From: Nitrosopumilaceae archaeon | GTDB taxonomy: Archaea; Thermoproteota; Nitrososphaeria; Nitrososphaerales; Nitrosopumilaceae | Direction: 5' to 3' | Assembly (NCBI GenBank): GCA_965207375.1 | Contig: OZ242274.1 | Span: 832,001-896,000, forward strand | DNA: 64,000 nt | Shown: positions 1-64,000 of the stretch, one piece after another | Layout of the letters: each line of letters starts with the position of its first letter | Position numbering within the stretch: position 1 is the first letter of the stretch | Notes under the pieces: model-generated | What the model saw: only the letters and a program-made list of their open reading frames with translations | Told to the model about the DNA's origin: nothing | The model's database searches: none | Program-made: the position numbers and the translations under genes

Positions 1-153
1 TTTCATATTTTCGCTATGAACTGCAATTATACTTTTACTACATGCTATCACTATTTCTCTGGTATTTTTAATCAAAAATTCCCGGGCATCTTGTGTTTTG
101 GCAAGGGATTTTGATATTTTATCTAGCGACGTTTTTACATTTTTTATCGTCAT
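1..153 (-). CDS. Translin/Trax-like RNA-binding protein, 5' part (runs off window start)
   Basis: Hand translation from ATG at 153: MTIKNVKTSLDKISKSLAKTQDAREFLIKNTREIVIACSKSIIAVH, resembling the archaeal translin N-terminus. Not in the ORF track. Confidence 0.65.
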   Translation of the reverse strand, partial: MTIKNVKTSLDKISKSLAKTQDAREFLIKNTREIVIACSKSIIAVHSENMK

Positions 154-232
154 GATAACTCTTACCTTGAATCTAGGTTAAAGCCGTTTGCCATCCCAAA
201 GCTCTTATTTTAGATATTACTCTCTCCAAACT

Positions 233-880
233 ATGGAGATTACAGTCGATCAAATGTATCAAATTGAAAACAGAGGTCATGAAATGGGATTTTTAAAAAA
301 ATTCATGATGGAAAATGCTGGTGCCTCAGCAGTTAGAAGATTATTGCAAAAGATGGGTGATGCTTCAGGAAAGCAAATTTTAATTTTTGCAGGAACCGGC
401 AATAACGGAGGAGACGGCCTAGTAATGGCTCGACATCTTGCAGGATATGGAGCATGTGTAACTGTGAAATTATTGGGCACCGTTGATAAAATCAAAACCA
501 AAGAAAGCAACTGGAATTGGTCCATATTAAAAAAGATGCCTTCTGTTACATTGCTTACAGACAATGAGTTTGAATTTGATTTTACTCCTGATGTAATTGT
601 TGATGCAATGCTTGGAACCGGAATATCTGGCAATGTGCGCGGATTATACGCATCTGCAATCAAATATCTCAATGATGCTGACTGTTTGAAATTTGCAGTC
701 GATGTTCCCTCTGGATTGGATCCTCAAACAGGCAAGACTGCCAATATGGCTGCAAAATGTGATTTGACTGTTACCTTTCATAAAATGAAACAAGGAATTC
801 CAAAAAGAAGAGATCTCACAGGAGATCTATACACAGAAAAAATCGGTATACCCGTAGAGGCTGAGGAGGGAATTCTTTGA
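233..880 (+). CDS. nnrE: NAD(P)H-hydrate epimerase (YjeF N-terminal domain)
   Basis: MENAG, GTGNNGGDG, DAMLGTG and VDVPSG motifs. ATG at 233 preferred over TTG at 188. Confidence 0.9.
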   Translation: MEITVDQMYQIENRGHEMGFLKKFMMENAGASAVRRLLQKMGDASGKQILIFAGTGNNGGDGLVMARHLAGYGACVTVKLLGTVDKIKTKESNWNWSILKKMPSVTLLTDNEFEFDFTPDVIVDAMLGTGISGNVRGLYASAIKYLNDADCLKFAVDVPSGLDPQTGKTANMAAKCDLTVTFHKMKQGIPKRRDLTGDLYTEKIGIPVEAEEGIL

Positions 881-1485
881 AGGTATATCAAATACCTGTA
901 GGTGACATGCAAAATTTTACCTATGTTGTAGAAGACGAGCAAACCTCAGAATCTCTAGTGATAGATCCTTCCTGGGATTTGGAAAAAATCGAACAAGTCG
1001 TGGTTAGAAACAATCTAGATGTAAAGTATATTGTAAACACCCATCATCACTTTGATCATACTATAGGCAACGAGGCCCTCTCAAAATCTTTAGGACTCAA
1101 AATAATACAACACGAAAAATCTGAACTTACACATGATATTTCAGTTGCCAACGGTGACAAGATTGAATTTGGCAAATCCACGCTTGTAGTTTATCATACT
1201 CCAGGACATTCTAAAGACAGCATGTGCTTGTTAGGTGATGGAAAACTGTTTTCTGGTGATACACTATTTGTGGGAAACTGTGGCCGCGTTGATCTTCCAG
1301 GTGGCAGTGCAAGAGAACTGTACTACAGTCTTTTTGATGTCGTGTACAATCTAGATGACGCTCTGCAGATCTTTCCAGGTCATGATTATGGCTCTACTCC
1401 GACATCTACTATAGCAAAGGAAAAACAAACCAATTTTGTATTACAAAAACGCAGTGAAGATGACTTTGTTCAAATGATGAGATAA
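877..1485 (+). CDS. MBL-fold metallo-hydrolase (glyoxalase II-like)
   Basis: THHHFDH, HTPGHS, FSGDTLF and PGHDY motifs. Confidence 0.9.
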   Translation: MKVYQIPVGDMQNFTYVVEDEQTSESLVIDPSWDLEKIEQVVVRNNLDVKYIVNTHHHFDHTIGNEALSKSLGLKIIQHEKSELTHDISVANGDKIEFGKSTLVVYHTPGHSKDSMCLLGDGKLFSGDTLFVGNCGRVDLPGGSARELYYSLFDVVYNLDDALQIFPGHDYGSTPTSTIAKEKQTNFVLQKRSEDDFVQMMR

Positions 1486-2546
1486 TGACAGCTGATATAG
1501 AAATTTATCTCAATGTAGCACAAGGCAGGCAATTCCTTGACTCTGTTCGAAAAAAAAGATTCTCTTTTGCACTTGTGATATCTCATACTGAGACAAGCCA
1601 AATCCCAGGTATTACATCTGCAGGAGCAGATCCGGACATGATGAAATTTACGCCTGCAGCAGATGCAGAATTTTTACACTATGGCAGCTGTCTGTGCATT
1701 GATACGATTCCACTTACTCCGGATGGAATTCCAACTCCTGCATTGCTTACCAAGGTGGCCCTAGAGTCTGCAAGCATTCCACATGTCATAATTAACGCAG
1801 GCTGCAAAATTCCACCAAAGATTCCATATATTGCCACCGACCTGCCATTTGGGAAAAACATTGCCAACGAGGATGCCCTAAGCCACCAAGACGTCATACA
1901 TGCAGTTGATTTTGGAAGAATCGTAGGAAGGACGCTTGCCTCTTTGACTGATTGTCTGATAATTGGCGAAAGTCTTCCCGGTGGGACCACTACGGCGCTT
2001 GCCACTCTGAGGGGTCTTGGCTATGATGCTCGAGTCAGCTCTAGCTCCTCAAAAAACCCCACAGATCTCAAAAATTCTATTGTCAAACAAGCATCATCGC
2101 GTCTTGTTGACAAGGAACCATTTTCAATTGTTGCCAACATGGGTGATCCGATGATTCCATTTATTGCCGCAATGATAAGTACTGCATCCCAAATTTCCAA
2201 GGTATTGCTGGCAGGAGGAACCCAGATGGCAGCAGTGCTTGCATTTGCAAAAACATTGGGATATCATAAAAGATCGGTGGCAGTTGGAACCACCTCGTAT
2301 GTAATAGATGACAAGTCTGCCAATTTTCTTGAATTAATAAAACAAATTGACGATGTTGCAGTCTTTGGCGTAAACCCCAAACTGTCAGAATCCAAAATCT
2401 CCGGACTGCGGGCGTTTTCTGAAGGTGCAGTCAAAGAGGGTGCAGGCGCAGGTGGCTGCATCATATCTGCAATGTTAAGAGCAGAACTAGGCACAAGTCA
2501 GCTGCGTGCAAACCTTGAAAGCGAGTACAAACGAATCTTTACTTGA
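1485..2546 (+). CDS. cobT: Archaeal nicotinate-nucleotide:dimethylbenzimidazole phosphoribosyltransferase (CobT/TIGR00303-like)
   Basis: IPGITSAG, GESLPGGTTTA, LAGGTQM and VKEGAGAGG motifs. Confidence 0.85.
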   Translation: MTADIEIYLNVAQGRQFLDSVRKKRFSFALVISHTETSQIPGITSAGADPDMMKFTPAADAEFLHYGSCLCIDTIPLTPDGIPTPALLTKVALESASIPHVIINAGCKIPPKIPYIATDLPFGKNIANEDALSHQDVIHAVDFGRIVGRTLASLTDCLIIGESLPGGTTTALATLRGLGYDARVSSSSSKNPTDLKNSIVKQASSRLVDKEPFSIVANMGDPMIPFIAAMISTASQISKVLLAGGTQMAAVLAFAKTLGYHKRSVAVGTTSYVIDDKSANFLELIKQIDDVAVFGVNPKLSESKISGLRAFSEGAVKEGAGAGGCIISAMLRAELGTSQLRANLESEYKRIFT

Positions 2547-4296
2547 CAGTTACTGATTTTGCAAGATTTCTCGGATAGTCTGGATCCGTATCCTTTTCTA
2601 GTGCTGCATAATATGCAAGAAGCTGAATTGGAATTACCTCTATTAGGGGATACATTGACTCTGTAATTTCTGGCACTTTTATCCAATAGTCATAAACGTC
2701 GCTTTGTTTATCTGAAATCCCGATAATTTTTGCCCCCCTTGCCTTGATTTGGCGGGCACTAGTCAGGGTGTCTTGATAAGTAGAATCATTTGGATTAAGA
2801 ATTATAACAAACACGCTTTCATCCATCAATGCTAATGGTCCATGCTTTAGCTCCCCACCTGGTATTCCTTCTGCATGTATGTATGTTAATTCCTTTAGTT
2901 TTAATGCTGATTCTGTAGCAATCGGATAATGAATACCTCTTCCCAAAACATAAATGTCAGAAATCTCTTTTAGCTCCTTTACCAATTTTTTAATTGCAGC
3001 ATGCTCCTCTAAAATCTCTGAAATACAGTCTGAGGCTTTGGCAAAGTCTAGCTTCATTATTCCCCCTGATAACCTGTCTGCAATTTTGTAAATTATGGAT
3101 AATTGTGAGGTAAAGCTTTTTGTGGCAGCCACGCCGATTTCTGGGCCGCAGCTCATTCCTATTTTTATTGATGACTCGTGTGCAAGCGATGATGTAGTCA
3201 GGTTGATTATGGAAATTATTTTTGCATTTTGCTGCTTTGCAATTTTTACTGCTTCTAAAACATCTGCACTTTCCCCACTTTGAGACACTGCAATCAAAAT
3301 GGAATTTGATTCGATAGTTTCTGGAAAATGAGGCAATTCGCTTGATATTACGGGCTCGATTTTGATCTTGGCGTATTTGGAAATTATATATTTTGCTATC
3401 AGTGCTGCATTGTAGCTTGTACCGCTTCCTGTAATGTAGACATTTTTTGCATGACGGATATAGTCAACGGTTTTATCAATTGAATCTAAATCTTTCTCAC
3501 CTGCACTTAGAATCGTTTGTGGCTGCTCTGAAATCTCCTTTATTGTATAGTGTGCATAGTCGCCCTTGTATGCATCTGCAAATTCCTTTGATACCTTTGT
3601 AATTGGAAACTTTGTTTTTTCTCCGTTAAAATCAAAGATTTGCAAATTCCCGTCAATTATGACAAAATTTCCGTTTTCAATGTATATTACATCGTCTGTT
3701 CTTTCAATGAATCCCAAGACATCGCTTGATAAAAAGTAATTATCATTTTCAATTCCTACTATTAGTGGTTCATGGAATCTTGCAGCAGCAAGTACCCCAC
3801 TTTCAAACATGACTACAAATGAATAGTGACCCTTAAGCTCTGAAAGAGTTGCAATTAACGCCTCCTTTTCATTATGATTTTTTTCATAGTTGTATTGGAT
3901 TAAATTTGAAATTATCTCTGTGTCTGTTTGACTTTGAAATGTATATCCTAAATCTTGCAACTTTTTTTTAAGCTCCTCAAAGTTTTCAATAATCCCATTG
4001 TGCACTATTGCAATTTTTCCAGAGTTGCTTTGGTGCGGATGTGCATTTGTCTGCGTTACCTTTCCATGTGTTGCCCATCTGGTGTGACCGATTCCTATTT
4101 TTCCATCCATCTGATCTAATCTTGCTGATGAATTTACCTCCTCCACCTTTCCGATCCCCTTTCTTAGTGAAATTTCTGAATCTTTTGCAGTTGCAACTCC
4201 TACGCTGTCATAGCCCCTGTACTCCATCCTCCTGAGGCCCTTGACCAAAATGGGAGCCGCATCCTCCTTACCATAAAATCCAATAATTGAGCACAT
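2539..4296 (-). CDS. glmS: Glutamine--fructose-6-phosphate aminotransferase
   Basis: N-terminal Cys, EYRGYDS, GHTRWATHG, SQSGE, ELKHGP, and C-terminal PRNLAKSVTVK. Confidence 0.97.
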   Translation of the reverse strand: MCSIIGFYGKEDAAPILVKGLRRMEYRGYDSVGVATAKDSEISLRKGIGKVEEVNSSARLDQMDGKIGIGHTRWATHGKVTQTNAHPHQSNSGKIAIVHNGIIENFEELKKKLQDLGYTFQSQTDTEIISNLIQYNYEKNHNEKEALIATLSELKGHYSFVVMFESGVLAAARFHEPLIVGIENDNYFLSSDVLGFIERTDDVIYIENGNFVIIDGNLQIFDFNGEKTKFPITKVSKEFADAYKGDYAHYTIKEISEQPQTILSAGEKDLDSIDKTVDYIRHAKNVYITGSGTSYNAALIAKYIISKYAKIKIEPVISSELPHFPETIESNSILIAVSQSGESADVLEAVKIAKQQNAKIISIINLTTSSLAHESSIKIGMSCGPEIGVAATKSFTSQLSIIYKIADRLSGGIMKLDFAKASDCISEILEEHAAIKKLVKELKEISDIYVLGRGIHYPIATESALKLKELTYIHAEGIPGGELKHGPLALMDESVFVIILNPNDSTYQDTLTSARQIKARGAKIIGISDKQSDVYDYWIKVPEITESMYPLIEVIPIQLLAYYAALEKDTDPDYPRNLAKSVTVK

Positions 4297-4333
4297 GTTG
4301 ATTTGTATTTTGTCTGAATATTTAGAGATAATC

Positions 4334-4894
4334 TTATTTCTCCTGCTTTTGAGTTAAAACCTCAACTTTTTCCTCAGGTTTAGACTCTTTTTGGTCCTGT
4401 TCCAAAATTGCCTGTAGGTTGGAATCAGGTTTTAGTGAAACGTCTTGTTCCTCTTGCAACGCAACTACATATGATGGAATGTCTACAATCCTGTCTTTGA
4501 TCATGATGTGGCCGTGAACAACTGCCTGTCTTGCCTGATACGGCGATTTGAATCCGAACTTTTTCATGACAATTGTTTGCAGTCTTCTTGCCAGCAAATC
4601 TGTAACCTGGAGACTGAGAACATCATCTAATGTTGATTCAGTACTTACTAGGCCAATTCTTGAAAGTGATCTCATCAAAATGGGTTCTTTTTCTTTTCTT
4701 ACGTCCTGACCTAATGCAAGCAATGATCTTGCTTGGTGTCTCACTCTGGAGAGTTCGGTGTGTGCCTTCCACAATTCCTTTTTTGTTTTTAATCCAAATG
4801 TGCCCAATGTTTTTAATTCTTCCATCTTCAAATCATAATTTAGTGGACGCTTTGGTTTTTTCCAAATTTTGCGTGGATATTTAGGATCTCCCAT
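4334..4894 (-). CDS. rps4: 30S ribosomal protein S4
   Basis: MGDPK start and RRLQT...ARQAVVHGHI S4 motif. Confidence 0.96.
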   Translation of the reverse strand: MGDPKYPRKIWKKPKRPLNYDLKMEELKTLGTFGLKTKKELWKAHTELSRVRHQARSLLALGQDVRKEKEPILMRSLSRIGLVSTESTLDDVLSLQVTDLLARRLQTIVMKKFGFKSPYQARQAVVHGHIMIKDRIVDIPSYVVALQEEQDVSLKPDSNLQAILEQDQKESKPEEKVEVLTQKQEK

Positions 4895-4903
4895 GTATAT
4901 CGC

Positions 4904-5455
4904 CTATTCTTTTTTCTCTACAGGAGCAGGTGTTTCTGCTGCTGGTGTGGTTCCAGCAGTTGGTGCTGCAGGCGTTGCAGGACCGCTACTCTTTTGTGGC
5001 ATGACCTTTCCGCCTTTGGCTACTCCTACTGCCCCGCCTTTGCGTCCGGTACATCTGGTTCTTTGCCCTCTGACCTTTAATCCAAACATGTGTCTGTATC
5101 CCCTCCAACTACTTGTGATTCTTTCTCTCTCAATATCGTTTCTAAGTGTAAATGCAATGTCTGATGTTATCAGATGCATGTCTTTTCCGGTCTCGATATC
5201 TTTTTGTCGGTTCAAAAACCATGAAGGAAAGTTTGCCGCCTTTGGATCGGTGATAATTTTTTCAATTGCCTGGACATTTTCATCTGTAAGGTCTCCTATG
5301 TTGGAATTTGGGTTAATTTTTAATGATTCTAAAATTGCATTGGCAAACATTTGACCGATCCCCCTGATTTGGGTCAATCCTAGCAGAATTTTTCTCTCTC
5401 CTAGAATATCGTTTCCAACTATTCTTACAATGTGCCTATATTCTTGTGTACTCAA
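4904..5455 (-). CDS. rps13: 30S ribosomal protein S13
   Basis: [22 protein letters not shown] motif. TTG at 5455 is the likely start. Ala/Pro-rich tail. Confidence 0.95.
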
Positions 5456-5654
5456 GTATGGGTGATTCTTGATTACCCCGATAAAAACCATGCTAGGCAC
5501 GTATCTGTAAGAGGCTAGGATATATCACGTCTACGCATTCAATTCTAGGTACGATATATACAAAGAGGTAACGTTGAACTTGGCCTATTTTTGTTTGTAT
5601 TTTGATGTAAATTTTGATCTTATTATGGTACATTTCGTTTAGTTGTAGCGTAAA

Positions 5655-5695
5655 AGGCTAGGGTTCGGCGTGACAGGTTTGCGTGAGTCGTGTCT
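5655..5695. repeat. Dispersed ~41-bp intergenic repeat, copy 1 (copy 2 at 19177-19216)
   Basis: aggctagggttcggcgtgacaggtttgcgtgagtcgtgtct versus aggctaga-ttcggcgtgacgagtttacgtaaaccgtgcct: 32/41 identical by hand. Confidence 0.6.
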
Positions 5696-5776
5696 TATCT
5701 AGTCCCAAAAGTAATTCATCCTCCTCCGGTATGGGCTTTGTAAAGATTTTAAATCTGCCAAATTCTTGCTTTTTTC

Positions 5777-6088
5777 ATGGATGGCCCTATAGATCGCCAA
5801 AAGGCAGTAGATATCCTCTTTGATATGAAAAATTCTGAGATTATTGCAGAGCTAGAAGACGGCAAAAAAGACATCTCTTATCTGTCTTCAAAGTCAGGCC
5901 TTTCTGAGAATGAAATATTGCACAATTTATCCTATCTGATAGATACCAAAATTATTCCAAAGTCTGTCTGTGATGGTGTTATTTTCTTATCTGCTGATAG
6001 TGATAAACTGTCTGAGCTTGTAGAATCTGACGGGAATTTTGACGCTGCAATGGACGGTTTAACTAAAATGGACAGCTATCTAAACTAG
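5777..6088 (+). CDS. Small winged-helix-like hypothetical protein
   Basis: 103 aa with an ArsR-like pattern (IIAELEDG...LSSKSGLSENEILHNLSYL). Confidence 0.6.
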   Translation: MDGPIDRQKAVDILFDMKNSEIIAELEDGKKDISYLSSKSGLSENEILHNLSYLIDTKIIPKSVCDGVIFLSADSDKLSELVESDGNFDAAMDGLTKMDSYLN

Positions 6089-6090
6089 CT

Positions 6091-6579
6091 TTATTTTCTT
6101 TTTACTATAGCATAAACTATTACAATTACAATACTGACTAGTCCAACTATTAAAACATAAATTGATACAAATGCTATGCTTCTTTTCAATGCATCTGGTT
6201 CTGGTCCTATATATCCGGCTACAAATGCATCCTCCTCATCTGAATTTGTAATGACTAGTGTGTAGTTTCCTGCCGTATTGACATCAAAGTATCCTTCAAA
6301 TGTTTCTTGATTTGCCATTTGCTGAACTATTTGATTTTCAAACGGATCTATCACTGTGACAAAAATTGAATCCTCTTTTAATTGTAATACATCAACTGCA
6401 AAGATTCCCTGCTCTGATACTTTCATTGCAGTGCTGACTCTGATCTCTTCTCCTGATACAATGATGCCTTCATCTTTGACAAAGTCTTCAAAGATTACCT
6501 GGTTTCCCCACACCGAAAGTGCTAGACCCCCGATAATTAATCCCCCTGCAAGCAAGAACAAGACAGATGATTTTTGCAT
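6091..6579 (-). CDS. Membrane-anchored hypothetical protein
   Basis: N- and C-terminal hydrophobic helices flanking a beta-rich GOLD-like segment (GNYTLVITN). Confidence 0.65.
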   Translation of the reverse strand: MQKSSVLFLLAGGLIIGGLALSVWGNQVIFEDFVKDEGIIVSGEEIRVSTAMKVSEQGIFAVDVLQLKEDSIFVTVIDPFENQIVQQMANQETFEGYFDVNTAGNYTLVITNSDEEDAFVAGYIGPEPDALKRSIAFVSIYVLIVGLVSIVIVIVYAIVKRK

Positions 6580-6630
6580 GTTTTTGTCTTTTAGGTTACA
6601 TCTAAAAACTGTACGTATTTCTTTACTGAT

Positions 6631-6682
6631 TTAGCTGTACCTAAGAAATTTAGTCCTGTCTAAGAAATTTAGCCTAGGCTAA
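6631..6682. promoter_or_regulatory. Three tandem TTAG-N6-CTAA palindromes (DtxR/MntR-type operator array)
   Basis: ttagctgtacctaa 6631-6644, ttagtcctgtctaa 6650-6663 and ttagcctaggctaa 6669-6682, with a 19-bp period, abutting TATA-like ttttaata at 6684-6691. Confidence 0.75.
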
Positions 6683-6712
6683 CTTTTAATATGTCAATGA
6701 TTTGTTTCTCTC

Positions 6713-7747
6713 ATGCAGCGAAACAGGATGTATGTGGCAATCTCATCGATGGCACTAGTTACCGTCCTGTATTTTGTAATGCCTACAATTATAGAGGCCG
6801 AGTCGCCTGCAAAGACATTTGTCACTCATTCAGGCGGCATAATTACCACCTCTGGCCAAGTATTAGATCCGTTGTATACCAGATCTACTGTTGAATTTGA
6901 TCCCATGGAATTTTTACGTGAATTCAGCTATGGACGTGTATCTAAACTAGATGATACAACACTACGTGAATATACTATTGTTGCCAAAGATGATAAAATA
7001 ATGGAGGTAGCTCCGGGCGTATTTTATAATGTGTGGACCTTTAATGGAACAGTTCCGGGACCCACAATACGTGCCACCGAAGGTGATTTGGTCAGAATAC
7101 ATTTTATTAATAACGGCTCCAAGGCGCACACCATGCATTTTCATGGAATACATCCGGCTGAAATGGACGGTGTTTTTGAAATTGTCGGCTCTGGAGGTAG
7201 GTTCACATATGAATTTGAGGCAGGACCTGTAGGAGTTCATCCGTATCACTGCCATGTGATGCCGCTTGAGGAACACATTGTACGCGGTCTGTACGGAGTC
7301 TACATTGTAGATCCAAAACAGGGCCGTCCTGTAGCCGATGAAATGGTGATGGTTCTAAATAGTTTGGACACTGATTTTGACACTGAAAATAATTTTTATG
7401 CTGCAAACACAATTCCGTTTTACTATCAACATCATCCAATTGAAATCAGTACCGATGAATTGATTCGAATTTATGTTGTAAACATGGTCGAGTTTGATCC
7501 CATCAATAACTTTCATCTGCATGGAAATCTGTACCATTACTATCCTACAGGTACAGATACTGTTCCCTCCACCTTTACTGATATGATTACATTGTCTCAA
7601 ACCGAGCGAGGAATAATGGAATTTGAATACGATTTTCCAGGAAAATATCTCTTTCATGCGCACAAGGTAGAGTTTTCTGAAAAGGGATGGGTGGGCCTAT
7701 TTTTAGCTAAAGAAAAAACACAGTTGACATTACAAGATGGAAAATAA
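6713..7747 (+). CDS. Two-domain multicopper oxidase (cupredoxin), exported
   Basis: N-terminal hydrophobic anchor, with HTMHFHG, YHCHV, NFHLHG and FHAH copper motifs. Confidence 0.9.
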   Translation: MQRNRMYVAISSMALVTVLYFVMPTIIEAESPAKTFVTHSGGIITTSGQVLDPLYTRSTVEFDPMEFLREFSYGRVSKLDDTTLREYTIVAKDDKIMEVAPGVFYNVWTFNGTVPGPTIRATEGDLVRIHFINNGSKAHTMHFHGIHPAEMDGVFEIVGSGGRFTYEFEAGPVGVHPYHCHVMPLEEHIVRGLYGVYIVDPKQGRPVADEMVMVLNSLDTDFDTENNFYAANTIPFYYQHHPIEISTDELIRIYVVNMVEFDPINNFHLHGNLYHYYPTGTDTVPSTFTDMITLSQTERGIMEFEYDFPGKYLFHAHKVEFSEKGWVGLFLAKEKTQLTLQDGK

Positions 7748-7755
7748 CACCGGAA

Positions 7756-8919
7756 TTGTCTGAATCCTCTAAAACAAAATTAATTGCAAGCGGCATCATT
7801 CCATTTGTATTTGTTATTTTGATGGTGGCATATATCTTCGGCCCAGGCTCTGATCTGCTTGATTTAGGAGTTGCGCTTCCTGAAATTACCATTGAAAAGA
7901 TTGATTTTGTAGATTCTGAGATACGTGCCACCATTAGAAATACCGGACCTGTTCCAGTCGATGTCGTAATGGCCGATATCAATGACAGGATTCAGCCTGC
8001 TGCCATAGAACCTGACACACATTTGCAGCGATACGAGTCTGCAATTGTTCGAATACCATTTGAATGGAATGAATCCGAACCATATACGGTTGGACTTACC
8101 ATACATGACGGAACCAGATTTGAAAGATCGGTACAGTCTGCTGCTTATGCACTAGAGCCTACCTCGGAGCTTGTTGGCTTTTTTGCAGTCATTGGAACCT
8201 TTGTTGGAATAATACCTGTAATGATTGGTCTGCTCTGGCTGCCTTTTATTAAAAGAATCAGCAAAGACAAGTATAGTTTTTTTCTGGCATTGACTGTAGG
8301 ACTGTTGCTCTTTTTGGGAATTGATGCAATAGAGGAGGCAGTAGAAATTTCCAAAGAAAACCTTGCAGACAGCTTCAACGGTGTACTGTTGATATCTACT
8401 GTTGTGATACTGGCGTTTTTAGGATTGTATTATTCTGGCAAGCGGCTAGTTGAAAAAGCAGGGTCATCAAAGCTTGCAAGTCCTATGGCAGTTGCCCTGA
8501 TGATATCTGTGGGTATTGGACTGCACAATTTTGGCGAGGGCCTAGCTATAGGAGCTGCCTTGGGGCTAGGTTCTATTGCGTTTAGTACGTTTTTGATTGT
8601 AGGATTTGCATTACACAACACCACAGAAGGAATTGCAATAGCAGCTGCTGCCTCTCGCAGCCGTGTCAACTATGCAAAACTTGCAGCATTAGGCATGATT
8701 GCAGGTGCGCCTGCCATTTTTGGCGCATGGCTTGGAGGTTTTGCATATTCTCCGTTTACGTCTGTAATCTTTCTCTCAGTTGGTGCAGGCGCAATATTTC
8801 AAATAATTGTAGTGCTTTTCAAATGGCTGCAAGAGGACAGGAATCTTTCTAGTACATATGTGGCATCTGGCTTTGCAATTGGAATGATTGTGATGTATCT
8901 TACTAGCATTCTAGTCTAG
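7756..8919 (+). CDS. ZIP-family divalent metal transporter with extracellular Ig-like domain
   Basis: GIGLHNFGEG and ALHNTTEG ZIP motifs, multiple transmembrane helices. Confidence 0.9.
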   Translation: MSESSKTKLIASGIIPFVFVILMVAYIFGPGSDLLDLGVALPEITIEKIDFVDSEIRATIRNTGPVPVDVVMADINDRIQPAAIEPDTHLQRYESAIVRIPFEWNESEPYTVGLTIHDGTRFERSVQSAAYALEPTSELVGFFAVIGTFVGIIPVMIGLLWLPFIKRISKDKYSFFLALTVGLLLFLGIDAIEEAVEISKENLADSFNGVLLISTVVILAFLGLYYSGKRLVEKAGSSKLASPMAVALMISVGIGLHNFGEGLAIGAALGLGSIAFSTFLIVGFALHNTTEGIAIAAAASRSRVNYAKLAALGMIAGAPAIFGAWLGGFAYSPFTSVIFLSVGAGAIFQIIVVLFKWLQEDRNLSSTYVASGFAIGMIVMYLTSILV

Positions 8920-8923
8920 ATTC

Positions 8924-10282
8924 TCATATGGGCTCAGAATGAATGGTAATTACTGCATTTTTGAATTGAGATTTTATCTTTATTTCAATCTCTGAGGCAA
9001 TGTCGTGTACCTTTTTTATTGACAGGCTGCCATCAAAGGAGCAATCTATCTCAATCTTTAAAATACTTTTAAAATTTAGGACAACAATTCTGGTTACATC
9101 TTTTATCTCAGAATACTCTTTTAGCAAACTGCGTATTTTTTCCTCCGTATTTTGACTGTCTGTGTGAAAAACCCGTGGAATCTCAACATGGGGTTCCAAA
9201 TGGATGGTTATGTGGTCAACCTCACTTAGTTGGTCTTGTATGCTGTGTTCTACTCTGTCTGCAATTACATGTGCTGCTACCAGATCTATGTCTGCCTCAA
9301 CCATTATGTGCAAATTTACAAAAATCTTTGATTCAGATGTATAGAGGTTGATATTGTGTACGTCTTTTACTCCTCTTACCTTTAATGCAATTTCTTTGAT
9401 TTTTGATTCTTTTGGTACATCCTTCCAATTGGGTTCAAAATGTACGGTAACTGATGCATGGGAAATCTCGTCTTTGATATTGTTTTCCACATTGGTGCTG
9501 ATTTCATGCGCTTTGTCAAAACTAACATCTGCTCTTAACAGAATTGTAGTTTCTGTAAAAATTACATCACCTGACCTTCTCATAAGTACAGACTTTACAT
9601 CCATTACACCTGTTGTGTTTTTTACAATTGTCTTTGTTTTGTTTACCAAATCAGGAGAGATGACATCTGTCAAATCCATTGCCGTCTTGTAAATTAATTT
9701 TATACTTAGAACAGCCAACAGTGCCCCTAGAACCAGTGCAGCAATGAAATCTCCTTGGAAGAATCCAAATGAGGCCAAAACAACTCCACCTATTGCCAAA
9801 AATGTCGAGCCCAAATCCATCAATGCATGATAAAAGTCCGCCTTTAGCGTTGTTCCTCCCATCTTCTTTATGGATTTTCTCAACAGTGCAATTCTGAAAA
9901 TATCTATTCCTATGGTGTAAGCTCCACCAATAATTGCAAATGTACCTAGTATGATTTCAGGTTCAGGATTCTGCAATCTGTTTATTGCCTCATAAATGAA
10001 AAATCCTGCTATGAACAAAATGGCTATTCCGCCAAACAATCCTCCAAGAGATTCAATTTTTCCGTGACCGTAGGTGTGTTCTGCATCAGGAGGCCTCATG
10101 GCCATTTTTGCTGCAAGCAACAGCACTATGGTAACAATGCTGTCTAAAAGTGCGTGAATGCTGTCAGTTACTAGCCCTAGGCTATTTGACCAAAGCCCAA
10201 ATACAAGCTCAACTACAAATGCTGAAAAAATTGCCACTAGTGAAATCTGTAAAACCTTTACTCTGTGGACAAATAGGCTCAA
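8924..10282 (-). CDS. Cation diffusion facilitator with repeated C-terminal dimerisation domains
   Basis: DSIHALLD and HTYGHGKIE motifs. Three repeats end in VHFEP, IHLEP and IHSEP. Confidence 0.9.
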   Translation of the reverse strand: MSLFVHRVKVLQISLVAIFSAFVVELVFGLWSNSLGLVTDSIHALLDSIVTIVLLLAAKMAMRPPDAEHTYGHGKIESLGGLFGGIAILFIAGFFIYEAINRLQNPEPEIILGTFAIIGGAYTIGIDIFRIALLRKSIKKMGGTTLKADFYHALMDLGSTFLAIGGVVLASFGFFQGDFIAALVLGALLAVLSIKLIYKTAMDLTDVISPDLVNKTKTIVKNTTGVMDVKSVLMRRSGDVIFTETTILLRADVSFDKAHEISTNVENNIKDEISHASVTVHFEPNWKDVPKESKIKEIALKVRGVKDVHNINLYTSESKIFVNLHIMVEADIDLVAAHVIADRVEHSIQDQLSEVDHITIHLEPHVEIPRVFHTDSQNTEEKIRSLLKEYSEIKDVTRIVVLNFKSILKIEIDCSFDGSLSIKKVHDIASEIEIKIKSQFKNAVITIHSEPI

Positions 10283-10585
10283 TTACCTCATACAAGGCCT
10301 GATTGCTCCATTTAACATTATTTGAGGGCTGACTTGTTATTTGCATGTTTTTGTATGTCTGGTACCTCGAGAAACTGTAGTTATAGTCTGAATCTTTGAC
10401 CATTTGACAAAATTTCCACGAGATCTAGTTTTTGTTGACTTGTGCAAACCTGATTTTAGCAAGTTTTATTCTGTCCGAATCTGCTGTAATTTTAATCAAA
10501 AAATGTACACTTTTAATATCATCAAGTCAATTTTTGTTTCATTGAATACATAAATACCCATGAATAATCATAAAACTCAGGCGCT

Positions 10586-11638
10586 ATGAAGATTAACACA
10601 CATTTAATGATAGCTTTATTGGCAGTTGGAATTCTATCTTATGGAATTTCTGCATCTTATGCACAGAACAATCCATGTGATGATGACTATGTTATGCAAA
10701 ACAACGAATGTGTTCCTGCATTTGATGATACACGTAACAGCAAAAACTTACAAATTGACACTGATAGTACTATTTATGTTGATGGCAATACCGTCCGCGT
10801 TAACGGTACTGTAAATATATCTGGTGACTTTGTAAATGCAGTAACCTTGATAGTCAAAAATCCTAGTGGCGGTATTGCAGGAGTCGCACAAATAATTCCA
10901 AATTCTGATGGCTCCTTTAAACACTCATTTCTAGCATCGGGTCCAATTTGGAAAAGTGACGGCACTTATTCAATTATGGCAAAGTATGGCTCTGATAGCT
11001 CTTCTGCGGACTTTTCCTTTGGCGGAAGCAAAGAACGTCCACCTATAACACCACCTGAACCAATAGAAGATAAGGATCCACCACCCCCACCACCTCCTCC
11101 AAAAGATGATGCTGATGATATAATAGAACCTGAACCAGTAGAAGTTGTGCCACCACAACCTGAATGTGGTCCCGGTACTGAGGCAGATGCTGACGGCATA
11201 TGTCAAATCATAAAGGAGGATCCACCAAAAGAGACACCTACTGATGATAGAAACAACAGCTGCCTGATTGCAACTGCAGCATATGGCACGGAGCTAGCCC
11301 CACAAGTTCAGCTCTTGCGAGAGATTAGAGATAACACGTTGTACAGTACAGAATCTGGAAGCTCCTTTATGGGAACCTTTAACCAAGTTTACTATTCATT
11401 CTCACCTGCCGTGGCTGACCTAGAAAGACAAAGCCCAATATTCAAGGCAGCAGTCCAGGCCGTAATCACTCCGATGATCTCCACACTTGGCATTATGACA
11501 TTGGCAGATCAAGGTTCAGAGGCACAGGTATTGGGATACGGAATCTCTGTAATTGCTCTGAACTTGGGAATGTATATTGCAGCCCCAATTGGCGCAGTCT
11601 TTACTGTTAGAAAATATTTCAAATCCAGACAACTCTAA
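10586..11638 (+). CDS. Surface protein with Ig-like domain, Pro-rich linker and CFI-box-CTERM
   Basis: Signal peptide, PPPPPPP linker, CLIATAAYGTELAPQVQLLREIRDN and a C-terminal transmembrane helix. Confidence 0.85.
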   Translation: MKINTHLMIALLAVGILSYGISASYAQNNPCDDDYVMQNNECVPAFDDTRNSKNLQIDTDSTIYVDGNTVRVNGTVNISGDFVNAVTLIVKNPSGGIAGVAQIIPNSDGSFKHSFLASGPIWKSDGTYSIMAKYGSDSSSADFSFGGSKERPPITPPEPIEDKDPPPPPPPPKDDADDIIEPEPVEVVPPQPECGPGTEADADGICQIIKEDPPKETPTDDRNNSCLIATAAYGTELAPQVQLLREIRDNTLYSTESGSSFMGTFNQVYYSFSPAVADLERQSPIFKAAVQAVITPMISTLGIMTLADQGSEAQVLGYGISVIALNLGMYIAAPIGAVFTVRKYFKSRQL

Positions 11639-11670
11639 GTTATTATACTGTTGTCTAGTCCTGTATTCTG

Positions 11671-11991
11671 ATGAATATTGAATATGAAGAGTTTGACAGT
11701 ATCGAGGATCTCTTCTTGTATCTTTCGGCTGCTGCACCTCCGATGAAAAATACAATGCCGATAAATTCCTACAAAGGTAATGTCATGTCCTTTATTCCGC
11801 TGAGTCCTTCAGGTGAAAACTATCTGATGATCTTTGCCAAGGGAGCCCTAGATTCTGGAATCTATGAGTTTGACGTAAATTCAAAGTCATACAAAAAAGT
11901 AGAGGCAATAGAACGGGCTGACAAAAATTACTTTGTGTCCATTACTCCTAAAAGAAATACAATTGCAGACGCTGCCTTGGCCAATCTATAA
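11671..11991 (+). CDS. Conserved hypothetical protein
   Basis: 106-aa ORF filling the gap between genes, with normal composition. Confidence 0.7.
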   Translation: MNIEYEEFDSIEDLFLYLSAAAPPMKNTMPINSYKGNVMSFIPLSPSGENYLMIFAKGALDSGIYEFDVNSKSYKKVEAIERADKNYFVSITPKRNTIADAALANL

Positions 11992-13569
11992 TTTTTTTGT
12001 CTCTATTTTTGGAGCAGAAACCGATCTGCTTCTTGCGTATTTTTCCATAATCTCATCTGGAGTCCTTCCATTGAATAGATCCTTACACAATCCTCTCAGA
12101 TACCTCATGATTGCCCACGTGCCTGCCTTGATAATACCGTACATGAACACCTTCATTGGGGGACCATAGGTCTTGTTTCTGAGTATGATTGGAATAATAT
12201 CGTTGATTACTCGCAGATTGTTTTCCCAACACTTCCAAAACAGTGTAAATTGTGCCTCATTTAGATTCCCAAAATGCATAGAGTTTTTTTCACTAAAGTC
12301 TTGATACAGTAACGGTGCTACTAGGCCCCTAAAGTCCATCGCCCTAAAGTCTGCCATCATGTCAATTGTATGCTGTACGTCTTCTGGCGTTTCATCAGGC
12401 CAGCCGATAATGATGGTTGCAGCAGGAAACCAATGATTTTCATTTAGTATCTTTGCCCCTTCTCTGACTACGCTTCCCCATTCTTCGGGTGCAAATGGCC
12501 TTGTTTTGACTCCCAAGTGCTTTTTGACCATTTTAGGTGCCACCGTTTCTATTCCCAGGTTGGTTGCAAGCCATCTGCCTGTTTCGTCTTGTTTGTTGAT
12601 GGTTGAAATGTTGTGCATCAGTTCTGGGTCTGCTGCCACTGCTGAAAAAGTCATATGTGTGGTTCCAACAAAGTTTGCGCCAAGTCCCTTCAAATTGCCC
12701 CAAAGATCTGTAATTGCATCCCTGTTTGGAATAAAGTCCCTGTTGTCACATCCGTAAAGCAACATTTCATCTGAATGCAGCCATATTGAATCAAATCCAT
12801 AATCTAGATTGATTTTTGCCTCCCTCTGAAGCCTGTCAACTGGCAAATCCTTTTTTGATCTCTTGTTTACATCGCAAAAGTCACACCCTCTTCCGCATCC
12901 TCTCATCGCTTCAATTAGCGAATTCACAGTGGGACCCTCAATTTCTGGAATGTTTTGAATATTTTTAACAAAGCAGTGCATCAGTTCTGGGGCATCGCCT
13001 TTTTCCAAGTCATGGAACAAATCTAGTGCAAGCTCATCTGCCTCACCCACTACTACAGTATCAATTCCGTGAATCTTCATTCTGTCTGTTTTTGCAAGCT
13101 CCCAAGCTCCGTTGCCCCCAACTACCACATGAAAGTCGTGCTTTTTCTTTAATTGAATTATCTTGGCACACATGCGTTTGAATTTCATTGCAACATAGGA
13201 TAGTTTTTCAGGAGACATTGTAGTAGTTACAGGTGCCATGCCTAGTGGATCCATTACGTTGATTCCTACCACCTTGGTATCTGCGCCGATTGATTTTTCT
13301 AACATGTCTGGATTTGCCATAAATACTTCGTCTCTAGAATATCCTTGGAGCAATGCGCTTTCTATGCGCCGCAGTCCTACCTGGGCCACCTTTACCTGAC
13401 CTGTGATCGGATCGGTCTCTACTGCAGGACAAAAAACCTTGTCAAAGACCCATTCTGGTAGAACCTCGTATGGACCACAGGCAATGAATCCGTAAAGGAA
13501 ATTTCCCCTATAATTTGTCATTAAACTTCTATCTGCTGTAAGTACTATTCTTTTACCAGACAATCTCAA
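11986..13569 (-). CDS. Radical SAM protein with N-terminal B12-binding-like domain
   Basis: RGCGRGCDFC (CxxxCxxC), VVVGGNG and VVGEA motifs. Confidence 0.88.
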   Translation of the reverse strand: MRLSGKRIVLTADRSLMTNYRGNFLYGFIACGPYEVLPEWVFDKVFCPAVETDPITGQVKVAQVGLRRIESALLQGYSRDEVFMANPDMLEKSIGADTKVVGINVMDPLGMAPVTTTMSPEKLSYVAMKFKRMCAKIIQLKKKHDFHVVVGGNGAWELAKTDRMKIHGIDTVVVGEADELALDLFHDLEKGDAPELMHCFVKNIQNIPEIEGPTVNSLIEAMRGCGRGCDFCDVNKRSKKDLPVDRLQREAKINLDYGFDSIWLHSDEMLLYGCDNRDFIPNRDAITDLWGNLKGLGANFVGTTHMTFSAVAADPELMHNISTINKQDETGRWLATNLGIETVAPKMVKKHLGVKTRPFAPEEWGSVVREGAKILNENHWFPAATIIIGWPDETPEDVQHTIDMMADFRAMDFRGLVAPLLYQDFSEKNSMHFGNLNEAQFTLFWKCWENNLRVINDIIPIILRNKTYGPPMKVFMYGIIKAGTWAIMRYLRGLCKDLFNGRTPDEIMEKYARSRSVSAPKIETKKL

Positions 13570-13844
13570 TCTGATGCTTGCCGTATGGTATATATCATTT
13601 ACGAGATCCGTCTTGGCAAGCTGCTATATTCTTAATACAATTTTCAGTATATCTTGGATGTTCATGCAGGTACAGCATTGTCTTGATTAAATTATGACTG
13701 CAACTTTTTGCTCATTGATACAATTAATATCATCTGGTTTTTGATATTTGGTAATTCTAGTCTGATTTTGAGTGTGCATGATTTTGTATGCAAGTCGATA
13801 TGTCACCAATTATCTTCTGTATCGCGTTGATTTTCAAATGTGAT

Positions 13845-14114
13845 TTATTGCTTGATCTTTGATTGGTAGATTAACAGTACTCCCACTCCAATTATTGCAT
13901 ACAGGAGCAGTGATAAACCAGTATTGTGAAGACACCAATCATACTCAGATAGCGAGCCTCCAAACACTTCAAGGAAATGTTCCGAACGCAGGTGACACTG
14001 AATCGTAAACTCGTGAACCGTCTGAAACCTATCTGGATTGTACGGCCGCAAAGAAAATATCGTTCCAACTATAATAGATATTGTCCCTACCAAAAATATT
14101 TTTTTGTGTTTCAT
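13845..14114 (-). CDS. Small two-TM membrane protein, partner of the upstream secreted orphan
   Basis: Two hydrophobic helices around a loop with two Cys. Lies 16 nt downstream of the 242-aa ORF. Confidence 0.6.
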   Translation of the reverse strand: MKHKKIFLVGTISIIVGTIFSLRPYNPDRFQTVHEFTIQCHLRSEHFLEVFGGSLSEYDWCLHNTGLSLLLYAIIGVGVLLIYQSKIKQ

Positions 14115-14130
14115 GTCAAAATCAAAAAAA

Positions 14131-14859
14131 TCATATGATGTTAGTTACAGAGTACTGAATAGAGTATTTCCAAGAATTTTTTGGATTATTGAATGATTGC
14201 CCAATTCCCGCATTATGTTGTGCATCATGGAAAAATGAGGTGCCATCACTATCTGTAACTGTCTGTTTTGTCGTAGAACCTTGCTTTAATTTAGATACAA
14301 AATTAAAGTCCACATGTAAACCTGAGCCTGTAACCTTGTAGAAGCCTTCACTCCAAGCGTGATTCGCTACAAGTGATATATTTCGTATTCCGGTTTGATT
14401 TTCACCCAACTGAACTCCATTATCATTCCATTCCCAACAAGTTAAAATCCACCAACAGTCATGTGCATATCCTGTATAGAAATAAGGATTTGCTACAGCA
14501 TATGCAGAAGGTATGAAATCACCTTCATCCACCATTGTATTTTCTTGACCTATGTGCTTAGCTGATACCTTTGCCCAATATGCTTTATCTTGTTGATATT
14601 TTTCAGTATATGTGATACCAAATTCCTCAAGTTGACTCACTAGTACATCCATTTGTTTTTTCAAACCCTGTTTTGTTTTTAAATTATCTTCATCGATCCA
14701 TTTGAAATATTTTTTCTCAAAAGTACTACCTAATTTGTCAATTTTAGTTTTGTCAGGTTGATCATTTGTTGTAGCGTCTATATTTATTATTGAAAATGAA
14801 AGCACCATTGAAACAATCAAAAAAACAAATAGTACAGTTTTTGCACCATTGACAATCAT
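14131..14859 (-). CDS. Secreted orphan protein (helical pro-like region plus Trp/Cys-rich C-terminal domain)
   Basis: Signal peptide, HDCWWILTCWEW motif, AT-rich, TATA 21 nt upstream of the ATG. Confidence 0.7.
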   Translation of the reverse strand: MIVNGAKTVLFVFLIVSMVLSFSIINIDATTNDQPDKTKIDKLGSTFEKKYFKWIDEDNLKTKQGLKKQMDVLVSQLEEFGITYTEKYQQDKAYWAKVSAKHIGQENTMVDEGDFIPSAYAVANPYFYTGYAHDCWWILTCWEWNDNGVQLGENQTGIRNISLVANHAWSEGFYKVTGSGLHVDFNFVSKLKQGSTTKQTVTDSDGTSFFHDAQHNAGIGQSFNNPKNSWKYSIQYSVTNII

Positions 14860-14880
14860 TACATTCCCTAACCTTGATAG

Positions 14881-14913
14881 TTATATAAGAAAATATATCT
14901 AATTACGGCATGC
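14881..14913 (-). promoter_or_regulatory. TATA box with conserved upstream motif GCATGCCGTAA (site 1)
   Basis: TATA 14881-14888, 14-nt spacer, motif 14903-14913. Same geometry at 31579-31612 and 56727-56760. Confidence 0.7.
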
Positions 14914-15060
14914 TTCACTGATATAACACATACTAGAAACTTGATTCACAGTGAGCCTAGATGCAAATTCTAGATCAATCTGCACATAATTTGCCTTTTG
15001 CAGATATTTGGATAGCATATCTGTCTTGATTATTAGCAGATATTTTCAAAGCATCAAAAA

Positions 15061-15837
15061 TTATTTTGAATTTTGGCTTGCTCTGTTTGCAATGTTTGCT
15101 GCAATGGCACCTGCTGCAACTCCGTTATCAATATTTACTACTGACAATCCAAGCGAACAGCTTTGTAACATTGATGCTAGTGCTGCTATTCCCTTTTTGC
15201 CGTATCCGTATCCTACCGAGGTTGGAACCCCTATCACCGGAATATTTACCAAAGATGCCACAACTGTGGCTAGGGCCCCTTCCATGCCTGCCACTACAAC
15301 TATGGCATCTGCGTCATTTTTGACAAACTCCTTGAGAACCGGCATAACTCTGTGGATTCCTGCCACTCCAACATCATAGCTTGTAATGCATTTACAGTTC
15401 ATCGCCTCTGCTACAAGTCTTGCCTCCTCTGCCACTCCAACATCGGAGGTGCCTGCCGTAAGAACTCCTACTGTACCGCCTGATTTTTTGACCATTTTTT
15501 TGTAGACTGTAATTGTAGAACAATTTCTTCCCTGCTTGATGTTATAGTCTAGTTTGGTTACAAACTCTATGATTTTTTTCTTGTGCTCTTTTTTGATTCG
15601 AGACACTAGTATTACGTTTGATTTTTTCATTACCTTTTGTATGATTTTTTTGATTTCTGCAAGCTGTTTTGTCTCTGCAAAAATTACCTCAGGTACGCCC
15701 CTTCTTTTTCTTCGGTCCGAGTCTATTTTTGCAAAATTTTCTATTTTTTCAATAGAGTACAGTGACAACAATTTTTTTGCCTCACTGACTTTTATCTTAC
15801 CTGATTCCAATGATGACAGTATCTCGTCTAATTCCAC
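15061..15837 (-). CDS. larB: Nickel-pincer cofactor biosynthesis carboxylase LarB (PurE-like)
   Basis: TAGTSD, DVGVAGIHR, AGMEGAL, PTSVGYG and VVNIDNG motifs. Confidence 0.9.
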   Translation of the reverse strand: MELDEILSSLESGKIKVSEAKKLLSLYSIEKIENFAKIDSDRRKRRGVPEVIFAETKQLAEIKKIIQKVMKKSNVILVSRIKKEHKKKIIEFVTKLDYNIKQGRNCSTITVYKKMVKKSGGTVGVLTAGTSDVGVAEEARLVAEAMNCKCITSYDVGVAGIHRVMPVLKEFVKNDADAIVVVAGMEGALATVVASLVNIPVIGVPTSVGYGYGKKGIAALASMLQSCSLGLSVVNIDNGVAAGAIAANIANRASQNSK

Positions 15838-15871
15838 AACTCTTTTTGATAATAATTTTTATAAAAATCTA

Positions 15872-16786
15872 TTATATTTCTACCTGTGAAATTGCATCCT
15901 TTACGTTTGCAACTGCTGCATCAAAGAGCTGTTTTTCTGCCTCATTGAAATCTAGTTCGATGATCTTTTCTACGCCGTTTTTGCCAATCACTGCAGGAAC
16001 CCCTATTGTAACGTCTGAATGTCCGTATTCGCCATCAAGATATGTCGAAATTGGAATCACCTGTTTTTGATCCCTAACTATTGATTCAATCATTGCTGAA
16101 ATGGCGTTTCCTGGAGCGTGAACCGTTGCACCCTTTAATTCTATAACCTTGGCTGCAACTCCCTTTGTATTTTGCACAATTTCATCTATTTTTTCTTTTT
16201 CCAACATTGATGTTAACGGAATTCCAGATACTGATGAGAATCTTGGCAACGGCATCATGTTTTCTCCATGCTCTCCTACAACTAGTGCCCTTATAGAGTC
16301 ACGAGAATGGCCGGTTGCCTCGTGGATGAACTGTCTGAATCTTGAAAGGTCTAGCATTCCTCCCATCCCAAATACTCTATTTCTTTGAAAACCTGATACC
16401 TTGTAGGTAATGTATGCCATCGGGTCCAGAGGATTTGTTACCGGAATAATCATTGAATCATTTGCATAGGTCTTGATGTTTTGCACCACACTCTTTACTA
16501 TACCTGCATTGATTTTTAGCAGATCCATTCTCGTCATTCCAGGCTTTCTACCAGAGCCTGCTACAACCACTACGATATCTGAACCCTTCATTTCTGAATA
16601 GTCATTTGAGCCTTTGACATTGACATCGATTCCTAATTCGGACAAGGCATGATTGATATCCATCGCCTCGCCCTGTGGCAGTCCCTCTGCAATATCTAAA
16701 AGCAAAATTTGGTCGTCTAGTTTTTTCAATGCACAAAACAGTGCCGCATCTCCTCCAACCTTGCCGGAGCCTATTATTGTAATCAT
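15872..16786 (-). CDS. mdh: Malate dehydrogenase (LDH-like)
   Basis: [24 protein letters not shown] and GEHG motifs. Confidence 0.93.
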
Positions 16787-17116
16787 GAATCGACTGTAAT
16801 TTCTCAATAATTAAATCTAGTGACCTGATGCGTGATATTTGGAAGCATCCTAGTTTTACTCTTGGAATTTTAGACCTGTTTTGATCAACTGATCAAAGCA
16901 GCTAGAGTTTTTTTCACGCTAATTGATATATCCAATGCCTCTGGGAATTTCTCGTAATTTGATTTTTAAAAATTCAATATTTGGTTTAGGCTTGTTTGTT
17001 TACTAGACATCTCAAGCCTGCAACAAAATCTGTCAAACTAAAACAGATATCACATGTTAACCTGTTTTTGACAAAAATCTAGTCTAAAATACCGCAATCT
17101 GAATCATGCAAAATAT

Positions 17117-18907
17117 CTAGCGTGTATAATAGAAATTGCCTGTATTTTTTTGATCCTTGTCTAGTCTACTATCAATCTTGTTTACGCGCGGCCGCAATGA
17201 CTTTTCATCACGTCTAAACGACATGTCCAATGATTTAAGGAATCTATTCATTGCTGCAGACTTTGGCATAGGCTCTGTTGCGTGTCCCTCTAATCCGGAC
17301 GTACCCTCAAAGATTACCATCGTATCTGAAAGAAGATCCATCAGCTGTACATCGTGATCAATTACTATTGCAGACTTTGCAAACGAGCGAACAAACTTTT
17401 GCAGGAATTTTGCCACCGCGATCCTATCCTCCACATCTAAAAATGCAGACGGCTCATCAAGGGCATACAAATCCACCTTTTGTAGCAAGCATGTTGCAAT
17501 GGCCACTTTTTGCAGTTCCCCGCCTGACAGATTTTTCACCGATTTGTTGTATAATTTTTTAATCTTTAGAGGATCAATAATTTGCTCCTCCTGCTGACTT
17601 CCCTCAATTGCCCCCTCGTTTACCGTATCTAGCAGTGATACTACATCTGTCTTTATGTCGTTTTGAAGATACTGTGGCTTGTAGGCAATCTTGATCTTTT
17701 TATCAATGCTGCCAGAATCGGGCTTTTCAACTCCTGCAATCATCTTCATCATCGTGGTTTTTCCCAACGCATTTGCACCCATTATTCCTACAATCTCTCC
17801 TCTTCGTACCCTTCCTGCATCAATTGAGACTGAAAATGTAGGATATTTTTTCTCAAGTTTTGGATAGGTAATAATTTCACTTCCCTCCTGAAACTCTTCT
17901 GTTGAGGTTGATGAGGCATCAAATGTAAATTTCTTGTCTCTGAATCTAACATTTTCATTTGGCAAATATCCGTCCAAAAACACATTGATTCCTACCTTTG
18001 TTGAAAGAACGTTTGAGACTATTCCGTATGCTGCCGGTTCGCCGTACAATACCTCGATATAGTCGCTAAGATAATCAAGCAGTGTCAAATCGTGCTCTAC
18101 TACCATGACGCTTTTTCCAATTTTGGCCAAATTTTGAATGGTTCTTGCTACTCCTCTTCTTTGAAAAACATCGTTGTAAGATGAAGGCTCGTCAAAGAAA
18201 TAAAATTCTGTATCCTTGGATGCTGCAACTGCAACTGCTAGTCTTTGCAGTTCCCCGCCGCTTAGTTCTTTGATACTTTGCTCCATGGAATTTTCCAATC
18301 CTAGGTCTACAGTCAACTGTCTTGAGACTCCACGCTGGTCATATTTTTCCAAAAGTTCCTTTCCGGTTCCATCAAATGCCTGTGCAACATGATGCACCTG
18401 TTGTGGCTTGATAGATGCACTGATTTGGCCGTCCCTAATTTTTTGAAAATGTGATTTAAGCTCAGTCCCACCGTATCGTGTTAAAATTTCATCCCATTCT
18501 GGTGGATTTTCATAGTTTCCCAGATTTGGCTTTAGATTTCCTGAGAGGATGTTTACAACGGTACTTTTTCCCATTCCGTTTCTTCCAAGCAGTCCCATCA
18601 CCTCTCCCTTTTTTGGAGTAGGCAATCTGTACAGTCTAAATGAATTAATTCCATACTGATGAATCTTGTCTGTTGCAAGCTCTGATGCTAGATTGACTAT
18701 TGTTATTGCATCAAAGGGACATACCTTTACACATATTCCACACCCATTGCAGATATCCTCGTCAATTTGCGCCTTTTTTGTCTCCTTGTTTAGTACGATG
18801 CATTCTGCGCCTGACTTGTTTACCGGGCAGTACTTTATGCACTCCAAACCGCATTTTTTTGGCTGACACAGTTCCTTGTCTAAAACTGCAACCCTGTGAG
18901 TCATCAA
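17117..18907 (-). CDS. rli1: Ribosome recycling ATPase ABCE1/RLI1
   Basis: Two FeS clusters (CQPKKC...CNGCGICVKVCP) and two ABC domains with LSGGELQ. Confidence 0.96.
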   Translation of the reverse strand: MMTHRVAVLDKELCQPKKCGLECIKYCPVNKSGAECIVLNKETKKAQIDEDICNGCGICVKVCPFDAITIVNLASELATDKIHQYGINSFRLYRLPTPKKGEVMGLLGRNGMGKSTVVNILSGNLKPNLGNYENPPEWDEILTRYGGTELKSHFQKIRDGQISASIKPQQVHHVAQAFDGTGKELLEKYDQRGVSRQLTVDLGLENSMEQSIKELSGGELQRLAVAVAASKDTEFYFFDEPSSYNDVFQRRGVARTIQNLAKIGKSVMVVEHDLTLLDYLSDYIEVLYGEPAAYGIVSNVLSTKVGINVFLDGYLPNENVRFRDKKFTFDASSTSTEEFQEGSEIITYPKLEKKYPTFSVSIDAGRVRRGEIVGIMGANALGKTTMMKMIAGVEKPDSGSIDKKIKIAYKPQYLQNDIKTDVVSLLDTVNEGAIEGSQQEEQIIDPLKIKKLYNKSVKNLSGGELQKVAIATCLLQKVDLYALDEPSAFLDVEDRIAVAKFLQKFVRSFAKSAIVIDHDVQLMDLLSDTMVIFEGTSGLEGHATEPMPKSAAMNRFLKSLDMSFRRDEKSLRPRVNKIDSRLDKDQKNTGNFYYTR

Positions 18908-19176
18908 ATAACTCTCTAGATATCGGTTTAATACCCTTTTGACGGGACATTTTGTAGTATGTCAGGTTCCTGATATCGTTTCAGTATGTTTTCCTAGATA
19001 CTTGTATTTCATTTCTCTCAAATTATAATGCAGCTCATGATGTCAAATGTTTTTGCATCTGCATCTGATACAAGATTTATCGTAGTTAGTAGCGTAACAC
19101 AAATTCTAAGACACAATTCATCACATTTTTCACTAGTTTAGGCAGAGTTGCGCTAGATAACTTTCGTAACATTAAG

Positions 19177-19216
19177 AGGCTAGATTCGGCGTGACGAGTT
19201 TACGTAAACCGTGCCT
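19177..19216. repeat. Dispersed ~41-bp intergenic repeat, copy 2
   Basis: Matches 5655-5695. Confidence 0.6.
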
Positions 19217-19303
19217 AGAATCAGATATACAGGCAGTAAACCAGAAGTCTCTTACGTCATTTTGGCAGTTACCTTAATAGATAACTTTTGTACCATACAA
19301 TTT

Positions 19304-19421
19304 AAGCCGGCCATAGCGTTAGGGTGCGACCCAATCCCTTTCCGAACTTGGAAGTCAAACCTGACGTCGCTGTTGTGTTACTTAGATGCGAGAGCTCTTG
19401 GGAAGCAATAGTGCTGGCATC
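19304..19421 (+). rRNA. rrf: 5S rRNA
   Basis: gccggccatagcg...ccctttccgaacttggaagtcaaacc...gggaagcaatagtgctggc. Terminal helix, typical 5S motifs, and a T-run downstream. Confidence 0.92.
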
Positions 19422-19456
19422 TTTTAGTTTTAATTTGAGTCATTATACGATACATC

Positions 19457-19585
19457 ATGCAGAATTGTTCTGTTTGTGGTCAATCCTGTGATAATGACAT
19501 AAGGCTGTTAAATCACATGATGGAAAAACACGGCTGGAGGAATCCAAATGTCGGCAAGCCGGATAGAAACAGCAGAGGCTATTGA
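19457..19585 (+). CDS. 42-aa C2H2 zinc-finger microprotein
   Basis: MQNCSVCGQSCDNDIRLLNHMMEKHGWRNPNVGKPDRNSRGY*, with C-x2-C-x12-H-x4-H. Fits exactly between the 5S gene and the pepA stop. Confidence 0.7.
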   Translation: MQNCSVCGQSCDNDIRLLNHMMEKHGWRNPNVGKPDRNSRGY

Positions 19586-19586
19586 A

Positions 19587-21050
19587 TTATTTTCTAAAAT
19601 AATCCAAGACCAACCTTACGCCAAATCCTGTGGCCCCTTTGGGATTGTACGGCTTGGATTTTGTTGCAGTTTGTGTCCATGCCACTCCTGCAATATCAAA
19701 ATGGATCCATGGTGTTTTTTGCGTTGCCTCTTTTAGAAACGCAGCTGCCGTTATGGTACCTGCAGCCCTTGCTATTCCCATGTTTTTTATGTCTGCAACA
19801 TCTGACTTTATCATGTTCATATAATCATCATTGAGGGGCAGCTGCCAGACCTCCTCTGTGGTATGTTCTGATGATGCCTTGAATTTATCTGCTAATTTTT
19901 GATCATTTGTTATCATTGCTGCCACGTTTGTGCCAAGTGCAACAATACATGCACCTGTCAGTGTTGCAAAATCTATAATTGCTTTGGGAGAATATTTTTT
20001 CTCACCATATGTCAACGCATCTGCAAGAATAAGCCTGCCTTCTGCATCCGTATTTACAATCTCTGCAGTTTTTTTGCTGTATAGTTTTATAATGTCTCCT
20101 GGCCTGTATGACTCTCCACCTGGCATATTTTCTACAGATGGAATAATTCCTACAATATTTTGCGGAATTTTCAACTCTGAAACTGCCTTCATTATACCTA
20201 GTACTGTACACCCACCACATTTGTCAAACTTCATCTCCTCCATTTTTTCTCCAGGTTTTAGAGAAATACCACCTGTGTCAAATGTTACTGCTTTTCCAAC
20301 TATGACAGTTGGCCTCTGATCTGCCCTTCCACCTTTGTACTCTAAAACTATTAACTTTGGTTCGTTTTTACTCCCCTGACCTACCGCACTAATTCCACCA
20401 AATCCACGTTTTTGTAACTCTGCCTTTGAAATAACGGTACATTTGATCCTGTTTTTTGCAAGTGTTTTTGAAATGTTTGCCAATGTGGTAGGAGTGCAGT
20501 AATTGGGCGGCAGGTTTGCAATTTCCTTGGTAAAAATTACGGCATCTGCAATTTTTTGTGCATCTGAGATTACTCTGCGCATTTTAGCAGACTCTGAGAC
20601 CAGTATACTAATCTCTGGAACCGTGTCTTTTTTACTCTTGTAGGTGTCAAATGAAAACAATGACATTTTTGCACCCTCGACAATCTGGGCAGCAGATTCA
20701 AACTGATTATACGTGTGGCTTTTTGGAACAACAATTGAAAACTCTGAAACACCTATCTCCTTTGCCTTTAATGCTATTTTGCCTGCAGCAAACCTAAAGG
20801 TATCGTTTGTAATATCATTGCCCAATCCGACTAGCAGAATTCTTTGTGCAGGCAGCCGCCCTAGCGTATTAATTATTGAAATTTTTCCAAGTTTTCCCTG
20901 TATTTCTTTGATTGACTGTCTTATCGCATTTGAAATTTTTGCATCTGTTTTTTCTAAACCTGGTACCTGATTTGAATTCCCCAAAACAAACGAGCATAAC
21001 AGCTGCGTTTTTTTCTTTTCTGGACTGATATCCTGGATTTTTACAGACAT
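19587..21050 (-). CDS. pepA: Leucyl aminopeptidase (M17)
   Basis: VGKAVTFDTGG, MKFD, NTDAEGRL and HFDIAG motifs. Confidence 0.95.
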   Translation of the reverse strand: MSVKIQDISPEKKKTQLLCSFVLGNSNQVPGLEKTDAKISNAIRQSIKEIQGKLGKISIINTLGRLPAQRILLVGLGNDITNDTFRFAAGKIALKAKEIGVSEFSIVVPKSHTYNQFESAAQIVEGAKMSLFSFDTYKSKKDTVPEISILVSESAKMRRVISDAQKIADAVIFTKEIANLPPNYCTPTTLANISKTLAKNRIKCTVISKAELQKRGFGGISAVGQGSKNEPKLIVLEYKGGRADQRPTVIVGKAVTFDTGGISLKPGEKMEEMKFDKCGGCTVLGIMKAVSELKIPQNIVGIIPSVENMPGGESYRPGDIIKLYSKKTAEIVNTDAEGRLILADALTYGEKKYSPKAIIDFATLTGACIVALGTNVAAMITNDQKLADKFKASSEHTTEEVWQLPLNDDYMNMIKSDVADIKNMGIARAAGTITAAAFLKEATQKTPWIHFDIAGVAWTQTATKSKPYNPKGATGFGVRLVLDYFRK

Positions 21051-21077
21051 TTGTAGTATGTGTATTGTGCCAATATT

Positions 21078-21470
21078 TTAGATTTTGTCAGGCTTTATTG
21101 TTATTGTCTTACTGTTAGACAGCAGACTAGCAGAACGCAAAAAGACGGATTTGACGTTTTTACACCCTGTTTTGCATGACTCTTGCACATCTACTGGTTC
21201 TAAATGTCGTTTACTCCCAAATATTATCGTCTTTAATAGAGGCAACAATGCAGCCCTTCCACCATATGCTGTTGTCTCATCTACAAACCAGAACATCTCT
21301 AGTGCGCTCGAGTCTAAAACCTCACTGCGCAGTTTTTCTCCGAGTCCTGAATAATGACCTGTGAAAGTCATCTTGCCTCCTCCTAGCAGTTTTACGAGAC
21401 CTGCAAATTTAATGCAAAGATAGCACCTGTCATCGTATATGACAAGCGGCACAATATGGCTCAAATTCAT
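21078..21470 (-). CDS. DCC1/DUF393-like thiol-disulfide oxidoreductase
   Basis: IYDDRCYLC (DxxCxxC) motif. Confidence 0.7.
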   Translation of the reverse strand: MNLSHIVPLVIYDDRCYLCIKFAGLVKLLGGGKMTFTGHYSGLGEKLRSEVLDSSALEMFWFVDETTAYGGRAALLPLLKTIIFGSKRHLEPVDVQESCKTGCKNVKSVFLRSASLLSNSKTITIKPDKI

Positions 21471-21545
21471 ACTATTCTTGTACATCGATCAAATTAAAAT
21501 TTTCAGAAGTAGATTTTTATTCAATTTACAAAGAAATATCAACAA

Positions 21546-23213
21546 ATGGGGCTCAATTATTATCAAATTAAGCAAAATGTTCTTCGGGCTCGTAAACTAG
21601 TCATCAGAGGCACTACTGCTGCAAATTCTGGTCACCCTGGGGGTTCTTTTTCAATGGCAGAAATCATGGGGTGCCTGTTTTACAAGCATCTCAAAGTTGA
21701 TCCAAAAAATCCGCTTTGGCCTGATCGCGACAGGCTGGTCTTATCAAAAGGACATGCAGCACCTGGATTATTTTCAAACCTTGCAGTACGTGGATTTTTT
21801 GATGAATCAGAAATTCAAACGCTTAGAAAATTCCAAAGCCGATTGCAGGGTCATCCTGATCTGAAATGCCCTGGTGTTGAATTTTGTGGAGGCTCTTTGG
21901 GTATAGGACTGTCGTTTTCTATTGGCCTTGCACTAGCAGCCAAACTAGACAAAAAGGATTATCATGTGTATACTATACTTGGAGATGGCGAGTCCGATGA
22001 GGGACAAGTTTGGGAGGCTGCCATGACTGCTTCAAAATACAAAATAGACAACCTTACTGCAATTTTAGATAGGAATTTTATCCAGCAGGATTCTTACACC
22101 GAAAAAATCATGCCACTAGACGAAAAACTAGAAGGTGATGATCTCTCTGAGATGTGGAGGGATGCATCTAGATGGCGCACCGGGGAAAAATGGAGATCAT
22201 TTGGCTGGAATGTCCTAGAGGTAGACGGACATAGAATAGAACAGCTAGATGAGGCACTGACTAAGGCACGTGCAACAAAGGGTGTGCCATCCATAATTAT
22301 AGCACGAACCATAAAGGGAAAATCACTTGAACACATGGAGGACAATCCTGCATGGCACGGCAAGGCAGCAAGTCCTGATGTTGTACCTATAATCAATGAA
22401 GAGCTTGATTCCCAGTTTGTAATTGCACCATCAATTATTGCAGGAGATATGACCAATCTGGAAAACGAAATAAAACAATGTGTTAGGGGCCGTGCAGACT
22501 ATATTCATCTTGATGTGATGGATGGTAAATTCGTTGCAAACAAAACCTTTGATCACTTCAAAATTAAGGAATTAAGACCCCATACAGTCATTCCTTTTGA
22601 TACTCATCTTATGATAGACGAACCGCTAAAACATGTACGAGATTATGTTGAGGCAGGTAGTGACATCATTACGGTTCATGCAGAAACATGTGATGAATCC
22701 TCATTTGGTCAAATTCATGACATATTAAAACAAAACCAGGTCGGAGTAGGTCTTGCAATAAATCCTGACACTGAAATGCCTTTGTGGTCTCACAAATTCA
22801 TTTCTACCTTAGATCAGATTATTGTCATGTCTGTAGTACCTGGCAAGTCCGGACAAAAGTATATCGAATCAACACATGAAAAGATGGCACAGCTAAACGG
22901 GCTGCTCTCCCAGCATGATTTTGCAGGTGTTATCGAGGCTGATGGGGGTGTAAATCTTGAAAATATTGGCTCTTGCTTTGATGATGGAGCAAGAGCCTTT
23001 GTTGGAGGAAGCGCAATTATTGGCCAACAAGATGTTCGCAGTGCAATTTGTGAATTTAGAAACGAGGTGTTAAAGGCACGTAGAAAAAATCTCTTGACAA
23101 AGGCATCTAATTTGGGAGGTCCTGAACTTGTTTCCAAATGGATAAATCTTCATGAAATCGGTACCAAAAAAGAGCAATTAACAAAATTGGCGCAGGAGGC
23201 AGGACTGTCTTGA
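21546..23213 (+). CDS. Transketolase N-terminal subunit fused to ribulose-phosphate 3-epimerase
   Basis: SGHPGGS, LSKGH and GDGE..EG in the N-terminal part. IAPSI, HLDVMDG, DTHLM and EADGGVN in the C-terminal part. Confidence 0.92.
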   Translation: MGLNYYQIKQNVLRARKLVIRGTTAANSGHPGGSFSMAEIMGCLFYKHLKVDPKNPLWPDRDRLVLSKGHAAPGLFSNLAVRGFFDESEIQTLRKFQSRLQGHPDLKCPGVEFCGGSLGIGLSFSIGLALAAKLDKKDYHVYTILGDGESDEGQVWEAAMTASKYKIDNLTAILDRNFIQQDSYTEKIMPLDEKLEGDDLSEMWRDASRWRTGEKWRSFGWNVLEVDGHRIEQLDEALTKARATKGVPSIIIARTIKGKSLEHMEDNPAWHGKAASPDVVPIINEELDSQFVIAPSIIAGDMTNLENEIKQCVRGRADYIHLDVMDGKFVANKTFDHFKIKELRPHTVIPFDTHLMIDEPLKHVRDYVEAGSDIITVHAETCDESSFGQIHDILKQNQVGVGLAINPDTEMPLWSHKFISTLDQIIVMSVVPGKSGQKYIESTHEKMAQLNGLLSQHDFAGVIEADGGVNLENIGSCFDDGARAFVGGSAIIGQQDVRSAICEFRNEVLKARRKNLLTKASNLGGPELVSKWINLHEIGTKKEQLTKLAQEAGLS

Positions 23214-24178
23214 GCGAATCTGTATCTGACATGCGTACCGAATACAGCAAAGCCCTTGTTTCATTGGGAAAAGAAAATTCCCAAATCGTGGTTTTGGGTG
23301 CAGATACTACGGGTTCACTCAAGACTGCCGGTTTTGGAAAACAGTTCCCTGACAGATTTTTCAATGTTGGCATTGCCGAGGCAAACCTAGTTTCTGTTTC
23401 TGCTGGCATGGCAATTTCTGGCAAAATTCCCTTTGCTAGCACATATGCAATATTTCTTCCCGGCAGAGCAGTAGATCAAATCAGAAACTCTGTTGCCTAT
23501 CCTACTAGGGGAGACAAAAGAGGTCTAAATGTAAAACTGGTAGTTTCTCATGGTGGTCTGTCTGTGGGTGCAGACGGCGGCTCTCATCAGCAAATAGAAG
23601 ACATTGCTATCATGCGGGTTATTCCAAACATGAAGGTGTTGATTCCTGCAGACGGCATGGCAGTCTCAAAACTAACCAAAATAATTTCCCAACAATACGG
23701 ACCGTTCTACATGAGAATGGCCCGCTCTCCGACACCTGTAGTTTATTCTGATTCCCAAGAGTTTGAAATTGGCAAGGGTATCACATTGCGTGACGGCAAT
23801 GACTGTACCATTGCTGCATGTGGAATTACTGTACACATGGCATTGCAGGCAGCAGACATTTTACAGCAGGAGGGAATTTCCTGTAGGGTTTTAGATATAT
23901 TTTCAATAAAGCCACTTGATGTTGATTTGCTAGAATCTGCTGCAAGACAAACAGGATGTATTGTTACGTGTGAGGAACACAATATTGTTGGCGGCATGGG
24001 TTCAGCAGTTGCAGAGGCAGTATCTGAAAGATATCCCGTACCTGTGCGAAGAATAGGGGCTATGGACCAGTTTGGAGAATCTGCCCGTGATGCAGAGATT
24101 GGACTATTATTAGAAAAACATGGAATAACATCTATTAATATAGCAAAGACGGTCAGAGAACTTGGTGCAAAGACATGA
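23210..24178 (+). CDS. Transketolase C-terminal subunit
   Basis: FNVGIAEAN, DGGSHQ and EEH..GG.G motifs. Confidence 0.93.
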   Translation: MSESVSDMRTEYSKALVSLGKENSQIVVLGADTTGSLKTAGFGKQFPDRFFNVGIAEANLVSVSAGMAISGKIPFASTYAIFLPGRAVDQIRNSVAYPTRGDKRGLNVKLVVSHGGLSVGADGGSHQQIEDIAIMRVIPNMKVLIPADGMAVSKLTKIISQQYGPFYMRMARSPTPVVYSDSQEFEIGKGITLRDGNDCTIAACGITVHMALQAADILQQEGISCRVLDIFSIKPLDVDLLESAARQTGCIVTCEEHNIVGGMGSAVAEAVSERYPVPVRRIGAMDQFGESARDAEIGLLLEKHGITSINIAKTVRELGAKT

Positions 24179-24828
24179 AAATTTTTCTAGATACTGCAAA
24201 TTTAGACTCTATTAAAAAATTCAACGACATGGGACTGTTGGATGGAATTACCACAAATCCTAGTCTGTTATACAAAGAAGGCGGAGACCCACGCTCGTAT
24301 ATGAAAGAAATAACTAGCATCATCAAGGGGGATGTGAGTCTTGAAGTTGTAGGTACTGATTATGAGAAAATGTTAGAAGAAGCTTACCGCCTTAGGGATT
24401 ATGGTGACAATGTTGTAGTCAAGGTCCCAATGACTCCTGATGGATTAAGAGCCTGCAAGACACTTTCATCTAAAGCAATTCCTGTCAATGTAACCTTGGT
24501 GTTTTCACCAAATCAGGCAATCCTTGCTGCAAAGTCTGGCGCAAAATATGTCAGTCCATTTATTGGACGCCTAGATGATATTGGACATACAGGAATGGAA
24601 TTAATTGGCGAAATTAAAAACATATTTTCCAACTATGATTTTAAGACTCAAATTCTAGTTGCAAGTATAAGACATCCGCAACACGTAGTTGATGCAGGCA
24701 AAATCGGTGCAGACGTTGTGACCCTGCCTCCTGCCGTTTTAGATAAAATGCTCAAACACCCATTAACTGATATTGGATTGGCTAACTTTTTAGCTGACTG
24801 GAAGAAACTTGTTGGTGCCAAAGAGTAA
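24175..24828 (+). CDS. tal: Transaldolase (short TalC/Fsa type)
   Basis: FLDTAN, GITTNPSL, VVKVP and YVSPFIGR motifs. Confidence 0.92.
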   Translation: MKIFLDTANLDSIKKFNDMGLLDGITTNPSLLYKEGGDPRSYMKEITSIIKGDVSLEVVGTDYEKMLEEAYRLRDYGDNVVVKVPMTPDGLRACKTLSSKAIPVNVTLVFSPNQAILAAKSGAKYVSPFIGRLDDIGHTGMELIGEIKNIFSNYDFKTQILVASIRHPQHVVDAGKIGADVVTLPPAVLDKMLKHPLTDIGLANFLADWKKLVGAKE

Positions 24829-25039
24829 TTTAGTAACACTTTGACTTTAAGTTGCGTGTATAAAAAATGTCAAATCTATGATTTTTACATTTAATTCAGG
24901 CATAGCACTTGTGCAATAGATCAGTTGCCATATATTGTATATTTGATTAAAAATCACCAAAATTTTCATACAATCTTTTAGTTATTTCCTGTTAGAGATT
25001 AAATATGTTATATCAATGATATCATTATGGAAATAGGAG

Positions 25040-25291
25040 ATGAACAATAAATTGCCCACAGCTTATGTTCTGATAAACTGTGAGCTTGGTTCTGAAGAGT
25101 TTGTTATTTCAGAATTAAAATCAATAGACGGAGTTGTCGAGGTTCATGGCACCTTTGGTGCATATGACATACTTGCAAAAATAACATCTGATCAGGTTGA
25201 AAAACTTCGAGAAACAATTACTTGGAAGGTCAGAAAAATCTCAAAGATTCGCTCAACACTGACTCTGATGGGCATTGAGGGACAGGGATAA
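25040..25291 (+). CDS. Standalone Lrp/AsnC ligand-binding (RAM) domain protein
   Basis: AYVLINCELG...VHGTFGAYD pattern. Confidence 0.85.
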   Translation: MNNKLPTAYVLINCELGSEEFVISELKSIDGVVEVHGTFGAYDILAKITSDQVEKLRETITWKVRKISKIRSTLTLMGIEGQG

Positions 25292-25305
25292 CCGAAGGTG
25301 TTTTT

Positions 25306-25827
25306 TTGCCACGCGCCTATGTTCTGATAAACTGTGAGCTCGGCTCTGAGAAATCACTAATATCAAAACTATACGACATTGAATCCGTAAAAGAGGTTCA
25401 TGGAACTTTGGGAATGTATGACATTGTAGCAAGGTTGGAATCTGATTCTGATGAATCCATCAACTGTACTGTAACTGAAATAAGAAAACTCTCTGACATC
25501 AACTCTACTATGACATTGACTCGTTCTGAGGGTCAAGAACTCTTCATTCCTAATCCAGACAAACCGGCAGATTCTCTGTTGGGACAGAATTTGCAGGCAT
25601 ATGTTGTGATTCACTGTGATCAAAGCAAGGAATATGGAATTTTGCGTAAACTAAGCTATATTCCCCAAGTAAAGGAGGCAGATGCCGTCTTTGGTTTTTA
25701 TGATGTCATGTGCAAGATAGAGGCCCCTAGTTATCGTGATCTAGAAAAGATCATCACCAAAGATGTTAGAAATTTGGAGCATGTTAGAACCACCATGACT
25801 CTTAATGTCATAGCAGAGCAAGAATAG
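25306..25827 (+). CDS. Tandem double Lrp/AsnC ligand-binding domain protein
   Basis: Two RAM repeats. The 5' end is closely similar to the preceding gene (tatgttctgataaactgtgagct in both). Confidence 0.85.
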   Translation: MPRAYVLINCELGSEKSLISKLYDIESVKEVHGTLGMYDIVARLESDSDESINCTVTEIRKLSDINSTMTLTRSEGQELFIPNPDKPADSLLGQNLQAYVVIHCDQSKEYGILRKLSYIPQVKEADAVFGFYDVMCKIEAPSYRDLEKIITKDVRNLEHVRTTMTLNVIAEQE

Positions 25828-26004
25828 CTTTTGTGCTTTTATACTGATTTTACAATTATATAGAATCCCTTCGACTAGACGATTCTCCAAAGGAATCAAA
25901 CACACTGTAAGGGGACATTTTGAACCCTTACAGTTCCTACCTCCTAGATCGTGGTTATATCATAATACGTGATTCTTTTTAATGAAATTGCACCCATTTT
26001 TGAT

Positions 26005-26175
26005 ATGAAAAGTGATGAAAGGCGTTCACACAGACTGAATCATCTCTTGAAATTCTATCTGAGCCATCCACACGAATCCGATCTGTTTGTGCGTGCAAAA
26101 CAAATGGGGATATCTGATTCTACTGCCAAAGACTATATGAGAACCGTAATCATTCAGGCTAGGCGCATGCACTAG
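26005..26175 (+). CDS. Small helical hypothetical protein
   Basis: MKSDERRSHRLNHLL...QMGISDSTAKDY, HTH-like. Confidence 0.55.
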   Translation: MKSDERRSHRLNHLLKFYLSHPHESDLFVRAKQMGISDSTAKDYMRTVIIQARRMH

Positions 26176-26244
26176 TCATTTTGGTCCTTTTCTCAGAAAT
26201 ATTAAACAAGGTGTTCTCATAAACTAATTTGGTGTTGAATATAC

Positions 26245-26901
26245 ATGCATGATGCCTTGCTTGACGACGTTGATGCGCTATTACTCAAGGATGTAGGTGA
26301 TAAGCGTATATTGCAGCAGATCAAACGTGCAGCCGAAAACAATGAGGTAATCTCAATCAATGAGCGCAACTATGTTGCCAATCTAAAATCCCAGTACCTT
26401 GATAAACAACCACCGTCTACAGTTTTATCTGCCACAAATGCAGCATCACAACCTTCTGTACCAAAGACACTGTTTGCCCCGCCCCGACTAGAACCGGTGC
26501 ACCGAAAAAACCCACACAAAACAAAAATCATTGTAGCAATTGCAGGTGTTGCATTAATTGCCATTTTGGCAGCAGGGGTGTCCCTTTCTGATACTGATGG
26601 ACCAGGTCCCTTACCAGTGTCTGATTTTGCGTTATCCACAGATGAATCATCGTATACACTAGGAGATATTATCTCAATATATGGGTCCTCTGACATTGAA
26701 TTGGGCAGCAGTGCAACTCTATCTATACAAAACTCTGCCAACGATTTAATATGGACAGAAAACATTAGTCTGAAATCTGATGGAACCTTTTCCACGCTTG
26801 CCATAGCAGGCGGCACAGGTTGGGAAAATTCTGGAACCTATACTCTGATCATACAACACGGCAATCAAACCAAGGACTCTAGCTTTACCTTCACTGGCTA
26901 A
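26245..26901 (+). CDS. Single-TM protein with extracellular Ig-like domain
   Basis: Central transmembrane helix. TDESSYTLGDIISIYG...GTYTL is a thaumarchaeal Ig-like pattern. Confidence 0.7.
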   Translation: MHDALLDDVDALLLKDVGDKRILQQIKRAAENNEVISINERNYVANLKSQYLDKQPPSTVLSATNAASQPSVPKTLFAPPRLEPVHRKNPHKTKIIVAIAGVALIAILAAGVSLSDTDGPGPLPVSDFALSTDESSYTLGDIISIYGSSDIELGSSATLSIQNSANDLIWTENISLKSDGTFSTLAIAGGTGWENSGTYTLIIQHGNQTKDSSFTFTG

Positions 26902-27244
26902 TCTTCAAACTTGGTCCAATGGTAATTGTTTCGCTTTTTGAAGCTTCTGCCTAGTTATATACCTCCGATTTGCTTGCCAAGGAATTCATACCTGCTGATC
27001 TAATTTTCTATACCTTCTATCTAAAACATGCATGCCTAAAACATTCCAATTTATCACAGCTTACACTAGGAATATCTTGTCATACATTTGGCAACAATGC
27101 AACTAGGCAGACCGTCTTTTTTTTTTGGCATCAGCATAAATGTAACGTAACCATTGTAGCAGGTGTACTGTATCTGTATCCTCGGAATGTTTTTCAGATA
27201 TGTCAGATGAGCATTTCCGTTTGTATCCATGTCATGACATGGCA

Positions 27245-28417
27245 TCACATTGCCGTAGCGTCGTATCTGGAATCCAAAACCGTATAGTTGCCAAATGATG
27301 ACATTCTTCTATTCAGATTACCATCACCTCCAATCAATTCTAGATCCGATGTTGATGGAATGTCATGCTTTGTGTTGACTGCGGCCCTCGCAAGACATTG
27401 TGATGCACGTTCCATCTTTGGCCAGTAGTTAGCAGGATCCTTGCCGTATTGTTCGGCGTATGTTGCCGCAAGGCACACCCATGCCTGTACATTGTACGGC
27501 TCTACCACTGTCAGAACCTTCAAGATTTTTTGGGCACCGTCAAAATTCCAGTTATCAAGATGTATCTTGGCCTTGGCTTGCAGTGCAATGGCCAGTTTTG
27601 GATCTTTTTTTAGCGCCTTGTCCAGATGTTTTGTAACCAGTTCGCGGTAGCTTGCATACTTGCTTTTTTCATTTTGCATCATGGATATCCCGATCATGGC
27701 ATGCACGTTTGCAAAGTTCTTGTCAATCTTGGCGGTATGCTCAAAATATACAATGGCCATATCATAATTACCCCTGTGAAACCATGCCCGGCCCAAATTA
27801 TAGAATGTGCGATACTGCTTGTCTCCAAACTCGATTGCTTTTTTACCGTGCTTGATAGACCTTATGAGCAAGTCCTTATCGGCATGGTCATACCGTTCAA
27901 ACTTTGTGTATAACATGTTGGCAGCCTCGCAGTGGTTTAGCATGTTATACGGATCTACACTACATGCCTGCTGTATCCACATTACCGACTCTTCAAACAG
28001 ATCGGCACATCCTTTGACAGATAAATTATACATGACTATTGCCCTGTATCTGTACACATCACCTGCAAAGGCTCCTGCCCTCTGTGCATCATCTATGAAT
28101 CTCAGGGATTTCTCTGTATCGCGTACATGCATGTACTGCAATGCCCTCAGTAGCATCATGTCTGGAGATGCATCCTCTGGATCCCAGATTTGTTCTATGC
28201 ACGCTATGGACTCTTGCCATTTTCCCATGCACTCAAGCAAATGAGTCTTCATATAGTAAGCCTGCACATCGTGCCTGTTGTTCTTTATGTAACGGGTTAT
28301 GCACTTGAGTGCGGTGTCAAATCTATTCTCCTTGTAGTGTATGAGTGACTCGTCAAATTGATTTATCGCGGGTCGCTTTCCTATGTGGTTGATGAATCCC
28401 TCTTGTTTTTGTCTCAT
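27245..28417 (-). CDS. Tetratricopeptide-repeat protein
   Basis: Repeated TPR patterns, e.g. FYNLGRAWFHRGNYDMAIVYFE, ALKKDP and EPYNVQAW. Confidence 0.85.
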   Translation of the reverse strand: MRQKQEGFINHIGKRPAINQFDESLIHYKENRFDTALKCITRYIKNNRHDVQAYYMKTHLLECMGKWQESIACIEQIWDPEDASPDMMLLRALQYMHVRDTEKSLRFIDDAQRAGAFAGDVYRYRAIVMYNLSVKGCADLFEESVMWIQQACSVDPYNMLNHCEAANMLYTKFERYDHADKDLLIRSIKHGKKAIEFGDKQYRTFYNLGRAWFHRGNYDMAIVYFEHTAKIDKNFANVHAMIGISMMQNEKSKYASYRELVTKHLDKALKKDPKLAIALQAKAKIHLDNWNFDGAQKILKVLTVVEPYNVQAWVCLAATYAEQYGKDPANYWPKMERASQCLARAAVNTKHDIPSTSDLELIGGDGNLNRRMSSFGNYTVLDSRYDATAM

Positions 28418-28499
28418 TGCTAGTACTTTACCTAGATAAAACTATATAATTTTCTATGTACCATTATGGTATAAAATTGTCATGAACTGAATGGTCTGT

Positions 28500-28998
28500 C
28501 GCATAACCCCCTACGACTTGATCCGAGTATCGAGTTGGCGATGACTTTGCCACATACACTTGGTACGGACCTCGCTAGAAGGAACCGATCATCAATGCAG
28601 AAAATCTACTCAAACAGGCAACAGTTCGTGTAGGAAAGATACCTACAGAATTTGTAAGCGATGCCCTACCATCATATGCACAGGCATTTGAATCAGTGTA
28701 TGCTGCACCAAACGCGATACATCAACATTGCACACACATATCAAATGCAGGTATAGCCAAAAAGAACAACAACAATGTCCAGGAAAGGTTCAACGGAACA
28801 TTACGTGCTATACAACGGCCCAGACGCGGCATTAAAAGTAAAAATTTGGCAATATTTGCAGGATGTGATATTTATTATAATTTCATGCGGTGTCACTCAA
28901 GTCTTGGAGGCAGGACACCTGTAGATGCTGCAGGTATAACCATATACGGACAAAAATGGAGGACAGTAATATCAAACGCTGCATTATACATACAATAA
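28500..28998 (+). pseudogene. IS6-like DDE transposase fragment
   Basis: FVSDALPSYAQAF upstream in frame, then NNVQERFNGTLR and YYNFMRCHSSLGGRTP. N-terminus missing. Confidence 0.7.
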
Positions 28999-29092
28999 AC
29001 TCTACTGCCAAAGTTACATGTGATCAAACAGTGGCAACTCAGAAGATTCTGTTCTGCTAATATGTGATTGCTCTGCTTGTACGGGCAGTAAT

Positions 29093-29695
29093 CTAGGCCA
29101 CGGGTAATCTGGAGAAAATTTGTATATTGACTTTTACCAACAGACAATGCTGAAGAATCGTAATTTGTCCACCTTTATCTCCTCCATAAACTCCCTGTAC
29201 ACAATGTACTTTTTTTGTGTCCAGGTCATTTCCGTAAATGTCCTTTATAATGTGTGGAATCGAGTTGTTTTTCCACTGGTTCATTTCAAATAACCAAACA
29301 GATGCATCTGGATTTGAAAAATCTATATCGCCACATCCTATGCTGTATACGTAGCATTTTGTTGTCCTGTTTAGCTTTTCATGCAACTGCTCGTAGGCAA
29401 TCATCTGTCCTATTGGAAGATTTATTTTGTCATTATGGAATCCCTTAAACTCTAAAATAACAAAGCAGCCGTTGTGCTCAATCATTCAATCAATGTCTGT
29501 GCCTCCCGAAGCTACCATTCCGTGCACTATGAGGTCTCCTAGAACTTGGCGACCTCTTGCAAATTCATCCTCATCTGAAATTGTATATTTTGCCCTAGTT
29601 GTCGTCTTGTCTTGGCTGATTTGTGGCCTTGAAATATTTTGTGCGTTGTAAAAAGAACCAATTACATCTTTTATCATAAAAACACTAGATGGCAA
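29093..29695 (-). pseudogene. PD-(D/E)xK nuclease-like gene split by an in-frame TGA
   Basis: The two ORFs are contiguous and in frame: GGTDID*MIEHNGCFVILEFK. Confidence 0.6.
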
Positions 29696-29746
29696 TTGGC
29701 ATTAAAGGCAGGTTGTAAAATTTTACGTAACTTTGGCAAATTTTTC

Positions 29747-29965
29747 TTACCTGCTTTGGCATTCTCCACTAGAATTCCTGTATAAAACAAAATATTCGTT
29801 TTGATTTTTGCGTGATTTTTTGCCATTTAATGCATCCTGATACATGTCATAATGTTTTATCAGATACAGCTGTTTTGTATCGGCTGAAAAATAATCAATT
29901 GCTACAAGATTAAATCCACTCTCAGGAGTCATTTTGATTTTTTCCTGTTCTAAAATTTCATCCAT
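29747..29965 (-). CDS. Small conserved hypothetical protein
   Basis: 72-aa ORF 5 nt downstream of tbp. Confidence 0.65.
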   Translation of the reverse strand: MDEILEQEKIKMTPESGFNLVAIDYFSADTKQLYLIKHYDMYQDALNGKKSRKNQNEYFVLYRNSSGECQSR

Positions 29966-29970
29966 GATAC

Positions 29971-30534
29971 CTATTCGTTGTATACCATTAGATTTTTTTC
30001 TTCTAAAAGTGCATGCAGGTTATGGACTGAGCGATACACATCAGTTTCTTTTTTTGCACCCGTACAGACTAGTTTTCCGGATGCGAAAATCAAAATCACC
30101 GTCTTAGGATCTAGCATCCTGTGAATCAGACCTGGAAACTGTTCTGGTTCGTACATGCTTCTTGGAAGTATTCTTGCAGCCTTTTCTAGATGTATCTTTC
30201 CTCCTAGGTTGATTGCAGCAACAATGTTTTGAACCACTACAACTGCATCCTTTTTGATTTTTATCTTGTTTTTTCGTAGCTTTTGAACCACTGTTCTGAC
30301 TGCCTTGATTGCCATGTCCTCTGATTTTGCCCCTGTACATACCATTTTACCGGTTCGAAAAATCAACGTTGCAGTCCGCGGCGATTCTAATCTAAACACC
30401 AATCCTGGAAATTGTTCTGGGTGATATTCTGTATCTGGGAATTTTTTGGTGACCTCATTTAGATCGATTTTTTGGTCTACTGATGCTGAGGCAACCACGT
30501 TTTCAACACTGACTACGGGTTTTGTTTGTGGCAT
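29971..30534 (-). CDS. tbp: TATA-box binding protein
   Basis: Two repeats, ENVVAS...YHPEQFPGL and QNIVAA...YEPEQFPGL. Confidence 0.97.
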   Translation of the reverse strand: MPQTKPVVSVENVVASASVDQKIDLNEVTKKFPDTEYHPEQFPGLVFRLESPRTATLIFRTGKMVCTGAKSEDMAIKAVRTVVQKLRKNKIKIKKDAVVVVQNIVAAINLGGKIHLEKAARILPRSMYEPEQFPGLIHRMLDPKTVILIFASGKLVCTGAKKETDVYRSVHNLHALLEEKNLMVYNE

Positions 30535-30753
30535 TGCGTGCTTTTTTAAATACCTACTTATATGTACTCGTGTTTTTTGCCGTTTACTGCGTTTTACGTC
30601 TTTTGTATCTCATGGTATATCATAGGGGAGATTCGGCGTATCTGAATACATGATTTTGGGTACAGGCACCACCTGTCACGCTTGACCTTGTTCTCTGCAA
30701 TATCTGGTGTGGTCTAGATCTTGCCGAGGGATGCCAGGTATGCATGACACTTG

Positions 30754-31130
30754 TCATTTGTAGTATTTGCGCTCACAACCTATTCCGTCCTTATTCAAAT
30801 CAAATCCATACGGATCAGGCTGGATTACTGTAAAATCTCTTTGCTTTATTTCGATACAGTCAAGGTCTGGCCATCCTCCGACACAGATGTCAGGATATAA
30901 TTCATAATAATGACAGTCAGCTATTATGATAACAGTCTCATCAAGATCTTGGCCTACTGCCTCTGATATATCCACGTTGAACTAGTTTCTTAACTGATTC
31001 AGGGAACACCTGTACTATATCCAATCTAAAATTATACATTTTCTCATATTCTGTATCAGCATATGTCCAAGGAATTAAAATCAGAAAAATAAAAGAAGGG
31101 ATTAAAAATTCCAATCCAAACCACCAAAAT
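30754..31130 (-). pseudogene. Frameshifted secreted protein with C-terminal excalibur-like Ca-binding domain
   Basis: Pieces in different frames: LIPSFIFLILIPWTYAD, VFPESVKKLVQRGY, and YPDICV...DLDC...DPYGFDLNKDGIGCE. Confidence 0.55.
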
Positions 31131-31557
31131 ATACCGGAACATACTTTTGATTGCTAAAGTATGATATCGATGATCCCTGTTTTGCACTGTTAATTCCTAC
31201 TAGCGATGAGCCAGACATTACAGTACCCGGCATTGAATTTTCATTACCTAAACCATTTGGAAACAGTGTATCTGAAAGCATGTCTCGTTTTACTATTGCA
31301 AGATTTTCTCTTTGTATGTCTGTGTTATTCACATACCATTGGATAAGATCTTTCTCTAGTTCTAATGGAATCTGAGTGTAACTAGGCTTGTTTTTGATGT
31401 TTTCTAATCCTGTATTTCCAATATGTTTTGTCTCATTATTTGGCAAATATGGATTGTCATCTTTATTTTGTATCTCCTCATTTGTGTTTTGTGCAAAAAT
31501 CATTCTTATAGGAACTAACAATATCCGAATTATCCATTGAATGTTTTTAGATTTCAT
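31102..31557 (-). CDS. Secreted orphan protein (possibly truncated)
   Basis: Signal-peptide-like N-terminus ending IFAQ, AT-rich, TATA 21 nt upstream of the ATG. Confidence 0.55.
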   Translation of the reverse strand: MKSKNIQWIIRILLVPIRMIFAQNTNEEIQNKDDNPYLPNNETKHIGNTGLENIKNKPSYTQIPLELEKDLIQWYVNNTDIQRENLAIVKRDMLSDTLFPNGLGNENSMPGTVMSGSSLVGINSAKQGSSISYFSNQKYVPVYFGGLDWNF

Positions 31558-31578
31558 TATTTGTACTATGATTCTTTG

Positions 31579-31612
31579 TTATAAAACAGTTGATATTATA
31601 TTGCGGCATGCC
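31579..31612 (-). promoter_or_regulatory. TATA box with conserved upstream motif GGCATGCCGCAA (site 2)
   Basis: TATA 31579-31586, 14-nt spacer, motif 31601-31612. Confidence 0.7.
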
Positions 31613-31791
31613 TTATAGAATCTAATTAATTGAATATTTTTATTATGGTATTTTCTAGAGTAAATTAAATAAGCTGAGATCCAGAATATCTTTTGATTCG
31701 TATATCTAGCACAAGTCAAAAGCTTTGTGAATTTGTATTGTGATTTTATTTTTTCAGATGTAATTTTAAAACATGGGCATAGAAACCAGAG

Positions 31792-33321
31792 TTATTCTCG
31801 GGCTATCTGAATGTACTGGCCAGGATTTTTATCTCTGCCTTCGGGCAAATTAGTTATTCCTCCATTGAGGCTTTGTACTGATACTCCCTTGCTTGCTAGC
31901 ACCTGTGCTGCCATTGCAGACGTGTTTCCTGCCATACAAACAAGCAATGTCTTCTCATTACCTTGTAGTTCTTTAGTTAAATCTTCGGGTATCTGCTGTG
32001 TTGATAGCAAGTCATTGACGCAGCCTGCAGTTGGAACTGCAATCTTTGCTTTTTCAACACCTAGTGACTTTGCAATAATTTCAATGCCTTCCTCCTTTGG
32101 AGTGTATTGTGTGTGTACCCAAATTATTTTATCATAATCGTTTGCAGCCGCATCCTGAAGATCTATACGTATTGGAGCCTGCTCCTTTGAAATCTGCTCA
32201 AAACTCTTTTTGTATTTTTCAATGCCATCTGCAACTATAACTACAAACTTGTCAGCCTTGCCCGAATTTGCCAGCTCCATTACGGCATACAGCGCTAGGG
32301 CCGTACTTTCACCAATGTCATGTCCCTTGTCTACAAAATATTTTAAAAGAAACTTTGCCTTTTCATAGTCGATTTCATATTCTGCAGCATAGCTTTGGGG
32401 ACTGTACAACCTTAATCCTTCAGTCTTTGCATGCGTTCTAATTCCTGCAACATCCTGGCCTTCAGGAGGAAAAACAACATGAACAGATTTTTTATCGTAT
32501 TTTTCAGACATGTATTTGCTTAGACCTCCCGATGTTCCACCTGTACCAAATGCGCAAAGCAGCTGATAATCTTTCAACGAGTCACCATTTTGATGTAGCT
32601 GTTGATCAATTTCGGGTGCAGTCACTGCCTTGTGCACATCAATGTTGAGTTCGTTATCGTATTGTGCAGTACAAAACAGGCGGTATATTTTTGACAAAAA
32701 TACTGCCAGATTTATAATGTCCTGTTTAGATAGTAACGCTTTGATTTCTTCAAGATTCTCATCAAAGATTGTAGGATCAAATCCCAATTCTGATAGTTGC
32801 AAGCGAATATTTGCAGCCGTGGCCCGTGCTGCCAACTCATCTGCCTTGTTTTCCATTCCAGGTGCCGGACAAATATCCATGTCTAGATCCATGATTTTGA
32901 TATTTTCATTTCGCAGCTCCTCAAACACTCCCTCCTGTAATTTTCTTGAAACAAGTGCTATTACATCAATTCCAAGCTTTGATAGCTGTCCTAGTGCAAT
33001 TCCAAAGTTGCCCGAGGTTGCCTCAATTACTGTCTGATTGCCTTTTAGCTTTCCAGATGCAATTGCATCGTGAATAATATGAATTGCAGCCCTTACCTTG
33101 ATTGAGCCGCTCAACAAGGCAGAATCAAACTTTCCATATATCTTCAAGTCCTTGCCGTCAAGATCCATCTTGTATACGCTTTTTGCACACTCTTTGAGGT
33201 CTTGTGTAAGATCCACTAGCGGTGTTGGATTTACAATTGTATCCTCGCTTTTGTGTGGAGTCTTTTTCCATATTTCTTCCTCAAAGCGTTTTAAAAGCTC
33301 ATTATCAATATCTTGTGTCAT
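31792..33321 (-). CDS. PLP-dependent cysteine-synthase-like enzyme with C-terminal rhodanese-like domain
   Basis: SGSIKVRAA, EATSGNFG and GTGGT motifs. C-terminal LLVCMAGNTS...LNGGI. Confidence 0.85.
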   Translation of the reverse strand: MTQDIDNELLKRFEEEIWKKTPHKSEDTIVNPTPLVDLTQDLKECAKSVYKMDLDGKDLKIYGKFDSALLSGSIKVRAAIHIIHDAIASGKLKGNQTVIEATSGNFGIALGQLSKLGIDVIALVSRKLQEGVFEELRNENIKIMDLDMDICPAPGMENKADELAARATAANIRLQLSELGFDPTIFDENLEEIKALLSKQDIINLAVFLSKIYRLFCTAQYDNELNIDVHKAVTAPEIDQQLHQNGDSLKDYQLLCAFGTGGTSGGLSKYMSEKYDKKSVHVVFPPEGQDVAGIRTHAKTEGLRLYSPQSYAAEYEIDYEKAKFLLKYFVDKGHDIGESTALALYAVMELANSGKADKFVVIVADGIEKYKKSFEQISKEQAPIRIDLQDAAANDYDKIIWVHTQYTPKEEGIEIIAKSLGVEKAKIAVPTAGCVNDLLSTQQIPEDLTKELQGNEKTLLVCMAGNTSAMAAQVLASKGVSVQSLNGGITNLPEGRDKNPGQYIQIARE

Positions 33322-33671
33322 CAGTATATTCCAAAAATTTTACTTAATTTAGAAGTTTTCCTGTGGGATCTAATAAGGTGCAGCCGATCCCACATTATCT
33401 TGAATTATACATTACTAGTCTTGAGTTTTTTGAGCTGATTCAGTTGATGTTCTGTATCATCAAATGCCTTTCTTAACCATTCATCTCCTCTAGATGTCCT
33501 GTTGTTTTTCCCATGGATTCTGTATATTCTCCTGTTGATGCAGTGATACATGCGGCTCCAGTCATTATCTTTGCTATATTTGATGTACCCTGTTCTTTGA
33601 TGTCGTTGTCTGAATGATGCCGTACAGTTCTATGAATTTCTTCAAAGATGGGACGATATTTTGACATGTGA

Positions 33672-33950
33672 GTGGATTATTCATTATATTGTCAGGCACC
33701 TGAGGTTTCCGGAGGGACACTGCACTCCAATCAAGAAAAGGGTGCAAAGCTCACAGAGGAGCAAAAGGAATACAACAAAATCCACTCAAAGAATCGTGTA
33801 TATGTAGAACGTGCAATACGCAGGGTCAAGACCTGGCGTATCATGGGAAACGTATACGGCAATCCACTCATAAAATATGACTGGATTAATGATATTGTGT
33901 GCGGTTTGGTAAACCGTAACATCTGGTGGCGATTGGTTCAGATGGCCTGA
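33672..33950 (+). pseudogene. IS5/ISL2-like transposase C-terminal fragment
   Basis: LTEEQKEYNKIHSKNRVYVERAIRRVKTWRIM. Confidence 0.7.
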
Positions 33951-34180
33951 TTGAGGAAGGGCATCTGGATGGCAGCAGATATGCATGAAAAATAATTACG
34001 GATCACCTCTCCTGTATGATCTAGATTTGACTTGCAACTCTTCATGAACTTTTGATGCCATGTGTGATTCGTAAGTGGATGAAGATTGTGCTTGAGGCAC
34101 AGTTTTGTAGTGCCGATATTGGTCTTGATTGATTCTAGTACTATCTGGATCTTTTGATCTGGCGTAAACTTGATTTTCAT
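33938..34180 (-). pseudogene. IS3-like OrfA (HTH) remnant
   Basis: KFTPDQKIQIVLESIK...LCLKHNLHP...W pattern. No OrfB follows. Confidence 0.65.
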
Positions 34181-34396
34181 AGTGTATTTCTCCAGTTATC
34201 TGACTTGAGGTGTATGAAAACAAGTGTTCCTATTCTGGCTGGGTCCTCACCACTCTGAAAATATGTTCCAATCTAAATTTAGCATAAAATTTCAGATCTG
34301 GACGGTTTGTATACATACAGCTTTCTAAAATCTATCTGCTATGGATTATTTTTCTTTACACTGTTTGCAATTCTAAAATTGCCGTATTTGTGTAAA

Positions 34397-35965
34397 CTAT
34401 ACCTGTTCTAGTATGCCTAAAACCTTGTTTGGAATGTCATTTAACCTGCTTACTGCCAATGTCTTTTCATAGCCTAGGGTTTTGAGATTGCCTGCAATAG
34501 TGGTGGCCCGTATGGTGTTTGGACCAAAACCAAGAGCTACCATTTTGATTCCTATCGTTTTAAATGATTTAACCATTGCACGCACCGCATTGGGATCTGA
34601 GGGTTCGCCGTCTGTAAGTGTCAGAAAAATCTCCGGACTGCTTGTCTGCATTGATGCAAACATCTTGTCATAGACCTCTGCTAACGGCGTTGCACCGTTT
34701 GCTGCAACCTGCGCTAGTCTTTTTGCACAAATATGATTCCATTTCAAATTTTCCGGCTTGACTAGCCAGCATACTACAGTTCTGTCCTGCGTACTAAATG
34801 CATATACTGAAAAGTTTACCTTCAGATATGACAATACCTCACACAATGCCAGTGTTGCCTTTTTGTATTCTATTTGATCCGCTGATATGCTAGATGAATG
34901 ATCAAGCAGTATCACGATTTTAGTCTTTATTGTATTTTTTAAATCCGTAAAGAACGGCTCTGTGCCTTCAATGAAACTTTCTTCATCAAACTCGTCGCCA
35001 GATATCAGGTGCTGCTCCCTCCAACCTGATTTCCATTCCTTGAATTTTGTCTTTAGCTTGTTGATCAAATCTGCATCATAAATTACAGTCTCATCAGTGT
35101 CATCTATTGCAGGCATTTTTACCCCTATCATTTCTGTACCCAAGCCCCGATTTTCATTTTTTTTATTTTCCTCAACTAGTATCTTGTATTCATCAAATAT
35201 CTCCTGTCCTTGCAATGCTGCATTTGGATCTATCTTGCCAAAGTCTCCTTGCCGATTTTTTGATATCTTTATCAACGCCTGCAATATCTCCTCCTCGTTT
35301 AGTGCCATGCCCTGCCTCATCCATGGCAGCGACACAGGAATCGTCAGTAGCGAATCTATATCCAAAACCTTGATTATTTCTGGAACCTTTTTTTCCATCC
35401 ATTCTGTATCGTAATTGTTTTGTATTGCCTGCTCTAGCAGCACGTCTGCATACTGTTTTGCCTGCTGTATTTTTTCAAGGTGACTACCCTGAATTTCGCC
35501 CTTTATACCTCCAAACAAAAACATCTGGTAAAATGCCTCTACAATTCTTGCTTTTCCGTAAAGCGAGCCTAGTTGCGGCCTATAGTTTAGCGCATATGCG
35601 TAATTAAACACTATTTCATTGTCCATTCCCCTCCAGGTCTTTCTTGCTAGCGCCTCGACTCTCTTAGTTTCAAGTGCGTTTAGTATGAATCCAAACGCAT
35701 GATCGTTGCTTAGTATTTTTTTGCAGTGTCTTATGCGGACTGCTTCATACCACAGTGCAGTCCTAAATTGCCTGTACCTTTGAAAGTTATTTCCCTGATA
35801 TTTGTCAAATGGAAGCAGCGTTATCTTTTTTTCCTTTAGCCATGTTTTTGCCTGGTTTTTGTCTGAAAACTCTATTGTAATGTTTTCAACGCCTGACCAT
35901 CGCCTGACCAAAAATGTGGCAATTTCTAAAAGCGTATCCTTTCTTAATTGGAATGCCTGCATCAT
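34397..35965 (-). CDS. vWA-domain protein (CbbO/NorD-like partner of a MoxR ATPase)
   Basis: MIDAS motif LLDHSSS, GATPL and LTDGEP. Confidence 0.88.
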   Translation of the reverse strand: MMQAFQLRKDTLLEIATFLVRRWSGVENITIEFSDKNQAKTWLKEKKITLLPFDKYQGNNFQRYRQFRTALWYEAVRIRHCKKILSNDHAFGFILNALETKRVEALARKTWRGMDNEIVFNYAYALNYRPQLGSLYGKARIVEAFYQMFLFGGIKGEIQGSHLEKIQQAKQYADVLLEQAIQNNYDTEWMEKKVPEIIKVLDIDSLLTIPVSLPWMRQGMALNEEEILQALIKISKNRQGDFGKIDPNAALQGQEIFDEYKILVEENKKNENRGLGTEMIGVKMPAIDDTDETVIYDADLINKLKTKFKEWKSGWREQHLISGDEFDEESFIEGTEPFFTDLKNTIKTKIVILLDHSSSISADQIEYKKATLALCEVLSYLKVNFSVYAFSTQDRTVVCWLVKPENLKWNHICAKRLAQVAANGATPLAEVYDKMFASMQTSSPEIFLTLTDGEPSDPNAVRAMVKSFKTIGIKMVALGFGPNTIRATTIAGNLKTLGYEKTLAVSRLNDIPNKVLGILEQV

Positions 35966-36762
35966 GCCTCAAACATCGACGTGATAATGTCGCTTACCTT
36001 TTGATGCTCTACTGTACCCCATTGTGCGTACACATTTCCAAAGACTAGCTCTGCTGCTTCTTTGATGGGAACCTTCATCTCTAGTAATTTTGCATAGGCA
36101 ATAGTTTCTCTCAAGCTGGGCGAATAGTACAGCTCTTCTACTGCTGCTGCCTGCCTTAGAGTATTTGCAAGTTTTATTCCCTGCCTGATTTTGTCATCTG
36201 ATGAATCTGAAACATATTTTTTTACAATGTCAAGCTCTGTGTCTTCTGGAGGATATTCCAATCTGATTCTTACAGGAAATCTGCTCAAAATCTGTGGTGG
36301 CAGCTCCTTTGTCCCAACATGGGTTAACGGATTTATAGTTGCAATCACAAACCATCCCTGTTTGGCATGCACGACCTCTCCTGCAGATTCCTTTAGCGCT
36401 ATCTGGCGCCGGTCATCTAATGCTTCATCTAGTCTTAACAGCACATCTGCCTCTGCTGCATTGATTTCATCTAGATATAACATGCTGCCCTCCCTCATTG
36501 ATTTTATCAAGATGCCCTCATCAAATCCTACCGAGCCGTCTGTTAGGGTTTTGGTTCCAACTAGGTGACTCTCTCTTGTTCTCAAACTGAAATTGATTGA
36601 CTCCAATTTAGCAGATTTGCCTGCCACAAAATCCCTTACTAGCGTGGTTTTTCCCGTGCCCTTGGGGCCAATTACCAACACAAACAATCCAGATTCATAG
36701 GCCTTTGCTAGTGTCTTCATGGAGTCATTCCAATCCAAATATTTTGTCTGATTCATTTGCAA
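35962..36762 (-). CDS. MoxR-type AAA+ ATPase (CbbQ/NirQ/NorQ)
   Basis: GPKGTGKT, YLDEIN, ATINP and SRF motifs. Confidence 0.9.
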   Translation of the reverse strand: MQMNQTKYLDWNDSMKTLAKAYESGLFVLVIGPKGTGKTTLVRDFVAGKSAKLESINFSLRTRESHLVGTKTLTDGSVGFDEGILIKSMREGSMLYLDEINAAEADVLLRLDEALDDRRQIALKESAGEVVHAKQGWFVIATINPLTHVGTKELPPQILSRFPVRIRLEYPPEDTELDIVKKYVSDSSDDKIRQGIKLANTLRQAAAVEELYYSPSLRETIAYAKLLEMKVPIKEAAELVFGNVYAQWGTVEHQKVSDIITSMFEA

Positions 36763-36792
36763 AACAACGGGCTCTTAATTTACAAATAAGTC

Positions 36793-38250
36793 TTAGTTTT
36801 GATACTGGACTAGTTTTGTATTGGATTCATCTAGAATCTGGTGTAATTTCTTACTCCATGTGTCAAATCCTTGAGGGGATTCTGGATAGTTGTAATAGTG
36901 TTCTGTTAGCAGCCTGTTTTGTTTGGTGGTGAATCTGAGCCCATCTGCTAGTTTTTTGTTTAATGCACCGCGAATCATCATTGATAGCTTGCTTAGGTTG
37001 CTAAAGTCAGGATGCTCGCCCTTTGAAATTGCCTCAACATCTAGGTTTCCCAAAAAGTGCTTCATGCCGTAGCTGATTTGCTCATTTGTCAATGTCTGAA
37101 TCAGCCTTCTAAAAATCTCCAATCCTGCCGTCTTGTACCCGTATTCGTCAATGAACTCCTTGTTGTACTTCCATAATCCATTCTCTGTTACATCTCCTGT
37201 CTGAATCGCCTCGACTGCACATTTTCCTACAATGGTTCCTGCAACTAGTGCAGGACCTATGCCCCCTGCATCAAGCGGCTTTGGCATCCATGCAGAGTCT
37301 CCGACCAACATGAAACCGTTTGCCACCATGCAGTCGTTTTGTCTTCTTACTGAAACCTGAAAATTGCCTGTTGCGTTTTGCCTGTCTGCATCATCTGTGG
37401 AAATCTTTGGATTCTTTATTGCACCGTTTCTTTCTACATACTGATCAATTAGCATTGAAACGTTGTCCTTTTTTGCAAGTCTCTTGTTTCTTGCCTCAAG
37501 AAGTGTTTTTTCAACTCCTAGTCCTATGTTTACCTTGTTTTTGCCCTTTGGAAACACCCAGCCATATCCGCCCGGTGCTATGTCTTGATCTAGGTGAATT
37601 ATGCAATAGTCGGGGTCAAACTCTGTCAGGTCCTGCTGCCCGTCTTCAAAGTGCATGATGTGCCGTCCTGTTGATTCTACATCGCGTCTGTCTACCTTGC
37701 GTTCCATTTTTGTAGTGTTTGTAATCTGGTTGCGCAGCATTGATGTCATTCCTGTTGCATCAATTACTATTTTGGCAGTTTTTGAATATGGCTCCTTTGT
37801 CTTGCTGTTGACCCCCTTTACTCCTGTAACCTGATTTTCCTGGTAAATTAATCCCATTAAATTTACATCAAAGTCAAAATCTACTCCCATTTTCTGGGTG
37901 CGCGCATTTTGTACTTCAGGCAACAGCCTTCTGTTTAGCATGTACCCTGCACCATCAAAGGGAATTGATGTCTCACGGTCTGGAGAAAATGCCATGACTC
38001 CCTTTACATGGTGTTCAATTTCAGGCTCTGACCATTTTACCTTGATTCGGTCCGTCATGTAATCTACTGCCTCCTTGCTTACTGCATCCCCGCATATCCA
38101 GCCTGCCACACTTTTTTCTCCAGGCAGATTTGACGGATTTCTGTCTACTACTAGGATCTTTAATCCCTGATTAGAATAATGTGAGGCTGATTGGGCAACA
38201 ATTGTGCCTGCTAGTCCTCCACCTGCTATTATGATATCGTAATCTGTCAC
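36793..38250 (-). CDS. Geranylgeranyl reductase-family flavoprotein
   Basis: GGGLAG, CGDA, DATG, GYGWVFP and VGDSA...GGI motifs. Confidence 0.88.
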   Translation of the reverse strand: MTDYDIIIAGGGLAGTIVAQSASHYSNQGLKILVVDRNPSNLPGEKSVAGWICGDAVSKEAVDYMTDRIKVKWSEPEIEHHVKGVMAFSPDRETSIPFDGAGYMLNRRLLPEVQNARTQKMGVDFDFDVNLMGLIYQENQVTGVKGVNSKTKEPYSKTAKIVIDATGMTSMLRNQITNTTKMERKVDRRDVESTGRHIMHFEDGQQDLTEFDPDYCIIHLDQDIAPGGYGWVFPKGKNKVNIGLGVEKTLLEARNKRLAKKDNVSMLIDQYVERNGAIKNPKISTDDADRQNATGNFQVSVRRQNDCMVANGFMLVGDSAWMPKPLDAGGIGPALVAGTIVGKCAVEAIQTGDVTENGLWKYNKEFIDEYGYKTAGLEIFRRLIQTLTNEQISYGMKHFLGNLDVEAISKGEHPDFSNLSKLSMMIRGALNKKLADGLRFTTKQNRLLTEHYYNYPESPQGFDTWSKKLHQILDESNTKLVQYQN

Positions 38251-38308
38251 AAAAAAGACCATCGTACTTTGTTATTTAAAACCATCTTGTTTTGATATAA
38301 CAGAATTA

Positions 38309-38376
38309 GGGTCGGATCGTCGCGGCCTCTTCAATGCGCTTGCTCAGACTGGAGCGGCTAGTATTTCCTCATTCCC
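38309..38376 (-). ncRNA. Candidate C/D-box sRNA
   Basis: GGGA-AUGAGGA(C)-18 nt-CUGA(D')-9 nt-UUGAAGA(C')-12 nt-CCGA(D)-CCC. GC-rich intergenic patch with a terminal stem and a TATA-like ttaaatat upstream. Confidence 0.6.
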
Positions 38377-38400
38377 ATGTTTTAGTGGTGTTTTTCATAT

Positions 38401-38814
38401 TTAATTTAGTTGCAAGCCAAGCAGAGCCTGATACGCCTGAAGAATTTCTTTTTTGTTGTATACTGGGGTGTAAATCTTTAATTTTATTGCATTTTCTTCT
38501 CCTAGAACTATATTGCCCTGTACAAACTCTTGCTTGTCTAGTCTGATGTATAGGCTAGAGTCATCCATTCTTTGATCAAGTGGCTCTAAAATCTCTGAGA
38601 TGTCTTTTATTTTATCAATTATTTGTCTTGCTGCGTCTTTTGTAATTTGTACTGTAAGTATAGTTATTGGGTTATCAAAGTGGCCTGTTAATTCCTGAAT
38701 ATCAAACTGTTTTTTTGTAATTCCAAATGACTCTTCAAATGCATCATAGAATTTTTTTATGTCTTCGGTGGCATGTATGATGACATCTATTGTAATCTCT
38801 AGTTTGTTACTCAT
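38401..38814 (-). CDS. DUF54-type RNA-binding protein (exosome-associated)
   Basis: HATED, GHFDNPI and YIRLDKQ motifs. Confidence 0.8.
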   Translation of the reverse strand: MSNKLEITIDVIIHATEDIKKFYDAFEESFGITKKQFDIQELTGHFDNPITILTVQITKDAARQIIDKIKDISEILEPLDQRMDDSSLYIRLDKQEFVQGNIVLGEENAIKLKIYTPVYNKKEILQAYQALLGLQLN

Positions 38815-38832
38815 TAGAATCTAGTATGACAT

Positions 38833-39444
38833 CTATGCTTCTAGCAGTACTGTTTGTGCTGCTGCAGTTCTGACTAGCTTGACCTTTTCTAGACCTACAT
38901 GTCTAACTCTGATTAGTTTCTTGGCTGCAGCCATGATGTCTGAGTTGATCTTGCCATAGCATGTTGCCTGTACGAACTGATCAATTGACATCTGTGGTAC
39001 GGATTTTTCAATTATATCTTTTGCAATTAATCGCAATGCGTGTTTTCTTGAGGTGTTAAGCTGTCTTTGTGTCAATACGATAACTTTGATTCTGAAAATA
39101 TTTCCGTCCTTTGTTTTGGCATCTATTATAAAGTTGATTTTCGAAGAACCGCGTCTTACCAAACTTCTCAAAAACTCTTTTGAATATTCGTAGCGCTTGA
39201 AGATTGATGTTGCCTTTTCGTCTTTTACATTGTCAATTTGGAAATACATCTTGTATTGGTGCTGTGATGGATCTCCCTTTAGAATATCAAACAGTGTGAC
39301 CTCTACGACCCTTCCTACTGCCTTTTCATCATCTGTAATTGGAACGTAAGCTACTGGAACGTTGTTAAATGACTCTGGAGCATATACGTTGACCCATTTC
39401 TTTTCTCTCCACTTATCCTTTACTCGGGTCTTTCTACGTGCCAA
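38833..39444 (-). CDS. rps3ae: 30S ribosomal protein S3Ae (eS1)
   Basis: KDKWREKKW, GRVVEVTL and RSLVRRGSSKI motifs. Confidence 0.95.
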   Translation of the reverse strand: MARRKTRVKDKWREKKWVNVYAPESFNNVPVAYVPITDDEKAVGRVVEVTLFDILKGDPSQHQYKMYFQIDNVKDEKATSIFKRYEYSKEFLRSLVRRGSSKINFIIDAKTKDGNIFRIKVIVLTQRQLNTSRKHALRLIAKDIIEKSVPQMSIDQFVQATCYGKINSDIMAAAKKLIRVRHVGLEKVKLVRTAAAQTVLLEA

Positions 39445-39829
39445 TTACTAACGACCTTTGAATCCAAAATATAAGGTATGCGGAAACATTTTGGCATTTT
39501 GATGGGGCCCTTACATGACACGTAGTGATTTTAAAAAAGAATGAAACCCAAATTCCTGAAAAAAGAGTCTGCATGCCCCATATATTGGACCAAATTTGAG
39601 CACAATGTGCCTGTTTAGTTGGTCATATTTGGTAACGTATGGGATCAAAGAAATTAGAACTTGCGATACAAAAGATTGACGTGCCTAGAGGCAATTATGA
39701 AACAGCATCTAAAGGCACATCAAGATACACTTGATAATGCCATATTTAACTGCCCATGTTGCGAGGCCGATATTTTATGAAGCCATCCCCAGGGGTAAGG
39801 AGAGGAATAGAGTTTCTCAAAGGTACAAC

Positions 39830-40439
39830 TACATCTGAGATGGAACATCGTCTAAAGGCAGAACACTCTGGCAAGTCACGTGAGCGACTACAGGTAGGCA
39901 CTGCTGCGTAGACAGGGCCTAGACCTAGAATCTATACGTAAAATCCTAGGACGAGGTAAGGGCAGCATCTCAAGATGGCTAAACCAGATGTAAAAAGAAG
40001 GACCTGATGCAATACTTGACGGTAAGAGTACAGGAAGACCCTGCAAGCTCTCAAAGGTGCAGCAGGAGGCAGTCAGGAGATCTCTTGCCCAAGATCCAAT
40101 GTGTAGCGGTTTTGAGCGCTAAAACTGGACTGCCAGACTGCTTGGAGTACACATTGAGAACAATTATGGTACCAATACAGTGCATCAGGAGCTCTTGCAC
40201 TTGCGTATGGCATGGGTTATTCCATCAGGGTGCCTAGATCCATACCATACAATACGCCTGACAAGGAGACAATTGACAAATATGTAAAAAACACTATACA
40301 AGCAATTACGTCACATGCATCTGCAGATTATGCCATCTATTGTTTGGATGCTGCAGGATTTGCCGATTCGCAGTTTTCTGCTCGCGGGATTCGTCCCATA
40401 GGTGGACATGAAACTGTAAAGTCTAACTTTAAGATTGCT
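39830..40439 (+). pseudogene. IS630-family transposase remnant
   Basis: Frameshifted pieces KSRERLQ, ISRWL, TGRPCKLS, WTARLL, GYSIRVPR and CLDAAGF. Truncated where IS481 begins. Confidence 0.7.
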
Positions 40440-40454
40440 ACCATTGTTTGATGC

Positions 40455-41489
40455 TGTATTATATCAAAAGTCGGTCCGCTAATCATCAGTATCCTTCTCC
40501 ATCCATTTTGGGTCACTTTTTCTGATCGCATCAGGTACTTTTTTGTTTCTAAACGCCTGCAATGGAACCTCACAGTGCTCAATGTCCAGTGAAAAGTGCA
40601 GTCTGCGCTCATTGTAATAATCAACATACTCTCTCAGATTTTCATAATGCCATATTTCCTCATCTATGCTGCGGTGGAATCGTTCCAGCTTGCCGTTGGT
40701 CTGTGGATGATACGGACTAGTGTTTATCAGTATGATGTCTCTTTGTAAGAGCTCCTCCTCAAAGAGGGTAGGAGTCCACGTTTTCTTTTTCTTTCTACCG
40801 CTTCGTCCTACAAAACACGCACCGTTATCAGATAGTATGGATGCAGGTGCGCCAAACCGCTTTATTGCAAGTCTTAGTGCCAGTACGGCATTCTCAGATG
40901 TTGCATGTTGAAACAGTGCAGCACCTGTTATACATCTTGAGGCATCATCAAGATATGTGACTAGATTCGTGCCTGTAAAGCGTGGATCTTTCATTTCATG
41001 CCAGTCCACATGCCACATGGCGTTTGCATATTTTCGCTCAAAGCGGACGTATTTTCGCTTTTTTGATTTTGCATCAGATGATATTATCATGCCGTTTTTT
41101 TTCATAATACGGTATACGGTACGATAGCTAATATCATAATTGTCCTGTAGTCTTTTTGCAGTACGCAGTACCCCTACAGGTTCATTCTTGTAGGCCTCAG
41201 TTACTAGACGTATTTGTGTAGATGTAATTCCAATGTGTGGTCTACCTATTTTCACGTGAGTTGTTCCAGTAGCCTGAGCTCTGGCCCATAGTCTTCTTAC
41301 GTGCCTTTCAGTAATTCCAAGATCCTGGGCTATCTGGGATGACTTTATTCCCTTTTTGCGCTGTCTAATTATGTATTGTCTGGATTCCTCTGTCAGTCTT
41401 TTTGCCATGGGTTTTCTTGATCGATGCAGTCTGAAATAATCAGCGATCGTCCTCCTGATCCTAGACGGACTGACTTTTCGTACAATAGA
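40455..41489 (-). mobile_element. IS481-family element with 24-bp imperfect TIRs and a 15-bp TSD
   Basis: TIR tgtattatatcaaaagtcggtccg versus tctattgtacgaaaagtcagtccg (19/24). accattgtttgatgc at 40440-40454 and 41490-41504. Confidence 0.9.
40479..41408 (-). CDS. IS481-family transposase (HTH plus rve integrase core)
   Basis: WHVD, LDDASR, SDNG, PQTNGKLERF and YNERRLH motifs. Confidence 0.92.
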   Translation of the reverse strand: MAKRLTEESRQYIIRQRKKGIKSSQIAQDLGITERHVRRLWARAQATGTTHVKIGRPHIGITSTQIRLVTEAYKNEPVGVLRTAKRLQDNYDISYRTVYRIMKKNGMIISSDAKSKKRKYVRFERKYANAMWHVDWHEMKDPRFTGTNLVTYLDDASRCITGAALFQHATSENAVLALRLAIKRFGAPASILSDNGACFVGRSGRKKKKTWTPTLFEEELLQRDIILINTSPYHPQTNGKLERFHRSIDEEIWHYENLREYVDYYNERRLHFSLDIEHCEVPLQAFRNKKVPDAIRKSDPKWMEKDTDD

Positions 41490-41889
41490 ACCATTGTTTG
41501 ATGCAATAAATCAGGCCAAAAACGTCCTTCAGACATCTGTAATCTGAAAAACATATCAGGATTTCAAGGGTTGTCTTTTCAGGGTAACCTAAGCTCAGAA
41601 ACTGCACCAATATGCAAAAACATGCCACAACATGTTTGATTTTATGAATTTGCCCATATTCTGTCATGATTTTGCGTTTTGCCTGTGGCTGAAATCTAAT
41701 AGTATAGGAGACAACCAGAAAGCGTTCCATTCTTTTTTGCGATTACTATGGGCTGGATTCAACAAGGAATCTTACGGCTGATCCCGGAGAAATTTACATA
41801 GATGCTTTTGTTATATTTTGTGCTTTTGCTATATTTGAATTGAAATGATATATTTTATATCATGGTATCTGATATATGAAACTAACAGC

Positions 41890-43614
41890 ATGAATAACGC
41901 AAAATATTTCATACCACTCTTTGTATTGATTCTACTAATCCCATCAAGTTTAGTATATGCTGAATCAACAGGAGTGGATGATAAAACAAATAATGAAAAT
42001 CCACACACACTGGGGGACACAACAGGTTCAGTAGGTAATACATTACTTGATATAACAACTTTGGAATCATACAAGATACATCCAGAAATTACTGAAGAAA
42101 TGCTCGAAGTTCTCCCAGGAGAAAAAGCGCTAACTTTAGATTTTGGTGTAGCATATGACGAACTCAATCTGATAGGTTTTGGAATTGAAGAACACATAAG
42201 AGAAGAGTATGTTGAATATCTTGAAGATTTACCAATCACAATATTTGGCAAACATAATAATGCGATACGTGTAGGCATTGATCCTGAGAAACATGATAAT
42301 TTAGATGAGATTAGAGACAAATTTGATATCATGTATCCTAATGTTGAGATAATTGTAGTTCCTGCATTTGTTGAATATGTGGATAACTCTACAAATTATA
42401 ACGACAAGTTTACAAAAACATCTAAAGTAAACAAGGCAATACCTAATGGTAGGGGATCAATTACAGATACCATCAATATTGCACAACCCGCTACATTAAA
42501 CTCCATGAGTGTAAGCATTACAGTTGATCATGAAGACCATGATGAAATGTATATGAAATTAACATCGCCACAAGGAAAAGTAATAACCGTTTTTAGTAGA
42601 GAACGAGGACATGATGATGGGCTACAGACTTTTACATATTCATCTTCTACAAATTCTGGTTTAGCTAGATTAGCTGGCACCGACATATTTGGAACGTGGA
42701 CTTTGAATATTAGAGACGCTTATACTGGAAATGATATAGGTACCTTGAAAACTTGGACATTAAATTTTGATGCAACACCGGTCAAAACTACAGATGGTAC
42801 AAATACAAATGGTACTGAAAATAACGAGGAAAACCTGATTGAACAATTGCTCAACATAATTTTTGGCGATACCAAATGCAATACATTATCTGATGATTGC
42901 GTACCAAAAGTTGCAGGTAGTTACATTTCATATATTGGCCGTCAAGGTGCTGAAAGTCACAGTTCAATTGGACTTGGAGGTGTAAACACAACTGATGGAA
43001 ATTATGGCTTCCTGATTGCAGGGCATGCACCTGGACATGGGGATCTTGGCAAGATTATCGCCCATGAATTAGTTGATACCAATAGCATTGTGAGTTATAC
43101 AGATGCATTAGGAATAGTATCTATCAATAACAATGCAACTAGATCAGGGTACCTTGCAGCAGACGTTGCATTTGTTGAATATCCACAACAATGTATTACA
43201 ACAGAAGATACGTTATGTTATGGACCTGATAATTATACACCTACTGTAAAACCACTTGAGATTTTCAAATCAAATGGTAAAACATACGATGTTACAGGAA
43301 CTGACAATATGTCTCGTGGTGAATCTGTTGCTACTATAGGGTTTGCTTCAAACAAATTGCTTAAAGGAACTGTATATGATTCATTTGAGCGTATTCCATT
43401 ACCTGATGGATATTACTCATACATGGCATTAACTACTACTCGTACACAAAGTGGTGATAGTGGCGGTCCTGTGTTTACTATACCCAACAGTGATGATGAA
43501 GTAGAGTTTATGGGTATCAATTCAGTTTCTATAACAATTGGTGGTGAAACATATTCGGGGGTTGTTCCTTGGTATAGAATACAAGCAGATCTAGGTTTAC
43601 AACCTATTTCCTAA
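41890..43614 (+). CDS. Secreted trypsin-like (S1) serine protease with an inserted proprotein-convertase P-domain
   Basis: Signal peptide. P-domain ITVDH...MKLTSPQG...GTWTLNIRD...GTLKTWTLNF. Triad AGH / ADVAFV / GDSGGP. Confidence 0.8.
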   Translation: MNNAKYFIPLFVLILLIPSSLVYAESTGVDDKTNNENPHTLGDTTGSVGNTLLDITTLESYKIHPEITEEMLEVLPGEKALTLDFGVAYDELNLIGFGIEEHIREEYVEYLEDLPITIFGKHNNAIRVGIDPEKHDNLDEIRDKFDIMYPNVEIIVVPAFVEYVDNSTNYNDKFTKTSKVNKAIPNGRGSITDTINIAQPATLNSMSVSITVDHEDHDEMYMKLTSPQGKVITVFSRERGHDDGLQTFTYSSSTNSGLARLAGTDIFGTWTLNIRDAYTGNDIGTLKTWTLNFDATPVKTTDGTNTNGTENNEENLIEQLLNIIFGDTKCNTLSDDCVPKVAGSYISYIGRQGAESHSSIGLGGVNTTDGNYGFLIAGHAPGHGDLGKIIAHELVDTNSIVSYTDALGIVSINNNATRSGYLAADVAFVEYPQQCITTEDTLCYGPDNYTPTVKPLEIFKSNGKTYDVTGTDNMSRGESVATIGFASNKLLKGTVYDSFERIPLPDGYYSYMALTTTRTQSGDSGGPVFTIPNSDDEVEFMGINSVSITIGGETYSGVVPWYRIQADLGLQPIS

Positions 43615-43831
43615 TTTTTTATTATTATAATAAAATAAGTATGTGTTCCCGTACTAGGGTGAATTTGTGCCTAAATCATTCCATTATGTCTGAAACATCA
43701 GGCATCTATGTTAACCACCCCGGCGCGTACCTTGATGTATCCCTATTGCGTTTCCGTTCCGTGCCTAATTATTTAGTATATCATTTATAGCTAACGCTAG
43801 CAAGCTTAATACCGGATTTGACATGTACAAA

Positions 43832-44923
43832 TCATTTCTGACGTGCCTTTTCCAATTTAGCAAGCTTGCGCTGATACAATCTTGTATTGTGTGACGAATA
43901 TGGTGTCTTTGTGTTCAGAATATGCCATGATATTGTTATCATCTTGTTTGCAACTGCAACAACTGCAAGTGCATGCTTGTCTGCATGTCGCCTTTTTGCA
44001 GATTCGTATATTGATTTCATCCTAGGGTCATGCATTACTGCTACATTTGCTGCCTCGCACATGGCCCAATTCACTATACTGTTGGTGTCTAGTTTCTTCA
44101 TCCTTCCAAGATATTTTTGATCTCCTGACTGGTGTATGGTAGGACACAGACCTGCCCATGCAACAAGTTTCTTTGGATTATCAAATCTTGAAATGTCTGC
44201 AATTTCGACTGCCAGTAGTAATGAAGTATATGTTCCCATCCCTGTCATGCTTGTCAATAGTTTGGCATACTCGTTGTTTGCTGCCTCTTGTTCTATGTAA
44301 TCATTCATTTTGGTCAATTCTTCGGTCAGATGTCTGATCTGTCGGACATATTGCTACAGAATTATTTCATCATGTATTTCATCAAGAGATACAGACTCTA
44401 GATACTGCATTGTCTTTACTGCATATACTTGTACTGTATCAATTGAGACATCATGTCTGTCTAAAAGACTGCGTACTCTGTTTATCACTCGTGTCCTATC
44501 ATGTACTATCTTGATATGCTGTCGTATCATTGCACGTATTCCTCGTATGTCTGGTTTTGGTACATAACACTCTGGAATCATATCCATTCGTAATACCTGT
44601 GCTATCTTTTGTGCATCCACCTTGTCTGTCTTTTTGCCAGTCTTGGCAATTATGGCCATCTTGTACGTATTTGCAAGCTTGATTGGTATACCTGCTGCCT
44701 CAAATTTAGCATAGGTGATATTCCACATGTTGCCTGTAGTTTCACATGCAGCACTGCATGTTTTTTTGTTTCCTGTGTATTTTCGTGCCATGGTTCCTGC
44801 AAACTTTTTAGCATCTGCTACCGTGTTCATATACTGACAGGTCTCAAGTACTCGTCCTGTACCGTTTATGACGCATACGTCACACTTTTTCTTTCCAATG
44901 TCTATTCCAATGTATGTTTTCAT
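43832..44923 (-). pseudogene. IS110 DEDD recombinase with a single in-frame TAG (44356-44354)
   Basis: GIDIGK, CETTG, KTDKVDA, then CTG TAG CAA in frame, then AWAGLCP..HQSG and VAVANKM. 363 aa if read through. SD ggaggtga upstream. Confidence 0.9.
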
Positions 44924-44944
44924 CCTTTCTTTTCACCTCCTTAC

Positions 44945-45130
44945 GGATGTTTTGACGGATCGGAAGCTGCACACATCTATCAGGGCGCGTAGCCCAATTA
45001 CACAGCAGCTCGGATTGCCCCATTCACGACCAAGGGCGCGTAGCCCATACCTAATCAGGGGTCGATTCATCACTAGTACAGCGCAGGGGTGGTTATCATG
45101 TGTTCACGACGTGAACTCATACCTCAAATG
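44945..45130 (-). ncRNA. Putative bridge RNA of the IS110 element
   Basis: Two stem / internal loop / hairpin units (45018-45061 and 44965-45010), each capped by UGGGCUACGCGCCCU. Located upstream of the recombinase. RNA ends are approximate. Confidence 0.7.
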
Positions 45131-46340
45131 TGGTAAGATGGTCTTCACGGTGTAAAGACTGAATAAATATCACACCTAAATTGGGTGCAAAACTCATGAT
45201 TTTGGTATTTTTACGCTTAACTTGAATTGATACATTCCGTCAAGGTAGGCAGAAAACAAATTTGACTTTAACAGAGATGTACTAGTCATGCCTTTTGCTT
45301 TTGTAGGTGGTGCAACAACAATGGAATAAATGATGCAATGAAATTACATGTACGCAAAATCTTCTCATCAAAACGTGATTCCAGAAAACATTGCCAATCG
45401 TAACATTCCCACTTTCTAAAGTTCCTTATATAGTCAGGCAGTAAAGCATAAGGATCACCACTATCAGCATAAAATATGCTGCCAGGATTTGATCTTGAGG
45501 GAATAGATTGGAAGAATCCCGATGTCAACAGGCTTTTCGAGGTTCTTACTGAAAAATTTGATCAAATGGATAAACAAATTAAAGATCTACAAAAAGACAA
45601 TCATCTAAAAGATGTAAAAAGTGAACAAGTGATTGCAGAAAATAAACAGCTAAAAGAAGAAATGGTTCAACTAAAAAAACTCATAGCAAAACTGCAAAAG
45701 AAAAAAACAAGATCCAGTCATGTCAGTAGCTATAACACCAGAGAGTACAAGGGATACCCAAAGATCAAAAAACAAAAGACACAGCCAAAATATACACAGC
45801 AAGAATCTGAGACTAACAATCTAACCATAGATCACAAGTTTTGTCCACAATGTGGTAATGCTCTTGCAGATTCATCAAGCAAATACACCAGAAACGGTGA
45901 ATCAATAATAGACGGCAAATGGTCTAACGTCAATATGACCATTGTAGGCAGATACTGCAAAAAATGTGCACAAATGCAATATGCAAAACCTGTTGACTTT
46001 TTGTCCAATGAAAAATTTAGCATCACTATAATGGCAAGAATTTCTACAATGAGACACCTGACTATATCGTATGGCAAAATACAGAAACTCTTGCAGATGT
46101 TTTACGGCAAAAATATGGCAATCTCTACACTAGAAAGACTTGATGCGCAAGCCTCAAAATGCCTAGAACCGCTCTACTATTCGCTTCTTGATGAGATTAC
46201 CAAGGCAAAAATCGTAGGAGGTGATGAAACAGGATGGTATCTAAACGGCAAACTATGCTGGGCATGGGTGTTTCATTCGATATACACGGTAGTATATCAC
46301 ATCTCACAATCTAGAAGCAAAATGGTATCTGAGACGTTTC

Positions 46341-47868
46341 GTAAGTGTTAACGTGGTTTTTACGTCTCTAGAGGTATTTTGTCATCTCTTCTAGATAATT
46401 TAATCCAGCATTTCTCCAAGTCATCACACATGAAAACAAATTGCCCAATGTCTCCATGCTTTTTTCGGATCTAATTCCACCACGTATTTTTCTGTGTACA
46501 ACAATCTCACGCAGTGCACGTTCTGCTGTATTGTTGGTAGGAGGTATGGTAGGATCCAGCACAAACCTGAACAGGTTTGGTAGGGCTCGTCCCAGCTTTC
46601 CCATGAATCTTTTGAGATTGTGCAATGGAGTGTATGTATCAATAATCCTCTTTACACGACGATACAGATTGCGCCGTATTTTTTTGCGCCGTTTATACGA
46701 GATACGTGCAGTTATGGTATCTTTTGCATCTTCATATATTTTCTTGAGAGCCTCTTGTGCACCCAGACATTTTTTACATCCACATTTTTGTGTCTCGTGG
46801 TGCATCTCACGCATGATGTGAGCCCAACATCTCTGGATATCATATACCATGTACGGTTTGTGTCCGTCACAGATGATTGTTCCCTTCCAGTCATCTCCTA
46901 GTATCTCTTCGAGTACGTCTCTTCCCCTGCTAGGCCGTACCACATACAGTGCAGTATTTGTACCTGGAATGTAAAATACCCACGCCCATACGTTTTTGCC
47001 GTTTAGATGTATTGATGTCTCATCTATGTGTAACAGGACTGCAGCCCTGATTGCCTTTAGGAGTTGTTTTGTGGGTGCCGTTAGGCACGCACCAACCATG
47101 GTTATTATGTTGTGTGCAGAAGCTGGAGATATTTTGATTCCCCTCAAGGTCAGTGCTTCTGCGTTTCTGCGATGAGGTAGTCTGTCGATATAATTTGCTA
47201 CTGCCTGTGTTACTATATTGTTGCCATAATTGCCTTTTGTAGGAAAATCAGTCTCTGGGATTATGTCTTTTTTGCCACAGTTTTTGCATGAGCACAAATC
47301 TACATGATGACGTGTTGTTTCAGGTTGTACCTGTGGCGGTACTTCTGTAATGTCACGTATCTGTGTTTTGATAATTTTAAGATCTTTTGAGCCACACTCT
47401 GGACATTTTGCTGGCGTGTGTTGTTTGAATTTTGTAGGTTTTGGCTTGCTTGTTGCACCTTTGTGTCCCTTTGGTGCTCCTCGCTCACCTGTTGTTTTCT
47501 TGTTTTTATCCTTGTTTTTATTATCAGTTTTCTTCTTTTCTGGCATCTTGCGTGATGGTGGAGTGTGTGCGTTATCATAAAATTGGAGTTTTTTATTAAG
47601 ATCAGTGGCAATAGTTTTCAAATTGTGTATGTTGTTTTCTAACTCCTTTACTAGATCTTTTAGTTTTTTTTCGTTGTCATCTTTTTTTTGGATCATGGCA
47701 TCTTTCAACTCCATCATCTGTTCGAGTTTTAGATTCTTAGTTCGTTCGGCTTTGTAGAGTTTTTTGAAATCTGTCAATGTATGGTTTGGCTATTTGACCT
47801 CATTTAGATCATGTTGCCAAAAATTTGATCGTAAATGGTCAAAATCTAGGCACGACGTAAACACTTAC
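46341..47868 (-). mobile_element. Intact IS66-family element, 1528 bp
   Basis: TIR gtaagtgttaacgtgg versus gtaagtgtttacgtcg (14/16). 8-bp TSD gacgtttc at 46333-46340 and 47869-47876. Confidence 0.93.
46368..47777 (-). CDS. IS66-family single-ORF transposase
   Basis: Coiled coil, TPPS, GAPKGHKG, CPECG, HIDETS, ICDG, QRCWAH and TNNTAERALR motifs. Confidence 0.93.
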   Translation of the reverse strand: MTDFKKLYKAERTKNLKLEQMMELKDAMIQKKDDNEKKLKDLVKELENNIHNLKTIATDLNKKLQFYDNAHTPPSRKMPEKKKTDNKNKDKNKKTTGERGAPKGHKGATSKPKPTKFKQHTPAKCPECGSKDLKIIKTQIRDITEVPPQVQPETTRHHVDLCSCKNCGKKDIIPETDFPTKGNYGNNIVTQAVANYIDRLPHRRNAEALTLRGIKISPASAHNIITMVGACLTAPTKQLLKAIRAAVLLHIDETSIHLNGKNVWAWVFYIPGTNTALYVVRPSRGRDVLEEILGDDWKGTIICDGHKPYMVYDIQRCWAHIMREMHHETQKCGCKKCLGAQEALKKIYEDAKDTITARISYKRRKKIRRNLYRRVKRIIDTYTPLHNLKRFMGKLGRALPNLFRFVLDPTIPPTNNTAERALREIVVHRKIRGGIRSEKSMETLGNLFSCVMTWRNAGLNYLEEMTKYL

Positions 47869-48587
47869 GACGTTTCTAAAGGATTTTGAGGGCATACTAA
47901 TGGGTGACTCTCATCCTGGATGGAGTGTTGCAGACATACTTCAAAAATGCCTGCTACACTATTTCAGGGACATGTACAGAACGCTTGAAAAAAATGACAA
48001 AAAAGAATTTCAGAGCTTCTTTGATGAACTATACAAGATACTAAAATCTGCAATAAAGCTTGGCAAAAAACATGACACAGTACAGGACATTGCAAAGGGC
48101 AGTATAACCAAACTGCAAAAAAGAATCAATGCACTTGCTACAGGAACATATGAGGATGAAGATTGTCTCAGATATGTAAAGCGACTAAAGCGTGAGGGTA
48201 ACTCTTTGCTGACATTTCTAAAATATGATGGCGTGCCGTACCACAACAACGCAAGCGAGCAGGCAATGCGCATATTTGCCATAATGCGAAAAGTATTCTA
48301 CGGTAGTCGCTCAGAGAAAGGCCTCAAAACCACAGAGATACGTCAAAGCATATTTGCCACATGTGAAAGGCGCGATGTAAATCCGTATCCGTTTGTCAAG
48401 GAATATCTGCGTGGCAATATCAAAGAAATCCCCATGCCAAAAGTCACAGTTGCTGCATGATATAATCAAATGTACAGTGTATAATACACAAAATTTGATG
48501 CTGTATGATCATTTCTATAGTCTGGATATGTTCTGTGCCGGTTCATTGTCGTAAACTGCACTAGGGTTTTGCATGCAGTTTCATGGA

Positions 48588-49145
48588 TCATCTAAAAACC
48601 AGAGTAACTTCAGAAGGTCGATCTGTTACTGCCAATCCTACAAAGATTGGTATTGATATTAGGGCAGCATAGAATATTTTTTGTGCACGTTCAATGTCTT
48701 TTACCTGCATATTGTTTTGTTCCTGATGACTTTTAATGCATGTTATGTATTCTCGTATAAAGTTCTCGTACAGCGATTCTGGCTTGGATATAATAAACTG
48801 ACGTACGGCCTCTTCATTTATTCTGTTATTTTTGTCATCAAAGAGCATGTTATACACAATAGGCTGTCTGTATTTACGCGCCTTGTACGCATCTGACGCT
48901 GATTTTATTGTCCATACGGTAATTGACACTTCAAAGATCAGAACCGCTGCAAGTATTGACCCCATATCCTCTCTGGAATTTATGTCTGTAATGATAAATG
49001 TACCAAACCCAACAAATATGATTGAGATGATGCCAGTTGTTGTGATTAAGCTATTTGCCTTTGTGTCTAATCTTTTTTATGGTAATGTATCGCTGTAACT
49101 GTTCTTTTATTTTTTGCAAAAATATGCTTGGTGACTGTGGTTCAT
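48588..49145 (-). pseudogene. Frameshifted membrane protein with a D-x-K-A motif (Pycsar-effector/DUF5706-like)
   Basis: LDTKANSLITTTGII lies in frame upstream of the tracked ORF. Three hydrophobic helices, with frameshifts near the 5' end. Confidence 0.45.
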
Positions 49146-49353
49146 AAGAGAGTATATGAAGACATCGATATTATTTTAAATAAACATAGCTAACTATTAT
49201 CATGTTATCTGATGACGAACTCAAGAAAAAACCATTACCTTCACTAGGTGGCATCATACGATATCACACTGTAAAAAATACAGACAAAAAAGATAGTGAT
49301 GAGGCTGGATTAACCGATTGAATTACTAAAGCAAATCTAGACTATTGCAATTC

Positions 49354-49626
49354 TTATTTGCCATGATGAGCAAGCTGAGCGCAGATCTTTTTACCGTCTT
49401 GTGTAAGATTGTACAATCTACCTTTTCTATCGTTTGGATTTAGACATTCCACCAAGTTTCGCGTGGTTAATTCTTTCAACGTTTTGCTTACGTGGGCTTG
49501 ATAATATTTTGTTTTTTCAACTATTTCAGTAGGGCACAGTGCGTTTTCTATCAAAGCCACAAGTATTGTTTGTCTATACTTGCTGGCTAGGACATAGCCT
49601 AAATCTGGATGTGGTTCTTCTTTCAT
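49354..49626 (-). CDS. Winged-helix transcription regulator, divergent from the R-M genes
   Basis: YVLASKYRQTIL...PTEI...HVSKTLKEL...LVECLNP..RKGRLYNLT. Confidence 0.85.
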   Translation of the reverse strand: MKEEPHPDLGYVLASKYRQTILVALIENALCPTEIVEKTKYYQAHVSKTLKELTTRNLVECLNPNDRKGRLYNLTQDGKKICAQLAHHGK

Positions 49627-49734
49627 GTATGTATCTTGTAACTAAACCATGCCTGTTCTTTTCTGAATTGTTACAGTTTATCTACAATTTAGAGATCAAT
49701 TATATATAATTTACATACAACATTATCGAGTACG

Positions 49735-52221
49735 ATGGTAAGAAGAGCAAAATCGGATAAATCAGTAAATCAATACACCCATTCAGAATCCAAAAGAACT
49801 AACAATCCCCCTGTAGGTTTAGTCACACCTGCAACAGATCCGGATCATCCAAAAAAGAGATATTCGTATGATCCTAGACTTGACCCACAACTTGTCTGGT
49901 CCGGCAAGCAGGAAAATACAGAGTTTGAGGTAGATACCGTATCACTGCATGTACATGAAAGAATCGATCCTCACACGATTCTTGAAAAGGCAATGAAGCC
50001 ACAACAATTCAAACAGGAAACAATGTTTGGCTATTTTGATTCACCAGAAAATAACCCACCATTACGTAATGCAATTGAATTTTACAAACACGATCAGAAT
50101 TGGTCAAATCGTCTCATTGCAGGTGATTCGTTGATTGTGATGAATTCGTTGTTAGAAAAAGAGGGCATGGAGGGAAAGGTACAGATGATATACATGGATC
50201 CACCGTATGGCATCAAGTATGGTTCTAACTTTCAGCCGTTTGTAAACAAGCGAGATGTGCAGGACGGTAAGGATGCAGATCTCACACAAGAACCCGAAAT
50301 GATAAAGGCATTTAGAGATACATGGGAATTAGGAATTCATTCATACTTATCTTATCTTAGAGATAGATTGATTCTGGCAAAACATCTTTTACAAGATTCC
50401 GGAAGTTGTTTGGTACAGATATCATTAGAAAACGTATCACGATTACGACTAATTATGGATGAAGTGTTTGGAACAGATAATTTTATCAGCATGATCACAG
50501 TAAAAAAAACTACATCATCTACTAGTAAAACCCTTGACTCTGTTGCAGATTATTTACTTTGGTATGCCAAAGATTTTAACAAAATTAAATATTATAATTT
50601 GTTCCAAAAAAAAGAATTCTCAATAAACAATTTTGGATATAAACATCTAGAACTTCCTGATGGCACGCGACGTTCTATGAATCAACAAGAGATTGTTAAC
50701 CCACATGCTATTCCAAATGGTTCAAAGATTTTCATGTATGGTGATTTAACATCTGCTGGTGGAAACGGTAATGTAAAATTTGAATTCGATGGTGAATCTT
50801 TTTTTCCAAGACAAGGCCATTGGAAAGTGTCCACAAATGGTCTTCAAGAATTATCTTCAAAAAGAAGAATAGGCAGACATGGTAAGGGAATAGGCTACAT
50901 ACGATATTTTGATGATTTTCCATACGTACATTTAGACAACATTTGGACAGATGCAACTAGTGGATTTTTGAAAAAAACATACGTAGTTCAAACTAATAGT
51001 AAAATAATTGAACGAGTTATGCTTATGACTACAGAACCGGGAGATCTGGTACTAGATCCCACATGTGGTTCTGGTACAACTGCATATGTAGCAGAAAAAT
51101 GGGGAAGACGATGGATAACATGTGATACCTCAAGAATTGCGATTGCGTTGAGCAAACAAAGATTAATGACCTCGTATTTTGAATATTTCCAATTATTTAA
51201 TCCAGATGAGGGAATATCATCTGGTTTCGAATATGAAACAGTTCCTCATGTCACTTTAGGTTCTCTTGCTAATAACGAAAAGCCTACAATTGAAACTCTC
51301 TATGACAAACCAAGAACAGACAAAACAAAGACTAGAATCACTGGACCGTTTACTGTAGAGACAGTTCCTGCACCAACAATAAAATCAATAGATGTGTTAT
51401 CTGACGAACTAGAAAAATTGATTACAAGTAGCACTGAAATCTCACATCAACAACAATGGCGTGACGAGTTACTCAAAACCGGAATTCGTGGTAAAGGAGG
51501 TCAAAAGATAGAGTTCAGCATGGCAGAATCACATCCAGCTACAAAGTGGATACATGCAGATGCCGAAACAAAAGAAGATTCTCCAAAGCGTGCAATGATA
51601 TCTTTTGGTCCTGAACATGCACCATTGGAACAACGACAGGTAGCACTTGCAATAGAGGAAGCTCAAACGCTTGTGCCAAAACCAAAAATCATAATATTTG
51701 CTGCAATGCAATTTGATCCTGAAGCTGCCAAAGATATCGATGAACTAAATTGGCCAGATACTACTGTACTCAAGGTAGAGATGAACAAGGATCTGCTAAC
51801 AGAAGATCTAAAAAAGAAACGCTCAAGTAACGAGTCTTTCTGGCTTGTGGGACAACCTGATGTGGAATTGCAAAAAGCAGATGACAAATTCATCATTACA
51901 GTAAATGGCTTTGATTATTACAATACAAGAACAGGTGAGGTAGAATCAGGAGGATCTTCCAACATTGCAATGTGGATGCTAGATGCAGATTATGACGGCA
52001 GAAGCCTTTATCCACAGCAAATATTTTTCCCAATGGAAGGAAAGTCAGGTGGATGGAGCAAACTTGCAAAAACTTTACAGTCTCAAATTGACGAGGAACT
52101 AATTGAAAAATATCAAGGAACAGAATCCATTCCATTTGAAGCAGGACACAACAAAAGGGTAGCAGTAAAAATAATTGACGATAGAGGAATCGAGTCATTA
52201 AAAATTATAGATCTTGAGTAA
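49735..52221 (+). CDS. Type III R-M methyltransferase (Mod, beta class)
   Basis: NRLIAGDSL, IYMDPPYG, then a variable AT-rich TRD, VLDPTCGSGTT and C-terminal AVKIIDDRG. Confidence 0.92.
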   Translation: MVRRAKSDKSVNQYTHSESKRTNNPPVGLVTPATDPDHPKKRYSYDPRLDPQLVWSGKQENTEFEVDTVSLHVHERIDPHTILEKAMKPQQFKQETMFGYFDSPENNPPLRNAIEFYKHDQNWSNRLIAGDSLIVMNSLLEKEGMEGKVQMIYMDPPYGIKYGSNFQPFVNKRDVQDGKDADLTQEPEMIKAFRDTWELGIHSYLSYLRDRLILAKHLLQDSGSCLVQISLENVSRLRLIMDEVFGTDNFISMITVKKTTSSTSKTLDSVADYLLWYAKDFNKIKYYNLFQKKEFSINNFGYKHLELPDGTRRSMNQQEIVNPHAIPNGSKIFMYGDLTSAGGNGNVKFEFDGESFFPRQGHWKVSTNGLQELSSKRRIGRHGKGIGYIRYFDDFPYVHLDNIWTDATSGFLKKTYVVQTNSKIIERVMLMTTEPGDLVLDPTCGSGTTAYVAEKWGRRWITCDTSRIAIALSKQRLMTSYFEYFQLFNPDEGISSGFEYETVPHVTLGSLANNEKPTIETLYDKPRTDKTKTRITGPFTVETVPAPTIKSIDVLSDELEKLITSSTEISHQQQWRDELLKTGIRGKGGQKIEFSMAESHPATKWIHADAETKEDSPKRAMISFGPEHAPLEQRQVALAIEEAQTLVPKPKIIIFAAMQFDPEAAKDIDELNWPDTTVLKVEMNKDLLTEDLKKKRSSNESFWLVGQPDVELQKADDKFIITVNGFDYYNTRTGEVESGGSSNIAMWMLDADYDGRSLYPQQIFFPMEGKSGGWSKLAKTLQSQIDEELIEKYQGTESIPFEAGHNKRVAVKIIDDRGIESLKIIDLE

Positions 52222-55078
52222 AATGGAAGGAATCAAGAATCTCATAATTTGTAATCCATATGATGTTCCCTCCAAGCACTGGAGGTACGACCGCACAAAA
52301 AGAAAATTTGATCTTGTCTCTGGAAGAAGGTCTGCAGGATTCCTTGTTGCTTCCCCAGACAGCAAATCGTTTGATGATCCTGGAATATTCAAAGAACTAG
52401 AACTTGTAAACCGCATACGGGACAGGGTGGATGAGTGGAGAAAAAATGACTATCCAAATGTAACTGGAATCACACGAAATCTGTTGCAGTTTTGGCATGA
52501 TAAAACTAAGAGGGAATATCCATTCTTCTTTTGTCAGTTGGAGGCAATAGAGACACTAATCTGGCTTGTCGAAGCTGCAGATTCTGAAAAGCAGAGAATA
52601 GATATTCCGACAGATGGAGGACTGTTTCAGAGACTATGTTGTAAAATGGCAACAGGCTCAGGCAAGACCATAGTCATGGCAATGTTGATTGCATGGCAGA
52701 TAATCAACAAGGTTACCTATAGGCAGGATTCTAGGTTTTCAAAAAACATACTGGTAATGGCACCAGGTCTTACCGTAAAGTCAAGACTACAGGTATTGTT
52801 TCCAACCAATAATGATAATTTTTACGACATGTTTAGTATAGTTCCTGAATCATTTTATGAAAAATTACTCCAAGGCAAGTTTTCCATACACAACTGGCAC
52901 ACCTTGATGCCAGAAATTGATGCTCCAAGAAGCGTTGTAAAGCTTGGAGCAGAAAGTAACGGAGTATTTTCAAAAAGAGTCTTGGGACATGATTTCAAAA
53001 ATATTATCGTCATAAACGATGAGGCACATCATGCATATCGTGCAGATGCTGAGCAGACAAAAAATATCTCAAAGAAGGAGCTTGAGCGAGACAAGAGATG
53101 GATTGAGGGATTAGACAAGATACATGATGCAAGAAACATAGTAAAATGCTTTGATTTCTCGGCAACTCCGTTTATTCCCTCTGGAAAAAACGTCTCAGAA
53201 GACACATTGTTTGGATGGATAATATCAGACTTTTCACTAAATGATGCAATAGAGTCAGGTCTTACAAAGACTCCAAGAATTGCAATAAGAGATGACAGCA
53301 ACAGATTCTCCAAAGAGTATCGTTCTAGGTTTTATCATATTTACAAAGACGACGAAGTAAAGCCTGATCTCAACCGGAATGCAAAGCCACATGAAAAACT
53401 GCCAGATTTGATATCTAATGCATATCTTCTTTTGGGCCAGGATTGGCTTGCAACAAAGAAATTATGGGACAAGCAGGGCTCTAAGATTCCTCCTGTAATG
53501 ATAACAGTATGCAACAAGACAGAAACTGCTGCAAGGGTAATGTATTCATTTGAAAATAAAAGATTCGATATATCGGAGCTGTCAATTCCGGAATATCTGC
53601 TGCATATTGATTCTACTACGATGAACAAGGCCGAAGAAAAAGAGACAGCAACAAGCAAGTCAAACAGTACAGAGGAAATTCTTAGAGGTAAAGTCGATAC
53701 AGTAGGAAAACTAGGAAATCCTGGAGAGCAGATACGAAACATCGTTGCAGTACAAATGCTATCAGAAGGGTGGGATGCTAGAAACGTAACTCATATCCTG
53801 GGCCTGAGGGCGTTTTCAAGTCAGCTGCTCTGCGAGCAGGTTGTTGGAAGAGGATTGCGCAGAACTTCATATGACATTAATCCAGAAACTAGTCTGTTTT
53901 CTCCAGAATATGTCAATGTATTTGGAGTTCCGTTCACATTTTTGCCTCATGAGGGAGGTGACGGTACTCCTCCATTTCCAACCGATTCAGTTACAGTTAT
54001 CCAAGCCGATTCAGAAAAGATTCAGCATAGGATCTCTTGGCCCAACATTGAGAGAATCGACGTTGACTTTACCACAAATCTTTCAATAGACTGGAACAAT
54101 GTCAATCCGCTTGAATTACGTAGTAATGGTATCAGCACCACTGTTGGAATGGCAGACGTCATTGCAGGCAAGCCAAAGGTAGATCAGATGTCAGACATTG
54201 ATCTGTATGAACTAAACAAGGAAATAAGACTACAGCGAATAATTTTTTTGGCTGCCAAGGACGTCTATACTGTCATGTCTCCAAGCTGGAAGGGAGGCAA
54301 AGAATTTCTTTTGGCACAGATTGTCAAGCTTGTTGAACAGTTCATACATTCAGACAAGATCAATGTAACTGATGTATCTGATGACAATCTAAGAACGAGG
54401 ATGACTATTTTATTTAACATGCAAAAAATAGTATCTCATGTCTGCAAAAGTATAACAGATTCCAATATGGAAAGCAGGCACATAACCCTTCATTCTACAA
54501 AACCAATAAAATCTACATCTGACATGCGTCCATGGAACACAAAGAAACCCGCAGAGTACACCATAAAATCTCACATCAATCTAGCCGTATATGATTCAAA
54601 ATGGGAGATGGGTGCAGGACAGGAACTAGAGAGAAACAAAAACGTAGTATCATGGGTCAGAAACGATCACATTGGATTTGTCATAAAGTATCTGTACAAC
54701 GGAATCATACACGACTATTATCCTGATTTTTTAATCCAGCTCAAAAACAACGTCACTTTGGTCTTGGAGATAAAGGGAAAAGACGACAACCAGAATAAAG
54801 AAAAGCGCAGATATCTAGCAGATTGGATTGATGTCGTAAATGAGGATGGCAGCTACGGCACATGGACATGGGATGTAGCGTTTGATCCTACAGATGTAAG
54901 AGGCATAATTGCAACACATGTAAAGACTGACGTATCTGCAAGACAGCATGCAAAATGTCCCAAATGTGGCAAGACAGCTGCATCACGGCTCCAAACAGAC
55001 AAGGAGTTTGGATTTAGAAACGTGGATGGAATAGTTAGGCCGCAGTCATGGTGCAGAACTTGCAGAGTGAAAAAATAA
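52214..55078 (+). CDS. Type III restriction subunit (Res): SF2 helicase, nuclease and C-terminal Zn ribbon
   Basis: KMATGSGKT, NDEAHH, FSATP, MLSEGWD, EQVVGRGLR and YYPDF...LEIKG. CPKC...CRTC tail. Confidence 0.92.
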   Translation: MSKMEGIKNLIICNPYDVPSKHWRYDRTKRKFDLVSGRRSAGFLVASPDSKSFDDPGIFKELELVNRIRDRVDEWRKNDYPNVTGITRNLLQFWHDKTKREYPFFFCQLEAIETLIWLVEAADSEKQRIDIPTDGGLFQRLCCKMATGSGKTIVMAMLIAWQIINKVTYRQDSRFSKNILVMAPGLTVKSRLQVLFPTNNDNFYDMFSIVPESFYEKLLQGKFSIHNWHTLMPEIDAPRSVVKLGAESNGVFSKRVLGHDFKNIIVINDEAHHAYRADAEQTKNISKKELERDKRWIEGLDKIHDARNIVKCFDFSATPFIPSGKNVSEDTLFGWIISDFSLNDAIESGLTKTPRIAIRDDSNRFSKEYRSRFYHIYKDDEVKPDLNRNAKPHEKLPDLISNAYLLLGQDWLATKKLWDKQGSKIPPVMITVCNKTETAARVMYSFENKRFDISELSIPEYLLHIDSTTMNKAEEKETATSKSNSTEEILRGKVDTVGKLGNPGEQIRNIVAVQMLSEGWDARNVTHILGLRAFSSQLLCEQVVGRGLRRTSYDINPETSLFSPEYVNVFGVPFTFLPHEGGDGTPPFPTDSVTVIQADSEKIQHRISWPNIERIDVDFTTNLSIDWNNVNPLELRSNGISTTVGMADVIAGKPKVDQMSDIDLYELNKEIRLQRIIFLAAKDVYTVMSPSWKGGKEFLLAQIVKLVEQFIHSDKINVTDVSDDNLRTRMTILFNMQKIVSHVCKSITDSNMESRHITLHSTKPIKSTSDMRPWNTKKPAEYTIKSHINLAVYDSKWEMGAGQELERNKNVVSWVRNDHIGFVIKYLYNGIIHDYYPDFLIQLKNNVTLVLEIKGKDDNQNKEKRRYLADWIDVVNEDGSYGTWTWDVAFDPTDVRGIIATHVKTDVSARQHAKCPKCGKTAASRLQTDKEFGFRNVDGIVRPQSWCRTCRVKK

Positions 55079-55206
55079 TTTGCAACATGCTTTGACGTGC
55101 GTAAAAAACTCCAAATCTGTGATTTTTACATCCGGTTTAGGCATCATATCATAAACTCGTTATATTACTACAAAATGAGTGATTATCTCTTGTAATAACT
55201 AATAAT

Positions 55207-55683
55207 TCAATCTAATTCTTTGATTTTTAAAAGTGATCTATTGTTGTCATTTGAAAGTGTCTCTATTTCCAAACACGTTGTCATGATTTTTCTCTCGAGT
55301 AAAATGCAGAGTCTAAGTTTAAAACTTTTTGAAACATAGGTTTCCTCATCAATCATTCCTTCCTCTCTCATGATGTCTAACCATCTTTCTGTTCCCTTGA
55401 AATTAAGCATTTGGAAAATCTTTCGCGCCTTCAAATCATCTGATACGATACAATCACTTTCTCCTCCGGCATCTTGCATAAATGCTATAGCTTCACATTC
55501 TCCTTTGTGGAGTTGTGGGTATTCATTTAGGATTTGTTCCGCCCTTAATTGATTAATTTTTACAATCGTCACTGTCTTTTCCTCAGCTAAATCTTGTAGA
55601 ATTTCTTTTCCTGGAGATTTTTTAATCTCATTGGCAACTCCTGGAATAATTATCTTGTAATGTTTTGACAGCTCAACAATACC
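55207..55683 (-). pseudogene. PIN-domain (DUF3368-like) gene lacking its N-terminus
   Basis: Open frame from 55683: IIIPGVANEI...LHKGECEAIA...IVSDDLKARK...GT. First catalytic Asp region absent. Confidence 0.65.
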
Positions 55684-55980
55684 TTATTCAAAATCTATCG
55701 TGAATTTTTCTTTTGGTAATACTGGAGGTTTCTCACCTGCTTGTTTTAGCTTTCTTATCTTGCTGTGTACCTGTTGATAGTTTAACCCAATTACTCTTTC
55801 TATTCTTTGCTGATATTCCTCAAACATCCATAGTATGCCATCTATATGTTTTTTTGTAGATGCCTCTCTGTCAGTTTGTGGAGGCGTAAGAGTTTTTTGT
55901 AGAAATTTTAGTGATTTGGTAATTTCATGCATGTGAAGTACAAATGATTCTTTTTGTGTCAAATCGTTCATATACATCAC
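55684..55980 (-). CDS. Small hypothetical protein downstream of a secreted orphan
   Basis: 98-aa helical ORF 30 nt after the upstream stop. Confidence 0.5.
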   Translation of the reverse strand: MMYMNDLTQKESFVLHMHEITKSLKFLQKTLTPPQTDREASTKKHIDGILWMFEEYQQRIERVIGLNYQQVHSKIRKLKQAGEKPPVLPKEKFTIDFE

Positions 55981-56010
55981 TTGTTATCTTTGTAAATAAA
56001 AAAGGGGAGT

Positions 56011-56704
56011 TTATACCCTATACAGTCCTCTCCAATCCTCATTGCCTGAATTGTCAGATCCCATCAATGGTTCGTATGTGGTTTGAACAGACCAACTTAG
56101 AAGATTTCCGCTATCAATTCCACAATTGCATGTTTGTATGATGTTTCCAGATTGTTGATTGTCAGTCTTCATTGTACAGGATAATCCCTTTGAATTGTTT
56201 CTGACTAAGTCAATTTCTTTAAAATAGACGTTCTCACAATTTGGCCAAAACCAACCCGTACTTTTCGCATCTGGTATGCCCCAATCCCAACTTATGGTGT
56301 CCGTATCTGTATTGATTTTTCCGGTAACCTTTTCTGATGCAGAAACGATTGTCGAATTATCACATGCCTTGTGATAATCATTTACCTCTATTTGTAAACC
56401 TGTAAATGTTCTTGTAGTAATTCGATCACTTGGAGCATATTCTGTTTCCTGTTGTGCAAGTTGGAAAACCTTCAATTCTATTTTGTTTTTTTCTATTTTG
56501 GTAATTTTTGCAAGAATAGATTCTTGTTTTTCTTTAGATTCTGTTGTATTATCAGTTTTGAGTTGTTGACGTTTAATCAAGTTGTACTTTGTAACAAGCA
56601 TATCTATCTCATCACTGATATTGTACTGTTTTTCTGCTAGTGCATAGTCCATCATTGAAAATGGAAGAATTATTGTTGCAATCAATATTGTTTTTATTTT
56701 TCAT
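56011..56704 (-). pseudogene. Secreted Cys/Trp-containing orphan protein with a +1 frameshift in the first codons
   Basis: In ATGAAAAATAAAAACAATATTG, removing one A gives the signal peptide MKIKTILIATIILPFSMMDYALAE in frame with the 224-aa ORF. Confidence 0.65.
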
Positions 56705-56726
56705 GTTCTTGCATACTCTACAACTC

Positions 56727-56760
56727 TTATATTAAAATTGATATTGACTTGCGGTATGCC
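56727..56760 (-). promoter_or_regulatory. TATA box with conserved upstream motif GGCATACCGCAA (site 3)
   Basis: TATA 56727-56734, 14-nt spacer, motif 56749-56760. Confidence 0.7.
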
Positions 56761-56887
56761 TTTTAGGTACAAAAAGCCATTACTTTTTGTACTAGTTTCT
56801 AGATATGTGATTTTTAGCAAAAGGCATCAAATTGCCATGATAAAACCCAATTTGACATTTGATCCCTTGTATTGTGTAATCTCAGAT

Positions 56888-58134
56888 CAGCTAAGCGAAA
56901 TGTGGGCAAAATAGGCCAAAATCCACCAAAAATGCAAACAGATCAATAGGGGCGGCTCCAGATGATTTTCAGTGACTAAACAAAAAACCAAACAGAGCCG
57001 TGAACTATTAAACAATCCACGATTATATCAAGATGCCGCATCTGGTGCCAAAAACATGCTTGCATGCACTACTTGGTCAGTAAGTGACAATACGATATAT
57101 GGAGTTGATGATCTCAGCACCGGAATGTTGAGGGCTGCCATTATGGACTCCTCCGTAGGAGGATGTGCAAATGCAGTAAAACAAAAAAACAGCAACACGC
57201 CATCTGACCGGTGGTATGCATCTGCAATCAAGGGTATATCAGAGGAATCAGTACAGGACGTTTTCCAATTACAGATAGCAAGACAGGTTAAGATTCTCAA
57301 AAAAATGGGAAAGATTCCAAAGAAGGGGATTACAGTTGCAATGGACCTACACCTCATATGCCGTTATGACAGGACACACGGAGAGGAGCTGACTCGTTCC
57401 AAATACAAAAACGGCACAACATACTTTGAGCGTTACATGACGGTTCACTGTGTGGATGATACAATGAGAGTCGTTCTAGCTGCAATACATCTCAAAATGC
57501 TTGATTCCGTGCCTAAATCGGTGAATTTCTTACTCAAAACACTGTCGGATTTGGGAGTAAAAGTTCGTCTGGCATTATGTGATCGTGAGTTTTTCTCAGT
57601 AGATACAATGCAGATGCTGATTCAAAACGACGTATCCTTTTTGATACCTTGCAGGAATACACCAAATGTAAAATCTGCACTAGACGAGTATAGTCGTAAA
57701 AAACGCGATGTAACATCAGAGTGCACACTACAAAACGACTGTCATTCTGTACCGTATACAATGATAGTAGAAAGAAGAAAGGGATCAAAGGATACTGATG
57801 TTGCCGAGGAAAAATACATTGGCTTTGCAACCAACTGTAATACTGTAGACGTTACAGAATATGCAAGTAGGTGGGGGATAGAATCAGGATACGGTAAGAT
57901 AGAAGAATGCAGGGCCAAGACACGAATCAAGGATAATGTATCAAGAATGCTGTGTTTTTATTATTCGCTGATACTGTACAACGAGTGGATAATTATCAGG
58001 GCTATTCTTTGTGATGATACCGCAAGTCAGAGTATTATGACAATGTTAGTTTTCAAAGTACAAATGGATTTTGAGGCAATACGTCAGTCCAAGCCGCCGC
58101 CAGGGTAGGATTTGGGCCACATTTCGCTTAGCTG
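56888..58134 (+). mobile_element. ISH3-like element, 1247 bp
   Basis: Perfect 18-bp TIR cagctaagcgaaatgtgg. 5-bp TSD cagat at 56883-56887 and 58135-58139. Confidence 0.92.
56972..58108 (+). CDS. ISH3/IS4-like DDE transposase
   Basis: VAMDLH, KNGTTYF..Y, LCDREFFS and YASRWGIESGY motifs. Confidence 0.88.
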   Translation: MTKQKTKQSRELLNNPRLYQDAASGAKNMLACTTWSVSDNTIYGVDDLSTGMLRAAIMDSSVGGCANAVKQKNSNTPSDRWYASAIKGISEESVQDVFQLQIARQVKILKKMGKIPKKGITVAMDLHLICRYDRTHGEELTRSKYKNGTTYFERYMTVHCVDDTMRVVLAAIHLKMLDSVPKSVNFLLKTLSDLGVKVRLALCDREFFSVDTMQMLIQNDVSFLIPCRNTPNVKSALDEYSRKKRDVTSECTLQNDCHSVPYTMIVERRKGSKDTDVAEEKYIGFATNCNTVDVTEYASRWGIESGYGKIEECRAKTRIKDNVSRMLCFYYSLILYNEWIIIRAILCDDTASQSIMTMLVFKVQMDFEAIRQSKPPPG

Positions 58135-58149
58135 CAGATGAGGCCAAAC

Positions 58150-59412
58150 CTAAATCACATCCTTTTTGACATACTCTCGCAGCACCTTTGGAATTTCTAT
58201 GTGGCCGTCCTTTGTCTGAAAGTTCTCCATAATTGACACCAAAACCCGCGTGGTTGCAACAAGCGTGCTGTTTAGCGTATGTATGTATCTGGTATTCTCA
58301 TTTGTATTGTCCCTGAATCGAATCTTTAACCTCCTTGCCTGATAATCCCAGCAGTTAGAACATGATACAATTTCCCTGTAAGAGTTCTGGCCTGCCATCC
58401 ATGCCTCAATATCCCAAGTCTTTGCAGAGACCTTTCCGATATCTGCACTAGACAATAACATGACCCTGTAGGGAATCTCCAAATTCTGATAAAACTGCTC
58501 TGCTGCCTCTAGCATCATTTCGTGCTCCTTTTGCGAATCTTCTGGCCTTGCAAATACGAACTGTTCTATCTTTTCAAACTGGTGTACCCTGAAAATTCCC
58601 TTTTGATCCCGTCCGTGTGCTCCTGCCTCCTTTCTAAAGCACGGGCTGACTCCTGCATATTTTATTGGCAGAGCAGCACCATCAATTATCTCATCAGCAT
58701 GCATGGCAGCCATCGCATGCTCTGAGGTTCCAATCAAAAACAGGTCCTCATCTTGTACCTTGTATATGACCTCTTCAAAATCCTCCGCAATTACTGCGCC
58801 CTCCATGGCCGCACGATTGATCATGTATGGGGGCTGTACCAAAGAGTACCTGCGCCCTGCTAGAAAATCAAGCGCATACTGTATCAGGGCATGATTTAGT
58901 TTGACCAAATCATCTCTCAAATAATAGAACCTAGCACCTGAAACCTTGGCTGCCCTTTTAAGATCCACTAAATTAAGCCTCTCTGACAAATCTATGTGGT
59001 CTTTTATTTGAAAATCAAACTGTGGTATATTTCCCCATTTTCTAACCTCCATATTAGCAGACTCATCTGATCCGATGGGAATCGTATCATCAATTAGATT
59101 CGGTATGGCAAATGCCAACTTTTCATATCTTGATTTTGTGTCTTCTTGTTGTATCTCTAATTTTTCTAGTTCTGATGAAAGCGTTTTTAGCTCGCTTATT
59201 ATGTTGTCTGCATCTTGGCCTGCCTTTTTTTTATCTGCAATTTGCAGTGCTATTTTATTTTTTTCAGTCCTTATCTCATCTGTTTTTATTATCATCTCCA
59301 ATCTTTGATTATTGGCAGAAATCAAGCCGTCCAAGTCAAAATCAACTGTCCTGTCTTTTAGCATTTTACGAATCTTATCTGGATTCTCTTTGAGAATTTT
59401 AGGATCAAGCAT
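58150..59412 (-). CDS. serS: Serine--tRNA ligase
   Basis: GTSEH, CFRKEAG, FRVHQFEKIE, EIVSCSNC and HTLNST motifs. Confidence 0.97.
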   Translation of the reverse strand: MLDPKILKENPDKIRKMLKDRTVDFDLDGLISANNQRLEMIIKTDEIRTEKNKIALQIADKKKAGQDADNIISELKTLSSELEKLEIQQEDTKSRYEKLAFAIPNLIDDTIPIGSDESANMEVRKWGNIPQFDFQIKDHIDLSERLNLVDLKRAAKVSGARFYYLRDDLVKLNHALIQYALDFLAGRRYSLVQPPYMINRAAMEGAVIAEDFEEVIYKVQDEDLFLIGTSEHAMAAMHADEIIDGAALPIKYAGVSPCFRKEAGAHGRDQKGIFRVHQFEKIEQFVFARPEDSQKEHEMMLEAAEQFYQNLEIPYRVMLLSSADIGKVSAKTWDIEAWMAGQNSYREIVSCSNCWDYQARRLKIRFRDNTNENTRYIHTLNSTLVATTRVLVSIMENFQTKDGHIEIPKVLREYVKKDVI

Positions 59413-59655
59413 TTATTCTATCACCTTTAGAGCCACCTGAATGTGCTCCATTACTTCATCTACTGTGCCTATCAATTTTCTCATATCTCCTTGACTCTTA
59501 AACTCAAAAACAAGCTTGTTATCAACATTTTTCATTTCAAGACTCAAATTTTTTGGAAAATTTACATTGTCTGGCTCTAGTGCCTTTCTGACGGCTTTTG
59601 CCTTTTGCTTGGGCACGTCATTTAGTGTTATTTGGACCTGGCATTTTAACGACAT
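59413..59655 (-). CDS. pcc1: KEOPS complex subunit Pcc1
   Basis: 80 aa with ALEPDN, in the conserved rps15-DHH-pcc1 order. Confidence 0.75.
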   Translation of the reverse strand: MSLKCQVQITLNDVPKQKAKAVRKALEPDNVNFPKNLSLEMKNVDNKLVFEFKSQGDMRKLIGTVDEVMEHIQVALKVIE

Positions 59656-61039
59656 TGGTTTCTAGATAGTCTAAAAATCCATCTAATTTGTCTTTAGTTA
59701 TTTTTGCCCCAGCTGCTGCATCGTGGCCTCCGCCGATACCCTGAAACTTTTCTGCCCCTACTCTCATCAATTCACTGAGATTGACGTCTGATTTGCATCC
59801 AAACGATTTCCTAGATGAGAATTTTATCTGCCCCTCGTCATTCATGGTTCGCAATATGACGATTTTGCCTGCATTTTTTGGTGATCCTGCAATTAGTGAT
59901 GATATGGTTCCAGTCATTGTTTCTGGAACTAGCCCCACACCATTTACCATTACACAAGTCTCGCTTTCAGATGTTCTCCATCTCTCCCCTGATAAAACAT
60001 TCATGTAATTTCTAATCTTTTTTCTATACTCTGCAAGTATTATCTCTCCTTCCCTGAGGCTTTTGTTCCTGTCTCCCATGCATATTGCCATTCCAACACC
60101 TGATTTGTTGATTCTACCACACGAGTTTAACATGGTTGAAAACTCCCTTGCATCCTTTAGAAAACTGCGGCCGTCCTCTCTTGGAAACGTGTAGGTGTAT
60201 CCGATTAACTCTGACATGATGTCTGTTGCATTTTTTCCTGATGTGTATTGTGTGATTGCCTCAACAAGAGTTCTTTTTTCCTCATCTGTCAACTCTGCAG
60301 GAACCCTCCATCTGCCGCCATCCTTTAGCGAGATTCCTGCGTTTTGTAAAAGTGCATAACACGAATCTCTGTTCCATGTTAATCCTTCAATAAACGGCTG
60401 TGAGGTAAATGCTAATGCATCAGCCAAGGGTCTAGTCTCTCTTCCTACTAGGAGCATGTCTAGTTCTACATCGAGTAACCCTTGCTGTCTTGCATCCTCT
60501 GCAATTTCTGCATTTTTGCCTGTAAATGATTTTTTATCTCCCTGGTCTTGCCTGTCTCCTAGGGCCGAAACCACTGCTATTGCAGACAAATCCCTATTTT
60601 TTTCATCCATTGCCTTTGATGCCAAATATGCCATCCCGCCTGCACAAATCTCGACTCCACCATCTATTCCGTACTTCCAAGCATTGATGACTTTGGAATT
60701 GTCCTTTTCATCCTCTGATATTTCGTGATGATCTAGTACAAACCAATCATCTCCTAACTTTTCACTTAATTTGCTGCCAAAGCCTCCACCAAGGTCTGTT
60801 ACAATATGAAAATCTCTCTGATCTTTTTTCAGCTCATCTACCACGCTTGAACTAAACTCTTTGGATGTTCTTACAGTTACATTTGCACCTGCCCGTATCA
60901 GTGCCTTTGCAATAATACTGCCAGATGTTAATCCATCACAATCTATGTGGGTTGTAACCGAAATTGATTTGCGTGATTTTATAAGATCTGATATTGTGTC
61001 ACTAAAATCTGATAACGCATCGTCCAGCTTTTGAACCAT
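59618..61039 (-). CDS. DHH-family phosphoesterase (RecJ/GAN-like)
   Basis: HIDCDG, TDLG, LDHH and GGGHDAAAGA motifs. Confidence 0.92.
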   Translation of the reverse strand: MVQKLDDALSDFSDTISDLIKSRKSISVTTHIDCDGLTSGSIIAKALIRAGANVTVRTSKEFSSSVVDELKKDQRDFHIVTDLGGGFGSKLSEKLGDDWFVLDHHEISEDEKDNSKVINAWKYGIDGGVEICAGGMAYLASKAMDEKNRDLSAIAVVSALGDRQDQGDKKSFTGKNAEIAEDARQQGLLDVELDMLLVGRETRPLADALAFTSQPFIEGLTWNRDSCYALLQNAGISLKDGGRWRVPAELTDEEKRTLVEAITQYTSGKNATDIMSELIGYTYTFPREDGRSFLKDAREFSTMLNSCGRINKSGVGMAICMGDRNKSLREGEIILAEYRKKIRNYMNVLSGERWRTSESETCVMVNGVGLVPETMTGTISSLIAGSPKNAGKIVILRTMNDEGQIKFSSRKSFGCKSDVNLSELMRVGAEKFQGIGGGHDAAAGAKITKDKLDGFLDYLETNVVKMPGPNNTK

Positions 61040-61488
61040 TACTCTAGTTGAGCCACTACTGACTTATATTTCCAATTTTGAGGAATCCTCTTGATTCTCT
61101 TGTAATATACTGCAAGTCTGTGTACCTTTGCCTCAATTAATTCCAAGGATCTAACGTTTCTTCGGTCTCCTTTGTTGGCCTTGAGATGCTTTTGCAAACC
61201 TACTGCCTTTCTGACAATGTTATCAAGATCTTCGGGCATTTCAGATTCTAGGTCATTTTCTTTTAGAATTTGACCTACTGTCTTTTTTGTAATTGGCTTT
61301 GTCAATGGGATAGAATGCTGGTCTCTTAATCTGATTCCAATTTGGCTCGGAGTCAGACCTTCCTTTGAATACTTTACAACTAGCCCCTCTACCTCCTTTG
61401 GACTCTGTGTAATCCATGATGGTGCCCTTACCGTTACGGGTCTAATAGAGTGTGATTTCCCATGTCTATGACTGTGGAGTCTTCCCAT
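61039..61488 (-). CDS. rps15: 30S ribosomal protein S15
   Basis: PSQIGIRLRDQH and LELIEAKVHRLAVYYK motifs. Confidence 0.96.
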   Translation of the reverse strand: MGRLHSHRHGKSHSIRPVTVRAPSWITQSPKEVEGLVVKYSKEGLTPSQIGIRLRDQHSIPLTKPITKKTVGQILKENDLESEMPEDLDNIVRKAVGLQKHLKANKGDRRNVRSLELIEAKVHRLAVYYKRIKRIPQNWKYKSVVAQLE

Positions 61489-61696
61489 ATGCGTGCTGAC
61501 TTTGAAACAGAATTAAACGTTACTTATTGTATAATCGACTCTGGATCTTCGAAATTCACGCCTCATATCATTATATCTGAGACAGACAGGGGGACATTTT
61601 GGCATCTTGTTGCGGATCTCGTTAAAAATTCCCAGATCCTATACTCAGAATAAAGATTAAATAAGTACAATTAGCATTTTAACATAGGTAAACGGT

Positions 61697-62026
61697 ATGA
61701 CTAAAACAATACTATTAGCAGGACTACTGGCCGTTGTCGCAATGGGCACAATGGGTTCCATTGGAGCCGCATATGCTCAATACTTGGGTAACGTAGGTTC
61801 CAATGATGAAACCGGAAAATACACGCTTGAAGAGGCACTTGCACTTCAACATGCAAGAGTAACCTCAGCAAACGCAAACCCAGCAGCAGGTTCAGGTACC
61901 CCATACATTAGCGCCGACGGTGTCGTTGGTGCTTCAATTATTTCCGGTGCAGTCTTTGGCGGAATTGCAGCAGCATTCTTCTTTAGATCTCGTTCTGGAA
62001 AATACGCTGCTATGGGCAGAGGTTAA
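61697..62026 (+). CDS. amoZ: Conserved AOA membrane protein, probable ammonia monooxygenase subunit AmoZ
   Basis: Signal peptide, short soluble domain and C-terminal TM. Position next to rps15 as recalled for Nitrosopumilus. The Y/Z assignment is from memory. Confidence 0.55.
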   Translation: MTKTILLAGLLAVVAMGTMGSIGAAYAQYLGNVGSNDETGKYTLEEALALQHARVTSANANPAAGSGTPYISADGVVGASIISGAVFGGIAAAFFFRSRSGKYAAMGRG

Positions 62027-62139
62027 ACAATACCACACCTTTTCTATTTTATTAGATCTACTGTATCTATGATGCCTGATCTCGTACATGTTTCACTTGA
62101 CAGAAATCTATATATCGCAGAAATATTGTTCATCATTTA

Positions 62140-62409
62140 ATGACTCCTATAGTAGGAACGTTCCTTAACATCCTTTCAACACTTACGGGACAGTTGGGAC
62201 CAAACTATGACCCACTATTTTACGATGTCATGATTTACATCTTCGGTACCATGATGTTTGTCGTTTTCCTTTTAGGAATTATCGCATTCTGGTTACGTGT
62301 ACACGGTTGGTCTTACAAGGATAATCGTGAGAGATGGGTTGATGAATTAGACAGACACTTTGAGAGAGAAGGCATTGGTTTAATTCCAGACAACGGTAAA
62401 TACTGGTAG
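62140..62409 (+). CDS. amoY: Conserved AOA single-TM protein, probable ammonia monooxygenase subunit AmoY
   Basis: YDPLFYDVMIYIFG...FWLRVHGW, adjacent to the previous gene, followed by a T-rich terminator. Confidence 0.55.
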   Translation: MTPIVGTFLNILSTLTGQLGPNYDPLFYDVMIYIFGTMMFVVFLLGIIAFWLRVHGWSYKDNRERWVDELDRHFEREGIGLIPDNGKYW

Positions 62410-62559
62410 CAAAATCTCTTTTCTTTTCATTATTTTTGATATTTTACAGACTAGAGTCTAAATGATTGTTTACAGTATATGGTGAGGTCTTGTCAATGAA
62501 ACTATCGTAAAATAGCAAAGCCTGATTGGGTAACACTTACACCTTCTAAAGTTTCAATT

Positions 62560-63070
62560 ATAAATCAAAATAGAAAGACACAAGGAATCATGACACAAGT
62601 CATTGATTTCGGAATTTGAGATTATCTGTGTTGATTGGAACCATACTGATGTTCTCAAGACAGCAGAGTTTTCAGCTAAGCAAAATGTGACCCAAATTCT
62701 TGCCCACGCATCTATTTGAATTTCGGGGTAGATTTTGGCTTATTCTGTCTACTTTTGTTTAGCTGGTTTTTCAACAAAGGATTTAACGCCATAGGTACAG
62801 AAAACGTGCAGATAAAAAAAAGCCCAAATCCTTGACATAAAGGTCTGATGACACAAATCAGGTATAGTCATAACAAAAGAGAGTTTCAAGGAAATATCTG
62901 CATATGGAAACTAGACCAGAAAGACAACCCATGAGATCAGTCCTGTACTAGACAAAAAACATCAGACATGTTGTCCAAACTGTGGCAATACTCTTTTCTG
63001 AATCTGCAAATTCATACATCAAAACAATTGAAAATGTAGATGATCAGCGGGTACATAACTCTATGGATGG
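62560..63070 (+). pseudogene. Highly decayed relative of the outer IS66 transposase
   Basis: ataacaaaagagagtttcaagg and tgtccaaactgtggcaatactctt resemble 45732-45870. No open frame. Confidence 0.5.
62673..62765 (-). mobile_element. 93-bp MITE derived from the ISH3-like element
   Basis: Ends cagctaagcaaaatgtgacccaaat and (revcomp) cagctaaacaaaagtagacagaataagccaaaatc match the right and left IS ends. 5-bp TSD gtttt at 62668-62672 and 62766-62770. Confidence 0.85.
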
Positions 63071-63380
63071 TAATTTCAAAAAAGAATGGAACGGTTTCTG
63101 ATTTTACCTGTACTCTTAGATTTCAGACATCCTTATTGTCAATGTATACTAGTATAATAAATCATAAATGTCTCAGTCACACGTGTGATGAAATAAGGAT
63201 GGGTGATAACTCAAGCTGACATGTTGCTTATTGTTCTGATCTATCTGTAAGTTGTAATCTAGACTAGAAGCAACTCAAGGCTATGTCATGTTTTCCACCA
63301 ATAGTTACTGTAGAAGAACTTGTGTTTGAATAAATTATTTTAATTGAAATGTGTTATAATTGAGACAGGTTTAAATTAAC

Positions 63381-63418
63381 TGTTGTATTTATACAACATA
63401 TGTTGGTTAATTACAACA
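63381..63418. promoter_or_regulatory. Tandem palindromic operators TGTTG-N8-CAACA
   Basis: tgttgtatttatacaaca (63381-63398, perfect 8-bp arms) and tgttggttaattacaaca (63401-63418), between the TATA and the first codons. Confidence 0.65.
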
Positions 63419-64000
63419 TTACACAAACCACCTTGAAAATATTACGCCTTTATGCTAGTGATTATAAAAAATCATTTCATATGAGAGAAATTGCACGAAA
63501 GACATCTGTTGATGTAAAAACAATACAACTCCAACTTCAAAGATTAGAAAAATCCAATGTTGTGTCTAGCACTCGCAAAGGAAAAAACAAAGAGTTCTCT
63601 TTGAAACGTGATGTAATTACGCATTATTACATGGTTATGGCAGAATGCTTTGTAACTGCGGTATTTATTCAAAAAAATTTTTTGATAAAAAAAATACTTG
63701 CTGAATTAACATCTTATGTGGATGGGACATTAGTGTTATTTGGAAGTTATGCAAATGGTACTTTTACTAAACAAAGTGATATAGATTTGTTTATTGTAGG
63801 TGACAAGAAAATAGACACAAAAATTGTCCTAAATTTATCTGATATGATAAATAAAGATATCAACATAAAATATGCAAACAAACAACAGTTTTTGAATAAT
63901 TTGTCAAATAACGATCCATTGGCAAAGGAAGTAGTGCTAAAGCACATAATACTCAAAGGTGCAGATAATTTTTGTCAAATGATGTGGGAAAATTATGTTG
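63400..64000 (+). CDS. wHTH plus minimal nucleotidyltransferase (MNT antitoxin-like), runs off window end
   Basis: Hand translation: HMREIARKTSVDVKTIQLQLQRLE...VLFGSYANGTFTKQSDIDLFIVG. Not in the ORF track. Confidence 0.85.
   Translation, partial: MLVNYNITQTTLKILRLYASDYKKSFHMREIARKTSVDVKTIQLQLQRLEKSNVVSSTRKGKNKEFSLKRDVITHYYMVMAECFVTAVFIQKNFLIKKILAELTSYVDGTLVLFGSYANGTFTKQSDIDLFIVGDKKIDTKIVLNLSDMINKDINIKYANKQQFLNNLSNNDPLAKEVVLKHIILKGADNFCQMMWENYV

What the first reader, a model, noticed from the sequence alone, without database searches (positions are those of the whole stretch)
44960..45070. Decodable two-loop bridge RNA in a thaumarchaeal IS110, with both loops capped by an identical hairpin
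Seen (RNA sense, minus strand): CCCC-UGAUUAGGUAU-GGGC UACGC GCCC-UUGGUCGUGAAU-GGGG, then AGCUGC-UGUGUAAUU-GGGC UACGC GCCC-UGAUAGAUGUGU-GCAGCU. The 15-mer is exactly duplicated (44982-44996 and 45033-45047). Established (IS621): the 5' loop guides the target and the 3' loop the donor, left guides equal the top strand, and right guides are its reverse complement. Applying that by hand, both loops give the same core: target GATTAGG-YA-CGACC and donor TGCTGTG-YA-CATCT. The candidate left junction reads TGACTAG-TA-CATCT (45288-45275, right donor 5/5). The candidate right junction begins TGATTTG-TA next to the stop codon (left donor 5/7). Caveats: the flanking target halves fit the guide poorly, and the outer stem of the first loop pairs better on the opposite strand. 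The exact duplication suggests the two loops arose by tandem duplication.
Basis: partly seen in the sequence, partly recalled or inferred. Interest (0 to 1): 0.85.

Follow-up and report, generated by a model that had tools for sequence, protein, structure and literature searches.

The report
Archaeal IS110/IS1111 bridge RNA, re-decoded

Summary

- **Element:** a 1,402-bp IS110/IS1111-superfamily element on the minus strand, window 45106-43705. The genome holds three more copies at about 98% identity.
- **Window copy:** its transposase carries a CAG>TAG nonsense codon.
- **True ends:** uninterrupted paralogous sites give TTACGTCG-TG|AACACATG... and ...AACATAGA-TG|CCTAGA.
- **Loop 1:** it pairs with both halves of the target.
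- **Loop 2:** it pairs with both element ends.
- **Covariation:** all four guide segments track their DNA partners across relatives, and in copy D of this genome.
- **RNA structure:** five helices are supported (16 of 27 pairs compensatory).
- **Architecture:** guide order is reversed relative to IS621, which I checked on real E. coli W copies. Guide order, the 14-bp subterminal repeats and the 7/3-bp extensions are IS1111-type, yet the RNA lies upstream of the transposase gene.
- **Targets:** terminal repeats of IS66-like and MITE-like elements.
- **Right end:** a conserved TATA-like box and a motif complementary to the RNA's 3' segment suggest, without proof, a transcript that spans the circle junction.
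- **Expression:** could not be tested.

The parts
45105..45106 (-). Left copy of the core dinucleotide TG (CA on the + strand). With AACAC (45104-45100) it forms the 7-bp left terminal extension.
   Evidence: Filled site compared with uninterrupted paralogous sites; alignment of the four copies.
45107..45110 (-). Left target half GTCG, identical to the guide GUCG on the 3' side of loop 1.
   Evidence: In copy D the flank reads TTTG and the guide reads UUUG.
45086..45099 (-). Left subterminal inverted repeat ATGATAACCACCCC.
   Evidence: Reverse complement of the right-end repeat GGGGTGGTTAACAT with 1 mismatch. The repeat covaries in relatives.
45063..45072 (-). 5' strand of closing helix P0 (UGAUGAAUCG).
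   Evidence: 7 of 9 pairs show changes on both sides; also predicted by RNAalifold.
45018..45061 (-). Loop 1, the target-binding loop. Stem CCCC/GGGG. 5' side UGAUUAGG-UA-U (45057-45047) pairs with the sense strand of core plus right target half. Cap GGGCUACGCGCCC (45046-45034). 3' side UU-GGUCG-UG-AA-U (45033-45022) equals left target half, core, and the first 2 nt of the left end (handshake-like).
44965..45010 (-). Loop 2, the donor-binding loop. Stem AGCUGC/GCAGCU. 5' side UGUGUAAUU (45004-44996): UGUGU pairs with left-end positions 2-6 (ACACA). Cap identical to that of loop 1 (44995-44983). 3' side UG-AUAGA-UG-UGU (44982-44971) equals the right end ATAGA plus core TG.
44953..44964 (-). 3' strand of closing helix P0 (UCCGAUCCGUCA). 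Also complementary to the right-end motif at 43765-43751.
43832..44923 (-). IS110-family DEDD transposase gene. Broken in this copy by TAG at 44356-44354; the other copies have CAG.
   Evidence: Pfam PF01548 and PF02371; NF033542 at 223.8 bits; open-frame lengths; intact copy translated; catalytic D8, E61, D100, D103, S266 aligned to the IS621 residues.
43783..43798 (-). Conserved AGCGTTAGCTATAAAT in the right end. TATA-like box at 43789-43784, pointing towards the right end.
   Evidence: Present in 11 of 13 aligned right ends. Promoter function is inferred; the archaeal promoter consensus is recalled, not tested.
43751..43765 (-). Right-end motif GGCACGGAACGGAAA, complementary to the segment just 3' of loop 2.
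43703..43721 (-). Right end: subterminal repeat GGGGTGGTTAACAT (43721-43708), 3-bp extension AGA (43707-43705), right copy of core TG (43704-43703).
43695..43702 (-). Right target half CCTGATGT. It pairs with the 5' side of loop 1 (6 contiguous pairs, one of them G:U).
47837..47868 (-). Unoccupied cognate target in the window: terminal repeat of an IS66-family element, GTAAGTGTTTAC-GTCG-TG-CCTAGATT-TTGACC.
   Evidence: IS66 transposase at 46368-47777.

Best explanation
Window 45072-44953 (minus strand) encodes the guide RNA of a 1,402-bp IS110/IS1111-superfamily insertion sequence (45106-43705).

**RNA fold.** A closing helix encloses two stem-internal-loop-hairpin modules.

**Loop 1 reads the insertion site.** All sequences below are in the sense of the RNA.
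- The 5' side, AUUAGG-UA, pairs with the sense strand of core plus right half-site, TG-CCTRR.
- The 3' side, GUCG-UG, pairs with the opposite strand of left half-site plus core.
- It is followed by AA, which matches the first two bases of the element. This resembles the handshake guide of IS621.

**Loop 2 reads the element's own joined ends.**
- The 3' side, AUAGA-UG, equals the right end plus core.
- On the 5' side, UGUGU pairs with left-end positions 2-6.

**Inferred mechanism.** By analogy with IS621 and ISEc11, a transposase tetramer holding this RNA recombines a circular copy, with junction ...CATAGA-TG-AACACATG..., with sites of the form GTCG-TG-CCTRR at the TG core, leaving no duplication. 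Such sites occur in the terminal repeats of IS66-like elements and MITE-like repeats.

**The window copy.** It has intact guides but a nonsense codon in the transposase gene. It could move only with transposase from the three intact copies.

**Shown:** the ends, the empty sites, covariation of guides with DNA, covariation in the RNA structure, and the catalytic residues.

**Inferred:** transcription, RNA-protein binding, the circular intermediate, and the strand-exchange chemistry.
For: - **Copies and ends.** Three more copies at 98.2% identity share window 45107-45123 to 43700. Uninterrupted paralogs of the copy-C site read GTAAGTGTTTACGTC-G-TG-CCTAGATTTTGACC; 3 of the 10 listed are identical to this.
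- **Reprogramming within the genome.** Copy D has UUUG-UG where copies A-C have GUCG-UG, and its flank reads TTTG-TG where theirs read GTCG-TG.
- **Left half-site.** In 19 non-redundant relatives, the 3' guide of loop 1 matches the upstream DNA over at least 6 contiguous bases including the core in 16 of 19. Only 3.8% of 342 non-cognate pairings do so.
- **Right half-site.** The 5' guide pairs with at least 6 of 8 bases of the right flank in 12 of 16, against 3.75% of 240 non-cognate pairings.
- **Right end.** The 7-mer on the 3' side of loop 2 recurs downstream of the gene, next to the subterminal repeat, in 20 of 24 parsed loci. Variants ATGGATG, ACAGATG and ATGAGTG track it.
- **Left end.** The 5' side of loop 2 tracks left-end positions 2-6: UGUGU with ACACA, UGUAU with ATACA, UGCGU with ATGCA. 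This was read by eye from the table.
- **Structure.**, as given under the observation check.
- **Protein.**
- **Spread.** The covariance model matches 8 places in this genome and 19 of 151 sampled genomes of the class.
- **Orientation control.** Real IS621 copies from E. coli W show the opposite guide order. The IS1111 order as stated in PMC11187229 matches this element.
Against: - No RNA evidence could be obtained, so expression, RNA ends and strand are untested.
- The single-sequence fold is no better than shuffles.
- The G:U test does not tell the strands apart. The strand assignment rests on guide architecture and gene context.
- The 5' guide of loop 2 covers only 5 bases and does not pair with the core.
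- The handshake position of loop 2 fits at most 1 of 2 bases.
- **Misses, left half-site:** L051 (3; it fits only through G:U), L043 (4; atypical left end), L046 (4; the contig ends at the element).
- **Misses, right half-site:** L044 (0 of 8), L036 (2 of 8; the match is shifted by 1), L037 and L040 (5 of 8).
- Three perfect target sites in this genome are unoccupied.
- The flanks of copy B do not come from one site.
- The relatives are kin, so the counts overstate independence.
Confidence: 0.88

Rival explanations
1. It is an IS621-type (IS110-group) bridge RNA. The 5' sides of the loops equal the left flank and the right end, and the junctions lie at 45288-45275 and beside the stop codon.
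For: The RNA lies upstream of the transposase gene, as in IS621. The quoted strings exist at those places.
Against: Both proposed junctions lie off the ends of the block shared by the four copies. The empty sites define other ends. The guide order is the reverse of IS621, as measured on real IS621 copies. The element has 14-bp subterminal repeats and a TG core rather than CT.
Confidence: 0.02
2. The structure is only a 5' leader that controls transposase translation or stability, or an antisense RNA from the + strand. It is not a DNA guide.
For: It lies directly upstream of a GGAGGTGA motif and the start codon. The helices pair almost as well on the other strand (92.9% against 93.9%). No expression data exist.
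Against: A leader would have no reason to carry four unpaired segments that track the element's flanks and ends across relatives. On the antisense RNA the core-pairing bases would sit at the 5' ends of the guides, unlike the solved IS621 loops (passages).
Confidence: 0.05
3. The window copy is an inert relic. The family uses a bridge RNA, but this locus no longer does anything.
For: A TAG at codon 190 truncates the transposase before the Ser266 domain. Two single-loop, truncated derivatives elsewhere show that the family decays.
Against: The guide region of the window copy matches that of copy B base for base in the alignment (copy C differs by one cap-loop base), and both ends are intact. Three intact transposase genes are present in the genome. 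In the seekRNA paper, RNA and transposase supplied from separate plasmids moved a mini-IS (passages).
Confidence: 0.35

Closest known systems
IS621 bridge RNA (IS110 group; Durrant et al. 2024, PMC11208160; Hiraizumi et al. 2024, PMC11208158)
   Same: - Two internal loops in the left end, upstream of a DEDD/Ser recombinase gene.
- The first loop reads the target and the second reads the donor.
- The 5' guide is long, with the core at its 3' end, followed by one linker base and then a cap hairpin.
- The 3' guide is short, followed by the core and two handshake-like bases.
- The catalytic residues align.
   Different: - Guide order relative to the element is reversed.
- The core is TG/CA, not CT.
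- The subterminal repeats are 14 bp, not 2-3 bp.
- A closing helix encloses both loops.
- The two caps are identical.
- The host is an archaeon.
IS1111-family seekRNA elements (ISEc11, ISPa11, ISKpn4; Siddiquee et al. 2024, PMC11187229; passages read)
   Same: - Near-perfect subterminal inverted repeats.
- Terminal extensions of 7 bp on the left and 3 bp on the right.
- The segment complementary to the top strand precedes the segment matching it.
- No target duplication.
- Natural reprogramming is seen among relatives.
   Different: There the non-coding region with the RNA lies downstream of the transposase gene. Here the loops lie upstream, and the 128-bp downstream region carries only a promoter-like box and a motif complementary to the RNA's 3' segment.
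ISMtsp17; ISHvo10 and ISAcp5 (exceptions named in PMC11187229)
   Same: ISMtsp17 is an IS1111 relative with an upstream non-coding region. ISHvo10 and ISAcp5 have long non-coding regions on both sides.
   Different: Only one sentence about them was seen. Their RNAs, guide order and sequences were not examined here. The supplements that may describe them are closed.
IS4321 / IS5075 (IS1111 family; Partridge & Hall 2003; title seen in reference lists only)
   Same: They insert into the terminal inverted repeats of other transposons.
   Different: They are bacterial and target Tn21-family repeats. I did not examine them.

Membership tests
IS110/IS1111 superfamily RNA-guided DEDD transposase | DEDD_Tnp_IS110 and Transposase_20 domains; NCBIfam NF033542 above its cut-off | tested here: met
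   PF01548 at 94.8 bits and PF02371 at 76.2 bits. NF033542 at 223.8 bits against a cut-off of 140.
IS110/IS1111 superfamily RNA-guided DEDD transposase | Catalytic D-E-D-D and Ser | tested here: met
   D8, E61, D100, D103 and S266 align with IS621 D11, E60, D102, D105 and S241. All are invariant in the 10 aligned proteins. The residue list comes from passages.
Bridge RNA, IS621 type (IS110 group) | Two internal loops whose unpaired sides covary with target and donor DNA | tested here: met
Bridge RNA, IS621 type (IS110 group) | [quoted passage not shown] | tested here: not met
   The order is reversed here. It was verified as stated on IS621 copies of E. coli W.
Bridge RNA, IS621 type (IS110 group) | CT core; subterminal repeats absent or only 2-3 bp | tested here: not met
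   The core is TG. The repeats are 14 bp with 1 mismatch.
IS1111 family | Subterminal inverted repeats of about 11-13 bp, near-perfect; extensions of 7 bp on the left and 3 bp on the right | tested here: met
   GGGGTGGTTAACAT against ATGATAACCACCCC. Extensions TGAACAC and AGA. The criteria come from passages.
IS1111 family | In the RNA, the complement of the top strand precedes the match to it | tested here: met
IS1111 family | The long non-coding region with the RNA lies downstream of the transposase gene (usual, with exceptions on record) | tested here: not met
   The loops lie 42-138 nt upstream of the start codon. The covariance model gives no match in the right end.
IS1111 family | Transposase related over its full length to that of IS1111 | not tested
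   The plasmid search returned only generic 'IS110 family' labels. No labelled IS1111 reference sequence was at hand.
Bridge/seek RNA systems in general | The RNA is made, binds the transposase, and is needed for circle formation and insertion | not testable with these tools
   No RNA run was listed. This needs bench work.

The most novel reading that the evidence does not exclude
The guide-RNA gene is split by the element's own recombination site.

- A conserved archaeal-type promoter box lies in the right end.
- A 5' motif follows it, about 24 nt downstream of the start of the box.
- The loops and the motif's pairing partner lie in the left end.

Only the excised circle, or a tandem copy, could then yield the full RNA. 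In that RNA the right-end motif replaces the weaker left-end strand of the closing helix, and the two subterminal repeats fold into a hairpin that presents the junction.

This would be an RNA-level sensor of the circular state. It would be the archaeal counterpart of the bacterial promoter that forms across the joined ends.
Probability: 0.3. Interest if true: 0.7.

Novelty: new variant of a known kind. Interest (0 to 1): 0.5.

Why it matters
Bridge and seek RNAs have been known since 2024, so the principle is not new. Four things are of interest here.

- **A well-resolved archaeal clade.** In the samples searched, the transposase was found in 60 of 401 genomes of the class, and the RNA in 19 of 151, with up to 20 copies per genome.
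- **A mixed architecture.** The ends and the guide order are IS1111-type, but the RNA sits upstream as in IS110. That bears on how the two groups diverged.
- **Compact, readable guides.** The conserved RNA core is about 120 nt (45072-44953). The guides can be read off directly and have been reprogrammed naturally within a single genome.
- **It targets the ends of other mobile elements.**

The element could serve as a new ortholog for recombinase engineering. If the split-gene reading holds, it would also show how an archaeal element limits guide-RNA production to the excised circle.

Tried and rejected
- **Single-sequence folding:** z = 0.13, uninformative.
- **Rfam:** no match at E <= 1. Rfam 15 also fails to match IS621's own bridge RNA; only REP-derived sRNA models appear there. 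The blank therefore says nothing.
- **RNA runs:** no RNA holder listed.
- **DNA contigs laid on the locus:**
  - No empty allele and no circle junction was seen.
  - The loose end at 43704 is the paralogous repeat at C1:306404.
  - The joint that skips 51 nt is the single-loop paralog.
  - One contig of run X5 carries variant guides: UUCUUUGUGAAU with flank ...AATTTG-TG, and UGUCUGGGUAU with flank CCTAGATG. They fit their own flanks. This is a single metagenome contig and I give it little weight.
- **G:U strand test:** 93.9% against 92.9%, inconclusive.
- **The search for related loci:** 8 loci only, used for naming.
- **Plasmid protein search:** 2,649 records, all under 60% identity, with generic labels. 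It gave no subfamily assignment.
- **Rejected readings:** See the first rival.
- **Dropped idea:** that the left-end strand of the closing helix pairs with a second right-end segment. It fitted this element but not L036 when checked by eye.
- **Supplements:** not opened. Supplementary tables and figures of PMC11208160 and PMC11187229 may already list archaeal or upstream-RNA IS1111-type elements, and this bears on the novelty rating.
- **Literature:** I made three searches and read passages only, via 'find'. In those I saw no description of a thaumarchaeal bridge RNA. That is not proof that none is in print.
- **Rows dropped before the counts:**
  - Of 30 loci (L035-L064), 6 gave no leader parse: L042, L049, L052, L058, L061, L062. 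Causes were contig ends or a failed pattern.
  - 4 more gave no 5'-guide parse: L054, L055, L063, L064. By eye, the 3' guide of loop 1 matches the left flank in all four, and the 5' guide matches the right flank in L054 and L055; the right flanks of L063 and L064 were not compared.
  - L060 was dropped because its guides are identical to those of L059.
- **Unpublished genomes:** the tallies each include one (G282 and G131). No other claim rests on them.

Full report
**1. The observation**

This includes the exact 15-mer duplication at 45047-45033 and 44996-44982. The region lies upstream of a minus-strand gene (44923-43832) with DEDD_Tnp_IS110 and Transposase_20 domains. That gene is interrupted by an in-frame TAG at 44356-44354. 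On its own the RNA fold is not remarkable (z = 0.13). Rfam has no match, but Rfam also misses IS621's own bridge RNA, so that blank carries no weight.

**2. The true element**

The genome holds three more copies at about 98% identity. The homology covers window 45107-45123 down to 43700.

The flanks of the copies are themselves repeats. For copy C, ten uninterrupted paralogs were listed. Three of them read exactly GTAAGTGTTTACGTC-G-TG-CCTAGATTTTGACC. One of these lies in the window at 47868-47837, at the end of an IS66-family element.

Comparing filled and empty sites gives, in the sense of the transposase:
- left junction: ...ACGTCG-TG|AACACATGATAACC...
- right junction: ...GGTTAACATAGA-TG|CCTAGA...

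The TG is present once in the empty site. The element is 1,402 bp (45106-43705). It has 14-bp subterminal inverted repeats with one mismatch, GGGGTGGTTAACAT and ATGATAACCACCCC. The terminal extensions are 7 bp (TGAACAC) and 3 bp (AGA).

The other three copies have CAG where the window copy has TAG, and open frames of 366 codons. The catalytic residues align with those of IS621.

**3. Decoding the loops with the real ends**

All sequences here are in the sense of the RNA.
- Loop 1, 3' side: UU-GGUCG-UG-AA-U equals the left flank GTCG, then the core TG, then the first two bases of the element.
- Loop 1, 5' side: UGAUUAGG-UA-U pairs with the sense strand TG-CCTRR of the right flank. The core G pairs as G:U here; most relatives have CA at this position, which pairs perfectly.
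- Loop 2, 3' side: AUAGA-UG equals the right end plus the core.
- Loop 2, 5' side: UGUGU pairs with ACACA at left-end positions 2-6.

**4. Covariation of the guides with DNA**

Within this genome, copy D carries UUUG-UG instead of GUCG-UG, and its flank reads TTTG-TG instead of GTCG-TG.

I searched 401 genomes of the class. Sixty have a homolog at E <= 1e-30; this count includes this genome and one unpublished genome. Thirty loci (L035-L064) were examined.

In the 19 non-redundant parsed elements:
- The 3' guide of loop 1 matches the upstream DNA over at least 6 contiguous bases in 16 of 19. The cognate mean is 6.1 and the non-cognate mean is 3.67. Only 3.8% of 342 non-cognate pairings reach 6.
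- The 5' guide pairs with at least 6 of 8 right-flank bases in 12 of 16. The cognate mean is 5.6 and the non-cognate mean is 3.07. Only 3.75% of 240 non-cognate pairings reach 6.
- The loop 2 7-mer is found beside the right subterminal repeat in 20 of 24 parsed loci, and variant 7-mers track variant ends.

The misses are listed in the Against line. The relatives are kin, so these figures overstate independence. The guide sequences are nonetheless almost all different.

**5. RNA structure**

I aligned 14 leaders of 141 nt. A closing helix, two outer stems and two cap hairpins pair in 93.9% of cells. Sixteen of 27 pairs change on both sides. No shuffle out of 500 reaches this, and slid controls reach at most 49.6%. 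RNAalifold predicts the same five helices.

A covariance model built from this alignment finds 8 places in this genome. It finds matches in 19 of 151 sampled genomes of the class, with up to 20 matches in one genome (one unpublished genome is included).

The G:U test does not separate the strands. I assign the sense strand for three reasons:
- Only on that strand do the core-pairing bases sit at the 3' ends of the guides, as in the solved IS621 loops.
- The RNA lies just before the GGAGGTGA motif and the start codon.
- The promoter-like box in the right end points the same way.

**6. Comparison with what is known**

I fetched real IS621 copies from E. coli W. There the 5' sides of the loops, AUCGGGCCU and ACAGUAUC, have the sense of the left flank and the right end. 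The 3' side GUAG is complementary to the core plus the right flank.

The archaeal elements are the reverse of this. The seekRNA paper states the contrast in its text: in IS1111 elements the top-strand complement comes first, and in IS110 elements the order is reversed. It also gives 11-13-bp subterminal repeats and 7/3-bp extensions as marks of IS1111.

The present element meets those marks, but it carries its loops upstream of the gene. The paper reports that arrangement only as an exception (ISMtsp17). Archaeal IS110 recombinases are on record: 662 in a 2024 preprint. I saw no described thaumarchaeal bridge RNA in the passages read. The supplements were closed.

The taxon is supported by named relatives, Nitrosopumilus and Nitrososphaerales MAGs.

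**7. The right end**

The 128-bp right non-coding region has a conserved GCGnTAG(C/T)T(A/T)TAAA box in 11 of 13 aligned relatives. About 24 nt downstream of the start of the box lies a motif complementary to the segment directly 3' of loop 2.

That pairing shows compensatory changes, G:C to A:T or T:A to C:G, at five positions. The cognate mean is 9.2 of 11 pairs and the non-cognate mean is 7.8. It competes with the left-end strand of the closing helix.

I also folded, in silico, a transcript that runs across the joined ends. The 3' segment pairs with the right-end motif in 10 of 11 elements. The subterminal repeats form a hairpin in 9 of 11.

This suggests, but does not show, that the complete RNA is made only from the circle.

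**8. The identical caps**

In 10 of 15 elements with two short caps, the two cap stems are the same within the element but differ between elements (GGGC, GUGC, GCAC, CGGC). The caps therefore evolve in concert, or are selected to match. An old duplication alone does not explain this.

Two loci in this genome lack exactly the 51 nt between the two 15-mers. They share other substitutions and sit at different sites.

**9. Verdict**

This is a genuine guide RNA of a known kind, in a clade and an arrangement that I did not find described. The junctions, the orientation, the donor register and the duplication argument were not. Expression remains untested.

Noticed in passing
G000:C1:555713-556203 and C1:1740081-1740203: Two derivatives lack exactly the 51 nt between the two 15-mers. 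Each is left with one hybrid loop: the 5' side of loop 1 and the 3' side of loop 2, which together match the element's right junction. They share substitutions but sit at different sites, and both are truncated downstream.
   Followed up: partly
window 43751-43798: A conserved TATA-like box in the right end. Downstream of it lies a motif complementary to the RNA segment after loop 2, with compensatory changes in relatives.
   Followed up: partly
loci L035-L059: The cap hairpins of the two loops are identical or nearly so within an element, but differ between elements. This is concerted evolution of the two caps.
   Followed up: partly
window 47837-47868, and G000:C1:1824036 and C1:1941292: Three perfect cognate target sites, in terminal repeats of IS66-like elements, are unoccupied.
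   Followed up: partly
window 45398-45600; 45476-46351; 46368-47777: A repeat found at more than 10 places in the genome ends at 45398. A truncated IS66-family ORF (291 aa) sits beside a full IS66-family transposase gene (469 aa) on the opposite strand. The neighbourhood is a cluster of mobile elements.
   Followed up: no
window 43640-43702 and 45103-45123: The window copy sits inside a short MITE-like repeat. An uninterrupted paralog lies at C1:306365-306404 and has inverted ends GGTACTTGTT.../...AACAAGTACC.
   Followed up: partly
G000:C1:1245875 (copy B) against C1:1349282: The left and right flanks of copy B come from different repeats. On the left is an 18-bp IS66-like terminal repeat, and on the right a MITE-like repeat. 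This suggests a rearrangement between copies.
   Followed up: partly
G000:C1:1753591-1754226: A diverged relative of the element (RNA model 82 bits). Both of its cap hairpins are longer than and unlike those of the window element, and its transposase gene is split over two frames.
   Followed up: no
window 41845-43614: An ORF of 589 aa with a proprotein convertase P-domain lies next to the element.
   Followed up: no
L038 (G147:C1), left flank: A 16-nt tandem duplication (GCCTAATAGTCTGTTG twice) lies directly at the left junction of a relative.
   Followed up: no
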